Source: Acidobacteriota bacterium (GTDB lineage: Bacteria; Acidobacteriota; UBA6911; RPQK01; JAJDTT01). From it: a DNA stretch of 64,000 bases. A program made the position numbers and the translations under genes. Below, one piece after another: positions 1 through 64,000 of this stretch; the stretch's first letter is position 1, and each line of letters starts with the position of its first letter. Under the pieces are notes generated by a model. The model searched no databases. It was given only the letters and a program-made list of their open reading frames with translations, and had not been told where the DNA came from. The DNA is taken from NCBI GenBank assembly GCA_965203535.1, contig OZ241897.1:5963697-6027696 (forward strand), read 5' to 3'.

Positions 1-399
1 CCGGCGGCCCATTTCCCGGAGCTGAACTTCAACCAGATGGTGCTCAAGAGCCTGTTCAACGCGATCCGGATGGAGCGCATCCTGGGGCTGGAATCCCGAT
101 TCAACCCGGAGCTCTCCCGGATGGCCGACGACTATGCCAGTGAACGGGAGGCGGCCGGCCGGGACGTTCCTCCCGACATCTGGTGGGTCGTGGCGCCGCG
201 AATCACTCCCGAAAGGATCGGGCGCATCTACCCTTATCTGCAGCAAGGCAATTCCCGTCACCGCTACTGGGCGGCCCGGGCCCTGGGTCATGTCCGCGAC
301 GAACGAAGCCGCCTGGAGCTGGAGGGGCGGCGAACCATCGAAACCGACGACCGGGTTGTGGCCGCTATTGACGCCTCGCTGGCCAAGATGGTCCAATGA
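1..399 (+). CDS. eboA: EboA-family protein, 5' truncated by the window edge, with HEAT-like C-terminus
   Basis: Frame open from base 1: PAAHFPELNFNQMVLKSLF...ADDYASEREAAGRDVPPDIW matches the EboA C-terminal signature (NQMVLK; ER.AAGR.V); directly upstream of a TatD/EboB gene. Confidence 0.75.
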   Translation, partial: PAAHFPELNFNQMVLKSLFNAIRMERILGLESRFNPELSRMADDYASEREAAGRDVPPDIWWVVAPRITPERIGRIYPYLQQGNSRHRYWAARALGHVRDERSRLELEGRRTIETDDRVVAAIDASLAKMVQ

Positions 400-408
400 A
401 TTTCCATC

Positions 409-1296
409 ATGAAGATCTTCGATCCTCACATCCACATGACCTCCCGGACCACCGACGACTACTCGGCCATGGCCCGGAACGGGATCCTGGTGATCGTCGA
501 GCCCTCCTTCTGGCTGGGTCAACCCCGAACCAACGTGGGATCCTTCATCGACTACTTCAACAGCCTGCTGGGCTGGGAACGCTTCCGGGCGTCCCAGTTC
601 GGCATCCGCCACTTCTGCACCATCGGACTGAACCCCAAGGAGGCCAACAACCCCAGGCTGGCTGAGGAAGTGCTCTCGCTGCTTCCCCGCTACCTGCAGA
701 AGGACGGCGTCGTCGCCGTGGGAGAGATCGGCTACGACGATCAGACCGACGCGGAGGAGCGCATCTTCGCCCGCCAACTGGAACTGGCCATGGAAATGGA
801 CCTGCCGGTCCTGGTTCATACGCCCCACCGGGACAAGAAGCGGGGCACCATCCGCTCCTTGGACCTCATCCGCAGCGTCGGCTTTCCCGAGGAGAGGGCC
901 CTCATCGACCACAACACGGAAGAGACGCTTCCCCTGGTGCTGGACACCGGCTGCTGGGCCGGCCACACCATCTATCCCCACACCAAGATGGACGAGGTCC
1001 GGATGGTGAAGCTGGTGAAGGAGTACGGCAGCGAGCGGATCCTCATCAACAGCGCCGCGGACTGGGGCATCAGCGACCCCCTGAAGGTCCCCAAGACCAC
1101 CGACCTGATGCTGGAGAGCGGGATCACGCTGCAGACCATCCGAACCATCGTCTGGGACAATCCCGCCCACTTCTTCTCCCAGAGTCAGCGGCTGGACCTG
1201 GCCGGCATCGACGCGCGCCCCAGCATCGACCAGACCGAGTTCTACGGAGGAAGCACCGTCCTGCGCGGCGGCCAGACCCCGGTCGTGGAATCCTAG
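409..1296 (+). CDS. eboB: TatD-family metal-dependent hydrolase (EboB)
   Basis: FDPHIHMTSRTTDDY, GEIGYD, HTPHRDK, DHNTE and NSAADWG motifs; ebo context. Confidence 0.88.
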   Translation: MKIFDPHIHMTSRTTDDYSAMARNGILVIVEPSFWLGQPRTNVGSFIDYFNSLLGWERFRASQFGIRHFCTIGLNPKEANNPRLAEEVLSLLPRYLQKDGVVAVGEIGYDDQTDAEERIFARQLELAMEMDLPVLVHTPHRDKKRGTIRSLDLIRSVGFPEERALIDHNTEETLPLVLDTGCWAGHTIYPHTKMDEVRMVKLVKEYGSERILINSAADWGISDPLKVPKTTDLMLESGITLQTIRTIVWDNPAHFFSQSQRLDLAGIDARPSIDQTEFYGGSTVLRGGQTPVVES

Positions 1297-1458
1297 GAGT
1301 CTGCGCGGTAGAAATGATCGTAGCGAGAAAGTGGAGAATCGAGGCCAGATTTTCCCGATTTTGAGGTGCATAGTCGTTCTATTCGCCGAGAAATCGCACG
1401 AATATGGACCGATTCTACGCTTTCGCAGTAGATTGATTTCTGCCGCGCAGGCTCCTAG
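1293..1458. mobile_element. MITE 1 (~165 bp, non-autonomous) with terminal inverted repeats
   Basis: Left end CTAGGAGTCTGCGCGGTAGAAAT; right end reverse-complements to CTAGGAGCCTGCGCGGCAGAAAT; CTAG at both ends; AT-richer non-coding interior. Confidence 0.8.
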
Positions 1459-1825
1459 TGTGGTGTCCCGCAAATACAAGTAGATGGACGCGCCAGTTTG
1501 TCGAGAACGAACCAATCCGTGGCGGTCGCCACGAGGCGCGCCTTCGTTGGATCACCCGCTGGGTAATCAGACCGAACCAGCGCTCCACTGGGTAGAGCGA
1601 TTGCCCTCCCGGTTCGTAGGGGCGACCCTTGTGGTCGCCCGCCCGGCGTCACCTGCCGAGATCATCCGGACGGCCCTTCAGGACCCCCGCACCACGTTCC
1701 CGTGGTTGGCTTGGTTCTGGTCGTGGTTCGGACCGAAGAGGGCACCCACAAGGGGTGCCCCTACGGGGTTCGAATCCGAGGCTGGACCCGTTCCGAATAC
1801 ATGAATTTGCGGGACAGGACACTAG
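1455..1825. mobile_element. MITE 2 (~370 bp) with terminal inverted repeats, carrying an inverted GTAG-REP pair
   Basis: Left end CTAGTGTGGTGTCCCGCAAAT; right end reverse-complements to CTAGTGTCCTGTCCCGCAAAT; shares CTAG 1455-1458 with MITE 1. Confidence 0.8.
1616..1764. repeat. Inverted pair of GTAG-type REP hairpins (REPIN-like)
   Basis: GTAGGGGCGACCCTTGTGGTCGCCC (1616-1640) and GGGCACCCACAAGGGGTGCCCCTAC (1740-1764); the latter recurs exactly at 49789-49813. Confidence 0.8.
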
Positions 1826-1831
1826 CTCTCC

Positions 1832-3205
1832 GTGCATCACACCGCGGTCATCAACGTCGTCGGACTTACCCCAGCCCTTCTGGGTCCGGACACGCCCAAC
1901 TTGAACGCCCTGGCCCGCAGCGGCGCCGTCCGGCCCCTGCGCACGGTGACTCCTGCCGTCACTTCCACGGTCCAGAGCACCTTCCTGACCGGACTGCCCC
2001 CCTCCGGCCACGGCATCGTGGGAAACGGATGGTATTTCCGCGACTTGGCCCAGGTCTGGTTCTGGCGCCAGTCCAACCACCTGGTTCACGGCGAGAAGGT
2101 CTGGGAGAGCGCCCGCCGGCGCGACGCGCGAGTCACCTGCGCCAAGCTCTTCTGGTGGCACAACATGTACAGCAGCGCCGACTGGAGCGTGACCCCGCGT
2201 CCCATGTACCCGGCCGACGGCAGGAAGATCCCGGCCATCTACTCCCACCCCGGCGACTTGGCCGAGCGGCTGGAGAACGACATTGGACCCTTCCCCTTCT
2301 TCGACTTCTGGGGTCCCCGCGCCGGCATCGCCTCCAGCCAATGGATCGCCCGGGCGGGGCGGCGGGTCTGGGAGTGGCACCAGCCGACCCTGACCCTCAT
2401 CTACCTGCCTCATTTGGACTACAACCTCCAGCGGCTGGGACCGGGTCATCCCGATGTCCACCAGGACGTCCGGGAGATCGACGCCGTCTGCGGCCGATTG
2501 CTGGACCACTTCCGGGAACGGGACACCCGGGTCATCGTGCTCTCCGAGTATGGGATCACTCCGGTGGACGGCGCCATCCACATCAACCGGGTGCTTCGCC
2601 AGGCCGGATGGATTCGCGTCCGTCCGGAGCTGGGGCTGGAGATCCTGGATCCGGGCGCGAGCCCTGCTTTCGCGGTCTCGGATCACCAGATCGCCCACGT
2701 CCATGTCCAGGACCCGTCCCACCGGTCCCAGGTCCGGACGCTGCTGGAGAGCACTCCGGGCATCGAGCAGGTCCTGGACCGCCGGGATCAGCGGGAGCTG
2801 GGACTCGATCACCCGCGTTCGGGCGACCTGGTGGCCGTCAGCCAGGCCGACAAGTGGTTCTCCTACTACTACTGGCTGGACGATTCGGTGGCCCCCGATT
2901 TCGCCAGGACCGTGGACATCCATCGCAAGCCGGGCTACGATCCCGCGGAACTCTTCGTCGATCCGGAGATCCGGCTTCCCTTCCTGAGGGTCGGACGGAG
3001 GCTGTTGCAGAAGGCTCTGGGATTCCGGTATCTCATGGACGTCATCCCCCTGGACGCAAATCTGGTCAAGGGCTCCCACGGCAGACCCACGGAAGACCCG
3101 AACCAGGGACCGGTCTTCCTGAGCACGGAACCCGGCCTTGTGCCCGACGGCGAGATTCCGGCGGAGGGAGTCCGCGATCTGATCCTGGATCATCTCTTTG
3201 ACTGA
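1832..3205 (+). CDS. eboF: Alkaline phosphatase / nucleotide pyrophosphatase family protein (EboF)
   Basis: VINVVGLT, PAVTSTVQSTFLTG..PS.HGIVGNGWY, YLPHLDY, SEYG, VDIHRKPGYDP, VKGSHG. Confidence 0.85.
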   Translation: MHHTAVINVVGLTPALLGPDTPNLNALARSGAVRPLRTVTPAVTSTVQSTFLTGLPPSGHGIVGNGWYFRDLAQVWFWRQSNHLVHGEKVWESARRRDARVTCAKLFWWHNMYSSADWSVTPRPMYPADGRKIPAIYSHPGDLAERLENDIGPFPFFDFWGPRAGIASSQWIARAGRRVWEWHQPTLTLIYLPHLDYNLQRLGPGHPDVHQDVREIDAVCGRLLDHFRERDTRVIVLSEYGITPVDGAIHINRVLRQAGWIRVRPELGLEILDPGASPAFAVSDHQIAHVHVQDPSHRSQVRTLLESTPGIEQVLDRRDQRELGLDHPRSGDLVAVSQADKWFSYYYWLDDSVAPDFARTVDIHRKPGYDPAELFVDPEIRLPFLRVGRRLLQKALGFRYLMDVIPLDANLVKGSHGRPTEDPNQGPVFLSTEPGLVPDGEIPAEGVRDLILDHLFD

Positions 3206-3324
3206 AGCGGCCGGTCAGGGTCTCCCGAACCGGGACGGCACCCCCTGCGTGGTAGACTGACCGGCGGTTTCCGCTCGCCGCCGTCCAGTGAGAAACGGCG
3301 CCGTGCAAATGCCACGGTGGACAG

Positions 3325-6300
3325 ATGACTTCCCAATTGCGGTTCACGCAGTACTCCGGTCGTAAAGCGGCGTTCGTCCGCCGGGGAGGGCGGCAGCTCC
3401 GGCTGTTGGCTCTCCTGGCTGTCTGCCTGGTCTGGAGCCCCGCCGTGGCTCTGGCCCAGATGGGCGCCGGAACCCTGGTGGGGCATGTCCGCAAGGAGAA
3501 CGGCGAGGCGGCGGCCGGCGTGGAGGTGGCGATCCACCGCGTCGACACCAACGAGGCCTTCCTGCTGCTCACCAACGCCAACGGGAACTACCGGCGAAGC
3601 GGCCTGCCTCCGGGCCACTACGAGATCACTGCGGTGCTGCCCGGTTACGGAACCCAGGTCCGGACTCACGTTCGACTCCTTGTGGAGCAGATCCGGGAGG
3701 AGAATTTCCTCCTGCTCCCGGGCGATTCCGGAACCAGGCGTTCGACCCGCAGCGGCACCGTGCTGGCGGGGACCGGCCGGGAGGACCGGGGACAACTGAT
3801 CGACCAGGAAAAGTTGGAGAGCATGCCGGTCAACACCCGGGACCTGGGGCAGTTGGTCAGCCTCGCCGCGGGCGCCGCCACCAGCCACGAGAGCCGCAGC
3901 CGGAGCGTCAAGGTGCTGGGCATGAGGCGCAAGGACAACCTGACCTTCATCGACGGCACCCTCTTCACTCACGGCGACGGGACCCCTTCGTTCAATGCCA
4001 GCACCGACGCCCTGAGGGAATTCGACGTCAAGACCGGCCTCTATTCCGCCGAATACGGCATCCGGCCCGGAGGCCAGATCGTGGCGGTCACCAAGAGCGG
4101 CACCAACGAATTTCACGGGGGCTGGTTCTGGTTTCACCGGAACGACAACCTCGACGCCCGCAACTTCTTCGAGCAGCGGAAGGCGGAGTTCAAGCGCAAC
4201 CAGTTGGGGGCCACCCTGGGAGGCCCCCTGGTTCTGCCCGGCCTGATGAACGGACGCGACCGGGCCTGGTTCTTCCTCTCCTACCAGTTGCGTTCCATCC
4301 GGGAAACCAAGCCGCTCACCGGCGTGGTCCCGACCCCGGAGGAGAAGGCGGGCCGATTTGCCGTTCCCATTCGCGACCCCATGACGGGCGGCTTTTTCCC
4401 CGCAAACCGGATCCCGTCCCGGCGGCTGGATCCCGTCGCCTTGCAGCTCCTCCGCTTCTGGCCCGAACCCAACACCCCGGGAGCGCTGAACTTCACCAGT
4501 CCCGACTCCCACAGTCCACTGGACAATCCGCAGGTCATTGCGCGCATCGACCTGAAGCAATCGGAAGTGAGCCGCTGGGCCGGCCGCTTCGTCTGGGACA
4601 GGACCCACTGGACCTCGACCCAGGCCATCAGCAACTTCTCCACGCGGCATCCCCTGGCCACCTTGGGGCAATCCCTCTCCTACAATCGAAGCCTGAGCCC
4701 GAAGGCGCAATCCGTGGCCAGCCTCCATTGGTTCCGCCGGCCCTACGAATCCCTGGTGTCCCCCCATGCAATGGAACTCGATCTGGGAATTCCGGAACTT
4801 CTCGTCAGCGAAGTGGATCGGGTCGGCGTTCCCATAGTCGAAGTCCAGGGCTTCACCAGGATCGGCGACTACTCCTTTCTCGGACCCAGCAGCCTGGGGA
4901 ACTGGCAAGGGAAGAAGGATCTGACCCTGGTGGAAGGCGACCACGCCCTGAAGACCGGCATCCACTTCCGCCGCCACTACAACCTGTACGTGACCTCCCG
5001 GCGCAGCCGCTTCAATTTCTTCGATCGGTACACAGGCAACGGTTTCGCCGATTTTCTGCTGGGCTACCTGTCCCAGAGCCGGCTGGGCGGCGAAGGTTCC
5101 CGGGGCCGATTCCACCAGGACAGCTACTACCTCTACTTCCAGGACACCTGGAAGGCCGGGCCCCGGTTGACCCTGAATCTGGGCCTGCGCTACGAGCTGC
5201 GGCTGCCGTGGAGGGAAAAGCGGGGCTTCATGGCGAACCTGGACCCGGCGACCGGACAGACGGTCCCCGAGCTGCTGGACCTGGATCTGAAACCGTGGGA
5301 AACGGGCCGCTTCCAACCCAACTATCCCCTGATCCGATGGAAACCCTTGGACGGCATTCTGCCGCGCCTGGGCCTGTCGATTCGCCTGGCGGAAAAGACC
5401 GTTCTGCGCAGCGGATACGGTCTTCATGCCAACGAGCCGGATCTGAACATGGTCCTCCGCTTGAGCCGGAATCCCCGCCCCGGAGCCGAACGGCTCATTT
5501 TCAACAGTCCCCTGGAGACGCCGTCGCTGCGCTTCGCCAACCCGTTTCCCGGGGAAAACCGGGACACGGCCGTCCCCGACCACTACGGATTCCAGAGTCC
5601 CCTGCCCTTGTCCCGGACCCATTCCTGGGGCCTCAGCCTCCAGCACGAGTTCACGTCGCACTGGATGCTCGACACCGGCTACCACGGCTCCCGGTCCACC
5701 GATCTCCTGGAGACGGTCTCCCTGAACGACGCGGCGCCGGGCGCGGGCGACCGGCAACTCCGTCGACCCTGGCCTCACCTGCAGGCGGTTCATTTTCCGT
5801 TTGCGAATGCCGATTCCTGGTACCAGGGCATGCACTTCCAGGTGGAAAAGGCGGCGGGCGCCGACGGCCTGTATCTGCTGGCGTCGCTGAGCTGGTCCCG
5901 CCTGATTCAGACCGGAGGCGGGACGACGGGCTACACCTCCCGGCGAATCTACCGGTCGCGCAATCTGCCCCTGGAGGCGACCCGCGGAGTGGCGGACTTC
6001 CACATTCCGGTGCGGTTGATGCTCTCCGGCGGTTTCGATCTGCCCTTCGGCCCCAACCGTCCGCTGCTTCAGAGCGGCTTCGCTTCACGGCTGCTGGGAG
6101 GATGGTCCATCCGGGCCATCTCCAACTTCCAGGACGGCGGCTGGCGCACGGTCTCTCTGCCCGGCGACCCGCTGGACGCGGGGTCGGAGGCATCCCAGTG
6201 GCCGGACCGGATCCGGGACGCGAATCTGCCGCGACACGAGCGGACTCCCGCCCGGTGGTTCGACACCGGAGCCTTCACTCTGCCGCCGCCGTTTCAATAC

Positions 6301-6552
6301 GGGAATTCCGGGCGAGGCGTCATCAAAGCTCCCGGCCTGTTCAACCTGGACATCTCGCTGCGCCGGACCTTCCGTCTGGCGGAGACTCAACGGCTGGAGG
6401 CCCGGGTGGAGGCCTTCAACGCCACCAACCGTCCCAACTTCCTGGTCAACGCGAGGCAGCAGACCCTCCTGCACGGGACCGCCGGCTTCGGCGTGCTGGC
6501 GCAGTCGCTGGCCGCCCGGCAGATCCAGTTGGCCTTGAAGTTCTACTTCTAA
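3325..6552 (+). CDS. TonB-dependent receptor with N-terminal carboxypeptidase-regulatory-like domain
   Basis: Signal peptide, EF.VKT..YSAEYG, TKSGTNEFHG, FQDTWK..PRLTLNLGLRYE, C-terminal RQIQLALKFYF. Confidence 0.9.
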   Translation: MTSQLRFTQYSGRKAAFVRRGGRQLRLLALLAVCLVWSPAVALAQMGAGTLVGHVRKENGEAAAGVEVAIHRVDTNEAFLLLTNANGNYRRSGLPPGHYEITAVLPGYGTQVRTHVRLLVEQIREENFLLLPGDSGTRRSTRSGTVLAGTGREDRGQLIDQEKLESMPVNTRDLGQLVSLAAGAATSHESRSRSVKVLGMRRKDNLTFIDGTLFTHGDGTPSFNASTDALREFDVKTGLYSAEYGIRPGGQIVAVTKSGTNEFHGGWFWFHRNDNLDARNFFEQRKAEFKRNQLGATLGGPLVLPGLMNGRDRAWFFLSYQLRSIRETKPLTGVVPTPEEKAGRFAVPIRDPMTGGFFPANRIPSRRLDPVALQLLRFWPEPNTPGALNFTSPDSHSPLDNPQVIARIDLKQSEVSRWAGRFVWDRTHWTSTQAISNFSTRHPLATLGQSLSYNRSLSPKAQSVASLHWFRRPYESLVSPHAMELDLGIPELLVSEVDRVGVPIVEVQGFTRIGDYSFLGPSSLGNWQGKKDLTLVEGDHALKTGIHFRRHYNLYVTSRRSRFNFFDRYTGNGFADFLLGYLSQSRLGGEGSRGRFHQDSYYLYFQDTWKAGPRLTLNLGLRYELRLPWREKRGFMANLDPATGQTVPELLDLDLKPWETGRFQPNYPLIRWKPLDGILPRLGLSIRLAEKTVLRSGYGLHANEPDLNMVLRLSRNPRPGAERLIFNSPLETPSLRFANPFPGENRDTAVPDHYGFQSPLPLSRTHSWGLSLQHEFTSHWMLDTGYHGSRSTDLLETVSLNDAAPGAGDRQLRRPWPHLQAVHFPFANADSWYQGMHFQVEKAAGADGLYLLASLSWSRLIQTGGGTTGYTSRRIYRSRNLPLEATRGVADFHIPVRLMLSGGFDLPFGPNRPLLQSGFASRLLGGWSIRAISNFQDGGWRTVSLPGDPLDAGSEASQWPDRIRDANLPRHERTPARWFDTGAFTLPPPFQYGNSGRGVIKAPGLFNLDISLRRTFRLAETQRLEARVEAFNATNRPNFLVNARQQTLLHGTAGFGVLAQSLAARQIQLALKFYF

Positions 6553-6585
6553 TATCTCAACCGAACCCATGAGGAGAACATCTCC

Positions 6586-8340
6586 ATGATTCGATACGTC
6601 CATACCTGTAGGAGATCGCCGCTGATTCCGTTCCTGGCAGTCTTGTTCTGCGGCGGCCTGACCGCCGGCGAGACGGGTGGGAACTCGGACCAGCAACTCG
6701 CCCGCTACAAGTTCCTGCTCATCGACGACGAGCCCCTGGTGGAACACCACAATCTGCACCGCAAGGTGAACCAGGCGGTCAAGCGCAAGGACCCGGTGCT
6801 GCGTCTCGACGCTCCGTGGGAGACCGACCGGGACATGCTCAACTACGTCTCGGTGATGTACGACCAGGAAGAAGGGATCTTCAAGATGTGGTACACGCTC
6901 ATGCGCTGGAAGGGAGAGACGACCGACGGGCCTCGGGGCGTCGCCTATGCCGTCAGCCGGGACGGCCTCACCTGGGAAAAACCGAAACTGGGCCTGGTGG
7001 ACGTCAACGGCTCGCGTGAGCACAACATGGTGATCAATTTCAAGCGGACTTTCGTATACAGCATCATCAAGGACCCCAGCGACATCCCCGCCCGCCGCTA
7101 CAAGATGATCTTCAACACCTTCGGAGAGGAGTCCCTCTGGGCCCGGCACCACTCGGCTCTGAACCTGGCCTATTCCCACGACGGACTGCGCTGGGAACGG
7201 CCCCGCCACGTCAACCCGGTGATCCGCGGCATCAGCGACGACAACTGCACCCTCTTTTACGACCCGGACCGCCGCAAGTACGTGCTGATGACCCGGCGGG
7301 TCCCCAACGCCCCGCGGGACATCTCACAGTACGAGAGCTACGACCTGGTGAACTGGGAGGACAAGGGCCGCGTCCTGGTGGCCGGCGACGACCTGGATCC
7401 GCCGGAGCTCTACAACATCTACGACATGCCGGTCTTCCGCTACGAGAACTTCTTTCTGGGCATCATCAACCCCTATTACGTCCATCCCTTCGCCCCCACC
7501 TACGGCGCTTACCACAAGCCGCCCGGCTACCCCCGGGGCAAGGTGGGCCAATTGGAGATCTCCCTGGCCTACAGCCGCGACGGGAGGACCTGGCGCCGGC
7601 CCGACGACCGCTCGCCGGTGGTCCCGGTGGGCAAGCCGGGCGCCCAGGACGGCGGCATGCTCTACCCTGCCGAGAACCCCCTGGTGCGGGACGGCGAGAC
7701 CTGGATCTACTTCACGGCCAGCCGCCTGAACCACACCTGGTGGGACTGGCTCTCCTACGACCTGTCACAGGGGACCCGGGACGTCGCGGCCCTGATGGTG
7801 GCCCGCATGCCCGAGGACCACTGGATCTCGATGGACGCCGGGGACGAAGAGGGGTGGTTGATGACCAAGCCGTGGGGTCCGGCCTACGAGATCCTGGTGA
7901 ACGCCGACGCCGAGGGCGGCTCCATCGAAGCGGAACTGGTCACGCCATACGGCGAAACGATCCCCGACTTCACCCGGGCGGATTCGGTCCCGCTGACCTC
8001 CAACGGCACCGCCCAGAAGCTGACCTGGAAGAGCGGCCGGTCTCCCTACGATCTGAGCGTGGAGCAATTCGGCGGCGTCTGCCTCAGGCTGTATCTCACC
8101 CGAGCCAAGCTCTACTCCTACACCTATACGCTCCCCGACCCGGACGGCAACCTGGCCCGCCGCCAGGCCAACGCCCGCTGGCTGGACGTGATCACTCACC
8201 GCTCCGATCACTGGGGCCTGGGCACCAACGAGCCGGCGAAAGGGGTTCCCCCGCATCCGCGGCACCAGTCCAACCCCGCCGGAGGGCAGAAGGACTTCGG
8301 GAAGCGCATGCAGGAGTCGATCCGGAAAGGCCAGCGCTGA
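6586..8340 (+). CDS. Secreted five-bladed beta-propeller glycoside-hydrolase-like protein
   Basis: Signal peptide; repeated S.DG..W boxes (SRDGLTWEKP, SHDGLRW, SYDLVNW, SRDGRTW); C-terminal domain shared with the paralogs at 15672, 31632 and 49977. Confidence 0.7.
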   Translation: MIRYVHTCRRSPLIPFLAVLFCGGLTAGETGGNSDQQLARYKFLLIDDEPLVEHHNLHRKVNQAVKRKDPVLRLDAPWETDRDMLNYVSVMYDQEEGIFKMWYTLMRWKGETTDGPRGVAYAVSRDGLTWEKPKLGLVDVNGSREHNMVINFKRTFVYSIIKDPSDIPARRYKMIFNTFGEESLWARHHSALNLAYSHDGLRWERPRHVNPVIRGISDDNCTLFYDPDRRKYVLMTRRVPNAPRDISQYESYDLVNWEDKGRVLVAGDDLDPPELYNIYDMPVFRYENFFLGIINPYYVHPFAPTYGAYHKPPGYPRGKVGQLEISLAYSRDGRTWRRPDDRSPVVPVGKPGAQDGGMLYPAENPLVRDGETWIYFTASRLNHTWWDWLSYDLSQGTRDVAALMVARMPEDHWISMDAGDEEGWLMTKPWGPAYEILVNADAEGGSIEAELVTPYGETIPDFTRADSVPLTSNGTAQKLTWKSGRSPYDLSVEQFGGVCLRLYLTRAKLYSYTYTLPDPDGNLARRQANARWLDVITHRSDHWGLGTNEPAKGVPPHPRHQSNPAGGQKDFGKRMQESIRKGQR

Positions 8341-8347
8341 GGGATCG
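7346..8347 (+). repeat. Copy 1 of a ~1 kb direct repeat (copy 2 at 10429-11430)
   Basis: Near-identical sequence at offset 3083. Confidence 0.95.
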
Positions 8348-8399
8348 GATTGGACTGAAGCCTTGGATTCTTGGGCACCCTGTGTATGTTAATTCCGCC

Positions 8400-8630
8400 T
8401 CAATCTGCCAACCCCCAGCGCTGCATGACTTCTTCCAGCGGCCCGGTCCGAGATTTTCCGGATCGAAGGGCGATCAGCCGTTGTTCAGCAAGGTAAAGAT
8501 CCTCAAGGTCGTCCAGGTGCTCCCGAATGGCCTCGTTCATGTAGAAGGTCTTGCTGCGCCCGCTGAGGTCAGCCAACCGTTGCAGGCGCCGAGACACTTT
8601 ATCCGGTAAGCGTAGAGAGACAAGCGCCAT
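8400..8630 (-). CDS. Ribbon-helix-helix RelB/CopG-like antitoxin (orphan)
   Basis: MALVSLRLPDKVSRRLQRLADLSGRSKTFYMNEAIREHLDDLEDLYLAEQRL; AGGAGG upstream; no toxin ORF follows. Confidence 0.75.
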   Translation of the reverse strand: MALVSLRLPDKVSRRLQRLADLSGRSKTFYMNEAIREHLDDLEDLYLAEQRLIALRSGKSRTGPLEEVMQRWGLAD

Positions 8631-8720
8631 GAGGATCCTCCTTTGCGTGCATTGGGTGATACAAGTATCCCGTAAAGTGCTCGATCCGTCGCGGCATCGA
8701 CTTGGGCAGGGGGTAAGCCG

Positions 8721-8826
8721 ATGAAAACCGACAACGAGAAGATCGAACGCGGCAGCGGAAACGTATTCGCTGACCTGGGACTCCCCGACGCCGGCACGCA
8801 TCTGTTCAAGGCCGAACTGGTACCGG
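8721..8826 (+). pseudogene. Truncated copy of the XRE/HigA-like HTH gene at 11610
   Basis: MKTDNEKIERGSGNVFADLGLPDAGTHLFKAELV, then homology stops at the AT-richer insert. Confidence 0.85.
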
Positions 8827-8852
8827 GTGCAGATCAGCGCGGACGAAGCTGG

Positions 8853-9422
8853 TTACTGCTGTGGTTGTGGTATGGGCTGTGCGGTCTGTGTGCCTTGAAT
8901 GCGACATTTGTTCATAGCCAAATAATAACTAACAAACGTCTTAACATACGCCATCGTATTGTCCATCACCGCGTCCACATCAGAAAAGCTCATCCCGAAA
9001 GTTTGCATACGCCATGTTATAGCTTGTACTGATCTATCAAGGCGCGGATCGTGCAATTTTCTTTCATATGCCACGTCAATAGCAAACACTTTGCGTTCTA
9101 AACTGATAACTAGATTCACCATAAGTAGCGACTCTTCAATATCCATGCCGCCAAGTGCGTTAGGCGTGTGTTGATTGATAGCCTCTACTGCATTCCGTGC
9201 CTCACGTCTTAGGCGGTTTCTGGTAGCCTGTGGGATCTGGTTGTCAGCATAGACAGGATATGTATCCATATCTATTACGCTCACACGCACCAGCATCGGC
9301 TTGCAATCGTTATCGAGATTCGGCCAAACCGCCTCGGTACTTCTATCTGGTAGAGGTTGGGGGATTTGACCATGAACAGGTGATACAAGCGGTAGCAGCA
9401 GTAATAGTGGCAACAGCTTCAA
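8853..9422 (-). CDS. Secreted hypothetical protein, paralog of 9569-10126 (candidate immunity protein)
   Basis: Signal peptide; EAVWPNLDNDCKPM...YERKLHDPRLDRS..A..W...TFG...NKC; lower GC than the flanks. Confidence 0.7.
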   Translation of the reverse strand: MKLLPLLLLLPLVSPVHGQIPQPLPDRSTEAVWPNLDNDCKPMLVRVSVIDMDTYPVYADNQIPQATRNRLRREARNAVEAINQHTPNALGGMDIEESLLMVNLVISLERKVFAIDVAYERKLHDPRLDRSVQAITWRMQTFGMSFSDVDAVMDNTMAYVKTFVSYYLAMNKCRIQGTQTAQPIPQPQQ

Positions 9423-9486
9423 AACTTCACGTCCTCTCTTCCTCGCATTCTCACGTCCTCGTGTCTTGTGAGTTACAGGTCACTGG

Positions 9487-9576
9487 TCACAAGAGCGTGA
9501 CGTGCCAGTGAGGCGGATTTTTCTCAAGATCCATCTTGAATCCAAGCTCCTCTTCCTTCGCCGCGTTGCTATTCAC
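9487..9576 (-). pseudogene. C-terminal fragment with HWH motif (M15/LAS-type Zn-peptidase-like tip)
   Basis: Manual translation VNSNAAKEEELGFKMDLEKNPPHWHVTLL*; parallels the fragment at 10156-10280. Confidence 0.45.
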
Positions 9577-10126
9577 CCTGCTTGTCCTTACACTTGTTCA
9601 CCGATTTGTAGTGACCTATGAACGTCGCGACGTGCACCAACGTCTCGTCTACTCCATCGTGCACGCTATTGAAATCTGTCCCAAAGGTCCGCTTGTGCCA
9701 CACTACCGCATCTATGGACCGGTCCAATACTGGATCGAACAGCGGTCGTTCGTATGAGACTTCGGAGAAAAATATCCTGCGTCCTGGACTAACATCCAGC
9801 GTCGCTCGGAATATTGCTTCCCCGCCGCTACTGCTACCTGCAGAGTAAAGACCGGCATTCACAAACATCTTCCGCGTTACAGATCGTAGACGATTCTCGA
9901 TCTGCTCAGACAGTCGAGGGTATATATCCAAGTCTGTGAACCATACGTCCAGTTTCATCGGCTTGCAGCCATTGTCCAGGTTAGGCCAGATCGCCTCAGA
10001 CCCCCTGGATGGTGAGGTTGGACCCTCCAGCCCGTCCTTTCTTGCCGGGACTGTCTGGACTGTTGGGACTGTCTGTGCATGTGCAAGAGCTGATGTTGAC
10101 ATTAACAATAGCAACGGCAACAGCAT
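9569..10126 (-). CDS. Secreted hypothetical protein, paralog of 8853-9422 (candidate immunity protein)
   Basis: AGGAGGA RBS; signal peptide; EAIWPNLDNGCKPM...YERPLFDPVLDRS..A..W...TFG...NKC. Confidence 0.75.
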   Translation of the reverse strand: MLLPLLLLMSTSALAHAQTVPTVQTVPARKDGLEGPTSPSRGSEAIWPNLDNGCKPMKLDVWFTDLDIYPRLSEQIENRLRSVTRKMFVNAGLYSAGSSSGGEAIFRATLDVSPGRRIFFSEVSYERPLFDPVLDRSIDAVVWHKRTFGTDFNSVHDGVDETLVHVATFIGHYKSVNKCKDKQGE

Positions 10127-10155
10127 CCTTATTCCTCCTCTCCTTATCTCTTTCC

Positions 10156-10280
10156 TTAACGCTTCGTAAGATGCCAGTGCTCTGGACCTCCGTGAAGAGG
10201 CACATCGTAACCGACATTGTTTGCGATGAGGCGATAGTAATCCATCTGGTCTGGATCCATGTACTTAGAGCGGAGACGAG
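10156..10280 (-). pseudogene. C-terminal fragment with HWH motif (M15/LAS-type Zn-peptidase-like tip)
   Basis: LRSKYMDPDQMDYYRLIANNVGYDVPLHGGPEHWHLTKR*; begins right after the hairpin at 10282-10310. Confidence 0.45.
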
Positions 10281-10281
10281 G

Positions 10282-10310
10282 AAGGGGCGGCGGGTAAACC
10301 GCCGCCCGTT
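10282..10310. terminator. GC-rich hairpin, possible intrinsic terminator
   Basis: GGGCGGCGG-GTAAA-CCGCCGCCC followed by GTTCTT. Confidence 0.4.
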
Positions 10311-10390
10311 CTTCGATCTCTGGAATGAGTGATTTCCTGCCGGGAACCACTCCCGGCAGAACCTATCCTACAGGACACAAAACCACAGGC

Positions 10391-10421
10391 GGAGAGAGAA
10401 GGTGACTGTCCCCTTCCTCCC
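10391..10421 (+). repeat. REP-like hairpin at the duplication breakpoint
   Basis: GGAGAGAGAAGGTGACTGTCCCCTTC(C/T)TCCC; also at 11512-11542 and degenerate at ~11990-12018. Confidence 0.7.
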
Positions 10422-10428
10422 GCGGGCG

Positions 10429-11423
10429 TGGTGAACTGGGAGGACAAGGGCCGCGTCCTGGTGGCCGGCGACGACCTGGATCCGCCGGAGCTCTACAACA
10501 TCTACGACATGCCGGTCTTCCGCTACGAGAACTTCTTCCTGGGGATCATCAACCCCTACTACGTCCATCCCTTCGCCCCCACCTACGGCGCGTACCACAA
10601 GCCGCCCGACTACCCCCGGGGCAAGGTGGGCCAATTGGAGATCTCCCTGGCCTACAGCCGCGACGGGAGGACCTGGCACCGGCCCGACGACCGCTCGCCG
10701 GTGGTCCCGGTGGGCAAGCCGGGCGCCCAGGACGGAGGCATGCTCTACCCGGCCGAGAACCCCCTGGTGCGGGACGGCGAGACCTGGATCTACTTCACGG
10801 CCAGCCGCCTGAACCACACCTGGTGGGACTGGCTCTCCTACGACCTGTCACAGGGGACCCGGGACGTGGCGGCCCTGATGGTGGCCCGCATGCCCGAGGA
10901 CCACTGGATCTCGATGGACGCCGGGGACGAAGAGGGGTGGTTGATGACCAAGCCGTGGGGTCCGGCCTACGAGATCCTGGTGAACGCCGACGCCGAGGGC
11001 GGCTCCATCGAAGCGGAACTGGTCACGCCATACGGCGAAACGATCCCCGACTTCACCCGGGCGGATTCGGTCCCGCTGACCTCCAACGGCACCGCCCAGA
11101 AGCTGACCTGGAAGAGCGGCCGGTCTCCCTACGATCTGAGCGTGGAGCAATTCGGCGGCGTCTGCCTCAGGCTGTATCTCACCCGAGCCAAGCTCTACTC
11201 CTACACCTATACGCTCCCCGACCCGGACGGCAACCTGGCCCGCCGCCAGGCCAACGCCCGCTGGCTGGACGTGATCACTCACCGCTCCGATCACTGGGGC
11301 CTGGGCACCAACGAGCCGGCGAAAGGGGTTCCCCCGCATCCACGCCACCAGTCCAACCCCGCCGGAGGGCAGAAAGACTTCGGGAAACAGATGCAGGATT
11401 CGATTCGCAAGGGTAAGCGCTGA
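10429..11423 (+). pseudogene. 5'-truncated duplicate of the beta-propeller gene 6586-8340
   Basis: In-frame copy from VNWEDKGRV to the stop codon; lacks the first ~250 codons and the signal peptide. Confidence 0.9.
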
Positions 11424-11609
11424 GGGATCGAGGTGAGGTGAAGCTGCAACCTCTTGGGCACTCTGGCGTTCGGGTGGAGCTTCCATAGAGAGTTCTGGAA
11501 GTCGCGGCGGCGGAGAGAGAAGGTGACTGTCCCCTTCTTCCCGGTCCCCTCGTCAAGAAACAGCTTGCGTTGATATGGCGGAACCACCATAATGAGACAT
11601 GGCTGCGCG

Positions 11610-12002
11610 ATGAAAACCGATAACGTGAAGATCGAACGCGGCAGCGGAAACGTATTCGCTGACCTGGGACTCCCCGACGCCGACACGCATCTGTTCAAGG
11701 CCGAGTTGGTCACCCGGATTGACAAGATCATTCGAGAGCGCGGCCTCAAGCAGGTCGACGCAGCGAAGCTGCTCGGCCTGTCTCAACCCGATGTGTCGCG
11801 CCTGTTACGGGGCAGCTTCCGAGAGTACTCCATGGAACGGCTTCTGCGCCTCCTGATGGCTCTGGGGCGCGATGTGAACATTGTGATTCGCGAGTCGCAC
11901 CCGGAGCGACCGGGCCGACTCAGCATTGGAGCATGGCCCGTGCCGCAAAGCAGGGTGCGGGTAGATAAAGTAGCTGTCCCTACTGCCGAAGAGAGAAGAT
12001 GA
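11610..12002 (+). CDS. XRE-family HTH regulator (HigA-like antitoxin, orphan)
   Basis: ERGSGNVFADLGL..A...KAEL...I..RGLKQ.DAA.LLG.SQPDVS.L.RG....SMERL. Confidence 0.85.
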   Translation: MKTDNVKIERGSGNVFADLGLPDADTHLFKAELVTRIDKIIRERGLKQVDAAKLLGLSQPDVSRLLRGSFREYSMERLLRLLMALGRDVNIVIRESHPERPGRLSIGAWPVPQSRVRVDKVAVPTAEERR

Positions 12003-12148
12003 CTGCCCTATTCTCCCGCACGAGTGCGTCTATTCGTATGCCGGCGCACCGTAGCCTTAACAAGAAGTGAAGGAGCCGCGGTTTCCAGCCGCCAACCTCC
12101 AGAGTAACGAGTCACCGAAGAAGAGCGAGCGATTGGAAATCGCTCCGC

Positions 12149-12850
12149 CTAAGGCGCCGCCAGGTGGAGCTCGAACTGGTCCATGGAGAGCTTGCCCGTG
12201 ACCTCTTCCGAGAAACCCACGAAGGAGAAACCGTAGCTGGCGCTGTTCTTGAGCAGATCGTTCAGGGAAGTCTTCGACGGGGCCCAACTGCGGTGCCAGA
12301 GCGATTCGTCATTGACCAGGACGAAGTGCTCGGGCGGACCCCACTTCCCGTGATGGATCTTGATGGGACGGCCCGTGTAGTGCCAGCGGGTCCCTCCGGA
12401 GTGGACCCAGAAGTAGCACTTGGCGCCTTTCAGGTCCAAATCGTCTCCACGAAGGTGAACCGACACGCGGGCGCCCCGCAGATCGATGGCTTCCTCCTGG
12501 CGAAATCCGGTGGGCCGGGGAGTCGTACTCGGCCCTTCCTCGAGGTCCTCGGCAATCCACCGGTGATAGAGGATCAGAGGCAGGATCGAATGGGGGTCCT
12601 CCGGGGTATCGATCCGCCACCGGGAGTCGTCCCCCCAGACGTAGCCGGAATTCCCCACCCCGCCGGTCTTTTCCCAACTGGTCAGGAAAAAGACGTTCTC
12701 GTTGCCGCTTCCGCCGGTGTAGTCGTAGATCTGCCAGCTCTCACGGCCGGCGTCGAAAGTGTTGATCCGCTCCGTGGTCGTCGGCATCGATTCCATCCCC
12801 CCACACCCGATGGAGATGAGCAGTAGAGCCGCCAGACATCCGAATTTCAT
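12149..12850 (-). CDS. Hypothetical lipoprotein
   Basis: GGAGGGAG RBS, MKFGCLAALLLISIGC lipobox; Trp-rich, predicted beta-rich. Confidence 0.7.
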   Translation of the reverse strand: MKFGCLAALLLISIGCGGMESMPTTTERINTFDAGRESWQIYDYTGGSGNENVFFLTSWEKTGGVGNSGYVWGDDSRWRIDTPEDPHSILPLILYHRWIAEDLEEGPSTTPRPTGFRQEEAIDLRGARVSVHLRGDDLDLKGAKCYFWVHSGGTRWHYTGRPIKIHHGKWGPPEHFVLVNDESLWHRSWAPSKTSLNDLLKNSASYGFSFVGFSEEVTGKLSMDQFELHLAAP

Positions 12851-12870
12851 ACTCCCTCCCGCAACCGTGG

Positions 12871-15633
12871 CTACGACCCGGACGGGTCGATCAGGTTTCC
12901 GTCCTGGTCGAGTCGTTTCACTTCTCCGAGATTGAGCTCCCGGACCCGCTCCTCGATCTTCGAAAGGTCGCCGACGATGACCCACACCAACTGGTCGGGG
13001 CGGATCACTTCGTTGGCGGACGCCTGGATGGCCGGGATGTCAAGGGCCCGGACCTTGCCGGGGAAGGTCCCGTAGTAGTCGTCCGCCAAGCCGTAGCGGA
13101 CCATCTCGGCGATGGACCCTCCCACCGCGCCGGACGTTTCCCATCTTCCCGGGAGGCTCAGGGTCTGGGCTTTCTTGGCCCGGTCCAACTCCTCCGCCGT
13201 CGCCGGCCGGTCTCCCCGGTATTCCCGCAGCTCGCGGTCGATCTCCGCCGCCGATTCCTTGGTCTTGTCCGTCTGGACCGGCGCGTAGACGATGAAGGGC
13301 CGTTGCCCCCGGGCGCCGAACAGAAGGGTCCGGGCCCCGTAGGACCAGTGCTTCTCCTCCCTCAGGTTCATGTTGATGCGGGAGGTGAAGCTGCCGCCGA
13401 TGATCCGGTTCATGGTGATCAGCGCGATCTCGTCCGGATTGTTGGTGGGCGGCGCCACGTGCCCGGCGAAGATCAGCGACTGCTGAGACCCGGGACGGTC
13501 CATGAGGTAGACCTGGGAACGGGAGTGGTGGTCCACTCGCCCGACCTGCTTCTCGGGAACCGTTCCGCTCTGCCAGTTCTTGAAGACCCGCTCCAGGTGA
13601 GGTTCGACTTCAGCCAAGGTGGTGTCCCCCACCACGATCAGGGTGGCGTTGTTGGGACGGTACCAGGTGGCGTGGAAATCCTTGAGCTGATCCCGGGTGA
13701 TGGCTTTGGCCGACTCCACGGATCCGGACCCGGTCAGCGGGTTCCCGTAAGCATGGTCCGCTCCATAGATGAGCTTGGGCATCACCCGCAGGGCCATGGT
13801 GACGGGACTGACCTTCTCCCGTTGGATCCGGGCCAGGAGCTGGCTCCGGAGACGCTCCAGCTCCTTCTCGGGAAAGGAGGGGTTCAAGACCACGTCGGCG
13901 TAGAGGTCCAGCGATTCGGAGAGCTTCGACTTGAGCGCCGACAGGGAGACCGTCGAGTCGTCCAGAGAGGCACTGCTCCCGATCTGGGCGCCCAGCCCGG
14001 CCGCTTCTTCGCTGATCTGCAGTGCACTGCGGGTCGAGGTCCCCTCGTCCACCATGTCCGCGGTCAGGTTCGCCGTTCCCGCCAAACCACCGAGATCGGC
14101 GGCATATCCGGCATCGAAGAGCAGCCGGAAGTTGATGACGGGCACCGCGTGGCGCTCGGCCAGGATGACTTTCAGCCCGTTGGAAAGGGTCGTCTTCCGA
14201 AGGCGTGGAAACTCGGCGGCCGGCGGCTCGCCCACGTCGGGCAGCCGGTCCCGATCCGCCCCCGAATCAGCCGTCGAGTACTTGGGGAACGGGTGCACTT
14301 CCAGGATGAAGTCCCCGTCCGACAGCCAGTCGCGGGCCACATGCCGGAGATCTTCCGGAGTCGCCTCTTCGATGTAATGGAAATATTCCTTGTAGGTATC
14401 GGGTGAACCGCCGTAGACCTCGTTGGACGCCAGGATGTCGGACTTGCCTCCGAACCCGCCGACCCGCTCCAGGCCCCGCACGAAACCGGCAAACGTCTGG
14501 GTTCTCGCCAGATCCAACTCGGCCTGGGTGGGACCTTCCTCAATCAGTTTCTCCAACTCTTCGGCCACGGCCTGCTCCACTTCGCCCAGCGTTTTCGACG
14601 GGTGGGCCGTGGAAACGACCTGGAACCGGCCACTCAGTTCCCGGGCGTAGAGGAAACTGGACGCGTCCGTGGCGATCTGGTCCTGGTAGACCAGCCGCTT
14701 GTAGAGCCGGGAGGTCTTGCCTCCACCCAGAATATCGGCGACCAGGTCCAGGAGAGCCGCTTCCCGGGTGCCCCACTGGGGAACGTTCCAGGCGCGGTAG
14801 ATCCGGGCCTGGGGGACGCGGTCCTGCATCTGCTGGCGGTGAGTCCCCGTCATCTTGGCGATCCAGGCTTCCTGCTTGTCCACCGGAGGACCGGAGGGGA
14901 TGTCTCCGAAGTAATGCTCGACCCTCTTCTTCACCTCCTGCGCATCCACGTCGCCGGCGATGGACAGCACGGCGTTGGCGGCGCCGTAATAGGTCTTGAA
15001 CCACTCCTTGACGTCGTCCAGCTCGGCGGCATCCAGATCCTCCATGGAGCCGATGGTGGTCCAGGAGTAGGGATGGCCCGCCGGGTAGGTGTTCTCGGTG
15101 AGGAGGGTCCAGGCGCGGCCGTAGGGTTGGTTCTCCCCTTGGCGTTTCTCGTTCTGGACCACGCCGCGCTGCTCGTCCAGCTTCTCCTGGGAGATGGCGC
15201 CCAGCATGTGGCCCATGCGGTCCGACTCCAGCCACAGGGCCAGATCCAGGGCGTTCTTGGGCACGTTCTCGAAGTAGTTGGTGCGATCGGCATTTGTGGT
15301 GCCGTTCATGCCGGTGGCGCCCACCTCCTCCAAGGGCTCGAAGAACTCGCCGGGCCAGTGTTCGGTCCCGTTGAACATCAGGTGCTCGAAGAGATGCGCG
15401 AATCCCGTGCGCCCCGGTTTCTCGTTTTTGGATCCCACGTGGTACCAGACGTTCACGCCCACGATGGGCGCCTTGCGGTCCTCGTGGACGATGAGGGTCA
15501 GGCCGTTGGGCAGGACGAACTTCTCGAAGGGGATGTCGATCTGGGACGTCATGGAGCCGTCGGCGCTCTTCGCCGGGAAGGCGGCGCCAGGCCAGACCAG
15601 GACCAGAGAGATCAACAGGGCCAGTTTCTTCAT
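12871..15633 (-). CDS. M16 (pitrilysin/PqqL-like) zinc protease
   Basis: GFAHLFEHLMF (HxxEH), VVQNEKRQ, two M16 halves, NLREEKHWSYG; signal peptide. Confidence 0.93.
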   Translation of the reverse strand: MKKLALLISLVLVWPGAAFPAKSADGSMTSQIDIPFEKFVLPNGLTLIVHEDRKAPIVGVNVWYHVGSKNEKPGRTGFAHLFEHLMFNGTEHWPGEFFEPLEEVGATGMNGTTNADRTNYFENVPKNALDLALWLESDRMGHMLGAISQEKLDEQRGVVQNEKRQGENQPYGRAWTLLTENTYPAGHPYSWTTIGSMEDLDAAELDDVKEWFKTYYGAANAVLSIAGDVDAQEVKKRVEHYFGDIPSGPPVDKQEAWIAKMTGTHRQQMQDRVPQARIYRAWNVPQWGTREAALLDLVADILGGGKTSRLYKRLVYQDQIATDASSFLYARELSGRFQVVSTAHPSKTLGEVEQAVAEELEKLIEEGPTQAELDLARTQTFAGFVRGLERVGGFGGKSDILASNEVYGGSPDTYKEYFHYIEEATPEDLRHVARDWLSDGDFILEVHPFPKYSTADSGADRDRLPDVGEPPAAEFPRLRKTTLSNGLKVILAERHAVPVINFRLLFDAGYAADLGGLAGTANLTADMVDEGTSTRSALQISEEAAGLGAQIGSSASLDDSTVSLSALKSKLSESLDLYADVVLNPSFPEKELERLRSQLLARIQREKVSPVTMALRVMPKLIYGADHAYGNPLTGSGSVESAKAITRDQLKDFHATWYRPNNATLIVVGDTTLAEVEPHLERVFKNWQSGTVPEKQVGRVDHHSRSQVYLMDRPGSQQSLIFAGHVAPPTNNPDEIALITMNRIIGGSFTSRINMNLREEKHWSYGARTLLFGARGQRPFIVYAPVQTDKTKESAAEIDRELREYRGDRPATAEELDRAKKAQTLSLPGRWETSGAVGGSIAEMVRYGLADDYYGTFPGKVRALDIPAIQASANEVIRPDQLVWVIVGDLSKIEERVRELNLGEVKRLDQDGNLIDPSGS

Positions 15634-15671
15634 GGAATTCAACCTCCAGGATTTCCGAAAAACCGCCGGGC

Positions 15672-17294
15672 TCAACGCATCTCGAAGGCGAAGAGCCTGG
15701 CGCCTCGCAGTTGGAACCGCAGGCGAAAGGCCTGACCCGGATCGATTCCCAGATCCGGCCGCCCCTTCCAGGTCACCTGCTGCGACAGCCGATCACCCGA
15801 CAGAATATCGCACTCGGCCAGACTTCGTCCGTCGACTCCCACGACCTCGACCCGGACCGATCCGTTCCGGCCCGCGTCGAAGTTGAGCCAGAGGGTCTTG
15901 CCTCTGCTGGAGAGGGGATTGGTGACGAAGGTCCCCTCCTCGTCCGCCACCAGGGCGCTCAGGCGCTGCTTGGGCCAGACGGCGAAAGCAATCTCTCCCA
16001 AAGGGCTCAGCCGGGGAAACTTGTGGGGAACGGCGAAACCGACATAGGGCAGGACGACCCGGTCCCCCGGGATCTCGGCCAGTCCGGCGCCCGGGAAGAG
16101 GCAACCGGCGTCGAACGCTCCCTCCGAACCGGGCTCCAGGACCGGTCCTCCCGGCAGGAAGTTCCAGATCCGTCCAGCCAGGCTGGCGGCGACCCGCACC
16201 GTGCTGGTGTCCAGGTTGCGGTGGTAGATCATGGGAAACATGAGGTGCATGGTGCTCGTGCCCGGGTAGAACGCCCGGCCGTTGGTGTAGTAGTCGACCC
16301 ACGCCGACTCGGAGGGATCGGGGGCCAGAACCATCTCGGGGCGGGGCCAGCGCCGGAAATCGGTGGTTTCGGCCCGGCCGATCATGCGCCGTCCCCAGAC
16401 CCCCATCCGGAAGTAACCCACGTAGCGGCCCAGACGCTCGTCCCAGTAGGCCGTGGTTCCGGTGTCGCTGACGTGGCCCATCAGCGGCTCCTCCAGTTCC
16501 CGCCACCGGATGCCGTCGGGAGAGACCGCCCCCATGAGAGCCGTCCCGTCTTTCGAGGCCGGAGTCACCGATTCGGGATGGTCGGCCTGCATCCGCTCGA
16601 CGGTCGCCTGGTCGACGGCGGCCTGGTAGATGGCCTTGAATCGCTCGGCGGGTTCGGCGCCAGGATCCACGAAGATGGCCGGACCGTGAATCCCGTATCG
16701 GCAGACGCCCGGTCCCAGGACGATGTTGTTCTCGCGGCTTCCCTGGAACTCCACCTGCCCCAGCGGCGGCTTGCGGTAGCTCAGGCCGTCTTCGGACTCG
16801 GCATAGCAGACCATGTAGCCTTCCGAGCTCCGGCCGAGCCGATAGGTGGTGGTGTTGTAGAAGAGAAGGTACTTCCCTTCGTGGTGGATCAGGTTGACGT
16901 AGGGCGTGAAGAACTCCCAGGGCCGGTCGTTGCTGATCACGGGTCCCAGCTTGCCCGCCGGCTGCACCTCGATCCGGATTCCGGTGGGAACTTCCGTGGG
17001 AAGGACCTCGATCTCGGAGTTGATCTCCGGGCCGTATTCTTCAGGCCGGTCCCGCTGGATCCGCTGTCCCCGATACCTGTAGCTCACGTGGCCCGGATTG
17101 ACGTAGCGCCAATCCACGAAGAGATGAGGGCCCGGTTCCAGCGGGTAGGGGCGCCGGTTGTAACCATAGGCGTAGAGTGCGGCGTCCGGAGACGGCCTGA
17201 GCGAGCTCCCGGCGCCCTCCGCACGGGTGTCATCGGCGGTCCCAAGGAGAACCGCCAAGGCTGCCGGAACCAGCAGAATCGTGAATCGTGTCAT
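15672..17294 (-). CDS. Secreted beta-propeller glycoside-hydrolase-like protein
   Basis: Signal peptide MTRFTILLVP; CYAESEDGLSYRKP.LG.VEF.GS..NNI, SPDGIRW; shared C-terminal domain. Confidence 0.7.
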   Translation of the reverse strand: MTRFTILLVPAALAVLLGTADDTRAEGAGSSLRPSPDAALYAYGYNRRPYPLEPGPHLFVDWRYVNPGHVSYRYRGQRIQRDRPEEYGPEINSEIEVLPTEVPTGIRIEVQPAGKLGPVISNDRPWEFFTPYVNLIHHEGKYLLFYNTTTYRLGRSSEGYMVCYAESEDGLSYRKPPLGQVEFQGSRENNIVLGPGVCRYGIHGPAIFVDPGAEPAERFKAIYQAAVDQATVERMQADHPESVTPASKDGTALMGAVSPDGIRWRELEEPLMGHVSDTGTTAYWDERLGRYVGYFRMGVWGRRMIGRAETTDFRRWPRPEMVLAPDPSESAWVDYYTNGRAFYPGTSTMHLMFPMIYHRNLDTSTVRVAASLAGRIWNFLPGGPVLEPGSEGAFDAGCLFPGAGLAEIPGDRVVLPYVGFAVPHKFPRLSPLGEIAFAVWPKQRLSALVADEEGTFVTNPLSSRGKTLWLNFDAGRNGSVRVEVVGVDGRSLAECDILSGDRLSQQVTWKGRPDLGIDPGQAFRLRFQLRGARLFAFEMR

Positions 17295-17310
17295 GGGAAT
17301 CCGTCTCCAG

Positions 17311-17345
17311 TGTCCGATTTCGAACAGACTGTCCGGTTTCGGACA
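17311..17345. promoter_or_regulatory. Tandem palindromic operator TGTCCG-N4-CG(A/G)ACA x2
   Basis: TGTCCGATTTCGAACA and TGTCCGGTTTCGGACA, starts 19 bp apart; repeated at 17859-17894. Confidence 0.5.
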
Positions 17346-17399
17346 GTCCGTCGCGCTTTCCGTCAAACCCGGCAAGGGCTCGTGACGTGCATTTCTCAC

Positions 17400-17815
17400 C
17401 GGGTCGCGGGGGCGCCCTCTTCCGTCGTGCTCCCACTGAAAATACCATGGGGCCTATATCTAACGTGACGTCAGTACACAGTTCCGGCGCCACGCTCGGC
17501 CCACTGGCCCACGTTTCGGCACCCAGGGCAAGAACCCCCGCCCTGAGAATGTTCAGGGTTGCATTGTGGTCCCTGTCCATTCTGAGATCGCAGGATGCAC
17601 ACTTCGGCAACGGCTGCTTCTCGACTTCATAGGTCAGATCCACGTACACCCGATTCGGCTTGCGGACGATCCGCAACGCCTTCAGCTCACCATCGGGCAA
17701 GGGCCGGGTCGGGAACAACCGGATCGTCGGAAAGCCCTTGGGACGGATGGCGTATCCCCGGGCCCGCTTCTTCACCATCGTCGTCTTGGGATCGACGATG
17801 TCAATTGTCTCCATC
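17400..17815 (-). pseudogene. tnpB: Internally deleted IS200/IS605-family TnpB remnant
   Basis: LRIVRKPNRVYVDLTYEVEKQPLPK fused directly to CASCDLRMDRDHNATLNILRAG (half zinc finger plus RuvC-III); GID.G and RuvC-II missing. Confidence 0.8.
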
Positions 17816-17858
17816 CTGGTGCGTGAATACTCCACTCCATGGCAGAGCCCGCTGCAAG

Positions 17859-17894
17859 TGTCCGATTTCGATACAAACTGTCCGATATCGGACA
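17859..17894. promoter_or_regulatory. Tandem palindromic operator, second copy, upstream of creD
   Basis: TGTCCGATTTCGATACA followed by the perfect palindrome ACTGTCCGATATCGGACAGT. Confidence 0.5.
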
Positions 17895-18003
17895 GTTCAG
17901 CCGGCAAGACCGGACGGTCCGACTCCAACAATGAGCGGATCGGTACCAAGGAACCCGTGTTCCTGCTATTTTTCGGTATCTCCCGAAGCATGGAGCGCAC
18001 TCA

Positions 18004-19368
18004 ATGCAAGATTCCCTCGAGCGGTTGACGTCTTCGCTTCGCAGCTCGCAGATGCTGCGCCTCCTCCTGGTCGGATTCCTGGCTTTACTGCTCCAGATTC
18101 CCATCGAGATGATCGCGGAGCTGGTCTCGGAGCGCCAGGAGAGGCGCCGGGAGGCGGTGGCCGAGGTTTCGTCAAAGTGGGGAAACGACCAGGTCATCAC
18201 CGGCCCGGCGTTGGTCGTGCCCTACACACATCGGTGGACCGAGGTCGCGACCGGCGGCCAGGAAGTCGCCCGCACCGAGGTCCGAAACGCCGTCTTCCTG
18301 CCGGACCGGCTCCACGCTCGCGGCTCCATCGACAGCGAGACTCGCTTTCGCGGGATCTTCTCAGTCCCGGTCTACCGCCTCAGCCTGACCGTCGAAGGCG
18401 AGTTCGCCCGTCCCAGCTTCGCCGAGTTCGATGTCGAGCCCGAGGCGGTCCACTGGGATCGAGCCTGGCTGGCCGTCGGGATATCGGACGCGCGCGCAAT
18501 TCAGGAAGAGACCTTCGTATCGTGGAACGGCCAGCGCGCGTCATTCCTTCCGGGCACCGGAGCCTTCCTGGGCGGGGTCGTGGGGATCCACGCGGTGGTC
18601 GGCGTGGCGGAGGCAACGGAGCGGTTCAAATTCTCCTTCCCGCTCTCCCTGAACGGCAGCCTCGGCCTCTACCTCACTCCCTTCGGGCAACAGACCGTCG
18701 TCGAACTCCGGTCGGACTACGGCCATCCCGGCTTTCAGGGCAACTGGCTCCCGACCGAGCGTTCCGTGTCGGCCACGGACTTCCAGGCCAAGTGGTCGAT
18801 CCCGTTTCTGGGCCGAAACTACCCGCAGGCGTGGAGAGCCGAGGCCAAGATGAATGAAGCCGTCGACGGCTCGCGCTTCGGTGTCGAGCTGGTCCATCCG
18901 GTGGACCACTACCGCATGGCGGAGCGCAGCGTAAAGTACGCCTTCCTCTTCATCCTCCTCCCCTTCGCCGTCGTCTGGCTGATCGAAGTCCTGGTAGGGA
19001 TTCGCGTCCATCCGATCCAATACCTCATGCTGGGAGGCGCCCTCTGCCTCTTCTACCTGCTGGAGCTCTCACTGTCCGAGCACATCGGCTTCCCCCTCGC
19101 CTATGCCTTGGCCAGCATTTTGATCATCGCATTGGTGGCCGCGTACTCGGTTGCGGTGCTCCACCGCTTGCGGCTCGCCTTGCTTCTCGCCGCCGGCGTC
19201 GCCTCTCTTTACGTCTACCTGTACGTCCTCCTCATGAACGAGGACTTTGCCCTTCTCATCGGATCCCTCGGCCTCTTCGCCATCCTCGCGGCCATCATGT
19301 ACGCCACCCGGCGCGTCGACTGGTACAAGGGAGGTTCCCGGCCTCCGGAATCACACGGGTCTTCGTAG
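18004..19368 (+). CDS. creD: Inner membrane protein CreD
   Basis: ER..R..EA..EVS.KWG..Q...GP.L.VPY, RGIF.VPVY, FGVEL..PVD.Y...ER..KYA, HPIQY, LSLSEHIGF, TRRVDWY. Confidence 0.92.
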   Translation: MQDSLERLTSSLRSSQMLRLLLVGFLALLLQIPIEMIAELVSERQERRREAVAEVSSKWGNDQVITGPALVVPYTHRWTEVATGGQEVARTEVRNAVFLPDRLHARGSIDSETRFRGIFSVPVYRLSLTVEGEFARPSFAEFDVEPEAVHWDRAWLAVGISDARAIQEETFVSWNGQRASFLPGTGAFLGGVVGIHAVVGVAEATERFKFSFPLSLNGSLGLYLTPFGQQTVVELRSDYGHPGFQGNWLPTERSVSATDFQAKWSIPFLGRNYPQAWRAEAKMNEAVDGSRFGVELVHPVDHYRMAERSVKYAFLFILLPFAVVWLIEVLVGIRVHPIQYLMLGGALCLFYLLELSLSEHIGFPLAYALASILIIALVAAYSVAVLHRLRLALLLAAGVASLYVYLYVLLMNEDFALLIGSLGLFAILAAIMYATRRVDWYKGGSRPPESHGSS

Positions 19369-19463
19369 TCGTGGGAACGAGCCGGTCGGCAAGCCGGTGA
19401 AGCTGCCGACAATCGGCAGTGTCAGGTCAGCTCTCGAACAGTTCGTCCTTAACACTTCAGGTT

Positions 19464-20948
19464 CTAACGGGGCCAATCGGACGGGACCCGGACGACGAAG
19501 GTTCCCGCGATCTTGTCGTGCCATGCCTGCCGCTCCGCATCCCAGAGAATCCAGAGCCATCCCAATCCGAAGACCAACGTCGAAAGGATGCTGCCGAGTC
19601 CACGCACCGCCGCCTCGGTGAACCGGATCGGCGCTCCATCGGTACGCACGACGCGCACGCGGCAGATGATGCCGCCGACCGTCGTTCCTCTCCAACTCCA
19701 GTGAGCGACGCGATAGGCCAGAAAGAGCAGAATCGTTCTTCCGCCGTGGATGTCAAGCAGGTAGGCGACGAATGCCACCATGACGAGATCGATCAGGAGC
19801 GCTCCGATTCGGTTGAAAAATCTGGCGCGGGGAAACGTCGAAAGATCGTCTGCCGGCGCGGATTCGTCCGCAAGTGCGCTATTCGTGTGCACTTCCGGTG
19901 ACCCTGCGTCAACCGGTCCCGTGCCTGCCGATACCGGCGGCGGCGACGGAACGCCCGGGGACGGAACGGCTGGCCTCTCTCTCCTCAACCCCACAAAGGC
20001 TTCGGTTGTGGCGGCGCCCAACGCCAGCACGCACAACACGGACCATGCGGCGAACCCGAGGACCGGAATCATGTAGACCAGAGTGATCACCGCAAATCCG
20101 ATGAGCAGCGACCTCGCTGCATCGGCACGGTTCTCCGGAGACCCCTCGGCCAGTATTCGCCTGCCGATCCAGCGTGCGACGCCTACGCTGCCGAAGAGGG
20201 CGGCGACCAGAAGCAATATCCAGAAGAATGGAATCAGGACCAGGCCGATGACGGTCACCACAAGCATCAACGAAACGGGTGCGATCAGAACCACCGCCAG
20301 CATTCCTACCAGCCCGACGCTCAGCGGTTTTTCGTCTAGAGCCTGTGCGCAGGCATGCACAGTGCCCGGGAAAACAAAGTTGATCAGCAGATACAAGACG
20401 GCCAGAACGGCCACGATGGCCCAGACCCAGGGGAGACCCGGCACGATCGGCCGGCCCCAAAGCAGACCGTGGGTGAACCAGGGAATCATGTCGGCCACCA
20501 TCCCCCCCGCGGGGATCGCCCCGATCGATACCTGTTCCCCGCCCGGTTCAAAGCCGGCGGGAACTTCGAGCCCGCCACCGAGCACCACCAGGTCTCCCTG
20601 CACCGCGGCGCCTTCCTCGATTTCGACCGTTCCACCCAAAACCACGGCATCACCTTGGACGCGAGCGCTTCCGGCAAGCGTCGCTCCACCGGCGATCACC
20701 ACCATTTCGTCCCTGACCGTTCCTTCGATTCGAGCCAAGCCCGAAATGACGACGATTCGTTCGACTTCCTGATCGCTTCGCAGAACATAGTTTCCGCCGA
20801 TCTTCACCACTTCACCGTCATCACCGCCGATTTCCAGAACCCCGGGACCCGGCACCGCGTCAGAGTCGCCGGAATCGGTCCCGCAACCCGCTGTGAGACC
20901 CAAAATGACGATCAACATCAGTCCTGACACACCCCAAACGAACTTCAT
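19464..20948 (-). CDS. Membrane protein with N-terminal polymer-forming (bactofilin-like) beta-helix and C-terminal RDD domain
   Basis: Repeated V.GD.VV.GG; multiple TM helices; RIGALLID...QAWHDKIAGTFVV. Confidence 0.8.
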   Translation of the reverse strand: MKFVWGVSGLMLIVILGLTAGCGTDSGDSDAVPGPGVLEIGGDDGEVVKIGGNYVLRSDQEVERIVVISGLARIEGTVRDEMVVIAGGATLAGSARVQGDAVVLGGTVEIEEGAAVQGDLVVLGGGLEVPAGFEPGGEQVSIGAIPAGGMVADMIPWFTHGLLWGRPIVPGLPWVWAIVAVLAVLYLLINFVFPGTVHACAQALDEKPLSVGLVGMLAVVLIAPVSLMLVVTVIGLVLIPFFWILLLVAALFGSVGVARWIGRRILAEGSPENRADAARSLLIGFAVITLVYMIPVLGFAAWSVLCVLALGAATTEAFVGLRRERPAVPSPGVPSPPPVSAGTGPVDAGSPEVHTNSALADESAPADDLSTFPRARFFNRIGALLIDLVMVAFVAYLLDIHGGRTILLFLAYRVAHWSWRGTTVGGIICRVRVVRTDGAPIRFTEAAVRGLGSILSTLVFGLGWLWILWDAERQAWHDKIAGTFVVRVPSDWPR

Positions 20949-21397
20949 CGTCCAACCTCCCTTTCCTGGAGCAAGCGGGCCAACGCCGCGCCGAGAAATG
21001 CGCTCGCCATGTACACCATTGCCATCACGGCCATGAGATATCCCACAATTGATTCCAGAATCACCCGCCGCAAGATGCGGGCGCTGTCCGCCAGCACCAC
21101 AACCGTATCGGTGACGGCAACGATGCTCGTCCCCAATCTCGTGGCCCCATAAGAATCGAAGATCCCAGGTGCCCCTTCCACGACGTGCCACGCCGCGCCA
21201 CAGAGCACGACGAGCAGTCCAACCGACACCACTTGCCAGACCCGGGGCCAGGCGATCCAAGGCTGGCCGTACCACGGGCTCTCACGCCGTCTTCGAACCT
21301 GGGCCATCACCCGGGGGGCGAGAGTCCGCGGCGCCTTTGGCGGCGGGAGCTCGGCCAGTCTTCGATGAATCAGGGACTCCAGATCATCGCGATTCAT
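20945..21397 (-). CDS. Putative membrane anti-sigma factor
   Basis: L..LP...AP.TL..RVMA motif, two TM segments, overlaps the ECF sigma stop. Confidence 0.7.
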   Translation of the reverse strand: MNRDDLESLIHRRLAELPPPKAPRTLAPRVMAQVRRRRESPWYGQPWIAWPRVWQVVSVGLLVVLCGAAWHVVEGAPGIFDSYGATRLGTSIVAVTDTVVVLADSARILRRVILESIVGYLMAVMAMVYMASAFLGAALARLLQEREVGR

Positions 21398-21926
21398 GGT
21401 CCACCTCCATCATGCGCCGGAGAGCCCGGCGGCCCCGGTGAATGTCGGTCTTCACCTTGGCCAGGGTGACGTCCAGCATTCCGGCGATCTCTCCGTAGCT
21501 TCTGTCCTCGAAATGAAACAGCACCAGGGGCACCCGCTGATGAGGAGGCAGCCGGCGTAATCCCTGCTCCAGCCGCGCATGCTCGCCGGCGCGTTCCAAG
21601 TCCGCCGCCTGCGACCCGGGCGCCACCAGCCTCTCTTCGTAACTCCGTCCGGTCGTGGCGCTGTCGGACGAACGCTGACTGAACAACCGCCAGCGAGCCC
21701 GGTACCGGGAGAGATGGTTCAGGCACAGGTTCGTCGTCACGGTTCGCAGCCAACCTCCCGCCGCGGGGTTGCCGTCCAGCCGGTCGAAGTGTTCGAACGC
21801 CCTGAGAAACACCGTCTGGGACACGTCTTCGGCTTCGCTCTCGTCCCCCAGCAACCGCACGGCGATGCCGAAGACCCGGTCCTGGTGTTGGCAGACGAAC
21901 GCCTCAAAAGCGCTGTTGTCGATCAT
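21384..21926 (-). CDS. ECF sigma-70 factor
   Basis: AEDVSQTVFLRAF, WL..VT.NLC.N (region 2); SY.EIA.ML......VK..IHRGR (region 4). Confidence 0.92.
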   Translation of the reverse strand: MIDNSAFEAFVCQHQDRVFGIAVRLLGDESEAEDVSQTVFLRAFEHFDRLDGNPAAGGWLRTVTTNLCLNHLSRYRARWRLFSQRSSDSATTGRSYEERLVAPGSQAADLERAGEHARLEQGLRRLPPHQRVPLVLFHFEDRSYGEIAGMLDVTLAKVKTDIHRGRRALRRMMEVDHESR

Positions 21927-21962
21927 AGAACTCCGGCGGCTGCGGAATCATCGTCATATAGG

Positions 21963-21989
21963 AAACCCCGAAGACCAGCGAAAGTTGCA
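21963..21989 (-). promoter_or_regulatory. Possible ECF-type autoregulatory promoter
   Basis: Minus strand TGCAAC-N17-GTTT upstream of the ECF gene. Confidence 0.3.
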
Positions 21990-22101
21990 TTCGTTCGTCG
22001 AAATACTTGATTCAAACTTCAGACTTGAGATGATCTCATTCATCATATGCTCAGCGATCCGGCGGAAAATCCGGGCTTGCTGCCAGACAACGGGAGGCGC
22101 C

Positions 22102-23316
22102 ATGAACTGGACCAGATATCGGAGTGCCTGTGGAATTTTTCTCGGATTCGCCACCGCGAGCTTGGCCCTCCAGGCCCGGGACCTGAAGTTCGAGGAACAC
22201 CTCATCTCCAACGACTACACCTACGCCTACGCCGTGGCGGCCGCGGACCTGGACGGCGACGGCGACCTGGATCTCACGAGTTCCGACTGCGGGACCAAGG
22301 GGTCGCGCATCCACAATGCCTTCTACTGGTTCGAGAACGACGGGTCCGGCAAGTTCCAGCGCCATTTCGTGGCCAAGGAGGACTGGCAAGGACGTTACGA
22401 ACGGCACCGCCTGGCGGACATCAATCAGGACGGGCGAATCGACCTGGTGGGGATCGACAACTTCTACGGCGACGTCTTCTGGTTCGAGAACCCGGGCAAT
22501 CCGGCGCAGACCGATTCCTGGAAGAGGCACGCCATCACGAGCGGCGGCCTCATGGGGGCCTACGACGTGGACGTGGCCGATCTGGACGGGGACGGCCGTC
22601 CGGACGTGGCCGCCTCCAGTTGGCGGCTCGGGAACAAGTTCACCTGGTATCGGAATCCCGGTCCATGGCAGCACGAGGAGTGGCCCGCCCACGTCGTGGA
22701 CGAAGGCCGGTTCGAGACCCGGATGATCCGGACGGGAGACTTCAACGGGGACGGGCTCATCGACCTGGTGGGATCGGCCCGGGTGGCCGGCATGGTGCTC
22801 TGGTACGAGAACAGCGGGAATCCGGCCGCCGGTCCCTGGCGGCGGCACGTCATCAGCCTCCGCCACCGGCCCATGCATGGGACCCCCGCCGATATGGACG
22901 GGGACGGAGACCTGGACCTGATTATGGCGGGCGGCCTGTTGGGGGGAGAGGCTCCCGAACAACACTACTTGGTCTGGTATGAGAACGCGGACGGACCCGG
23001 GCGGGCCCGCCACTGGCGCATGCACAACATCGAGGAAGGATTCTGGTACGGCTTCGAGGGTGTTCCCCACGACCTGGACCGGGACGGCGACCTGGACGTG
23101 GTGGCCACCGGGTTCGGCCAACAGGGGCAGATCGCCTGGTACGAGAATTCCGGAGATCCCACGGCGCCCTGGAAGAAGCACCCGCTGAAGGAGCATTGGA
23201 TCCTGGGCGCCACCGTCATCGTGGCCGACATGGACGGGGACGAGTGGCCCGACGTCGTCGCCGTGAACGAGCGGGGCCTCGAGCTGCGCTGGTGGCACAA
23301 CCGGGGTCCCCAGTAG
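22102..23316 (+). CDS. Secreted FG-GAP/VCBS repeat protein
   Basis: GGAGG RBS; seven D.DGDG..D repeats with WYEN motifs. Confidence 0.88.
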   Translation: MNWTRYRSACGIFLGFATASLALQARDLKFEEHLISNDYTYAYAVAAADLDGDGDLDLTSSDCGTKGSRIHNAFYWFENDGSGKFQRHFVAKEDWQGRYERHRLADINQDGRIDLVGIDNFYGDVFWFENPGNPAQTDSWKRHAITSGGLMGAYDVDVADLDGDGRPDVAASSWRLGNKFTWYRNPGPWQHEEWPAHVVDEGRFETRMIRTGDFNGDGLIDLVGSARVAGMVLWYENSGNPAAGPWRRHVISLRHRPMHGTPADMDGDGDLDLIMAGGLLGGEAPEQHYLVWYENADGPGRARHWRMHNIEEGFWYGFEGVPHDLDRDGDLDVVATGFGQQGQIAWYENSGDPTAPWKKHPLKEHWILGATVIVADMDGDEWPDVVAVNERGLELRWWHNRGPQ

Positions 23317-23470
23317 GAGGGGGGACTTTCCTGTCCCCCCGTGCTTCATTATTGCTGTGTGTTTCGGCAAGCGGAAAGCGTAGAGTGGGGACTACCGTCC
23401 CCCCTAATCCCCCCAAGAGGGCGACTAAAAGTCGCCCCTCCCATTCGGCGACAAGGATGTCGCCGCTTCC
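23313..23470. repeat. Cluster of REP-like hairpins
   Basis: GTAGGAGGGGGGACTTTCCTGTCCCCC, GGGGACTACCGTCCCC, GGGGCGACTAAAAGTCGCCCC, CGGCGACAAGGATGTCGCCG; the same modules occur inverted at 51530-51745 and 59625-59750. Confidence 0.75.
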
Positions 23471-25197
23471 GTCTCCGGTTCGTAGACCGGGTCTCCACGG
23501 TGGAGTCGAACAGCCACGCGGAGGGTCTGGTTCATGGCCCTTTGCGTCGGAGCGTGGGCCGCCAGGTAGCGGGCCGCGCCCACCATCACCAGATTCCTCT
23601 CCTCCCGATCCTCCGACTCGCCGAATTGCCGAACGGCCGCCTCCAGCATCTGGAAGGTGTGGAAGTTGGCATCTTCCCGCATCAGGCTCTCGGTCAGCGC
23701 CGAGATGAGCGGACCCTCGGACCCGCCCCCCTCCAGGTAGCTCCAGACCATCTGTCCGGCCCGGTCCGTCTCCTGCTGGTGGTTCATGAGGGTCAGCAGG
23801 CGGGACCGGATCGAATTCCCCTCCGCTCCGATTCCATCCGAGGCGCGGGTCGAAGGAAACCGCGCCGGCGGGATATTGAAAAACCGGTCCAGGTAGACCC
23901 GCATGGCTCCGTGGAACACTCCCCTCGTCAGATCCGGCGACTGGTTGCGTTTGAGCAGTTGATGCAGGGCGTTGGAGTAGGTGAAGGTGTGAAGGACGGC
24001 GATCCAGTCGGCCAGCTCGTTCTGGACGTGAAAGCGGACGATGCGCAGCGCCGCGGCACAGGCTACCGCCTGGGCCAACTGCACCGGTCGGGCGCCCCCG
24101 CGCAATGCCCCCAGCAGCGCCTCGATGGGGGTGTGGGGATCGTCGCTGAACAGGGCATCGGTGAAGTCCTTCGGCTTGGTCCAGGTCTTCCCCCGCCCCG
24201 ATTCCAGAGCCTCGGGAATCTGTGCCACAGCCTGGCGCAGCACCGGCACCAGGTCGATGGGGTGCCGCCACGGGTTCCTCTCCTCGCTTCGGACCGCCAG
24301 GCACAGAGGCTGGATCAGGGCGGGCAGCAACCGGCCGGCATGCTCCCATCCGATTCGGTCCAACAGTTCGAACGCCTTGTTCACGAAGTCGATGACGTGG
24401 CCCCCGTCCAGGTAGACGTGGTCGGTGGCTGCAGCCCCGACCAGGTCGGTCAACTCGGCGCTCGTCATCCCCTTGTGGACGGCGGTCAGCAGGCAGCGCT
24501 CCGCGCCCTCCGTGCTCCGGACCTCCACGAAGTAGCGGAACCATCGCTTGAGATGGCCCGCCGGGATCTCCTGATTTCGAAGGGGCGGGATCTCGAACTT
24601 GGGGGTGCGGCCGGCACAGTCCCGGGCGATGTGGACCAGGCCGTGGTACATGGGCGGGATCCGCTCGGTCCCCTCCAGGAGGTCGCAGACGTTGGCCATG
24701 GCGCTGAGGATGGTGAGGCCGGAGCTCCAGTCCCGGCGATGCCGGACGCCGTAGAGAGCGCCCTGCCGCGCGACCTCATCGTGGGAGACGCCGCTGTGGT
24801 GAAGCCCCACCACCGACTTGCCCACGATCAGGCTCAGGTTCTGCTCCATGCCCTCCTTGAGCCGCCGGCTCCAGCGCCGGACCGGATCGACCGGCGGCGG
24901 CGTGACGTCCAGGTAGACCTCTCCGCCCCGGACCTCCACGCCGTAGGAATCCACATCGTCGGCGAACAGATTGAAGGTGCATCCGCTCACCAGGTCGAAG
25001 CGGGCATGGTGCCAGTAGCAGGTGAGGATGCCGTCCTCCACGGTGCCGCGATGCAGGGGAAAACCCATGTGAGGACAGCGGTTGTCGACGGCGTGCAGCT
25101 CCCCGTCGTGGTCGAAGATAACGATGGGGACCGGGCCCCTGGACACCACCAGGGGACTCCTGGACCGAACTTCCTCCAGCGATCCGACGTGAAGCAT
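23425..25197 (-). CDS. Rieske [2Fe-2S] domain protein with large helical C-terminal region
   Basis: NRCPHMGFPL...LTCYWHHARFDL; GGGAGG upstream of MLHVG. Confidence 0.85.
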   Translation of the reverse strand: MLHVGSLEEVRSRSPLVVSRGPVPIVIFDHDGELHAVDNRCPHMGFPLHRGTVEDGILTCYWHHARFDLVSGCTFNLFADDVDSYGVEVRGGEVYLDVTPPPVDPVRRWSRRLKEGMEQNLSLIVGKSVVGLHHSGVSHDEVARQGALYGVRHRRDWSSGLTILSAMANVCDLLEGTERIPPMYHGLVHIARDCAGRTPKFEIPPLRNQEIPAGHLKRWFRYFVEVRSTEGAERCLLTAVHKGMTSAELTDLVGAAATDHVYLDGGHVIDFVNKAFELLDRIGWEHAGRLLPALIQPLCLAVRSEERNPWRHPIDLVPVLRQAVAQIPEALESGRGKTWTKPKDFTDALFSDDPHTPIEALLGALRGGARPVQLAQAVACAAALRIVRFHVQNELADWIAVLHTFTYSNALHQLLKRNQSPDLTRGVFHGAMRVYLDRFFNIPPARFPSTRASDGIGAEGNSIRSRLLTLMNHQQETDRAGQMVWSYLEGGGSEGPLISALTESLMREDANFHTFQMLEAAVRQFGESEDREERNLVMVGAARYLAAHAPTQRAMNQTLRVAVRLHRGDPVYEPETEAATSLSPNGRGDF

Positions 25198-25338
25198 CTT
25201 TCCTACCTCCCGCACCACAGAATACCTCAGCCCGAACGGGACGGGTTCCGAGCGCCGCCGGACCCCGGTACGAGCCATGCCTTTCCCGGGTGATTCCGCT
25301 ACACTTCCGACCGGACCAGAAAGGGAGGCGATTCATCC

Positions 25339-26646
25339 ATGTCTACAACGGTAAGTCCGTTCCCCGCCCCACGTGTGGCCGCGTTGGCCGGAGTGTTGTT
25401 GTGCGCAGCCTGCGCCGGTCCCGCTACCGAGGCGCCGGAGACGGATCCGGTCACCGAAATTCTCCAGCAGAACATGGTCGTCGACGCCGCGGTCACCACG
25501 CGGTTTTTCCGCTTCCCCAAGGAGCCGGAGACCTCCTTCGATCCGGCGGCCCTGCTGGCGGAGGGGATCGACGTCGCCGTCTTGGGCGTCGGGACGGTCA
25601 CCGAGGCGCTCATCGTGGGGGACTTCACTCCCTACCTCTACTCGTCCCCCGAGCCGGGGCATGTCCTGGCTCGAAGTGTCTTCACCGGTGCTGACGCCGT
25701 CAAGCGTTTCCTCTGGGAAGTGGACGCCGTCCACGAGACGGCCGCCGCCCACCCCGGCGTGGGTCTGGCTCTCACCGCGGACGACCTGGAACGCTTCCGC
25801 GCGGAAGGCAAGCTCTCTCTCATGCTGGGCGTGGACAGCGGCATCGTGGTCGAGGACCTGGCCACCCTTCGCGTCTACCACAAGCTGGGCCTGAGACGCC
25901 TGGAACTGGCCCACGCTTTCCCTGCCTCCTGGGCCGACGCCTGCTCCGGGATCCTGGACGACGACGACCTGGGACTGAACGACTTCGGACTGGAGGTGGT
26001 CCGGGAGTGCAATCGCCTGGGGATCCTGGTGGACCTGTCCCATTCCTCGGACCAGACCATGAAAGAGGCCATCGAGGCTTCCGACAAACCGGTCATCGCG
26101 TCCCATTCGGGAGCCCGGGCCCTGGTCGACGCGGTCCGAAACCTCACCGACGATCTGATCAAGGCACTGGCCAGAAAAGGCGGTTTGATCGCCGTCGGCG
26201 CCTATTACGACCCGAAACACCTGGAAGCGATCCGGACGGCGGGGACCTGGACGGCTCAGGCCCGGATCGGCAACTACCTGGCGGAACAATATCCCGATCC
26301 CTTCCGCCTGGCCGCAGCCATCCGCGATCCGGCCGAGAAGCAGAAGGCACTCGACGTCTTGGGTCTGCCTCCTCTGACTCCCCTTCTGACGGTCCGACCC
26401 TATTCCGGACTCATCACTCACGGCTCCAACGTGGAAGGCACCCTGGACCACATCGATCACATCGTCAAGCTGGTCGGGATCGACCACGTGGGCATCGGGA
26501 CCGACATCGACATGAGGCGGGAAGACTACGCCTGGCTCTACCGGCAGTTCGCGGGCGGCCTGCTGGAGCGAGGCTACTCGGTGGAGGAGATCGCCAAGAT
26601 CCTGGGTGGAAACTTCCTGCGCGTGCTCCGGGCCAACGAGGGGTAG
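25339..26646 (+). CDS. M19 membrane dipeptidase-like lipoprotein
   Basis: Lipobox CAAC; GLNDFG.EVV.ECNRLG..VDLSH, ASHS, RNL.D, DHIDH, IGTD, GGNFLRV. Confidence 0.85.
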   Translation: MSTTVSPFPAPRVAALAGVLLCAACAGPATEAPETDPVTEILQQNMVVDAAVTTRFFRFPKEPETSFDPAALLAEGIDVAVLGVGTVTEALIVGDFTPYLYSSPEPGHVLARSVFTGADAVKRFLWEVDAVHETAAAHPGVGLALTADDLERFRAEGKLSLMLGVDSGIVVEDLATLRVYHKLGLRRLELAHAFPASWADACSGILDDDDLGLNDFGLEVVRECNRLGILVDLSHSSDQTMKEAIEASDKPVIASHSGARALVDAVRNLTDDLIKALARKGGLIAVGAYYDPKHLEAIRTAGTWTAQARIGNYLAEQYPDPFRLAAAIRDPAEKQKALDVLGLPPLTPLLTVRPYSGLITHGSNVEGTLDHIDHIVKLVGIDHVGIGTDIDMRREDYAWLYRQFAGGLLERGYSVEEIAKILGGNFLRVLRANEG

Positions 26647-26692
26647 GAGTCTGCGCCGCACTTCCCGCATCAATCAAGGAGACGACTTTCCC

Positions 26693-28000
26693 ATGCACCT
26701 GAGCAGAAGCCGGTTTTCCGTCCCTGTTCGAACCGCGTTTACCGTCCTGTTGCTGTGCGGAGCCTGCGCCGGTCCCGCTCCCGAGGCGCCGGACGCGGAC
26801 CCGGTCACTGCGATTCTCCAACGGCACATGGTGGTCGACCCTGCGGTCACGACTCGGTTTTTCCGTTTTCCCGAGGAACCCGAAACCCCCTTCGACCCGG
26901 CGGCTCTGCTGGCGGGAGGGATCGACGTTTCCGTTCTGGGCGTCGGAACCGTCACCGAGGCGCTCCTGATAGGGGACCTGAGCGACTACTGGTACACCTC
27001 CCCGCCGCCGGGGTATGTCATCGCTCACAGCGTCTTCAGCGGCGCGGATGCCGTCAAACGTTTCCTGTGGGAAATCGATGCCGTCCACGAGGCGGCCGCC
27101 GCTCACTCCCAGGTGGAGCTGGCTCGCACCGTGAATGACTTGGAACGTTACCGTGCGGAAGGCAAGCTCTCCCTGATGCTGGGCGTGGACAGCGGCATCG
27201 TGGTCGAGGATCTGGCCACCCTTCGCGTCTACCACAGACTGGGCCTCAGGCGCCTGGAGCCCGCTCATGCGTTCCCCGCCTCCTGGGCCGATGCCTGCTC
27301 CGGGATCCTGGACGACGACGACCTGGGACTGAACGACTTCGGACTGGAGGTGGTGCGGGAGTGCAACCGCCTGGGGATCCTGCTGGACCTGTCCCATTCC
27401 TCGGACCAGACCATGGATGAGACCATCGAGGCCTCCGAGAAACCGGTCATCGCGTCTCATTCGGGGGCCCGGGGTGTCGTCGATGCGGTTCGCAACCTCA
27501 CCGACGATCAGATCAAGGCGCTGGCCCAAAAGGGCGGCTTGATCGCCGTCGGCGCCATGTACGATCCCAAACACCTGGAACCGATCCGCAAGACGGGTGC
27601 GTGGATGACCATGGCCAAGGTCAACAACTACCTGTTGGAACGCTATCCGGACCCCTTCCGGCTGGCTGCGGCCATACGCAACCCGGTGGAGAAACAGCAG
27701 GCCCTCCAGGCCTTGGACCTGGAGCCGCTGTCTTCCATCCACAAGGTCAGACCCCGGTCGGGGGTCATCACCCAGGGGGCCACCGTGGAAGGCACCCTGG
27801 ACCACATCGACTACATCGTGAAGCTGGTGGGGATCGACCACGTGAGCATCGGGACCGACACCGACATCAGGCGGGAGGACTACGTGTGGCTCTACCAGCA
27901 GTTCGTCGGCGGTCTTCTGGAACGGGGATACTCGGAAGGAGAGATCGGCAAGATCCTGAGCGGGAACTTTCTGCGCGTGCTCCGGGCCAACGAGGAGTAA
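26693..28000 (+). CDS. M19 membrane dipeptidase-like lipoprotein, tandem paralog
   Basis: Same length (435 aa) and motifs as 25339-26646; AAGGAG RBS. Confidence 0.85.
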   Translation: MHLSRSRFSVPVRTAFTVLLLCGACAGPAPEAPDADPVTAILQRHMVVDPAVTTRFFRFPEEPETPFDPAALLAGGIDVSVLGVGTVTEALLIGDLSDYWYTSPPPGYVIAHSVFSGADAVKRFLWEIDAVHEAAAAHSQVELARTVNDLERYRAEGKLSLMLGVDSGIVVEDLATLRVYHRLGLRRLEPAHAFPASWADACSGILDDDDLGLNDFGLEVVRECNRLGILLDLSHSSDQTMDETIEASEKPVIASHSGARGVVDAVRNLTDDQIKALAQKGGLIAVGAMYDPKHLEPIRKTGAWMTMAKVNNYLLERYPDPFRLAAAIRNPVEKQQALQALDLEPLSSIHKVRPRSGVITQGATVEGTLDHIDYIVKLVGIDHVSIGTDTDIRREDYVWLYQQFVGGLLERGYSEGEIGKILSGNFLRVLRANEE

Positions 28001-28070
28001 TGGAGTTCCACAGCCGGCCCGCATCCCGTCTGAAATCAACCCTCGGGACCGGCCCGAGAAAATCGCCGGC

Positions 28071-28553
28071 TCAGGCGCCGTCTACGCCAGGAACGCAGAG
28101 TTCCGCAACTCGGTCGACCACGCGTTGCGCATGCTTGTAGTATTCACGGATACGGCGATAGGTCAGCCCCACGGATTCTCCGTGGGCGATATGATTACGC
28201 AGATTCACGATGCTGTCGACCGCGTCCTTCCGTTCATCGACCAGGAACTCGCCGAGTTCCTGCCGCCAAGTCGGGTCGAAACGACCCAACAACTCCTGGA
28301 TTTTTCGGGCCTTCGCGTTCGAGAATCTCTTCGTCTGTTGCTCAACAAAATTCTGCAGAGTCGGCCCGCCCTCATGGCGTGCATGCTCCAGAACGAACGC
28401 GCGTACAGCCTTCTCCATATAGCCAGAAACCAGCACACAAAGGTATTTGGCGAGGTCCGCCTGCAACTCGGAGCCCGGGTCGACAGCTTTCGCCCGGTCG
28501 AACGTCGCGTCGAGCCACTGCTTCATTTCGGAAACTTCAACTTGACCCGTCAT
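28071..28553 (-). CDS. HEPN-domain protein (MAE_28990/RiboL-PSP-like), predicted RNase
   Basis: LCVLVSGYME and SIVNLRNHIAHG (RxxxxH); ATGA overlap with the DUF262 gene. Confidence 0.85.
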   Translation of the reverse strand: MTGQVEVSEMKQWLDATFDRAKAVDPGSELQADLAKYLCVLVSGYMEKAVRAFVLEHARHEGGPTLQNFVEQQTKRFSNAKARKIQELLGRFDPTWRQELGEFLVDERKDAVDSIVNLRNHIAHGESVGLTYRRIREYYKHAQRVVDRVAELCVPGVDGA

Positions 28554-29689
28554 GTGACATCCGCAAAGGCTTCCGTCGCGAGCTTCATTCGGGTCTTGAC
28601 GTTGGCTTTCTGCGAAGTCCCCTTCTCGGTCGCCGCTCTGTACTCCCCGTTCGAGAGCAAACTGTCGTATCGGCGCTGGAATTGCTCAGCATCCTCTATC
28701 TCTCCAGACCCGAGACGCTTGGCGACACCCGTCATCAAGGAATCTACGACAGCAGCGTTCACGGCTCTCCTGGGTCGGAACGCCCGCCGCCCCAGAACAC
28801 TGTTCAGTACCGAGGTGGTCTTATGGAAGACATCTCGCAGTTCCGCCTCGGACTGCCTGCCAAGGTCCCGATTCTTGGCCATGTAGCGATTCAAAAATTC
28901 CTTCATCGGGCTGCGATACGCCTCGAAACGATAGTAGAAGGCGAAGAATCGGAGGATCATCTCCATGTCCTTCAGACGCTTGGATTTCTTTCCATACAGT
29001 TTTCGCCATGCCCTCTCTTCATTGAGACTCTTCAGAACCCGCACCAATTCGCCATGATAGAGCGCCACACGGATCTCCTGCGGCTGGAGGTTGACACCCC
29101 CGGTATTGAGACGCTCGAAAATTATGTAGATACTGCTCTGGTCCTCCTTCGGCTCGTCTTGTCTTATGACAGTGGCGTGGATGATGCTGTCGCCGAGCCG
29201 CCGACGGTCCTCCATATCCAGATCCATGAAACGCCTGCCGGCGAAACGCTTTTGTACGTTGTCGAGGCGGTACTCCCGTCCATTTATGACGCCTTTATAG
29301 TACGCGTGGAGAGTATGAAGGCGCTGGTGCCCATCCAGCACCAAAAGGCGACCCGTTGCCTCCTTGACCAGAAAAATGCCGGGAACAGGCAGGCCGAGAA
29401 GTAGGGACTCTATGAACTTGTCCGCCTTCGGCTTCGTCCATAGGTATTCGCGTTGAAATCCCACGACTTCAGTGTCTTCTTTGGAAAACCAGTCGAATGT
29501 CGGTACGGCGATGTCGCGGGACTCCATTCGTTTAATGAGGGAGTCCACTGGGTAGTCCGCACCATAGAACGTAATGCTGTACGTGAAAGGGATGTCCTCC
29601 TCCCCTTCATCGAGAACGTCTACATCCTCTTCATCCCGATTGTCGACAAGTGCTGTTTCAGGCGCTTCCTGATGTTGGATCTCTGCCAT
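28550..29689 (-). CDS. DUF262 (ParB/GmrSD-like) domain protein
   Basis: FQREYLW, FIESLLLGLPVPGIF, VLDGHQRL, IFERLNTGG..L..QEIR. Confidence 0.9.
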   Translation of the reverse strand: MAEIQHQEAPETALVDNRDEEDVDVLDEGEEDIPFTYSITFYGADYPVDSLIKRMESRDIAVPTFDWFSKEDTEVVGFQREYLWTKPKADKFIESLLLGLPVPGIFLVKEATGRLLVLDGHQRLHTLHAYYKGVINGREYRLDNVQKRFAGRRFMDLDMEDRRRLGDSIIHATVIRQDEPKEDQSSIYIIFERLNTGGVNLQPQEIRVALYHGELVRVLKSLNEERAWRKLYGKKSKRLKDMEMILRFFAFYYRFEAYRSPMKEFLNRYMAKNRDLGRQSEAELRDVFHKTTSVLNSVLGRRAFRPRRAVNAAVVDSLMTGVAKRLGSGEIEDAEQFQRRYDSLLSNGEYRAATEKGTSQKANVKTRMKLATEAFADVT

Positions 29690-29854
29690 TATCCTCTTCC
29701 ACGCAGTTGGCGGTCATTACCTTCTCCAACGTGCCGACCGTACAATCCATTACGATAATTGGCGATTGCCGACAGGCTACAGCGCGCGCCAGCGGACATC
29801 AAACCGGCACTCCACTCTCACACGACTGGACCGTCCGCACAGCCGAGACGTTGC

Positions 29855-30105
29855 GCCAAGGCGACTGCGGCGAGACCGCCGAGGATTGGACCGAGGCAGG
29901 CTTTGAGACCCTGCCGGCCATGATCGCCGTCGCCAACCGCACCGAGGAGGAAGGACCATCCGGACTATCTCATCCGGTTTGAGTCCGGCAAGATGCTGGT
30001 GGAGGCACACCGTTACGAAGATCAAGATCGTCCCGACCGACTGGCTCGGCGACGAGACGGCAGGCTGATGGTTTGGCGTTTCGGCTTCTCGAGGGGAACC
30101 TGGCG
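29855..30105 (+). pseudogene. Collapsed remnant of a type III restriction Res-like helicase/endonuclease
   Basis: Two pieces in different frames: ETAEDWTEAGFETLPAMIAVANRTE (helicase-region PP.M..VANRT) and HPDYLIRFESGKMLVE (PD-(D/E)xK region), recognised from memory of the family. Confidence 0.5.
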
Positions 30106-31635
30106 ATGACGATTTTCTTGGCGCTGAGCGATCCACCGGGCCGATTCGAGGGGCTCCACGGCATCGACTACGCGGCCATCCTCCTCTACCTGGCCGCCGT
30201 GGTCCTCCTCGGCTACACCTTCAGCCGGCGCCAGAGCGACACCGAGGAGTACTTCCTGGCGGGGCGGAACATGCCCTGGTTCGCGGTGGGTCTGAGCCTG
30301 CTGGCCTCCATTCTCTCCACCATCACCTATCTCTCCCACCCCGGCGAGATCATCAAGCACGGGCTGGGCGCCAACTCCCAGTTGCTCTCCTATCCCATCG
30401 TCTTCCTTCTGGTGGGGTACCTGGTGGTTCCCTTCCTGATGCGGCTGAAGATCACCTCGGCCTACGAGTGCCTGGAGCGCCAGTTCGACCTGTCCACGCG
30501 CCTCTTCGGGGCCACCATCTTCGTCCTGATCCGGCTGGCGTGGATGGGAACCATCGTCTTCACGGCAGCCGGAGCCCTGGCCACCATCAGCGGCCTGCCT
30601 TTCGCCACGGTGGTCCTGGGGGTGGCGGCCGTGGGAACCGTCTATACGACCCTGGGCGGGATCCGGGCCGTGATCTGGACCGACGTGGTCCAGTTTTTCA
30701 TCCTCCTGGCGGGCGCCGTCTTCACCATCGCCTATATCGCCGTCGACGCCGGCACCGGACCGCTCACCTGGTACGGCCAGATGGCAGCGGCGGACATGGA
30801 GCCCCAGCCTCTCTTCAGCCTCGACCCGACGGTCCGGTTGACCTGGTTCGGGATGATCATGTGGACCCTCTTCTGGTGGATCTGCACCGCGGCCGGAGAC
30901 CAGGTGGCCGTCCAGCGCTATCTCAGCACCGATTCGGCCGCGTCGGCGCGCAGGTCCTTCGCCTGCAACCTGACGGCGAGCGTCGTCATCACTCTCCTGC
31001 TGAGCCTGTGCGGAATGGCGCTCTACTCCTACTACCAGACCCATCTCCCCGCGGACACGGACAGCGTCTTCCCGCACTTCATCGGCCACGTCCTCCCCCG
31101 GGGCCTGGCCGGGCTGGTGGTGGCGGCGCTCTTCTCCGCGGCCATGTCGAGCCTGGATTCGGGGATCAACTCCATCTCCTCGGTGATCATCACCGACTAC
31201 TACCGGCGTCTGCGGACCGTGGCCGCCCCTCCCCGCGGCGAGATGAAGCTGGCTCGGGCCGTGACCGTCGCCGCGGGAGTCGCGGCCATCCTGATCTGTT
31301 TCCTGTTGGATTCCATCCCCGACGATCAGCGCGGGAACCTCTTCGACCTGACGGGCCGGATCAGCAGCTTTCTGGTGGGCACCCTGGGGGCCATGATGTT
31401 TCTGGCCATCCTGAAGGTCCCGGCCAGCGGCCGAGTGGTCATCGTGTCCGCGCTTGCGGGAATGTCGGCAGGCCTGGTCTGGGCCCAGGGCCACTGGCTC
31501 TTCGGCCTCCCCCGATTGGCCTGGATGTGGGTGATCCCGGTCTCCTCGCTGATCACGTTCGGATCGGCGCTGATCCTCTCCCGGATTTCTCCCGCCCGGA
31601 CCCGGAACCGAGCAAACCAGGAGTTCCCGGAATGA
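30106..31635 (+). CDS. Sodium:solute symporter
   Basis: EEYFLAGRNMPW, SAYE.LE..F, GGIRAVIWTDVVQ, DQVAVQRYLS, AAMSSLDSGINS. Confidence 0.93.
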   Translation: MTIFLALSDPPGRFEGLHGIDYAAILLYLAAVVLLGYTFSRRQSDTEEYFLAGRNMPWFAVGLSLLASILSTITYLSHPGEIIKHGLGANSQLLSYPIVFLLVGYLVVPFLMRLKITSAYECLERQFDLSTRLFGATIFVLIRLAWMGTIVFTAAGALATISGLPFATVVLGVAAVGTVYTTLGGIRAVIWTDVVQFFILLAGAVFTIAYIAVDAGTGPLTWYGQMAAADMEPQPLFSLDPTVRLTWFGMIMWTLFWWICTAAGDQVAVQRYLSTDSAASARRSFACNLTASVVITLLLSLCGMALYSYYQTHLPADTDSVFPHFIGHVLPRGLAGLVVAALFSAAMSSLDSGINSISSVIITDYYRRLRTVAAPPRGEMKLARAVTVAAGVAAILICFLLDSIPDDQRGNLFDLTGRISSFLVGTLGAMMFLAILKVPASGRVVIVSALAGMSAGLVWAQGHWLFGLPRLAWMWVIPVSSLITFGSALILSRISPARTRNRANQEFPE

Positions 31636-33173
31636 AACCCACGTTGACGCCAATTCTCATCAGATCGCCGGTCCTGGCGCTTCTCTTGTCCATGTTCTGC
31701 TGGAGCCTCCACTCCGAGGTCCTGGACGTCGGGTCCCGGCTGGAGCTGTTCGTGGAACCATCGCTCGTGGAAGAGCTCGGGGGCAAGGCTCGCCTCCAGT
31801 TGCAACGCCCGATTCCCCGGGAGGCGGTCCTGGTGACCGACCGGCCCTGGGAGGGGAATGCCTGTTTCACCTTCACCATCTTCCAGGATGGAAACCGCTA
31901 CCGGATGTACTACCGGGGGTGGCACTTCGAGACGGGGAAGACGCTCGAGTTTCCACGCCGTCAGGTGACCTGCTACGCCGAGAGCCTGGACGGGATCCAC
32001 TGGTACCGGCCCCAACTGGGCCTGGTGGAGTTCGAGGAATCCAAGCGGAACAACATCCTCATGGATCGGCTTCCAAACGGCGACATCATCCACAACTTCG
32101 TCCCCTTCAAGGACCCCAATCCGGCGGCCACGCCCGGCGCGCGCTACAAGGCCCTCTCCTGGAGCCGGCTCCGGGGACTCTACGCCTGGAAGTCGGCCGA
32201 CGCCATCCACTGGGAGCTGATGACGGACCGCCTGGTCATCACCAAGGGCTACTTCGACTCCCAGAATCTGGCCTTCTGGGATTCGTACCGCAACGAATAC
32301 CGCGAATACCACCGCGACTTTCGGCCGACCGCGGAGAATCAGCCCAGGACCAAGGGCATCCGGGACGTCATGACCGGAACGTCCCGGGACTTTCTGAATT
32401 GGACGGATCCAGTCTGGCTCGGTTACTCCGGCGCCGCGGACGTACAGCTCTACACCAACCAGATCATCCCCTACTACCGGGCCCCCCATATCCTGCTGGG
32501 GTTTCCCAACCGCTACATCGAGCGGGGATGGTCCGACTCCATGAGAGCCCTCCCGGGTTTGGAGCACCGCCGGCTGCGGGCCGGCATCAGTCTCCGGTAC
32601 GGCACCGCATTGACGGAGGGTCTCCTGATGGCGAGCCGCGACCGGGTCCATTTCCACCGCTGGCCGGAGGCTTTCATCCGGCCCGGCCTGAGACCGGTGG
32701 ACAACTGGACCTACGGGGACAACAACCAGAACTGGGGCCTGGTGGAGACCCGCAGCCACATCGAGGGAGCGCCCAACGAAATCTCCATGTACGCCACCGA
32801 GGGCTATTGGGTGGGCGAGAGTCTCAAACTGCGCCGGTTCACGCTAAGGCTGGATGGGTTCGTGGCGGTTTCGGCGCCCATGTCGGGCGGAGAGATCATC
32901 ACTCGTCCCATTCGCTTCCAGGGCAACCGGCTGCTCCTGAACTTTTCAACCTCAGCCGCGGGAAGTCTGCAGGTGGAGATCCAGGACACGAATGGGAAAC
33001 CGTTGAAGGGCTACGGCCTGGGAGATTGCCCGCCCACGTTCGGGGACGAACTGGAGCGGGAGGTCCATTGGAAGCAGGGCCCGGACGTCGGGGATCTGGC
33101 GGGACGGGCCGTGCGCCTACGGTTCGTCCTGAAGGACGCGGACCTGTTCGCCTTTCGTTTTGCCTCCCGGTGA
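31632..33173 (+). CDS. Secreted beta-propeller glycoside-hydrolase-like protein
   Basis: ATGA overlap with the symporter; CYAESLDGIHW, FDSQNLAFWD, LRLDGFV, RLRFVLKDADLFAFRF. Confidence 0.75.
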   Translation: MKPTLTPILIRSPVLALLLSMFCWSLHSEVLDVGSRLELFVEPSLVEELGGKARLQLQRPIPREAVLVTDRPWEGNACFTFTIFQDGNRYRMYYRGWHFETGKTLEFPRRQVTCYAESLDGIHWYRPQLGLVEFEESKRNNILMDRLPNGDIIHNFVPFKDPNPAATPGARYKALSWSRLRGLYAWKSADAIHWELMTDRLVITKGYFDSQNLAFWDSYRNEYREYHRDFRPTAENQPRTKGIRDVMTGTSRDFLNWTDPVWLGYSGAADVQLYTNQIIPYYRAPHILLGFPNRYIERGWSDSMRALPGLEHRRLRAGISLRYGTALTEGLLMASRDRVHFHRWPEAFIRPGLRPVDNWTYGDNNQNWGLVETRSHIEGAPNEISMYATEGYWVGESLKLRRFTLRLDGFVAVSAPMSGGEIITRPIRFQGNRLLLNFSTSAAGSLQVEIQDTNGKPLKGYGLGDCPPTFGDELEREVHWKQGPDVGDLAGRAVRLRFVLKDADLFAFRFASR

Positions 33174-33200
33174 GATATTCGCGTCAGTACCGCGGCTGGG

Positions 33201-34295
33201 TCATCTCCTCGGAAAGCGAAGATGCCAGGAACACCGGCCACAGCAGGTCTTGCCCAGACAGTCGAAGATCCCGCCGTGGTGGTGCAGTTCCGGATGCCGG
33301 TCGTTGGCCCGGCAGAGAGGCCACCTCCGGCCGTCTGCCTCGTGGTAGCCGGCAAACGAGGGACAGTCCTCCCGGACCAGATCGTCGCGGCCCTGCGGCA
33401 GATCGAGCCGCTCGGGCAATTCGACGGGACCCCGGCGCCAGGCCCGCAGCATGGCGGCTCCCTTGGCCAGGGCATCGGCGGCCAGATCGCCGTTCACGGC
33501 ATCCGCCGGCCGCAACACGAAGCAATCGGGATCGTCGGCCATGATGGTGGCCATGAACCGGCGAAAGACGCGGGCCCGGATCAACCCCGACTCACCGCGT
33601 CCCACCTTGCCGGTGGTCATGATCCCCGAGGCCCGGACCACGTCCTGCATGATCCCGGGAAAGTCGTACTGGATTCGCTTTCCCGTGGCGCAGTAGGAGA
33701 GATGGCGGGCCTCCGGGTGGTAGTAGCCCAGGTAGTCCACCTCCAGAAGATCCTCATAGTAGTGCCAGAGCGTGATGGTGTCGACACCGACTCCCAGGAT
33801 GACGATGCAACCGTCCCATTCCACCACCTTCTCGAACGGATTCCCCCGGCCGCACGGCGTGGGGCACTCCCGCTGTCCCCGCAGGGCATCCCTCCGCCGG
33901 GCCCCGTTGGCGATCCAGGAGTGGGTGGGATGGCAGCCTCGCAGACGGCCGGGACGCTGCAGCGCGGCATTGGGAATCGCCCCCTCCCGGCTGGCCCACC
34001 GGCTGGGGCAGAAGTCCTGGGGGCAGACCCCGCGGCAGTCCGGGAGCGCCATGTGCTCGGTCCAGGCGCCTCCCGTGAAGGCCGGCGTCAGCAACGTCCC
34101 CTCCGGTCCCATGGCGTCCAGGAAGGCCTCCACCACCGTCGCCGCGCCTCCCTCGACCCATCCCAGGCTGCTCAGGGAGCTGTGCAGCATGACGCAGTCC
34201 CCCTTGCGCACCCCGAGTCGAGTGAGATCCCGCGTCAGGCGACTCCTGGTGATGGTTCGAGGCGTGGACGCGATGTTGGTGGAGGTCTCCGGCAC
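33201..34295 (-). CDS. AAC(3)-family (Antibiotic_NAT) N-acetyltransferase with Cys-rich extensions
   Basis: MLHSSLSSLGWVEGGA, GTLLTPAF, HPTHSW, LGVG....TLWHYYE. Confidence 0.8.
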   Translation of the reverse strand: MPETSTNIASTPRTITRSRLTRDLTRLGVRKGDCVMLHSSLSSLGWVEGGAATVVEAFLDAMGPEGTLLTPAFTGGAWTEHMALPDCRGVCPQDFCPSRWASREGAIPNAALQRPGRLRGCHPTHSWIANGARRRDALRGQRECPTPCGRGNPFEKVVEWDGCIVILGVGVDTITLWHYYEDLLEVDYLGYYHPEARHLSYCATGKRIQYDFPGIMQDVVRASGIMTTGKVGRGESGLIRARVFRRFMATIMADDPDCFVLRPADAVNGDLAADALAKGAAMLRAWRRGPVELPERLDLPQGRDDLVREDCPSFAGYHEADGRRWPLCRANDRHPELHHHGGIFDCLGKTCCGRCSWHLRFPRR

Positions 34296-34296
34296 C

Positions 34297-35049
34297 TTAG
34301 TTCGCCTGTCCGATCGACGAGTTGATCCGGCCCAGATGTTCCTGGTAGCGGGCGTGGGCCGCCCGGTCCCGCCGGGCCCGGGAAGAGTGGTAGGCGAAGC
34401 CGAGGTTGCGCCTGTGATCGGCAGTGCGATTCGGTCCGGTGCGATGGATCACGTTGACGTGGTGGAGCGAGAGATCGCCGGGCTTCAGGTCGAGCGGCAC
34501 CTCCGGGTAACGGCCGAGGTCCGGCTTCTCCAGCAGGCCCAGGCTCGCCCCGGTGACGCCTGAAGGCTGATGCGGCAGGATCGGAGCGCGGTGCGAGCCC
34601 TTCAGGCAGACGATGGTCCCGTTGTGGTCATTGGCTTCATCCAGGGCCAAGGTGACGGCTACGGCCTCCGCCGGATTCCAGAACTGGTAGGCGTTGTCCT
34701 GGTGATAGGGGAATTCGTAGGCGGCGTAGGGGGCCTTGTCGATGAGCATCACTCCATCCGCCTCCGCCGCCGCGCCGGGATAGAGCGCTTCGACCAGCGC
34801 GATCAGACGAGGGTCCCGCATCAAGCCCGCAAAATAACCGGAGCGTTGGTTGATCCTGAAAACGCACCGCACCGCGCCACCGCCGCCATCCTCGTAGTAG
34901 GCTTCGCCCGGTTCCAGATCGGAAAGGGACTCCTGCAGATACCGGTGGAGTTGCCGGTCCACCTCAGCCAGTTCCTCTGACGAGAAGAATCGGGGAACGA
35001 CTCCGAATCCGTTCTCGTGGTATTCACGGGCAATCGCGTCGTAGTCCAT
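34297..35049 (-). CDS. Phytanoyl-CoA dioxygenase (PhyH) family Fe(II)/2OG enzyme
   Basis: YHQDNAY, ALD.A...NG, L.PGD..LHH...IHRTGPN.T...RR. Confidence 0.9.
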   Translation of the reverse strand: MDYDAIAREYHENGFGVVPRFFSSEELAEVDRQLHRYLQESLSDLEPGEAYYEDGGGGAVRCVFRINQRSGYFAGLMRDPRLIALVEALYPGAAAEADGVMLIDKAPYAAYEFPYHQDNAYQFWNPAEAVAVTLALDEANDHNGTIVCLKGSHRAPILPHQPSGVTGASLGLLEKPDLGRYPEVPLDLKPGDLSLHHVNVIHRTGPNRTADHRRNLGFAYHSSRARRDRAAHARYQEHLGRINSSIGQAN

Positions 35050-35099
35050 CCGTCCCCCTCCCGGGATTCCGTCCCGCAGCCTTCGGCCCCCGCTTCACC

Positions 35100-35230
35100 A
35101 CTGGGAAGGGCGTCTGGAGCGGCGTATTTCACGCGCCGACTGGGAAGGGCGTCTTACAGGCGCCCTCTTTCCCCCCCATGGCAAACTCGGCGTCAGGAAG
35201 ATCGGCGCCTGGAAAAACGCCGCTCCCCCA
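35100..35230. repeat. REP-like hairpin cluster
   Basis: ACTGGGAAGGGCGTCT twice; GGAGCGGCGTATTTCACGCGCCG, similar to copies near 51558 and 59654. Confidence 0.65.
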
Positions 35231-35235
35231 ACACT

Positions 35236-36534
35236 TCAACTGGGTACGGCCCAATGGCCCGGCCGGTAACGGCGGCCCAGCAGGGCATTGGCCTCCTCGT
35301 CTCCCACGATCTGCTCCCGGTCCGGGTCGAACCGGACGCTTCGATTGGTCCGGGCCACGATGTTCCCCAGATGGGGGAGAGTGGAGGAGAGATGGCCCAC
35401 CTCGATGTCCGCTACCGGACGTCCCCCGGATCGAATGGCGTCCACGAAGTCTTTCTGGTGGACTCCCCTGGTGAGCTCATACCGCCCTTCCTCGCGGATC
35501 AACTCGTTCTTCTTGCCGTAGATCCGAATTCCCTGCCCTCCCAGCGTCATCATCCCTTCGGTGCCGTAGAAGTAGAGGTTGTTCCCCTGAGCGTCGTTTC
35601 GATAGGGCGACCAGATGCGCTGCTCGTAGACCAGCAGACGCTGCCGCGAGTCGCCGGCGCCTCCGGGATAGACGAAGGTCACCGTGTAGGTGTCGGGGAA
35701 CTCCTGGTCGTCGTCGAAGTAGAGCTTGGACCCGTAGCCGGTCACCAGACTCGGGTGGGTCTCCACCCCCAATCCCCAGCGGGCGAGGTCGATGCCGTGG
35801 ACCCCGTCGTTGCCGATGTCCCCGGTGCCGAAGTTGTAGAACCAGTGCCAATGGTAGTGGACGTAGTTGGACTGGTATTCCGCCCATTCGGCGGGTCCGA
35901 CCCAGAGATCGTAGTCCAGGTTGGCCGGCGGCGGGGACGGCTCGACGTGCCCGATATTGCGCCGTTTCTGGCTGTTCACGTGCTTGGCCACCAGGACGTC
36001 GCCGATCGCCCCTTCCCGGAGCATTCCCATGGCCCGAATCACGCCGGCGCTGGACCGGCTTTGGGTACCATGCTGCATGACCCGCCCGTGCCGGCGCGCG
36101 GCCTCGATCATCTGCCGCCCCTCCCGGACGTTGTGGGAGCAGGGCTTCTCGACGTAGACGTGCTTGCCCGCCTGGCAGGCCAGGATGGCGGCCGGAGCGT
36201 GCCAGTGATCGCAAGTGGCGATGACCACCGCGTCCACCTCCGTGTCGTCCAGAATGTGCCGGAGATCCGCGACCCCGCGGACCGCGCCGGTCTGCTCAAT
36301 GGCCTGGGCGACACGTTGGGCGTCCGGGTCGCAGACATAGGTCACCCGGCAACCCTCCAGGCCGGCGAAATTCTCGCCCAGCCGGCGCCCGCGCCCGCCG
36401 CAACCGATGACGCCGACGTTGAGGCGGTCGTTGGCCCCGAGAACGCTGCCCACCGCGGGAGCCAATCCCACGGCCGCCGCCGTCAGGCCCAGGCTCGATT
36501 CCTTCAAAAACGCTCGACGATTCGTAGGGGACAT
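35236..36534 (-). CDS. Gfo/Idh/MocA oxidoreductase with Tat signal
   Basis: NRRAFLK, GVIGCGGRG, DHWH, YVEKP, GTGDIGNDGVHGID. Confidence 0.92.
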   Translation of the reverse strand: MSPTNRRAFLKESSLGLTAAAVGLAPAVGSVLGANDRLNVGVIGCGGRGRRLGENFAGLEGCRVTYVCDPDAQRVAQAIEQTGAVRGVADLRHILDDTEVDAVVIATCDHWHAPAAILACQAGKHVYVEKPCSHNVREGRQMIEAARRHGRVMQHGTQSRSSAGVIRAMGMLREGAIGDVLVAKHVNSQKRRNIGHVEPSPPPANLDYDLWVGPAEWAEYQSNYVHYHWHWFYNFGTGDIGNDGVHGIDLARWGLGVETHPSLVTGYGSKLYFDDDQEFPDTYTVTFVYPGGAGDSRQRLLVYEQRIWSPYRNDAQGNNLYFYGTEGMMTLGGQGIRIYGKKNELIREEGRYELTRGVHQKDFVDAIRSGGRPVADIEVGHLSSTLPHLGNIVARTNRSVRFDPDREQIVGDEEANALLGRRYRPGHWAVPS

Positions 36535-36664
36535 CTGTTCACCTCCTCGGCTGTGCGGTCCGCAAAAAGGACTGTACCGTCATCTGGTATGAATGCTAGA
36601 TCCGAAACTGAGAGAATTCCAGTGGTCCGGTCCCGATGAGGGGACCCTTCTCCGGGAGGCGCCT

Positions 36665-37213
36665 ATGCGAGTCCGTGTCGATCCCCATCGAGTCAGACAG
36701 GTCTTTCGGGAGTTGAGCGGCTCCTCCGCGTTCCAAGAGAGCCGGGCCCTCGCCGAGTCCGGTGGGCTTCCGGTCGAGATGCTTCAGGCCATGTCGTTGC
36801 GGCCCGAGATCCTGAAGGCCTTTGGAGCCACCGGAGAAGGAGTCTACCCCGGTGGGATTCTGGAGCGGGCACTCAAGGAGAAGGTGATCCTGAAAGCCTC
36901 GCTCCACAACAAATGCCAGTTCTGCATCAACTCCCACCGGGCCATCATGCGGATGATCGGCATCCCGGACGCGCAGATCGAAGACCTGGAGGCACCGGAG
37001 CATCTGAGCCGCAGAGAGGCATTGGCGCTGGACTACACGACACGGGCGATCCGAGATGCCAACGGGATTGGTGAGGACTTCTTCGATCGGCTCCGGCGGG
37101 AATTCTCGGACGAGGAGATCGTGGAGCTCACGTTCCTCATCGGCCTGATCCAGCTACTGAACTTGTTCAACAACGCCCTCCGGGTCACTTACCGCAGCGA
37201 TTACGAGGGATAA
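36665..37213 (+). CDS. AhpD/carboxymuconolactone decarboxylase family protein
   Basis: KEKV...AS..NKCQFCINSH; FSDEEIVEL; GGAGG before ATG 36665. Confidence 0.85.
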   Translation: MRVRVDPHRVRQVFRELSGSSAFQESRALAESGGLPVEMLQAMSLRPEILKAFGATGEGVYPGGILERALKEKVILKASLHNKCQFCINSHRAIMRMIGIPDAQIEDLEAPEHLSRREALALDYTTRAIRDANGIGEDFFDRLRREFSDEEIVELTFLIGLIQLLNLFNNALRVTYRSDYEG

Positions 37214-37245
37214 GGCACCAAGCCGACCGACGCAGTAGGTGTCGT

Positions 37246-38052
37246 TCAAGGCTCCAGGCCTTCTACCACAAAGGGTAGAATCCCTCTCTTCGATTGGTAA
37301 GCGTTTGAAAGCACTCTTCGGAGCGTCTCATTGGAAGCAAGCAGTGCCCACGCCGCCCCTTGAGCACGGCTGAGTTTCATCTCCTTGTCCCTGGACAGTT
37401 GAAGATCTCTGACTCGGCCCAGGATCGATTCGAACTCGCGGCGCATACCAAACTGCTGTGAGCCTAACTCCTTGAAGATGGCTTCGTAGCAGAACGCTTC
37501 CAACATGAGATCCCGTTCCCCCTCGAAGTCCTTCAGGCCGTGAAGTCCAGCACAAATTGAGGCTTTAATCCTGCCGTCTTTTGTGATCTGGGACAGAAAA
37601 AAGAAACGCACAGCGATCCGGGTCAACTGGTCTGCTGTGATCAAATCCTTGGTTGCAGGATCATGGCCGACTAGTTCTTTCCCTAGACCGCTGAGATATC
37701 CGCTAACGAGAGCGAGTAGAGATGCATTGAACTCCCCGTCCTCCCCCAGGGAATGATAAAAGTGCTCCGCGAGGGCAGTGGAGTCGTTTCTCAATTCGAG
37801 CAGCCTCCCGTAGTCTCGGCCCGCCCTATTTACTTGGAGGTAGTGAATCAGCCAATAGTTTTCTTTGACAAACCCATGAAGGAAATGCTCCGCAGTCAAT
37901 TCGGCGACATTGGTGTCGATATACGGTCCGAGATTCTCGTGTTCCCCAACTTCAATCTGGAAAATCTTCTCGTATTCCTTCGTCACTTCCTCAACGGTGT
38001 ACTTGGCTCCAGCCAAGCTCAAGAAAACTGAAATCAAGACGATGCCGTTCAT
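37246..38052 (-). CDS. Hypothetical protein with hydrophobic N-terminus
   Basis: 268 aa ORF, GGAGG RBS, lower GC; no family recognised. Confidence 0.65.
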   Translation of the reverse strand: MNGIVLISVFLSLAGAKYTVEEVTKEYEKIFQIEVGEHENLGPYIDTNVAELTAEHFLHGFVKENYWLIHYLQVNRAGRDYGRLLELRNDSTALAEHFYHSLGEDGEFNASLLALVSGYLSGLGKELVGHDPATKDLITADQLTRIAVRFFFLSQITKDGRIKASICAGLHGLKDFEGERDLMLEAFCYEAIFKELGSQQFGMRREFESILGRVRDLQLSRDKEMKLSRAQGAAWALLASNETLRRVLSNAYQSKRGILPFVVEGLEP

Positions 38053-38109
38053 GCTGTTCCCTCCGTCCTATTGCAAACGTGCCAATTCATGGCATGCCAG
38101 GAAGTCCGG

Positions 38110-39639
38110 CTAGAACTCCATGGGACTGGTGCCGAGTACGAATACACGGCTGACTCCCGCACGCTTGAGGTGCTCAGCCGTGTCCATGATCAAAGTGCCG
38201 GGGACTTCATGATCTGGCTCGATTACCACCACGTTTCCAACATCCCTGGCTTGTTGGAGAAGACGTTCCTCGTCCATCAGGATCTGTCCGTCCCAGAGGC
38301 TCCCGGAATTGTCGATACGGAGTAGGAGCCCCGGCGCTTGCCCGCCTGGTCTGAGGACAAAGTTGATAGCGATGGTCGTACGTACCGAAACCGTTTCCCC
38401 ATCGACCTTGATCGGCTCCCAGCGCCAATTTTCCAATGATTCCAGCGCCGCATTCCGCAAGGTAGGGTGACCCTGAACCAATTCTGCCTCCTGCATTGCA
38501 CCGCTCCTGTCGATGAGGATCCTCAAGACGACCATTCCTTCAACACCAGCCACTTTGGCGACGAGCGGATACTCGGGTTCGTCCCGATGGAGGAGCTTTC
38601 TGGCCATGACATGGCCTTCCACAGAAACCGGCTTACGGTCCTCTACGGTAGGTTCCACTTGCTGGAGGCGAGCGACGGGAGGCCGTGTCAAGGGGAACGC
38701 CGACAGGCTCCACCATCCAGCCACTCCCAGCAATCCGAAACAAGACACCAATGAAAGAGCCGTTATCAACTTGGATCGTTTCCTCCCAGGGAGTTGGAGC
38801 AGCAACCGCACACGATTGCGCAGTTGACACTCCTCGAGAAACAGAGGAGCAGGCAGGGAGAAGGCGTGAGTGGTCCGCTTGGCGATTTCCACCAAAGAAT
38901 GAAGATACGTTTTCCGGGAACCCAAGAGGTGGACCACCCGTTCGTCCACAACCTGCTCACGGGTCAATTGAATCCGGCCCATCAACCAGTGAAAAGCTGG
39001 ATGAAACCAGAACAGTGTTCGCACCAACTCGTCCACCGTATTCCACAGCCAGTCTCTTCTCTTCACATGAAACAGCTCATGGCAGATCACGGCCCTCTGT
39101 ATCCCCTCCTCCAGTTGGACGAACGATTCGGGGAGGATGATCACCGGCCGCAACCAGCCGAACGTGACGGGCCCGGCGACCTCGCCCGACATGCGATAGT
39201 CCGCGGACACTCCCACCCCTTCCTCAAGAGCCTGAAGATGCGGCGGTAGAGTTTGACGCGTGGTTCTACGCTGTAGCCGATGGAGCCGGTAGAACCCGAC
39301 CCCCAGCCAGATCAGACGGAGCAGTATGCCGGTGACCAGCAGGCCACCCAGCCACGGATACAGACCGGCGGAGGTGCCGCCCGGGATTCCCGACGACGGA
39401 TCGGTGGTAGCTACCAGTTCTTCGACCAACGGAACAGATACTGGTTCGGGTACGGAAATTGGCGCCAGGGGTTGGAGTACCAAGAGCAGGCAGACGACCA
39501 TGAGCAGTCGCCAGTAGAGATGCAGGATGCCGGGTGCCCGCAGACGAAAGATCCAGGGCAGAAGTCCCCCGACCAGAATCAGAATTCCAGTCTGAAGGCT
39601 GTACAACCAGAGGTTGGACATCCACAGTTCAAGGCTCAT
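38110..39639 (-). CDS. BlaR1-like M56 metallopeptidase fused to one TonB C-terminal domain and an ExbD-like tail
   Basis: HELFHVKRRD, FWFHP, EQVVDE; PEYP..AK..GVEG.V.L...I...G.....W.WEP. Confidence 0.85.
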   Translation of the reverse strand: MSLELWMSNLWLYSLQTGILILVGGLLPWIFRLRAPGILHLYWRLLMVVCLLLVLQPLAPISVPEPVSVPLVEELVATTDPSSGIPGGTSAGLYPWLGGLLVTGILLRLIWLGVGFYRLHRLQRRTTRQTLPPHLQALEEGVGVSADYRMSGEVAGPVTFGWLRPVIILPESFVQLEEGIQRAVICHELFHVKRRDWLWNTVDELVRTLFWFHPAFHWLMGRIQLTREQVVDERVVHLLGSRKTYLHSLVEIAKRTTHAFSLPAPLFLEECQLRNRVRLLLQLPGRKRSKLITALSLVSCFGLLGVAGWWSLSAFPLTRPPVARLQQVEPTVEDRKPVSVEGHVMARKLLHRDEPEYPLVAKVAGVEGMVVLRILIDRSGAMQEAELVQGHPTLRNAALESLENWRWEPIKVDGETVSVRTTIAINFVLRPGGQAPGLLLRIDNSGSLWDGQILMDEERLLQQARDVGNVVVIEPDHEVPGTLIMDTAEHLKRAGVSRVFVLGTSPMEF

Positions 39640-41924
39640 TTTCCTCTCTCGATCATTCCCTCCAGCTCCCGGAGGTGCTGCCGGGACTCTTTCATATTGA
39701 TTGCTGTCATCTCGCTTACGGCACGCCCCAATTCTTTATTTGCCCTTTCAAGCCGACGCCGGAGTTCCTTCATATCGATCTCCGCTAACTTGCTTTTGGC
39801 ACGCTCCAATTCATTCCGGGCGCTCTCAAGCTGCCGCCGGAACTTCTTCATATCGATGGCCGCCATCCCACTTATGGCACGGTCCACTTCCCTCAATGCC
39901 CTTTCAAGCTTGGGCCGGATCTGGCTCCGGGTCTTGTTATTCAGATTGACCGATAGCGGAACGGACGCATCGCGCGGGAAGCGGACGACGACGGTGGTTC
40001 TCACGGGAACGGGTATGCCGTCCAAGACAAAGGGTTTATAACGCCATTGGCTTACGGCATTCGCAGCCGCGGAGTTCAAGCCGGGGTTTCCCTCGTCTCC
40101 ATTCATGACCTCCACCTGCTGAACTTCTCCATTCTTGCCGATCACGATTGACAGTATGACCTGACCCGATGGACGGGAATCTTTGAGCTCTGTCGGATAC
40201 TCAGGATCAACCCGGTGGATCAGGCGGCTCTCCATGACCCGTCGCCCTCCCACACGAACAGGCTCCTCGACGCCTGATTCTGATCTGGGCATACGAAGTA
40301 AAACCGTGGTCCTCACTGTTATGGGTTTCCCCTGGAAGACATACGGTTCATAACGCCACTGTTTTACGGCATTCACAGCAGCAGAATTCAAGCCAGGATC
40401 GGCCTTGTCACCTCGAACGACTGTCACCTGCTGAACTTTGCCATCCTTGCCAACCACGACGGACAAGATGACTATGCCCAATGGACGGTCGCTTTCCAGA
40501 CCCGATGGGGTCTCGGGATCTACCCGGTGGATCAGCCTGTCCGCCATGACATTTTGGCCCACATGAATCGGCTCCTTGAACATTTGCTCTTCGTGCGGCG
40601 ATCCATGGGAACCAGTGGTCCCCGCTGGTTCCGTGCGCGGCAAGCGAAGAAAAACGGTGGTTCTTACCGGAACCGGCTTCCCGTCCAAGAGAAACGGTTC
40701 ATAGCGCCACTGTTTCACCGCATCCGTCACTGCGGAATTCGAGGGGGGATGGTCTCCAGAGCCTTGCAAGACTTTCACCCGCTGAACTTCTCCATTCCTG
40801 TCGACGACGATGGACAATATGAACTGATCCAACGGGCGGGAACTCTCCGGCCGCCCGGGGATCTCCGGATCAACCTTGTGGACCAGCTTGTTCGCCATGA
40901 CCCGACTTCCGACTCGAACAGGCTCCTCAGCCGCTGGTTCCTCTTGGGGCATCCGAGCCGACGGAGCGGCCTTCAAAGGCAGTGCGGCCAGACTCCACCA
41001 TCCGGTTACCGACAGCAGGGCAACGCAGACGCTCCAGAACATCGTCGATTTGGTCTTGGACATTCGTACCTCCTGGAATTGGAGCAGGCGCCGCACCCGG
41101 CGGCTGAACTGGCATTCCCTGAGAAAAAGGGGAGCGGGCAAGGATGCGGCGGAATTCTTCCACCTTGCGACCTCTACCAATGAATGAAGGTAGTCCTTCC
41201 TCGAGCCCAGCAGCGCGACCGCTTGCTCATCCACGACCTGCTCCCGGGTCAACCGGATTCGGCCGATCAGCCAGTAGAAAGCCGGGTGGAACCAGAACAC
41301 GGTCCGCACCAACTCCTCGATTGTGTTCCAGAACCAGTCGCCCCTCTTCACGTGCAGCAGCTCATGGCAGGCGACGGCCTTCTGCATTTCCGCGTCCAGC
41401 TCGGCAAACGAATCGGGGAAGACGATGACCGGGCGGAACCAACCAAAGGTTATGGGTCCGGTGATCTCGGTCGACACACGGAAACCGGCAGAAACTTCCA
41501 TCTGCTCGGTCAGCGGCTTCAGATGCGGTGGCACGACCAGTCGCCGAGTTCTCCGCCTTAAGCGGCGGAGCCTGTAGAAGCCGGCTCCCAGCCAGATCAG
41601 GCGAAGCAAGATGCCGGAGACCAAGAGAACCCCCACCATCGGAAAGACGTCAGCGGCCTGGTCCGTCTCACTGACCGTCACCGGAGAAGCGGGAAGAATC
41701 AGTTCCTCGGCCACTGGAACCGATACGGGATCGGACAAGGGGTCCGGCACCCCCGGTTGGAAAACCAGAAGCAGACAGACTGCCAGCAGAACCCGCCAGA
41801 AAAGGTACAGACTGCGGGACTCTCGAAGTCGAAGGAATCGGACCAGGAGCCCGCCCGCCAGAATCAGGATTCCGGTCTGGAGGCTATAGAACCAGAGATT
41901 GGATAACGACAGTTCCAGGCTCAT
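39636..41924 (-). CDS. BlaR1-like M56 metallopeptidase fused to three TonB C-terminal domains and a coiled-coil tail
   Basis: HELLHVKRGD; three H(K/R)VDPE...AV.QWRY.P repeats; ~26-aa C-terminal repeats. Confidence 0.88.
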   Translation of the reverse strand: MSLELSLSNLWFYSLQTGILILAGGLLVRFLRLRESRSLYLFWRVLLAVCLLLVFQPGVPDPLSDPVSVPVAEELILPASPVTVSETDQAADVFPMVGVLLVSGILLRLIWLGAGFYRLRRLRRRTRRLVVPPHLKPLTEQMEVSAGFRVSTEITGPITFGWFRPVIVFPDSFAELDAEMQKAVACHELLHVKRGDWFWNTIEELVRTVFWFHPAFYWLIGRIRLTREQVVDEQAVALLGSRKDYLHSLVEVARWKNSAASLPAPLFLRECQFSRRVRRLLQFQEVRMSKTKSTMFWSVCVALLSVTGWWSLAALPLKAAPSARMPQEEPAAEEPVRVGSRVMANKLVHKVDPEIPGRPESSRPLDQFILSIVVDRNGEVQRVKVLQGSGDHPPSNSAVTDAVKQWRYEPFLLDGKPVPVRTTVFLRLPRTEPAGTTGSHGSPHEEQMFKEPIHVGQNVMADRLIHRVDPETPSGLESDRPLGIVILSVVVGKDGKVQQVTVVRGDKADPGLNSAAVNAVKQWRYEPYVFQGKPITVRTTVLLRMPRSESGVEEPVRVGGRRVMESRLIHRVDPEYPTELKDSRPSGQVILSIVIGKNGEVQQVEVMNGDEGNPGLNSAAANAVSQWRYKPFVLDGIPVPVRTTVVVRFPRDASVPLSVNLNNKTRSQIRPKLERALREVDRAISGMAAIDMKKFRRQLESARNELERAKSKLAEIDMKELRRRLERANKELGRAVSEMTAINMKESRQHLRELEGMIERGK

Positions 41925-42292
41925 TACCCCTCCTCGATCATTTGTTCCAATTCTCGAAGCTTGTCCCTCGAAATATCGTGCCGCTCGACCAGGTGCAGCA
42001 TGAGCGCCTCGCTGGACCCTCCGAATACCCGCTCCACCAGGTCCGCCACCACCTCACGAACCACTTCATCCCGGGGACGGGTGGGCCGATAGATATGCGC
42101 CCGCCCCTCCTTCCACTTCCGGAGAAATCCCTTTCGGTTCAGGCTCTGCATGGTGCCCATAACCGAGGTGTAGGCGATCCGGCGCCGAAGGCGCAGTTCC
42201 TCGTAGACGTCGCGGACGGTGACCTCTTCCTTGTCCAGACGCCAGATCAGCTTCATGATTTCCAGTTCCTGCCGACTTAAGGACTTTGACAT
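41924..42292 (-). CDS. BlaI/MecI/CopY family repressor
   Basis: LSRQELEIMKLIW, TVRDV, AYTSV, KGFL...EGRAH.Y, FGGS. Confidence 0.92.
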   Translation of the reverse strand: MSKSLSRQELEIMKLIWRLDKEEVTVRDVYEELRLRRRIAYTSVMGTMQSLNRKGFLRKWKEGRAHIYRPTRPRDEVVREVVADLVERVFGGSSEALMLHLVERHDISRDKLRELEQMIEEG

Positions 42293-42327
42293 ACGTAGAC
42301 TCTAGTACGTTATATACCTTATTTCAA
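42293..42327 (-). promoter_or_regulatory. Sigma70 promoter for a leaderless blaI-like mRNA with overlapping palindromic operator
   Basis: TTGAAA-N17-TAGAGT-N6-ATG, no RBS; ACGTA-N8-TACGT straddles the -10. Confidence 0.65.
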
Positions 42328-42448
42328 CCAGGAATCCGGATTTTTGAAATCACGTCTAAAATTCAGTACGGAACCTGTGGTTGGAATGCCGTTCAGAGAT
42401 GCGCTCGACGGGACCCTCTGCGTCGGTCCGGCGGCAACGAAATGGCGG

Positions 42449-44293
42449 CTACCCTTGCCGCTTCCTCAACCCCTTCACCGGAAACGGCTTATCGCTCAAG
42501 AGCCTCTGCAGGATGTTTCCCAGGATCTCGACGGTTTTCGGGGCGGCACCCAGGGCGCTCCAGATGATGTTGCCCTCGCCGTCGATGATGTAGTGGCTCG
42601 GGTACGCCTCCACCCCGAATGCCCGTGCCATGCGGCTCGAGGATGGAACGATCTCGTAGCGGAACTCCCTGCCCTTCAGGAACTCCTTGATCGGTTCCGC
42701 GTCATCGGTGGCGAAGGCCAGGAATCGGGCCTTCCCCTCGAACTCGTTCGCCAAGGCGTTCAGCTCGGGGATCTCCTTGATGCATGGTCCGCAACTGGTA
42801 AACCAGAAATTCACCACCACCGGCTTCCCCTTCAGTGACTTGGACGTCAGTTGGACGCCCTCCATCGTCGTCCCTCGGATCTGCGGGGCAGGTTCCAGTT
42901 CCGGAGTTTCACCGGTCAACCGGGTCATGAGGTAGTCGTTGAAACCGCGGCTGTCTCCGGTGCGGGCAACGAAGGCGTTCTTCAACATCTCCGCGGCCGT
43001 CGCGGACCCCATGCGGTAGGCGTCCACGAGGATTTCTTCGCCCCGGCGAAGATGGCCGATGCTCGTCCAGACTGCCGCCTCGATTTCCAGGTCCTCCGCC
43101 GACCGGCCTCGTCCGTCTGCTTGAGCCATCTTGACGTCGGCCAGCGCCCCTTCAGCATCCCCGTTCCGGAGCCGAATCCGGGCGCGAACCCTGAAGGCCA
43201 GATCCCGCAGACGCTTGTCGGAAACGAACGCGTGCGGCGTGTAATAGAGCTCGAGCGACCGGTCGATGAGTCGTTGGGCCTCTTCGTCCGAGGTCCCCTC
43301 CCCGGACAGGGCGTTCGCCAGCAGCAGATAGGGATGGGGATCTTCCGGATCCTCGTGGGTCCAAGCCGCGAACAGGCGGCGGGTGGCTTCCAGGCTCACT
43401 CTTGTATTGCTCCTGAGCCAGAGGACGGATCTCCTGTCCTTCCAGAGACGCGGGTTGGCCGGCGCGTCGTTCACGAGCATCGCTTGCAGCTTCTCCAGCC
43501 CAGCACTCATTTGGTCCAGACCCTGAGTCGATACCCAGAAATCGGCTTCGTTCAGGGCTTGGACAGAGTATCTCGACTCGGGAAACCGGGTGCAGAGTTC
43601 GGTCAAGCTCTCAAATGCGCGGTCTGATCGTTTCGCGAGCCAGTAACCCGTAGACAGCGTCCGGAGCAATGATGGCCCCTTTTCTTGGACCTCCATCTTG
43701 CGAAGCTGTGAAACGACTTCATCGATTTCCAGATTCTTCAAGATCCTTTGCTTCAGCCCCCAGACCTTGGGGTAGAGCCACCACAGGTCGGGGTTTTCGG
43801 CGAGTGTGCTGTCGATGACCTCGTTACAGGCCGCGAGGTCCGTACGCGGTCTGCAAGACGACAAGACCCGGGTTCCGGGCGGCGATTCTCCGGCATCCGT
43901 TCGAGGCGCAAAAGCCTTGCCACGGAAAATCCTTTCCGGCGTCCGGATCCTGACCGCCGCCCATTCGCAGTTGCCGGGCAACGTCATACGAGCGACGAAT
44001 TCCTCTCCGTCCCAGACGGCCTTCTCACTGACGGTGGAAAGGACGTCCTGATGCCAAGTCGACAAGTTGACGAACACATGATCATTCGGAAATAGCTGTC
44101 CCCGCGGGAAATCCGGAGTGATCCGAACGGCGAAGGCTTGACCCCACCGCGGCGCTTCGGGCTCGATCTGTATCCCGGCAAACAGGCCGGTCCCCAGCGC
44201 GAGGACGGACACGAGTGGGCAGATGGTTCCGATCAGACTTCTCGAAACGTTCTTAGAATGTCTTCCGTAAAGCCGCATGAATGTGCGAAACAT
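42449..44293 (-). CDS. TlpA/ResA-like thioredoxin with N-terminal TPR-like region
   Basis: LKGKPVVVNFWFTSCGPCIKEIPELN, FGVEAYPSHYIID; start codon uncertain. Confidence 0.85.
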   Translation of the reverse strand: MFRTFMRLYGRHSKNVSRSLIGTICPLVSVLALGTGLFAGIQIEPEAPRWGQAFAVRITPDFPRGQLFPNDHVFVNLSTWHQDVLSTVSEKAVWDGEEFVARMTLPGNCEWAAVRIRTPERIFRGKAFAPRTDAGESPPGTRVLSSCRPRTDLAACNEVIDSTLAENPDLWWLYPKVWGLKQRILKNLEIDEVVSQLRKMEVQEKGPSLLRTLSTGYWLAKRSDRAFESLTELCTRFPESRYSVQALNEADFWVSTQGLDQMSAGLEKLQAMLVNDAPANPRLWKDRRSVLWLRSNTRVSLEATRRLFAAWTHEDPEDPHPYLLLANALSGEGTSDEEAQRLIDRSLELYYTPHAFVSDKRLRDLAFRVRARIRLRNGDAEGALADVKMAQADGRGRSAEDLEIEAAVWTSIGHLRRGEEILVDAYRMGSATAAEMLKNAFVARTGDSRGFNDYLMTRLTGETPELEPAPQIRGTTMEGVQLTSKSLKGKPVVVNFWFTSCGPCIKEIPELNALANEFEGKARFLAFATDDAEPIKEFLKGREFRYEIVPSSSRMARAFGVEAYPSHYIIDGEGNIIWSALGAAPKTVEILGNILQRLLSDKPFPVKGLRKRQG

Positions 44294-44338
44294 ACGTCCT
44301 CCAGCCAGGAGAGATCACAAATTCCAAATCCCAAGATA

Positions 44339-44770
44339 GGAGCTCTCCCACCGGCCATGAGCCCGGCGAGATCCTGGGAGAAAAGGAGTGGGGGTTTTCC
44401 TACCCCCACTCCCCCGGGGGGACTGAAAGTCCCCCCCTCCTATCCGCCCAACTCCGGCCCCACCGGGGCCCAGCGAAGGCAACCGCAGCGAAGAGGGGGG
44501 ACAAGAATGTCCCCCCTCCGGGTGCCCCATGTTTTCGAAGGAGTGGGGGTTTTCCTACCCCCACTCTCACGGGGGGACTGAAAGTCCCCCCTCCTATTCA
44601 CCCAACTCCGGCCCCAACGGAGACCAGCGAAGGCAACCGCAGCGAAGAGGGGGACAAGAATGTCCCCCCTCCGGGTGCCCCATGTTTTCGAAGGAGTGGG
44701 GGTTTTCCTACCCCCACTCCTTCGGGGGGACTGAAAGTCCTCCCTCCGGGTGCCCCATGGTTTTCTCAGA
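44339..44770 (+). repeat. Tandem composite REP element (~154 bp unit, about 2.5 copies)
   Basis: GGAGTGGGGGTTTTCCTACCCCCACTC at 44385, 44540 and 44693, each followed by GGGGGACTGAAAGTCC; the first two also by GGGGACAAGAATGTCCCC. Confidence 0.9.
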
Positions 44771-44784
44771 AGACCGGGAGCTTC

Positions 44785-46467
44785 TCACTCCTCACCTCTC
44801 GTTTCTCCTTCCAGGGCCGATTCGCCATCTTTCGCAACCCTCTGCCTCCAAGTCTGATAGAGGCGGCCCATTGCCTTCACCCGCTCCGGATACCGGGACG
44901 CAAGGTCTCGCCGCTCGGTGCGGTCCGCATCCAGGTCGAAGAGCTGCCACAGGTTTTCCGGGTCTCCCGGGACCGGTGGAACGGTCCCGCTCCTCCCCGC
45001 AGGCCGCCAGGGCTGGTAGCGAATCCAGTGGTCGGGAGAGACCAGCTTCCACCTGCCCTGCCGGACCGCGCGCCAGAGACCGCGTTGATTCCAGAAGAGC
45101 GCCTCATGGCCGTCCCGGGTCCTTGCCTGGAAGATGGGAAGCAGGCTCCGGCCCTCGAGCGGCGGGATCTTCACCCCGTTCAACTCTGACGGATAGTCGG
45201 CTCCGGCGGCCTCCAGGCAGGTGGCCATGATGTCGATGAGGTGGCCGAGCTCCGAGCTGACCCTTCCCGGCCGCGCGATCCCCCGGGGCCAGTACGCCAC
45301 CAGGGGCGTGGCGATGCCGCCTTCGTGGTTCCATCGCTTGAACTGCCGAAACGGCGTGTTGCTGAGATTCGCCCAGGGGAGGTCCACCGACCGGTAGGAC
45401 TCGACGGGACCCGGCGGCAGGCCGGGCGTCCGGGTCCGGTCCTCGTCGCTGGCGCCGTTGTCGGACAGGAACAGAACCAGGGTGTTCTCGTCCTTGCCCA
45501 GCGAACGCACGGTCTCCATGAGGCGGCCGATGTTCTGGTCCATTCGGTCCACCATGGCGGCATAGACCGCCATCTTCAGGTCCCAGGCCTCCTTGTCCGC
45601 TACCTCGTCCCAGGCCGGCGCGTGGGGGCTGCGGGGAGACAGTTCCGATCGGCCGGAGATCAACCCTTCCCGCACCAGACGCCGGTGGCGTTCCCGGCGG
45701 AGCGTGTCCCAACCCGACATGAAACGGCCCCGGTAGCGGGCAATGTCTTCCGGCCAGGCATGAAGCGGGTAATGAGGCACGGTATAGGCGAGATAGAGAA
45801 AGAAGGGGCGTTTCTCCCGGCCATACTGCTCCAGATAGCCGATGGCGTGGTCCGTGAAGGCGTCGGTGCTGTAGAACCGGCGGTCTTCCGGCGTGTAGGG
45901 GCGAACGACCTTCCCTTCGATGGAAAAGGGTTGGTCGTCACCGGCGAACTTCTTGCCCGGCTCCGGCTCACCGGGTCGGCGGCGGCCCGGATTGAAGTGA
46001 TTGCAGGTTCCCGTCAGGAGTCCGTAGTAGCGCTCGAACCCCCGTTTCAACGGATGGCCGTCCAGGTGCCACTTGCCCGACATGAACGTCCGGTAACCGG
46101 CGGCCTTGAGGGTTTCCGCCAAGGTCACGCATCCCAGAAACCGTCGGTCTCCCACCTGTTGCGAATAGAGTCCGCTGAGCAACGACGCCCGGCTGGCCGG
46201 ACAGATGGCATTGTTGTAGAACTGCGAGAAACGGAGCCCGTTGCGGGCCAGGCGGTCCAGATTCGGGGTCCGGATCTCTCCCCCGTAGCAGCCCAGGTCC
46301 GAGTAGCCCAGGTCGTCCGCCATGATCAGGATGATGTTGGGTCGCGGCGGAGACGACGCCCACGCCGGCGAGCCGGTGAGGAGGGCCAACAGCAACGTTC
46401 GGAGTACCGTGCGGCCAGCGACCCTCGCCATTCGTGGCGCGAGCGAGTGCCTCTCCGGAACCTGCAT
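44785..46467 (-). CDS. Arylsulfatase (formylglycine-dependent, CxAxR variant)
   Basis: NIILIMADDLGYSD, CPASRASLLSG, SGKWHL, PHYPLHA, FLSDNG, HEGGIATP. Confidence 0.92.
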   Translation of the reverse strand: MQVPERHSLAPRMARVAGRTVLRTLLLALLTGSPAWASSPPRPNIILIMADDLGYSDLGCYGGEIRTPNLDRLARNGLRFSQFYNNAICPASRASLLSGLYSQQVGDRRFLGCVTLAETLKAAGYRTFMSGKWHLDGHPLKRGFERYYGLLTGTCNHFNPGRRRPGEPEPGKKFAGDDQPFSIEGKVVRPYTPEDRRFYSTDAFTDHAIGYLEQYGREKRPFFLYLAYTVPHYPLHAWPEDIARYRGRFMSGWDTLRRERHRRLVREGLISGRSELSPRSPHAPAWDEVADKEAWDLKMAVYAAMVDRMDQNIGRLMETVRSLGKDENTLVLFLSDNGASDEDRTRTPGLPPGPVESYRSVDLPWANLSNTPFRQFKRWNHEGGIATPLVAYWPRGIARPGRVSSELGHLIDIMATCLEAAGADYPSELNGVKIPPLEGRSLLPIFQARTRDGHEALFWNQRGLWRAVRQGRWKLVSPDHWIRYQPWRPAGRSGTVPPVPGDPENLWQLFDLDADRTERRDLASRYPERVKAMGRLYQTWRQRVAKDGESALEGETRGEE

Positions 46468-46473
46468 CCGTCC

Positions 46474-48879
46474 CTACCGGTCCGACACCGCGGGACGGCC
46501 CAGACGGACTGCGGGGCGTTCGTCCAGTTCCAGCGCCGTGTGCCGGTAGAAGTAGTAGGTGCCCATTTCCGGAGAGGCCAGGATGTCGGGCTTGGCATCT
46601 CCGTCCAGATCCCGGAAGCCGTAGTAGGGACCGTGCGAGCCAAGCCCTTCCAACGGCTTTCCGAAGAGGGCCAAAACCTGGGGAGGCCCGAAGCGGGGTT
46701 CGGCCGGAGTGCCGATGTTGGGATAGATGAGAGGCCGGGTGGGATTGTGGTCCCACGCGCCCGACCTGCGGCGGCATTCGTTGAAGAAGAGGTCCAGCAG
46801 GCCGTCCCCGTTCCAGTCCACCAGGAAGGACTGGCTCGGCTGTAAATCGACTCCCTGGATGGCCTCGCCTCCGGGGAGGCGAAAGGGACCGTCGTCCCGG
46901 AGCCGAAGCGTCCCCTCCCCGTCCCGGAACCTTCGGAACAGGTGGGCCTCCCAGGTGACGGCCGCAGCCGTCACGAGATCGGTGAGACCGTCTCCGGTGA
47001 CGTCGGCAAATGCGGCCCGGGCCCTCCCGCGGAACGGCTGGTGGCGGTTGGGAACCTTCTTCCTCCACTGGCCGGTTCCGGCTCCCAGCAGTTTGGCCGT
47101 CGCGGCCAGGAGATCCTTTCCGTCAGGATAACCCTCGCACAGAATCTGGAGCCGCGGTCCGAACCTGGGCCGGCTGCGGGTGCCGATGTTGCGGTACCAG
47201 AAGATCCGGTTGGTCAGGTTGGGGAGCAGCAGGTCCGGCAGCCGGTCTCCGTCCCAGTCGATGTAGACCGGGTGCGTGTAGCCCATGTTGTGCCCGTAAT
47301 TCTCCAAACCCGGAAAGACCTGGCTCATGAAGAGGCGGATCGGTTCCCCCTGGGACCGGACCGGCTCCTCCCGGGCGAATGCCGGACGGGACTCGGTGCC
47401 GTCGTTGATCAGGACGCGGACAAAGCCGAATCCGTCGCCGGCCAGGAGATCCCAGTCCCCGTCTCCGTCCCAATCGCAGGGATAGGGCGTCGCCTGTTCT
47501 CCCAAAATCGCATGGGCAGACAGCGACAGGGCCTCGCGGCGCAGGAAAGCCGGTTCCTTTCCGCCATCACCCTTGAGATGCTCGAAAAAGGCCAACTTTC
47601 GAAGGTGGTCGTAGGCCACCAGGAGGCCCCGCCGGGGACCCACGGGGACGGATGCGGTGAAATAGGCGGCCGGGACACCAACCTGTTCCAGAAGGCGAGG
47701 GGAACCGAACCTTGGAACCGATCCACCCTGGTTCCGGCGCCACGCCACCCGGTAGAAATATTTCTTCCTTTCGGCCTCAGGATCGGTGACCAGGCAGACG
47801 CTGTCCGGACGGCCGTCCTGGTCCACATCGTAGAAACTGGCCCGGACTCCCGGATCGATTTGAACAGGAGATCCCGGCCGAAAGGGCCAACCCTCGGGAT
47901 TCGTATTTCGAATGAGGTAACCCCGGCCGTCGGGTGGAATGCCCTGCCCTCGAAACATGGACCCGACGAACAGGTCCTGGATTCCGTCCTGGTCCAGGTC
48001 CGCGATTCTCACCGGACCCCACCAGTCCTTGGGACGGGAAATGCGGCCGTGGTCCCGGAAGATGGGAAGTCCTCCGTCGTCCCGCCGTCCGGTGTTGAGC
48101 AGGAAGACGATCCAACCTTCGGCGCTGCGGGGATTCTGATGCGAGCCGTCGGCAGGCGAGGCATAGGCCAGGTCGACCAGGCCGTCGCCGTTCAGGTCTC
48201 CCGCGTCCAGGTGGAGGTAACCGGCCCGCAGATGAAGCGGCTCGGGCGAGCCGGCTTCGTCCAGGTAGCGGATGGCGACCGGTTCTCCGAACTGGAACTC
48301 GTCGACGCCGCCGACCCGCGGATAGCAGACGATTCCCCCGGGCGGACGGTCAGGCGAATAGGTGTAGATGACCGTACCCACCAGATCGCGCTTGCCGTCT
48401 CCCGTCAGGTCCACCAGGGCGCCCAGGATGGGAAGCGAGATCGGTTTCGGCTCGCCCGCGTTGTAACGGAGCAGATCGCCCGTGCCGATCATGGGAACGT
48501 AAGACCGGGGATTCAGCGGCGGCCGCACGGCGCCTACCCGAAAACGGATCCGGTAGTCTCTCCGTTCCGGGTCGGCCGCGACCCACTGGACCCGCCCTTC
48601 CTGGCCATGGTGGAAGTCGCGGCTGAGGGCATGCGGCACGGGACTCCCCGATACGGCGTCCAGGACCTGGATCGAATTGGGGTCCAGGACACCCTTCACT
48701 CCGGCCTCCGCGGCGAGGGAGGCGAAATCGATCCAGGGGTCCAGAGGAATCTGGCCGAACGGAAGGTGGGAGATGATGCGAACCCCCACCGTGACTTCGC
48801 GGCCGGACGAATAGGCGGCCGGCCAGATCAGGGTGGCGGACAAGGCGAAGATCAGGGTCTGCAAACTTCGGATCGACAT
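46474..48879 (-). CDS. Secreted FG-GAP/VCBS repeat protein
   Basis: Signal peptide; many D.(D/N/T)GDG..DL repeats; start could be 48879 or 48906. Confidence 0.85.
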   Translation of the reverse strand: MSIRSLQTLIFALSATLIWPAAYSSGREVTVGVRIISHLPFGQIPLDPWIDFASLAAEAGVKGVLDPNSIQVLDAVSGSPVPHALSRDFHHGQEGRVQWVAADPERRDYRIRFRVGAVRPPLNPRSYVPMIGTGDLLRYNAGEPKPISLPILGALVDLTGDGKRDLVGTVIYTYSPDRPPGGIVCYPRVGGVDEFQFGEPVAIRYLDEAGSPEPLHLRAGYLHLDAGDLNGDGLVDLAYASPADGSHQNPRSAEGWIVFLLNTGRRDDGGLPIFRDHGRISRPKDWWGPVRIADLDQDGIQDLFVGSMFRGQGIPPDGRGYLIRNTNPEGWPFRPGSPVQIDPGVRASFYDVDQDGRPDSVCLVTDPEAERKKYFYRVAWRRNQGGSVPRFGSPRLLEQVGVPAAYFTASVPVGPRRGLLVAYDHLRKLAFFEHLKGDGGKEPAFLRREALSLSAHAILGEQATPYPCDWDGDGDWDLLAGDGFGFVRVLINDGTESRPAFAREEPVRSQGEPIRLFMSQVFPGLENYGHNMGYTHPVYIDWDGDRLPDLLLPNLTNRIFWYRNIGTRSRPRFGPRLQILCEGYPDGKDLLAATAKLLGAGTGQWRKKVPNRHQPFRGRARAAFADVTGDGLTDLVTAAAVTWEAHLFRRFRDGEGTLRLRDDGPFRLPGGEAIQGVDLQPSQSFLVDWNGDGLLDLFFNECRRRSGAWDHNPTRPLIYPNIGTPAEPRFGPPQVLALFGKPLEGLGSHGPYYGFRDLDGDAKPDILASPEMGTYYFYRHTALELDERPAVRLGRPAVSDR

Positions 48880-49376
48880 GGAGGAGAGTCCCTTGGAATC
48901 CAGCAATGTCCCTCCAATGTCTCATATCCGGCTCAGGAGTGGGGGTTTTCCTACCCCCACTCTCACGGGGGGACTGAAAGTCCCCCCCTCCTATTCGCGC
49001 AACTCCGGTGCCGCCGGGGCCCAGCGAAGGCAACCGCGGCGAAGAGGGGGGCAAGAATGTCCCCCCTCCGGGGGGGCAAGTTTTCCCAGAAGTGGGGGTT
49101 TTCCTACCCCCACTCCTCGGGGGGGACAGGAAAGTCCCTCCTCCTGTCCGTCTCCGGTGAGCCGGATAGAATTCGACCGGATCGCGGTCCGAGCGGCTCT
49201 CGGCCACCGGAAGAAACCAGAATTCAGCTTATTGTGAAGGAATATAGACGGATTCGACTGAGAATGAACTTCAACCGAACCGTATGGTCCTTGAGTTCTT
49301 CCAGGTTCTCCTTGCTCTCCCAGAAGACCTTGGAGTAGACGCCCTCTGCCGAAGCTACTCTGGAAGCATCGGCTTC
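48878..49376. repeat. Copy 1 of a tandem duplication (copy 2 at 49383-50129) containing composite REPs
   Basis: ATGGAGGAGAGTCCCTTGGAATCCAGCAATGTCC at 48878 and 49383; 49141-49376 matches ~49894-50129. Confidence 0.9.
49224..49376 (-). pseudogene. Duplicated last ~50 codons of the beta-propeller gene 49977-51479
   Basis: EADASRVASAEGVYSKVFWESKENLEELKDHTVRLKFILSRIRLYSFTIS* versus EADASRVAPAEGVYSKVFWDGKENLEELKDHTVRLKFILSRTRLYSFKIS*. Confidence 0.88.
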
Positions 49377-49440
49377 ACCGAAATGGAGGAGAGTCCCTTG
49401 GAATCCAGCAATGTCCTTCCAATGCCTCATATCGGGCACA

Positions 49441-49895
49441 GGAGCTTCCCCACCGGCCCCGGTCCGGCGAAAAAGAAGGAGTGGGGGTTTTCCTACCCCC
49501 ACTCTCACGGGGGGACTGAAAGTCCCCCCTCCTATTCGCGCAACTCCGGCCCCGCCGGGGCCCAGCGAAGGCAACCGCGGCGAAGAGGGGGGCAAGAATG
49601 TCCCCCCTCCGGGGGGGCAAGTTTTCTAAGAAGTCCCCCACCGCCGGGCCGCCGGCATGATCCGGCCAGAAACTGGGCGGGGATGGTCCATCAGCGGCGC
49701 CCACCGCGTTGCCGCTGTCCAACGACTCGGTCCCTACTGGGCCGGGGCGAGGCGCGACGGCTCGGCCGGGGAACGATGCGACGCCGGAGGGCACCCACAA
49801 GGGGTGCCCCTACGATCATCGGGGAGGGGAAGTTTCAAAGAAGAAGTGGGGGTTTTCCTACCCCCACTCTCACGGGGGGACTGAAAGTCCCCCCT
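49441..49895 (+). repeat. Composite REP elements plus a GTAG-REP
   Basis: Same hairpin modules as 44339-44770 at 49478 and ~49845; GTAG-REP at 49789-49813. Confidence 0.85.
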
Positions 49896-49976
49896 CCTGT
49901 CCGTCGCCGGTGAGCCGGATAGGATTCGACCGGATCGGGGTCCGAGCGGCTCTCGGCCATCGGAAGAAACCAGAAT

Positions 49977-51479
49977 TCAGCTTATTTTGAAGGAATATAG
50001 ACGGGTTCGACTGAGAATGAACTTCAACCGAACCGTATGGTCCTTGAGTTCTTCCAGGTTCTCCTTGCCGTCCCAGAAGACCTTGGAGTAGACGCCCTCT
50101 GCCGGAGCTACTCTGGAAGCATCGGCTTCGTAACCGGGAATGGGATTGCCCGCGGCGTCCTGGACCTCCACCTTCAGATAGCCCTCCTGGTTGGGGCTGT
50201 CGTTGAAGGTCACCTGTCCCGGCGCCTCCGACGCGTCCCCTTCCCGTCTGAGCAGGCGGGCGTTCACTCGGAGCGTGCTCCCCGAGAACTGAACGGGCCG
50301 GGTCAGGACCGTGCCCTCGGCCGTGGCGTCCAGGGAGACGAAGCCGTCCTGCCGCAAGCGGGCCAATCCGATCTCTCCGGTGTGGTCCTCCGACGGGGCG
50401 TTGTGGAGATTGTCGAACCCGGAGTAGTAGATCCAGACCATCCCGTCCTTGACCACGGGAGCCGTTATGGGCCAGATCATCCCGCTGTCGAAGCTCTTGC
50501 CCGAATATTCGTTCCGCTGGTAGCCCAGGTAGATCAGCGGGCGACGGTACACGCTCCGTTGCCACTCGACGCCGTCCCGGCTGGAGACCAGTTGGACGTC
50601 CATGGTCTGGATGTTGGTATGAAAGACCCAGAGCAGGCCCAGGGTCTGGCTTCCATAGGGGAAGGCCGACAACCCGTAGAACTCGGTTCCGGGACGGTCA
50701 TGGGCATCGGGCTCCAGCACCAGGCGATCGTCGGACCAGTGGATGAAGTCGTCGCTGACCAGCCGCGACACCTTTCTGGGACCTCCGGGATTGGTCTTGT
50801 GATAGAGCCAGTACTGCCGGGAGACGGGATCCCGCATCACCGCGAAGGTGTCTCCCGTGGCCCAGCAGGGCACCACCGGATTCTTTTCGTAATCGGTCCA
50901 ACGGATGCCGTCGGGAGAGAAGGCGGCCCAGATGCCGCACCGTTCCCGGTCCCGGGTCTGCCAATACCCCATCTTGTAGCGGCGGGCGGGGTCCGGATCC
51001 TCCGGGTCCAGGATCACCGAATGGTTCCAATTGTTCCAACGCAGGACGATGTTGTTGGCCTTGGAGCCGCGGAACTCCAGGTGGTTCAGCTCCGGCTTCT
51101 CCCAACGGATCCCGTCCTCGGAGGTGGCGTAACAGACGAACTGATCGATGTCGGTATCGCCGGTTCGCGCCAGCGTGTTGTACCACATCTCGAAAATGTT
51201 CTTTTCCGGAGAGTAGATAACGCTCCCCGGTTGAAGTATCAGGTAACCTTCCCAGGGACGGTCCGAACGGATCAGGGGGTTTTCGGCCACCTTTCCGCCC
51301 CGGCCCAGACTCCGCCAGACCCGGTCCATCCGCTCGATGAGCAGATCATCCACGAACAGTTGGACCCGATCGTCCAACCGAATGGGAGGATCCGCCGCGG
51401 GGCCCGGAACGCAGGAGACTCCGGGCAACAGGACGCTTCCCAGGAATAGTGCCAAGCAGATGCCGGATTTCATTCTCAT
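49977..51479 (-). CDS. Beta-propeller glycoside-hydrolase-like lipoprotein
   Basis: Lipobox-like GVSC; CYATSEDGIRWEKP, SPDGIRW, SDDFIHW, SRDGVEW, LRQDGFVSL. Confidence 0.75.
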   Translation of the reverse strand: MRMKSGICLALFLGSVLLPGVSCVPGPAADPPIRLDDRVQLFVDDLLIERMDRVWRSLGRGGKVAENPLIRSDRPWEGYLILQPGSVIYSPEKNIFEMWYNTLARTGDTDIDQFVCYATSEDGIRWEKPELNHLEFRGSKANNIVLRWNNWNHSVILDPEDPDPARRYKMGYWQTRDRERCGIWAAFSPDGIRWTDYEKNPVVPCWATGDTFAVMRDPVSRQYWLYHKTNPGGPRKVSRLVSDDFIHWSDDRLVLEPDAHDRPGTEFYGLSAFPYGSQTLGLLWVFHTNIQTMDVQLVSSRDGVEWQRSVYRRPLIYLGYQRNEYSGKSFDSGMIWPITAPVVKDGMVWIYYSGFDNLHNAPSEDHTGEIGLARLRQDGFVSLDATAEGTVLTRPVQFSGSTLRVNARLLRREGDASEAPGQVTFNDSPNQEGYLKVEVQDAAGNPIPGYEADASRVAPAEGVYSKVFWDGKENLEELKDHTVRLKFILSRTRLYSFKIS

Positions 51480-51529
51480 GCCGCCACTCCCGGCGGGGAT
51501 CATAACACGCGGGTCATGGAGCGGCGACA

Positions 51530-51745
51530 CGGAGCGGCGACATCCTTGTCGCCGGGGGGAGCGGCGTATTTTAGGCGCCGAGCAGGGGGGATAGGGGGAA
51601 CGGAAGTCCCCCCTGTACGCTTCCGACGCCCTTCTACGCTTTGGAAGTGTTGAAGACGGGGCGACTAGAAATCGCCTGTACCCTCGTCACAGGGCGACTA
51701 GAAATCGCCCTTCCCGTCGGGCGATTGGAAATCGCCCCTCCCGAC
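51530..51745. repeat. REP-like hairpin cluster
   Basis: GGAGCGGCGACATCCTTGTCGCCG; GGGCGA(C/T)T(A/G)GAAATCGCC three times (51659, 51692, 51719). Confidence 0.8.
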
Positions 51746-51781
51746 TATTGGCGCGGGCTGCTAGACTTGGGAGCCAGATCG

Positions 51782-53134
51782 ATGATTCGTCTCGACGGGC
51801 CGACATCACCCCATCTCTGCCAGGCAGTCCACCGCAGGGACTTCCTTCACGCCGGCTCGCTGGCGTTCCTGGGACTCACCCTGCCCGGCTTTCTGGAGCT
51901 CAAGGCCGCGGGCCGGACCACCTCCGACAAGGACGTGAACTGCATCCTCCTGTTCCTGGAGGGGGGCGCCCCCCAAATGGACACCTGGGACCCGAAGCCG
52001 GACGCTCCGGCCGAGATCCGGGGACCCTACAAGCCGATCCCCACCAACGTGTCCGGAATCCGGATCACCGAGCTGTTTCCCCGCATGGCCCGCCACGCAG
52101 ACAAGTTCGCGTTGATCCGCTCCTGCTACCACACCAATCCGGCCCATCCCCAGGCCAAGACCTGGATGCAGACCGGACGGCCTCCGCTCCCCGGAATCCA
52201 GTACCCGCATCCGGGTTGCGTCGTCGACAATCTGAAGGGAGCCCGGGGGGACCTGCCGGCGCATGTCCTGCTGCCCTACCGGCTGGACAAGGGGCAGGGG
52301 CCCGGTTTCCTGGGCAAGACCCACGAGCCCTTCGTCATCGACTCCGACCCTTCCGACCCTTCGTTTCGGGTCCGGGACCTCCGGCCGCCCGATTACGTCT
52401 CGGCGGTTCGAGCCCGGAGACGGATTTCCTTCCGCCGGCTCATCGACCGGAGCTTTCTCGATTTCGAGGAGAACTGCGCCGAGAGCCGGCTCCTGGACGC
52501 CAATTTCTCCCAGGCCTACCGGATCGTCTCCTCCCGGGAGGCCCGGCAGTCCTTCGACCTGACCGGCGAACCGGACCGGCTTCGGCAGAGCTACGGCATG
52601 AACCGATTCGGACAGGGCTGCCTCCTGGCCCGGCGGCTCGTGGAGCGCGGCGTCCGCTTCGTGACGGTCAACATGTTCGACGACCTGGCCGGGTCGTGGG
52701 ACATTCATGGCCAATCGCCCTTCACCTCCCTGAGCGCCCTCGACACCCTGGGGCCCATGTTCGACCACGCCTTCTCTTCCCTGCTGGAAGACCTCCGGCA
52801 GCGGGGACTTCTGGAGCAGACCCTGGTGGTGGCCATGGGAGAGTTCGGCCGGTCCCCCAAGATCAATCCGGCGGGCGGACGGGACCACTGGCCGGCCTGC
52901 GGCACGCTCATCCTCGCCGGCGGAGGCGTCGCGGGGGGGCAGGTCATCGGCTCCTCCGACCGCACGGCCAGCGAACCCAGGGACCGTCCCGTCGAACCCC
53001 TGGAGATTCTCGCCAGCCTGTATCACGCCCTCGGGATCAGCCTTCACACCGAACTGGACGGACCGGGCAACCGGCCGGTTCCCGTGGTGGAGATCGGTGT
53101 GGAGCCGATCCGGGAGCTATTCGGCGCCGCATGA
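51782..53134 (+). CDS. DUF1501 domain protein
   Basis: RRDFL, LEGGAPQMDTWDPKP, FGQGCLLARRLVERGVRFV, WDIH, GEFGRSP, GRDHW. Confidence 0.92.
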   Translation: MIRLDGPTSPHLCQAVHRRDFLHAGSLAFLGLTLPGFLELKAAGRTTSDKDVNCILLFLEGGAPQMDTWDPKPDAPAEIRGPYKPIPTNVSGIRITELFPRMARHADKFALIRSCYHTNPAHPQAKTWMQTGRPPLPGIQYPHPGCVVDNLKGARGDLPAHVLLPYRLDKGQGPGFLGKTHEPFVIDSDPSDPSFRVRDLRPPDYVSAVRARRRISFRRLIDRSFLDFEENCAESRLLDANFSQAYRIVSSREARQSFDLTGEPDRLRQSYGMNRFGQGCLLARRLVERGVRFVTVNMFDDLAGSWDIHGQSPFTSLSALDTLGPMFDHAFSSLLEDLRQRGLLEQTLVVAMGEFGRSPKINPAGGRDHWPACGTLILAGGGVAGGQVIGSSDRTASEPRDRPVEPLEILASLYHALGISLHTELDGPGNRPVPVVEIGVEPIRELFGAA

Positions 53135-55596
53135 TCTCGACTCTCCTGCTGGCCGCGTCCACGCTCACGGTTTCCGGTGCCGGTTCACTGGCGCTGATGC
53201 CGCCCGACATCACGCTTCAGGGACAGGACGCGACACAGCGGCTCATCCTGATCCAGCGGACGCCCCAACGCGGGTCCGAAGCCGACCTGACCCGAGAAGC
53301 GACCTTCTCTTCTTCGTCTCCCGGCGTCGCCCAGGTGGACGCTCAAGGGGTGGTGCGGGCGTCGGGCGACGGAGAGGCCCGAATCACCGCCCGGCTGCCC
53401 GACGGCCGCTCTGCATCCGTCCGGGTCCGGGTGAGATCGGCCGGCCAACCGCCGCCCCGGGACTTTCGCAACCAGGTCCGCTCGGTCATGACCAAGTCGG
53501 GGTGCAATTCGGGACCCTGCCATGGCGCCGGAGCGGGACAGAACTTCTTCAAGCTTTCGTTGAGAGGCTATTCCCCGGAGGAGGACTTCCGGGCTCTCAC
53601 CCGGGAGGCCGGGGGCCGCAGGATCTCCCGCCAAGAGCCGTCTCGGAGCCTGATCCTGCTCAAACCCACCCTGGCCGTCTCCCACGGCGGAGGAAAGCTG
53701 CTGGAAACGGACTCCCTCGATTATCGGATCATGGCTGACTGGATCGCGGGCGGAGCCAAGGGTCCCGCTCCCGACGACCCGAGGATCGAGCGGCTGGAGA
53801 TTCACCCCTCACAGGCGACGCTACGGCCGGGAGCCCGGCACCGGCTCGTGGTCCGGGCGTTCTTCTCCGACGGACGGTCCGAGGACGTCACCCGCTGGGG
53901 CAAGTACACGAGCAGCGACGCCTCCGTGGCCAGGGTCGGAGAGGATGGAATGGCGGAGACCGCAGGTCACGGGGAGGCGACGCTTTCGGTCTGGTATCTC
54001 GACCGGATCGCAGCGGCGAGAATCTCCGTTCCCTTTCCCGGAGAGCTTCCGGCGGAGGTCTTCCGCAATGCGGACCGCCGCAATTTCATCGACGACCTGG
54101 TCCTGGAGAAGCTGCAACAGATGCGGATTCCCCCGTCGGATCTCTGCACCGATTCGGAGTTTCTCCGGCGGGCCTTCCTGGACGCGGCGGGAATCCTGCC
54201 GACCGGCGAAGAGGCGAAACGGTTCGCGGCCGATCCGGACCCTGGAAAACGAAGCCGCCTGGTGGACGCGCTGCTGGAGCGGTCCGAATTCGCGGACCTC
54301 TGGGCCTACAAGTGGTCCGACCTGCTCCTGGTTTCCAGTTCCAAGCTCACGCCGGCCGCGACCCGAACCTTTCACGGTTGGATTCGACAGGCGGTCGCGG
54401 AAAACAAGCCTTGGGACCGCCTCGTCGAGGAGATCATCACCGCTTCCGGAAGCAATCTGGCCAACGGCCCCGCCAACTACTACCTGCTTCACGACGAGCC
54501 CACCGCCCTGGCGGAGAACATGACCCTCACCTTCATGGGGATCTCCATCAATTGCGCCCGCTGCCACAACCACCCCTTGGACAAATGGACGCAGGACGAC
54601 TACTACCACCTCTCCAGCTTCTTCTCCCGAGTCGGCAGAAAAAACGACCTGGGCTACGGTTTTGCCGACAATCCCAACTCATTGAAGGAGACCACCATAT
54701 TCACCGCCAGCCGCGGCGAGGTGATCCATCCACGACTGGGCCGGCCCCTTCCTCCCCGCCCTCTGGAATCGGCGGAGTCGATCCACGACCGGCCCGGGAG
54801 AGACCGGCGGCTCCCTCTCGCGCAATGGCTCACTTCGGGCGAGAATCGCTACTTCGTCCGTGCGGTCGTGAATCGGGTCTGGCATCACTTCATGGGCCGG
54901 GGCCTCGTCCATCCCGCCGACGACATGCGGGAAACCAACGTGGCTTCCAATCCGCGCCTCCTGGAAGCCTTGGCGCGCGAACTGGTGCGGAGCGGATTCG
55001 ATCTCAAGTCGCTGATCCGATCCATAATGAATTCGGCCACCTACCAGAGGAGTTCCCGGCTCCAGGGCAACAGCCACGACCGGAAGTATCACTCCCACTA
55101 CCTGGTCCGAAGACTCCCGGCCGAGGTCCTGCTGGACGTGGTGTCCCAGGTTCTGGGCGTGCCCGAGAGCTTTGCCGGATATCCGGAGGGGGTCCGGGCC
55201 CTTCAACTGCCCGACTCCCGGGTGAACTCCTACGCGCTGACCCTCTTCGGACGGCCCGCCAGAGAAATCAACGCCTACTCGGAGCGGGTCCGGAGCTCCA
55301 CGGTTCCCCAGGTTCTGCACCTGCTCAACGGGGATCTCCTGAGCGCCAAGCTCCGCTCCCCCGAGGGAAACCTCCAGCGGATGCTCGACGAGGGGCTCAC
55401 GGACCGGGAGATGGTCCGCCGGATCTTCTGGAGCTCACTTTCCCGGCCGCCGTCCCCGGGGGAGGAGGCGGAGGTCCTGAAACTGTTCGGCCCGGACGGA
55501 GACTCGTCCGCCTCCCGGGAGCAGAAGCGCCGTGAGCTCCTGGAAGATTTCTGGGCGGGCGTGATGATGAGCAAGGAATTCCTCTTCAACCACTGA
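53131..55596 (+). CDS. DUF1549/DUF1553 domain protein with Ig-like (Big_2) domains
   Basis: ATGA overlap; GCNSGPCHG, EFLRRAFLD, CARCHNHP, NRVWHHFMGRGLV, SKEFLFNH. Confidence 0.9.
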   Translation: MISTLLLAASTLTVSGAGSLALMPPDITLQGQDATQRLILIQRTPQRGSEADLTREATFSSSSPGVAQVDAQGVVRASGDGEARITARLPDGRSASVRVRVRSAGQPPPRDFRNQVRSVMTKSGCNSGPCHGAGAGQNFFKLSLRGYSPEEDFRALTREAGGRRISRQEPSRSLILLKPTLAVSHGGGKLLETDSLDYRIMADWIAGGAKGPAPDDPRIERLEIHPSQATLRPGARHRLVVRAFFSDGRSEDVTRWGKYTSSDASVARVGEDGMAETAGHGEATLSVWYLDRIAAARISVPFPGELPAEVFRNADRRNFIDDLVLEKLQQMRIPPSDLCTDSEFLRRAFLDAAGILPTGEEAKRFAADPDPGKRSRLVDALLERSEFADLWAYKWSDLLLVSSSKLTPAATRTFHGWIRQAVAENKPWDRLVEEIITASGSNLANGPANYYLLHDEPTALAENMTLTFMGISINCARCHNHPLDKWTQDDYYHLSSFFSRVGRKNDLGYGFADNPNSLKETTIFTASRGEVIHPRLGRPLPPRPLESAESIHDRPGRDRRLPLAQWLTSGENRYFVRAVVNRVWHHFMGRGLVHPADDMRETNVASNPRLLEALARELVRSGFDLKSLIRSIMNSATYQRSSRLQGNSHDRKYHSHYLVRRLPAEVLLDVVSQVLGVPESFAGYPEGVRALQLPDSRVNSYALTLFGRPAREINAYSERVRSSTVPQVLHLLNGDLLSAKLRSPEGNLQRMLDEGLTDREMVRRIFWSSLSRPPSPGEEAEVLKLFGPDGDSSASREQKRRELLEDFWAGVMMSKEFLFNH

Positions 55597-57986
55597 TGCT
55601 CCCGAAACCCCGAACTCTGATCCCCATCATTCTCGGCACCCTTTCCTGGAGTCTGGCCGCGACCTACTACCCCTCCGCGCCGGTGGTCTACCAGGCCACT
55701 CCCACCGGAGCCCAGGCCGGTTCCAGAGTTCAAGTCGTTTTGGAGGGAATACATCTCAAAGAGTCCGAAAATATAGTTTTTAACTCCTCGGATCTAACGG
55801 CCAGAGTCCTTGAAATCCGGGACGGACCCAACGGCCGGTTCCAGACCCCGCTGGAGCGGTTGCGCCTGGAAGTCGAAGTTCATGAGGAAACCCCTCCCGC
55901 AATCTACGGATTCCGAGTCAAGACCCGGCACGGAGCCAGCAACTGGATTCCCTTCGCTGCCGGGCGGTTCCCCGAGATCCACGAGTCCGACGGAAACGGC
56001 ACCCTCTCCGGAGCCCAACCGGTACCCCTTCCCGCGACGGTGAACGGCCGGATCGCCAAGGGAGGAGAGGAAGACTATTTCCAATTTGAAGGGCGCCAGG
56101 GTGAGGAGCTGGTGCTCCAACTGCAAGCCCACGCCTTGGGATCCCGGATGGACGCGGCTCTCACGCTCATGGGACCGGAGGGACGGGTCCTGGCCGGCAA
56201 CAACAACGCCTCTCCGCGAAACCTCGACGCCATGTTGGGTTTGCGGCTGCCCCGATCAGGCCGCTACACCGTCCGGGTCACCGATTTTGCCGGCGGTGGG
56301 GGCTCGCGAAGCTTCTACCGCCTGACCTTGGGAGCAGTTCCCTATGTGACCCACCTGTTTCCCGCGGGCGTGCGCCGCGGTGAAGAGGTGGAAGCGCGGT
56401 TGGAGGGCTTCAATCTGGGAGGTCAGACCAGGATTCGGCTCCGCGGGGACCGGCCACCCCGGGAGGACGGCTTTCGGGACCTGACGGTCCGCACGGCCCA
56501 CGGCCCGGCCCTCAACCCCGTCCGGATCGCCGTGGGGAACCATGACGAGACCCTGGAGTCGGAAGAGAACGATTCCCCTGAGACGGCTCAGCCGGTCTCC
56601 GTCCCCATCACCGTCAACGGCCGGATCGATTCGGTCCGGGACGCCGACGTCTTCCGCTTTCCGGCTCGCCGGGGGCGGCCTCTGGCCTTGGAGGTCGCCG
56701 CTCAACGGCTCGACTCCCCGCTGGATTCCGATATCGAAGTCCTGGACCTCCAGGGCAATCCCCTGCCCCGGGTCCGGCTCAGGACCATCTTCGAAGGAAG
56801 CCACCTGGAGCCCCTGGCCTCCCGCTCCCTGCAATTGCAGCGGTTCGACCTGGCCAACGGAACGGCGTTTCGGGGAGGAGACTTCGTCCTCCTGAGCGAG
56901 CGGGAGCTGGTCCGCCTGGAAGAGGGCCTCCGCCACTCGGACGACTTCTCCCTGGCCCAGGGCCTCTTGGGCCAGCGGCTGGCATGGTTGGGCACCAGTC
57001 CCCAGAACCACCCCAAGAACTACAACGCCCGGAAGGTGGAGATCCTCCCACCCGAGGCTCCGGCCCCGGGAGATTCATCCACCCTGACCCTCTTCTATCG
57101 AAACGACGACGGCGGTCCCGTCTACGGCAAGGACTCGTATCTTCTGTTCGATCCCCCGGCGGACGGAGAATACCTGGTTCGCCTGCGGGACCTGAACGGT
57201 TCGGGAGGACTCCGCCATACGTACCGTCTCACGGTCCGTCCCGCCAGGCCCGATTTCCGGCTCTACCTGGACGACGGCTTCATGCAACAGCGGGACCTGA
57301 GGGGAGCGGGGGCCAGAAGCCCCAACGTCCCCCGGGGTGGGAGCGTTCCCCTGGTGGTGTCGGCCCTGCGGGTCGACGGGTTCCGGGACGAAATCCGGAT
57401 CGAAGCCCTGGATCTGCCGCCCGGCATCCGGGCCGAACCGGGCGCCATTCGCCGGGACGAGTTCCAGACGACGCTGATCTTCACCGCGGACGCTTCAGCG
57501 CCTCCGGTACCGCCCGCACACAAGCTCAAGATCCAAGGGCGCGCCCGAATCGGAGGCCGGGAGAGAATCCACGCGGCGGTGGACCCGGACAGTGGGCTGA
57601 ACCTGGTCTCCCTGGTCCCTCCCCCTGCCATCCGGCCTCTGGTCGAACCGGAACACCTGGTCCTGAAGCGGGGATCCCAGGGCCGCCTCCATGTCCGGAT
57701 CGACTGTCCGGATGACTTCGCTCATGAAGTGGGCATCGAAGTGAAGAATCGCCCCCCCGGCCTGTTCGTTGACGGACGGTCCACCAATGCGGGGCTGGTC
57801 ATCAGCAAGGGCGAACACTCCCGCATCCTGAATATTCTGGCGGAGGAATCGCTGGAGCCCATGACCGTGCCCATCTACGTCGTGACCCGGCACCGCAGCG
57901 AACGTACCGAGAAGATGCGAGGATTGGGAATCCTGGAAGAGTCGGTCGACTACGCCTCCCATCCTGTCCTGGTGACCATCGAGTAG
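55596..57986 (+). CDS. Secreted PPC (pre-peptidase C-terminal) repeat protein
   Basis: E...N.....AQPV..P.TVNGRI....D.F.F repeats; NDDGG...KDS.L.F.PPADGEY. Confidence 0.8.
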   Translation: MLPKPRTLIPIILGTLSWSLAATYYPSAPVVYQATPTGAQAGSRVQVVLEGIHLKESENIVFNSSDLTARVLEIRDGPNGRFQTPLERLRLEVEVHEETPPAIYGFRVKTRHGASNWIPFAAGRFPEIHESDGNGTLSGAQPVPLPATVNGRIAKGGEEDYFQFEGRQGEELVLQLQAHALGSRMDAALTLMGPEGRVLAGNNNASPRNLDAMLGLRLPRSGRYTVRVTDFAGGGGSRSFYRLTLGAVPYVTHLFPAGVRRGEEVEARLEGFNLGGQTRIRLRGDRPPREDGFRDLTVRTAHGPALNPVRIAVGNHDETLESEENDSPETAQPVSVPITVNGRIDSVRDADVFRFPARRGRPLALEVAAQRLDSPLDSDIEVLDLQGNPLPRVRLRTIFEGSHLEPLASRSLQLQRFDLANGTAFRGGDFVLLSERELVRLEEGLRHSDDFSLAQGLLGQRLAWLGTSPQNHPKNYNARKVEILPPEAPAPGDSSTLTLFYRNDDGGPVYGKDSYLLFDPPADGEYLVRLRDLNGSGGLRHTYRLTVRPARPDFRLYLDDGFMQQRDLRGAGARSPNVPRGGSVPLVVSALRVDGFRDEIRIEALDLPPGIRAEPGAIRRDEFQTTLIFTADASAPPVPPAHKLKIQGRARIGGRERIHAAVDPDSGLNLVSLVPPPAIRPLVEPEHLVLKRGSQGRLHVRIDCPDDFAHEVGIEVKNRPPGLFVDGRSTNAGLVISKGEHSRILNILAEESLEPMTVPIYVVTRHRSERTEKMRGLGILEESVDYASHPVLVTIE

Positions 57987-58025
57987 GCCCGTTTCCTCGT
58001 CGCCGGAAGGGGGAGGCAGAACCAA

Positions 58026-59546
58026 TTATCGAGAGGCCGCGTGAATCGGAACCCGGGCGGCGTACGCGCGCCGCAACTTGCGGAGAGCCATGGCCTCGAT
58101 CTGCCGGATCCGCTCCCGGGTCAGGGAGAAAACGCGGCCGATCTGCTCCAGAGTATGCTCTCCATCCTCTTCAATCCCGAACCTCAGACGCAGCACTCGC
58201 TCCTCGCGGGAGTCCAGATTCTCAAGGATGCCTGAGGTCTCATCCGCCAAGCTCAGACGCAGGAATTCATCGGAGGGAGACTCGCTGCTGCAGTCCTCGA
58301 GGATATCCTGCAGCTTACCCTCCTCATCCCTGCCGATTGGAGTTTCCAGGGACACCGGCTTTCGCGCGATTTCCAGGATGCGCTGGACCCGGTCCGCCGG
58401 CAGTCCCACGGCTCCGGCGAGCTCTTCCGTACTCGGCTGGCGCCCATAGATCCGGGTCCACTCGTGAGCCGTTCGGACCGATTTGTAGACGACCTCGGAG
58501 ATGTGGACGGGAAGTCGAATCGTTCTCCCCTTCTCGGAGATGGATCGCTGGATCGCCTGCCGGATCCACCAGTGGGCGTATGTCGAGAACTTGAAGCCCA
58601 GACGGTGATTGAAGCGGTCGACCGCCTTCATCAGACCGATATTCCCCTCCTGAATCAAATCCAGGAAAGCCAGCCCGCGGCCCCGGTATTTCTTGGCCAC
58701 GGACACGACCAACCGCAGGTTCGACTGCACCAGTTCCTGCTTGGCATCAACGGCCTTGCGCTCCGCGTCGCAGATGCGGCCGAAGGCTCGGCGCGCCTGC
58801 TCCCGGGTCACGCACCGGGACTGCTCCCACTGCTCCAATTCGTTGCATACCTCCCGGTATCTGCCCTGGTCCTCCGCCGCGGGACTCTTCCGGAGCCGCT
58901 CGCTCGTGTTGACCAGGTCCAGCATCGGTTCCAGAGAGGTCTTGAGCGACTTGAGCAGGCGGACGCGAGCCTCCTCTTTCAGTCCCAGCTTGCGAATCCG
59001 CCCGGCGATGGCGCGGCGGACGCGAGCCAAACCCAGCAATTCCCGGAAGCCGGGTTCCCCATCCTGTACGGCCTGCCGCCATCGCCGCCAGAGCCGTCGG
59101 GCGCGTTGGTCCAGATGGGCAATGGTCCCCAGTTGCATCCGGAACCACTCCCCGGCTTTGACTCCGGAGGTGGCCTTGGAATCCAGACGGGCGATCTCCC
59201 GGATCCGAATCTCTCCGACCTGCAGCCGCGGCCCCCAGGAAAGAAGCTCACCGACGGCAAGCGGACAACGGTAGAGATTATCGGCGAGCCGCTCCCGTCC
59301 CTTCGCCAGCCGGCTGGCAATCTCGGTCTCCTGCTTGGCCGTCAACAGAGGTATCGATCCCATCTCCTTGAGGTAGGCAAAGATCGTGTCGTCCCCGTGG
59401 CTTCTCCTGCCTGCATCCGCCCCCGGCCCCAGGACTTCGTCCCGATCCCACGGGTTCGAGCCGGTATTCCGGCGCCCGGCAGAGCCTGTGCCCCCGTAAA
59501 CCCGTCCGTAGCCGCCACGCTTACCCGCAATTCCCGATTTCATCAT
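58026..59546 (-). CDS. RpoD/SigA-family sigma-70 factor lacking region 1.1
   Basis: [67 protein letters not shown]; start uncertain. Confidence 0.9.
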
Positions 59547-59624
59547 CTCGGTCACCTGCCTTGAATAACGTCCTGTGTAGTAGACGGATTCTCGGCAGAA
59601 AAGGTTTCGTTTCGATGGAGCGGC

Positions 59625-59931
59625 GGCATGGAGCGGCGACATCCTTGCCGCCGGGAGCGGCGTGTTTCACGCGCCGACCGGGACCGGCGTCTTATAGGCG
59701 CCGATCCCAGGGGGGTTAGGGGGGACGGCAGTCCCTCTACGCTTCCTCCCCCCGAATGGCACATGAACAAAGAAGAAAAAGAAGACGGGGGACAGGAAAG
59801 TCCCCGCTTCTTAGAAAAACATGGGGCACCCGGAGGGGGGACTTTTAGTCCCCCCGTCGGAGTGGGGGTAGGAAAACCCCCACTCCTTTTCTCGCAGGAT
59901 TTCGCCGGACCGGGGCCGGTGGGGGAGCTCC
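59625..59931 (-). repeat. REP cluster including an inverted composite element
   Basis: GGAGTGGGGGTAGGAAAACCCCCACTCC, GGGGGACTTTTAGTCCCCC, GGAGCGGCGACATCCTTGCCGCCG. Confidence 0.85.
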
Positions 59932-60285
59932 TTACACGAGCAGCCAGACGGTAGCCGCCGTCCCCGCAATGGCGGAGCCGTAGCAGAGGATCGAGATGGC
60001 TGTCTTGAGGGTTCCGCCTCCCAGGTCGATCAGGATGTGCCGGAGACGGTGAGCCGAGTGGAATAGAGGCAAGGAAATGAAAACCAGCAGGTAGAGCCGA
60101 ACCAGCGGGTTCTCCAAAAGCTCCCGAACCCGCTCGTAGGAGAGCGTCTCGAGGGGGATCCAGCCCAGGCCGACGCCCAACCCGGTCACCAGGATGTGGA
60201 CCGGGACCAGGAAGGCCGCCACCGTGCCGCCCGCCGAAAAGAGTCCCCACCAGATGGGGTCGGTCGTCTTGAGTCGCACACCCAT
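59932..60285 (-). CDS. frdD: Fumarate reductase subunit D
   Basis: DPIWWGLFSAGG, LPLFHSAHRLRH, CYG. Confidence 0.9.
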   Translation of the reverse strand: MGVRLKTTDPIWWGLFSAGGTVAAFLVPVHILVTGLGVGLGWIPLETLSYERVRELLENPLVRLYLLVFISLPLFHSAHRLRHILIDLGGGTLKTAISILCYGSAIAGTAATVWLLV

Positions 60286-60286
60286 C

Positions 60287-60691
60287 TCAGTTCACCACCA
60301 GGTACCAGAGAATCCCGGAAATCACGATCCAGGCCAGGTAATTCGCCGCCAGCACCAATTTGGCCGGGATCACCTTCCGTCCCATCCGAATCACCATCAC
60401 GATGGGGGTCAGGTGAATCCAGGTCACCGTGTGGAGCACGCAGAACACCAGGGACACACCCAGCAATACCAGGACCGCCGGATGCTGGAGCAGGGCAAGG
60501 TAAGCCTCATAGCTGTCCTTCCCTTGAGACAGCCGGTACAGGCCCACCAGGTAACCGAGCGCGTAGAGCGCCACGAACACCGCCGACAGCTCCCGGAGCA
60601 TGAACAGGAAATACCGCCCGCTGCCCAGCCACCAGAGGGCCGACCTCCGGGGCCGATAACGAGGCGGACGCCGTGCCGAAGTGACGCTCAC
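60287..60691 (-). CDS. frdC: Fumarate reductase subunit C
   Basis: GTGA overlap with frdB; WW....Y..FMLRE, LHTVTW..L.P. Confidence 0.88.
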   Translation of the reverse strand: MSVTSARRPPRYRPRRSALWWLGSGRYFLFMLRELSAVFVALYALGYLVGLYRLSQGKDSYEAYLALLQHPAVLVLLGVSLVFCVLHTVTWIHLTPIVMVIRMGRKVIPAKLVLAANYLAWIVISGILWYLVVN

Positions 60692-61425
60692 GATTTCCCC
60701 CAGGGCCAGAGCATCCCGAGGATATGGTCCTTCGTCAGTTGCACCTTGGAACGCTGGATCGCCGCCGCCGGGTCCACGTGCTTGGGACAGACCACCGAGC
60801 ACTCGCCGACGAAGGAGCATTCCCAGATTCCCTCGTGGCTTCCGATGACCTCGGCCCGCTGGTCCTGGCCCTCCTCCCTGGAGTCCATGTCGTACCGGTG
60901 CGCCAAGGCGATGGCGGCCGGTCCGATGAAGGTCTGGTCCGCTGCGTAGACCGGGCAGGCCGCGTAGCAGAGAGCGCAGTTGATGCACATGCTGAACTGT
61001 CGAAAGAGCTGCAGCTCCTCGGGGGACTGCAGATACTCCCCTTCTTCAACCGGCTTTTCCTGCTCCCGGATCATCCATGGCTTCACCGCCCGGAGCTTGT
61101 CCATGAAATCGTCCATCTCGATGACCAGGTCCCGGATCACCGGGAAATGGTCCAGAGGACCCACCTGCACCCCTTGCGGGTAGTCCTTCAGAAAGACGGC
61201 GCAAGTCAGCTTGGCCTCTCCGTTGACCATCATGCCGCAGCTTCCGCACACCCCCATGCGGCACGACCAACGGTAGCTCAGGCTCCCGTCGACGTGGTCC
61301 TTGATGTAGTTGAGGCCGTCCAGGACCACCATCTCATCGTCGTAGGGGATGGTGTAGGTCTGCTCGAACGGGGCGGGACTATTCTCCGGATCGTACCGGA
61401 TGACGGTGATGTCGATGTTGTTCAT
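60688..61425 (-). CDS. frdB: Fumarate reductase iron-sulfur subunit
   Basis: YRWSCRMGVCGSC, CINCALCYAAC, CSFVGECSVVCPKHVDPAAAIQ. Confidence 0.93.
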   Translation of the reverse strand: MNNIDITVIRYDPENSPAPFEQTYTIPYDDEMVVLDGLNYIKDHVDGSLSYRWSCRMGVCGSCGMMVNGEAKLTCAVFLKDYPQGVQVGPLDHFPVIRDLVIEMDDFMDKLRAVKPWMIREQEKPVEEGEYLQSPEELQLFRQFSMCINCALCYAACPVYAADQTFIGPAAIALAHRYDMDSREEGQDQRAEVIGSHEGIWECSFVGECSVVCPKHVDPAAAIQRSKVQLTKDHILGMLWPWGKS

Positions 61426-61445
61426 GCCGGCATCTCGCTCCTGGC

Positions 61446-63155
61446 TCAATATTTCCGCTCCTCGGGAGCCCAACGGGTGATGGTCACCGGCTGGGTCTCC
61501 AACCGTGGACCCTCCTCGGAGATGAGGGACAGTTGGTGATGCAGGAACCGTTCGTCGTCGCGCTCGGGAAAGTCGACCCGGGCCTGAGCCCCGCGTGACT
61601 CCTCGCGGGTCAGGGCGGCGCCGGCGATGCACCGGGCCACGTCCAGCATGAAGTCCAGCTCCAGGGCCGCCACCAGGTCGGTGTTGAAGACCTTCCCCCG
61701 GTCGTCGATGCGCACGTCGGCGAACCGCTCTCTCAACTCCGCCAGTTCCCTGGTGGTCTCCAGCAGGCTGTCCCGGGTCCGGTAGACGCCACACCCCTTC
61801 TCCATGGCGGTCTGCATCTCGCCCCGCAGACCGCTGATGCGCTCGGTCCCATCTTCCCGATGGAGGAATCCCTGCTCGATCCGCTGCTCCTCCTTGCGGG
61901 CCGCCGCGCGGACCCGGCCCGAATCGACAAGGCCGGTGGATTGGGCGTGGCGGGCGGCCGCCTCGCCGGCGAATCCTCCGAAGACCAGGCATTCGGTCAG
62001 GGAATTGGACCCCAGACGATTGGCGCCGTTGATGGTGACGCAGGCGACTTCTCCGGCCGCGTAGAGACCCTCCAGGGGCGTGCTCCCGTCGTTTGCGGTA
62101 CTGACGCCGCCCATCATGTAGTGCACCACGGGACGGACCGGAATGGGCTGATAGACCGGGTCGATCCCCACGTACTTGGACGCCAGCTCCCGGACGAAGG
62201 GGAGCTTCTCGTTGATGACCTTCTCACCCAGATGGGTGAGGTCCAGGTGGACATACTCGCCATGCCGGTCTTCGAAGGCTCGACCCGCCTGACGTTCGGA
62301 AATAATGGCCCGGGAGAGGATGTCCCTGGGTCCCAATTCCATTTTCCCCGGAATGTAGCGCTCCAGGAATCTCTCGCCTTCGCGGTTGAAGAGATACCCA
62401 CCCTCGCCCCGGGAGGCTTCGGTGATCAGGATTCCGGTCCCGGGCAGGCCGGTGGGATGGTACTGGACGAACTCCATGTCCTTCAGCGGCGCTCCGGCCC
62501 GGTAGGCCATGGCCATCCCGTCGCCGGTCTTGATGTTGCCGTTGGTGGTGAAGGGGAAGATCTTGCCACCTCCACCGGTGCAGAGCATGACGGACTTGGC
62601 CAGGATGGGTTGGATCCGCCCCGTGGCCAGATCCAGGCCGGTGACGCCCACGCATTTGCCGTCGTCCACCAGGAGTGAGGTGACGAACCACTCGTCGTAA
62701 CGCCGGATCCTGGCAAAGCGCAACGAGTGCTGGAAGAGGCTGTGAAGCATGTGGAACCCGGTCTTGTCCGAGGCGAAGACGGTTCGCTTGACGCTCATGC
62801 CCCCGAACGCCCGAACGCTGATGCGCCCGTCCCGGTCCCGGCTCCACGGACAGCCCCAATGCTCCAGTTGAAGGACCTCCTTCGGAGCGGTGTCCACGAA
62901 AAGCTCCACGGCATCCTGGTCCGCCAGGTAGTCGCTTCCGCGAATCGTGTCGAAACAATGCAGGTCGTGGCTGTCGTAGTCGCGAAGCACGGCCGCCGTG
63001 CCGCCCTCCGCCGACACGGTGTGGCTGCGCATGGGATAGACCTTGGAGACCACGACGATGTCCAGGTCCGGCTGCACTCCCACTGCCGCCACGGCCGCCC
63101 GCAGCCCGGCTGCGCCGCCGCCGACAATCAGGAGGTCACACTTCAATGCGTCCAT
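61446..63155 (-). CDS. frdA: Fumarate reductase flavoprotein subunit
   Basis: [54 protein letters not shown]. Confidence 0.93.
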
Positions 63156-63362
63156 ATTCGGGCGCGAATGTTGCCACACTTCCCGAAACGGAATCAAGGC
63201 GGCGATGACGGAAAGAGGCGGCGTCCGAGCGCCAGCAAATGATGCCGAACGGCCAACCGCCCGGACCGCATTTGCGGGCGGGACTTCGGCACAGTATCGT
63301 GCAAATTCCACCGACTGTTGGATTGCGGAGCGGAAAGGCGGCGTAGCGGATGGAAGGAAACG

Positions 63363-63788
63363 ATGAGTCTTCTCCATCTTCTGGACGCCTTCTTCCTCCT
63401 CTTCCACTCCCTCTGGATCCTCCTGGTGGTTCTGGGTTGGATCTGGCCCCGAACCCGGAGTTTGAGCCTGGCGGCACTGGTCCTGACCGCTGTTTCCTGG
63501 TTCGGACTCGGCTTCTGGCGGGGGTGGGGCTACTGCATCTGCACCGACTGGCACTGGCAGGTGCGGCGGTCTCTGGGTGACCTCGACCTGCCTCACAACT
63601 ACATCGGCTTTCTGATCAGGGAAGGGACCGGTCTGGAGGTCCCGGATCCGATACTGGAACCTGTCATCCTCGGGGCCTTCCTGACGTCCGCCGTTGGAGG
63701 CATCGGACTCCGCCTGCGGGACCGCTGCCGGGTGACCTCAACCGAGGCCGAAGTCCTGACCCGCGAGCAGGAGGACCTCCTTGAATAG
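63363..63788 (+). CDS. DUF2784-family membrane protein
   Basis: LD.FF..FH...I....LGW, SWFGLG...[13 protein letters not shown]. Confidence 0.75.
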
Positions 63789-64000
63789 CCCGGGCGAGGG
63801 ACTGACAGCCGTCGACTGGGCGATCATCGCCCTCTACGCCCTGGGCACCGTGGCCCTGGGATATTTTTACGGACGGCGTCAGTCCAGCCTCAAGGAGTAT
63901 TTCACCGGCGGCGGGCGCATGAACGCCATCCTGGTGGGGTTCTCCATCTACGCGACCGGTCTGAGCACCATCTCCTACCTGGCGGTCCCCGGCGAGGCCA
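63781..64000 (+). CDS. Sodium:solute symporter, 3' truncated by the window edge
   Basis: Manual translation LTAVDWAIIALY...RRQSSLKEYFTGGGRMN...GFSIYATGLSTISYLAVPGE. Confidence 0.85.
   Translation, partial: MNSPGEGLTAVDWAIIALYALGTVALGYFYGRRQSSLKEYFTGGGRMNAILVGFSIYATGLSTISYLAVPGEA

Follow-up and report, generated by a model that had tools for sequence, protein, structure and literature searches.

A low-GC unit with two orphan LAS-peptidase gene remnants and two exported two-cysteine protein genes in Acidobacteriota: a candidate store of immunity genes

Results

Organization of the locus

The window, a 64,000-nucleotide stretch of an Acidobacteriota genome (G000, a single closed contig), carries a low-GC unit (8821..10393, minus strand) in which a 122-nt repeat, stub A, protein 1, stub B and protein 2 follow each other on the minus strand. 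The ORF that contains stub A (10156-10350, minus strand) encodes 64 amino acids and ends in GGPEHWHLTKR before its stop codon; stub A itself (10156..10270, minus strand, end GPEHWHLTKR) corresponds to the last ~37 codons and the stop of a LAS peptidase gene. Protein 1 (9569..10126, minus strand, 185 amino acids) starts with an ATG that is preceded by AGGAGG at a distance of 8 nt. The second short ORF (9487-9576, minus strand) encodes 29 amino acids ending in NPPHWHVTLL and includes stub B (9487..9570, minus strand, end PPHWHVTLL), the last ~25 codons and the stop of such a gene. Protein 2 (8853..9422, minus strand, 189 amino acids) has a TTG start. All four parts had been recognized in the initial annotation, and the AT-richer insert described there can also be seen: in 400-nt windows the GC content of the unit (8600 to 10399) is 0.465-0.537 vs 0.585-0.703 in the flanks. 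The segment 8825-10260 is unique within the 6.04-Mb genome. When we screened the region for regulatory elements, no Rfam element was found in 8000-12200, the scan for sigma-70-type promoters yielded 0 sites vs 1.5 expected, and three terminator-like sites were detected, all of them on the plus strand and within genes.

The 5' boundary of the unit is formed by the 122-nt repeat (10271..10392, no strand), which contains two strong hairpins (DNA fold -42.7 kcal/mol, z -5.8) and has three other copies in this genome with 88-91% identity. At the junction with the flank lies a 35-nt hairpin repeat (10388..10422, no strand); a second copy was found at 11509-11543, and many short copies are present in all nine genomes of the genus. 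The unit is bordered by a duplicated flank. Its left copy (7346..8824, plus strand) involves the 3' 1 kb of a glycoside-hydrolase-like gene (6586-8340, plus strand), an RHH gene (8400-8630, minus strand; Pfam TraY/RHH_1) and the first 35 codons of a HigA-like gene (8721-8824, plus strand; Pfam HTH_37). The right copy (10429..12002, plus strand) consists of a 5'-truncated hydrolase gene, a spacer and a complete HigA-like gene (11592-12002). The two copies are 97.9% identical for 7346-8347 vs 10429-11430 and 94.4% identical for 8719-8824 vs 11608-11714. In all eight same-genus genomes (8/8) the hydrolase 3' part is single-copy, and it is duplicated only in G000. An assembly artefact is unlikely to lie behind this duplication, since the contig is single and closed, the copies differ by 2-6% and one other sequencing run (X3) shares the left junction.

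The unit was also found at about 95-99% identity on contigs of four other sequencing runs (X3-X6). Homology of these contigs to the window ends at 8821 (X4, X5, X6) and at 10393 (X3, X5), and beyond these positions the sequences are unlike the window. Further runs with small word shares (X7-X22), labelled as sponge, coral or marine metagenomes, were left out as evidence on the habitat. The unit 8821-10393 is horizontally acquired and mobile. An integron cassette was considered as its vehicle and rejected, as only ~30 nt separate the stop of protein 2 from the junction and leave no room for an attC site.

Origin of the two stubs

Both stubs carry the residues G, L, P, H, W, H and T in register and at equal distance from the stop codon, which confirms the shared motif of the initial annotation. 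The C-terminal 24-37 residues of three full-length homologs (P0018-P0020, 256-261 amino acids) align with both stubs, and because of this alignment with the C-termini of proteins encoded elsewhere, the common motif is not a matter of chance. Stub A shares 41% of its residues with the last 37 residues of P0018, a 259-amino-acid homolog from another genome that ends in the same motif. Over 77 nt, stub B and the end (3') of a peptidase gene in the same-genus genome G250 are 78% identical (17/25 tail residues identical), and the two stubs share 7/25 tail residues with each other. Both are C-terminal remnants of a real peptidase gene family.

The first ~27 codons of the 64-amino-acid ORF (10350-10271) belong to the 122-nt double-hairpin repeat and not to a peptidase, and the homology of stub A begins exactly at the end of this repeat; therefore, stub A spans 10156-10270. 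The fragment originally drawn (10280-10156) was nearly right and is refined accordingly. A zinc motif of the type HxxGxNxD is absent from both stubs; in the full-length homologs it is located just upstream of the position at which stub A starts. Since both stubs begin downstream of this H-x(3,6)-D zinc-ligand motif, they cannot be active enzymes. Pfam searches with the stubs alone gave no match, and when stub A was the query of a word-based search for longer proteins, none was retrieved.

It might be argued that the short ORFs ending in HWH are functional small peptides or leader ORFs controlling the downstream genes: the GTG of stub B overlaps the stop codon of protein 1, in-frame ATGs occur in both stubs and the motif is conserved between them. 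However, the stubs are collinear with the last residues of much longer proteins, the frame of stub A runs upstream into a dispersed DNA repeat, the region contains no Rfam element and the conserved residues are those of the catalytic HxH of the parent enzyme. We consider this explanation very improbable.

The parent peptidase family

When P0018 was compared with Pfam, it matched a single family, Peptidase_M74 (PF03411, MepA), with an E-value of 6.6e-6 and 26.3 bits (cut-off 25); the match is partial and aligns residues 158-225 with profile positions 32-93 of 240 (62/240 positions). Counted from the stop codon, the HWH occupies the same position in P0018-P0020 as in the two stubs, and variants of the C-terminal HxH were seen in P0021 (HYH), in G250 (HFH) and in a truncated copy in G000 (copy 2, SWH). 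The upstream motif H-x-x-G-x-N/D-x-D is present in P0018-P0021, in G250 and in both longer copies of G000 (copies 1 and 2).

The predicted structure of P0018 consists of an Ig-like domain and a LAS fold. Its mean pLDDT is 58, with values of 74-94 in the C-terminal blocks; residues 1-48 score below 50, which is no proof of disorder, and are followed by a beta sandwich and then by the LAS domain. In VIA-align the model matched hedgehog-N (Z 9.5, rmsd 3.4, 112 aligned; and Z 9.3), MepA (Z 7.8, rmsd 3.0, 116 aligned), VanX (Z 7.5), the VanY-like LdcB (Z 7.2), VanXYg (Z 7.1) and Ply500 (Z 6.9); Foldseek also retrieved MepA (1tzp and 1u10). For the N-terminal half, the model shows an Ig sandwich of the PapD/MSP type. 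P0018-P0020 begin with MSE or MAE, lack a hydrophobic leader and carry no signal peptide, and the peptidase alignment shows conservation of a short acidic/hydrophobic stretch around residues 10-20. The Pfam match and the model support the earlier assignment of the HWH tips to the C-terminal HxH of LAS-type zinc peptidoglycan peptidases. The parent protein is probably a stand-alone MepA/M74-like zinc endopeptidase of ~260 amino acids, for which cleavage of peptidoglycan is predicted.

Decay of the peptidase genes and their genomic context

G000 contains four peptidase remnants and no intact copy. Apart from the two stubs, copy 1 is full length with one in-frame TAG, and copy 2 retains the C-terminal half only, with its HWH changed to SWH. 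For 3/4 of these remnants the downstream exported-protein gene is intact. Because all four copies are broken, the peptidase gene is dispensable. As anticipated in the initial annotation, orphan modules are present in which a peptidase remnant precedes a downstream gene; two of them, each with an intact gene for an exported protein, are located in the window, and copy 2 of G000 and a second copy in G250 provide further examples.

A gene for an exported protein, in each case with the same Leu-rich leader, starts 14-35 nt past the peptidase stop in G446, in copy 1 of G000 and in G250. Judged by eye, an exported-looking ORF starts at most 70 nt downstream in 18/25 LAS-peptidase loci of the phylum, and unrelated exported families occupy this one slot, 14-64 nt from the peptidase stop. 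The context of the peptidase loci is low in GC and is mobile or that of a defence island: RM systems and an IS1595 element accompany the locus in G446, and beside copy 1 of G000 lies an ORF that we read by eye as a phage-P4-type integrase.

These peptidases might alternatively be wall-remodelling or lysis enzymes of the cell itself (autolysin- or endolysin-like), with the exported proteins as their regulators or partners. Housekeeping MepA, VanY-type carboxypeptidases and phage endolysins, which are among our fold matches, all belong to the LAS enzymes, and many of the peptidase's relatives in the phylum combine a signal peptide with a conserved exported downstream gene and could be housekeeping enzymes; two of these signal-peptide-bearing relatives gave weak Big_1 matches below the cut-off. 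However, the family is scarce and unevenly distributed (4 clusters among 5.8 billion proteins; 30/401 phylum genomes), proteins of the P0018 type have no signal peptide, and every copy in G000 is broken. Moreover, PHROGs gave no match for the peptidase or for either of the exported families (I-1 and I-2, see below), and a Pfam scan of 10 neighbouring ORFs in G446 revealed no prophage genes. Thus, a function as the cell's own enzyme appears quite unlikely.

The exported I-1 family

Proteins 1 and 2 are paralogs (57/150 residues identical, 38%; E 3e-39). Their hydrophobic leaders end in AHA|Q or VHG|Q and were read by eye as signal peptides, in agreement with the diverged, exported pair described before; each protein has two conserved cysteines. 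In the AF2 model of protein 1, a beta-alpha-beta-beta-beta-alpha sandwich, the core reached pLDDT values of 78-93 and residues 7-46 remained below 50. Its fold matches HpaA (Z 9.2) and also CsgG, PelC, TolB-N, PqiC and LptE. No Pfam model was found for either protein at E <= 1 (best 14 bits vs cut-offs of 25.8 and 35), NCBIfam contained no family, and a search of the protein Atlas returned unnamed clusters only; the initial annotation had likewise not recognized this family, which we call I-1. A Cys-Lys-Pro stretch brought an Ivy-like lysozyme inhibitor into consideration, but Pfam gave no such match, Ivy was absent among the 50 fold matches listed, and the idea was dropped.

The divergence of the stubs (7/25 tail residues shared) is similar to that of the two I-1 proteins (38% identity). 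This fits two old peptidase/I-1 pairs better than a duplication in place followed by drift. Between samples, 4/8 listed nucleotide differences in protein 1 are non-synonymous; they are a subset of all differences and weak evidence either way. A complex prediction for mature protein 2 and the LAS domain from G250 (score 0.00, mark 0.32) is evidence neither way.

The wider I-1 family comprises 61 loci in MAGs. These MAGs carry 23 taxon labels, which include Acidobacteriota, Gemmatimonadota, Gamma- and Alphaproteobacteria, Nitrospirales, Poribacteria, Latescibacterota, Tectimicrobiota, Trueperaceae and Dehalococcoidia; sponge-associated lineages are suggested by many of their record titles. The initial annotation had expected I-1 homologs beside HxH-peptidase genes and had itself proposed this as the test of its idea. 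Here, we found 0/61: none of these loci showed a tip motif or a peptidase match, no upstream stub recurred beyond near-identical genomes, and a full-length peptidase gene followed by an I-1 gene was found nowhere. Short remnants could have escaped the HMM search, since the stubs of the window are themselves missing from its list. In 6/61 loci, one of the frames has an HWH no more than 8 codons away from a stop; these were judged to be chance, as the rest of the motif is absent. Clustering of 2521 ORFs around the 61 loci yielded no conserved partner, and the recurrent neighbours look, by eye, like integrases, transposases and a relaxase.

A search of 50 genomes carrying I-1 did not recover the close I-1 subfamily (9/50 had only distant matches; seven further genomes lay outside this search). 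A metagenome contig scan with the close I-1 alignment gave 41 pattern matches, none of which was confirmed. Among 401 genomes of the phylum the I-1 profile detected G000 and two weak matches, and it matched 0/4 same-genus genomes.

The I-2 family and exchange of mature domains

The initial annotation had paired the peptidase with an I-1-type gene. Instead, full-length or longer peptidase genes are followed by a gene of another family, I-2, which is unrelated to I-1 (hhalign probability 0.3%). I-2 matched no Pfam model at E <= 0.01 and no family in NCBIfam or PHROGs. It is mostly found alone: 3/20 matched places adjoin peptidase sequence and 17/20 are stand-alone.

The first 23 nt of the protein 2 leader are 96% identical to the I-2 leader of G250, and the junction between stub B and protein 2 matches the peptidase/I-2 junction of that genome up to the leader peptide only. 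Because this match ends at the leader, the mature domain has been swapped behind a shared leader. Furthermore, both tail lineages (ending in HVTLL and in HLTK) occur with both I-1 and I-2. Such a swap and such mixed lineages would be odd for strictly cognate pairs.

These observations bear on a further alternative, in which I-1 and I-2 are interchangeable exported cargo with a role in the cell envelope or in host interaction, moved by recombination in the peptidase tail and the leader, and the stubs are scars of this process. The swapped mature domains and mixed tails speak for cargo exchange; the mostly stand-alone occurrence of both families points the same way. A host-related role would suit the presence of I-1 in MAGs of many phyla with titles pointing to sponges, and the I-1 fold resembles generic periplasmic lipoprotein-like sandwiches (HpaA, PelC, LptE, TolB-N). 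However, cargo exchange leaves without explanation why the peptidase recurs as the upstream partner, why unrelated exported families share one slot behind its stop and why peptidases decay beside intact downstream genes. That the stubs and the I-1 paralogs have diverged in parallel speaks for a long-standing linkage. On balance, we regard the cargo explanation as less likely than not.

Discussion

The unit in the window looks like a store of protective immunity genes that remained after decay of the toxin genes. More precisely, we propose an array of two orphan modules, each of which combines the dead 3' stub of a LAS-peptidase gene with an intact I-1 gene for a putatively Sec-exported, two-cysteine alpha/beta protein; this explanation as a whole might equally prove right or wrong. 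In the parent protein, which has no signal peptide, a low-confidence N-terminus would be followed by an Ig-like domain in the middle and by the LAS killing domain at the C-terminus, and the protein may act as an antibacterial toxin in the periplasm of its target. The downstream exported protein (I-1 here, I-2 elsewhere) could bind or block the peptidase in the periplasm and thereby shield the wall of the carrier, and the protectors would have been kept in the genome during decay of all four peptidase copies. An immunity function of the exported proteins is the best-supported reading, unproven and in our estimation evenly poised, and it is suggested by gene position and decay pattern only.

Part of the initial interpretation is supported, namely the LAS-type tips, the orphan remnants and the exported family without a model; its Rhs/VgrG/T6SS frame found no support, and the result for the expected neighbourhood of I-1 and peptidase genes elsewhere (0/61) counts against it. 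Full-length P0018 carries no trafficking or delivery domain in Pfam, its only match being Peptidase_M74, and the T6SS sheath gene TssC/VipB (PF05943) was found in 0/2 genomes (G000, G446), with the E. coli control being detected. The peptidase is a stand-alone protein without a signal peptide and so is more like a bacteriocin of the colicin-M/pesticin type than like an injected effector. No delivery system (among secretion systems, the search covered TssC), lysis gene or evidence of receptor binding came to light, which counts against the proposed explanation. A more far-reaching version would make I-1 a new family of periplasmic LAS-endopeptidase inhibitors that spread horizontally as stand-alone defence genes in one habitat, directed either at a colicin-like bacteriocin that is independent of secretion systems and has a MepA/hedgehog-fold killing domain, or at a wall-lytic enzyme of an animal host. 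We consider this version rather improbable.

To our knowledge, interbacterial weapons in Acidobacteriota are barely charted. If the immunity proposal is true, this phylum would hold a class of LAS-peptidase bacteriocins with at least two unrelated families of periplasmic protectors, and the stockpiling of orphan immunity genes that is known from T6SS, Rhs and CDI would extend to a stand-alone toxin without a recognised secretion system. An exported family without a curated model, present under 23 taxon labels, would gain a testable function, and competition or host tolerance in such communities could be tested. Even if the idea of immunity fails, the locus is a clean case of modular gene exchange, in which a conserved peptidase tail and leader are followed by swapped mature domains.

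In T6SS clusters of Vibrio cholerae, the 3' ends of effector genes are retained before orphan immunity genes (PMC5361080). As far as they are described there, these arrays and the Rhs and CDI orphan modules cited in that paper resemble the present unit in having tandem intact genes at the immunity position, each preceded by the shifted 3' end of an effector gene that has been displaced, and the V. cholerae arrays are likewise horizontally acquired and heterogeneous. Unlike arrays that, according to the same account, sit at the 3' end of an effector locus that is still live, our unit stands alone between hydrolase and HigA-like genes. No T6SS, Rhs or CDI machinery was found either (the search covered TssC in G000 and G446), and the candidate toxin is a stand-alone protein of 259 amino acids.

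AID clusters reportedly protect against T6SS toxins and are said to be associated with a recombinase. Unlike them, the present unit contains no recombinase, and its protective role is presumed. These clusters are described from gut Bacteroidales as mobile orphan immunity arrays in bacteria without the toxin (bioRxiv 10.1101/471110), and as far as that description goes, they may serve as an analogy for how I-1 has come to be distributed over several phyla of one habitat.

The killing domain of the proposed toxin would be a LAS/M74-like peptidase and not, as in colicin M or pesticin, a ColM phosphatase or a T4-lysozyme fold. Pfam has no matching model for I-1 (E <= 1) or I-2 (E <= 0.01), the one of the Cmi/YebF type included, and no receptor, TonB box or release mechanism was recognised for the peptidase. 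The general layout is nevertheless similar: according to the accounts in PMC5821083 and PMC3390615, bacteriocins of this type have ~260-270 amino acids, mostly lack a signal sequence and carry a cell-wall enzyme at the C-terminus. One such cell-wall bacteriocin domain is described as being paired with several unrelated periplasmic immunity families (PMC5821083), and the adjacent exported or periplasm-facing gene, the several unrelated families per toxin domain and the mobile contexts reported there would have their counterparts here. The full-length homologs differ from MepA in their extra Ig-like N-terminal domain and in having no signal peptide, and the window holds the last 24-37 codons only of such genes. 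Like MepA (Peptidase_M74; 1tzp, 1u10), VanX (1r44) and LdcB (4jid), the full-length homologs combine the HxxGxNxD motif with a C-terminal HxH.

Composition of the unit and origin of its stubs

The AT-richer insert of the window (8821-10393) carries all four minus-strand parts that the initial annotation had described. These are stub A (ORF at 10156-10350, 64 aa, ending in GGPEHWHLTKR before the stop codon), protein 1 (9569-10126, 185 aa), stub B (9487-9576, 29 aa, ending in NPPHWHVTLL before the stop codon) and protein 2 (8853-9422, 189 aa, TTG start). The common tip motif was also recovered, both stubs having G, L, P, H, W, H and T at matching positions. The extent of fragment A was borne out for 10156-10270, which is peptidase-derived. 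Nucleotides 10271-10392 form a dispersed 122-nt double-hairpin repeat with three further copies in the genome and therefore, the peptidase-derived stub A is confined to 10156-10270. The GC content is 0.47-0.54 across 8600-10399 as compared with 0.59-0.70 outside, and the segment 8825-10260 is unique within the closed 6.04 Mb genome. Proteins 1 and 2 are paralogs (38% identity over 150 residues, E 3e-39) with Leu-rich leaders and two conserved cysteines. At position 10047, the Thr/Val/Pro-rich linker following the leader of protein 1 varies in length in contigs from two other sequencing runs (X3, -18 nt; X4, +9 nt).

When 50 genomes with relatives of proteins 1 and 2 were searched with a two-stub profile, a single place was found in another genome, G446 (E 0.0013). 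It is an ORF of 259 aa (P0018) whose tail is that of stub A, and only three other clusters in a collection of 5.8 billion proteins are related to it. Each stub aligns to the C-terminus of P0018 and its relatives, over 24-37 residues, and stub A is 41% identical. P0018 matched part of the Pfam profile Peptidase_M74 (MepA) with 26.3 bits (cut-off 25), and its family carries the motif H-x-x-G-x-N-x-D and a terminal H-x-H. An AlphaFold model built from seven sequences had a low mean pLDDT of 58, with 74-94 in the C-terminal blocks. Its C-terminal half matched hedgehog-N (Z 9.5), MepA (Z 7.8), VanX, VanY-type enzymes and the Ply500 endolysin, and its N-terminal half matched PapD/MSP-type Ig sandwiches. 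Stub alignment, Pfam match, motifs and fold matches thus bear out the assignment of the C-terminal HxH to the LAS peptidases, and confirm that the stubs are peptidase tips. The full-length peptidase is devoid of a signal peptide, and its gene in G446 lies inside a restriction-modification and IS island.

Further peptidase copies and their downstream genes

A six-frame HMM search of the window's genome revealed two more peptidase copies besides the stubs. The first (5656420-5657223) is full length with one in-frame TAG; 21 nt downstream of it begins an intact exported-looking gene of 181 aa, beyond which we read by eye an ORF as a P4-type integrase. The second (4567076-4567513) retains the C-terminal half only, has lost the first histidine of HWH and precedes a truncated gene of the same downstream family (I-2). 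Taken together, this genome holds four decayed peptidase copies, none intact, and three intact downstream exported genes. I-2 also follows P0018 (14-nt gap) and two peptidase remnants in the same-genus genome G250, and it is unrelated to the family of proteins 1 and 2 (I-1; hhalign probability 0.3%).

The first G250 copy shares 17 of 25 tail residues with stub B (78% over 77 nt), and the first 23 nt of the G250 I-2 leader are 96% identical to the protein 2 leader, with no similarity beyond. The mature domain has been swapped behind a common tail-plus-leader segment. Both peptidase tail lineages occur with both I-1 and I-2. I-2 was found at 20 places in 17 of 401 phylum genomes, and only 3 of these places adjoin peptidase sequence.

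Distribution and fold of the I-1 family

Proteins 1 and 2 gave no matches in Pfam, NCBIfam or PHROGs. A HMMER scan of 1.84 billion representatives yielded 16 I-1 matches at E ≤ 0.001, two of which were judged on inspection to be tandem-repeat artefacts. A motif-seeded scan of species-representative genomes confirmed 61 loci among 85 pattern matches, all of them in MAGs. According to their titles, these belong to Vicinamibacterales (12), Longimicrobiales (6), Pseudomonadales (5), Bryobacterales (4), Candidatus Poriferihabitaceae (4; class Gammaproteobacteria), and to Poribacteria, Porisulfidus, Tectimicrobiota, Nitrospirales, Trueperaceae, Dehalococcoidia, Latescibacterota and others; several of these names we take to denote sponge-associated lineages. 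I-1 is nearly absent from the window's phylum (3/401 genomes, the window's own included) and was found in none of four same-genus genomes.

The AF2 model of I-1 (core pLDDT 78-93) is a two-layer beta-alpha-beta-beta-beta-alpha sandwich with HpaA (Z 9.2), CsgG, PelC, TolB-N, PqiC and LptE as fold neighbours. Such an arrangement is common among periplasmic proteins and does not point to a specific function.

The sole distant I-1 homolog found in the phylum sample (G349, locus L012, 1486-2743, minus strand) shares 11 nt with the end of a neighbouring gene, whose 231-aa product has a membrane helix at its N-terminus and a Cys-x2-Cys ... Cys-x2-His stretch; beside this pair lies an IS3-type transposase-like ORF (by eye). 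Two loci 4 Mb apart in G446 (L061, L062) carry identical 17-residue C-terminal I-1 fragments in identical 120-codon open frames, and are thus located on a repeated element.

On the reading of the initial annotation, homologs of proteins 1 and 2 should lie downstream of HxH-peptidase or toxin genes. In the wider family a position downstream of a peptidase was never found, which counts against that reading: all 61 loci lacked the tip motif, a peptidase match, a recurrent upstream stub and a conserved neighbour. The alternative to an immunity function that carries most weight is a different role for I-1 and I-2, as exported cargo that can be exchanged; the domain swap and the I-1 and I-2 places apart from any peptidase speak for it.

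Flanking duplication and mobility

The unit is flanked by two diverged direct copies of one segment. The copies are 97.9% identical over the 3' portion of a glycoside-hydrolase-like gene (7346-8347 vs 10429-11430) and 94.4% identical over the 5' portion of a HigA-like gene (8719-8824 vs 11608-11714). In the left copy (7346-8824) the hydrolase gene is complete, an RHH gene is present and higA is truncated; in the right copy (10429-11714) the hydrolase gene is truncated and higA is complete. A single crossover with circular DNA that carried the segment and the unit and came from a related strain would be expected to leave such a pattern. The hydrolase part is single-copy in 8/8 same-genus genomes, and in the four of them with a downstream higA match the hydrolase-higA interval ranges between about 1.7 and 6.4 kb. 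Contigs from four other runs (X3-X6; at least three studies, one run labelled coral metagenome) contain the unit at about 95-99% identity. The left flank diverges at 8821 in X4, X5 and X6 and the right flank after 10393 in X3 and X5; the window's left junction is common to X3.

A 35-nt hairpin-forming repeat (10388-10422 and 11509-11543) is dispersed in all nine genus genomes and sits at the junctions that delimit the variable interval between hydrolase gene and higA. In the same-genus genome G159 (C1:233400-236200), a unit of about 697 nt occurs in three tandem copies beside the hydrolase gene, and every copy includes this repeat together with 163 nt from the start of the higA-like gene. The 584-aa hydrolase-like gene (6586-8340) had only sub-threshold matches (Glyco_hydro_32N/43 and a beta-1,2-mannobiose phosphorylase model), and probably encodes a divergent glycoside hydrolase or phosphorylase of the five-bladed-propeller type.

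LAS relatives in the phylum and proposed function

LAS-domain relatives occur in 30/401 phylum genomes, a tally including the window's genome and the unpublished G049. At 18 of 25 LAS loci inspected by eye, an ORF that looks exported begins no more than 70 nt downstream; these 25 exclude L106 (window's genome), L121 (G049) and L126, L128, L130, L134 and L135 (short matches). In other families of the phylum (L110-L124, L129), LAS peptidases with signal peptides precede, at a distance of up to about 30 nt, a third exported family (230-460 aa, mature part with a conserved, Pro-rich beginning, weak Big_1 match in two cases), and these may represent another peptidase/partner pair.

The Rhs/T6SS frame of the initial annotation had to be abandoned, since no trafficking domain was found in the full-length peptidase (P0018, Pfam) and a T6SS sheath gene is present in neither the window's genome nor G446. 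We favour a reading in which the peptidase would be a toxin and the exported downstream protein its periplasmic protector, with toxin genes lost and protector genes retained; for proteins 1 and 2 themselves, an immunity function is plausible, and we give it an even chance. Among the reasons for this preference are the downstream exported ORFs at 18 of the 25 loci and two likenesses to known systems. The peptidase resembles colicin-M/pesticin-type cell-wall bacteriocins in being built of three parts and in having an exported-protein gene next to its own; for these bacteriocins, one toxin domain is documented to have several unrelated families of periplasmic immunity proteins (PMC5821083). The stub-plus-gene repeats of the unit fit the effector-displacement model for orphan immunity arrays (PMC5361080).
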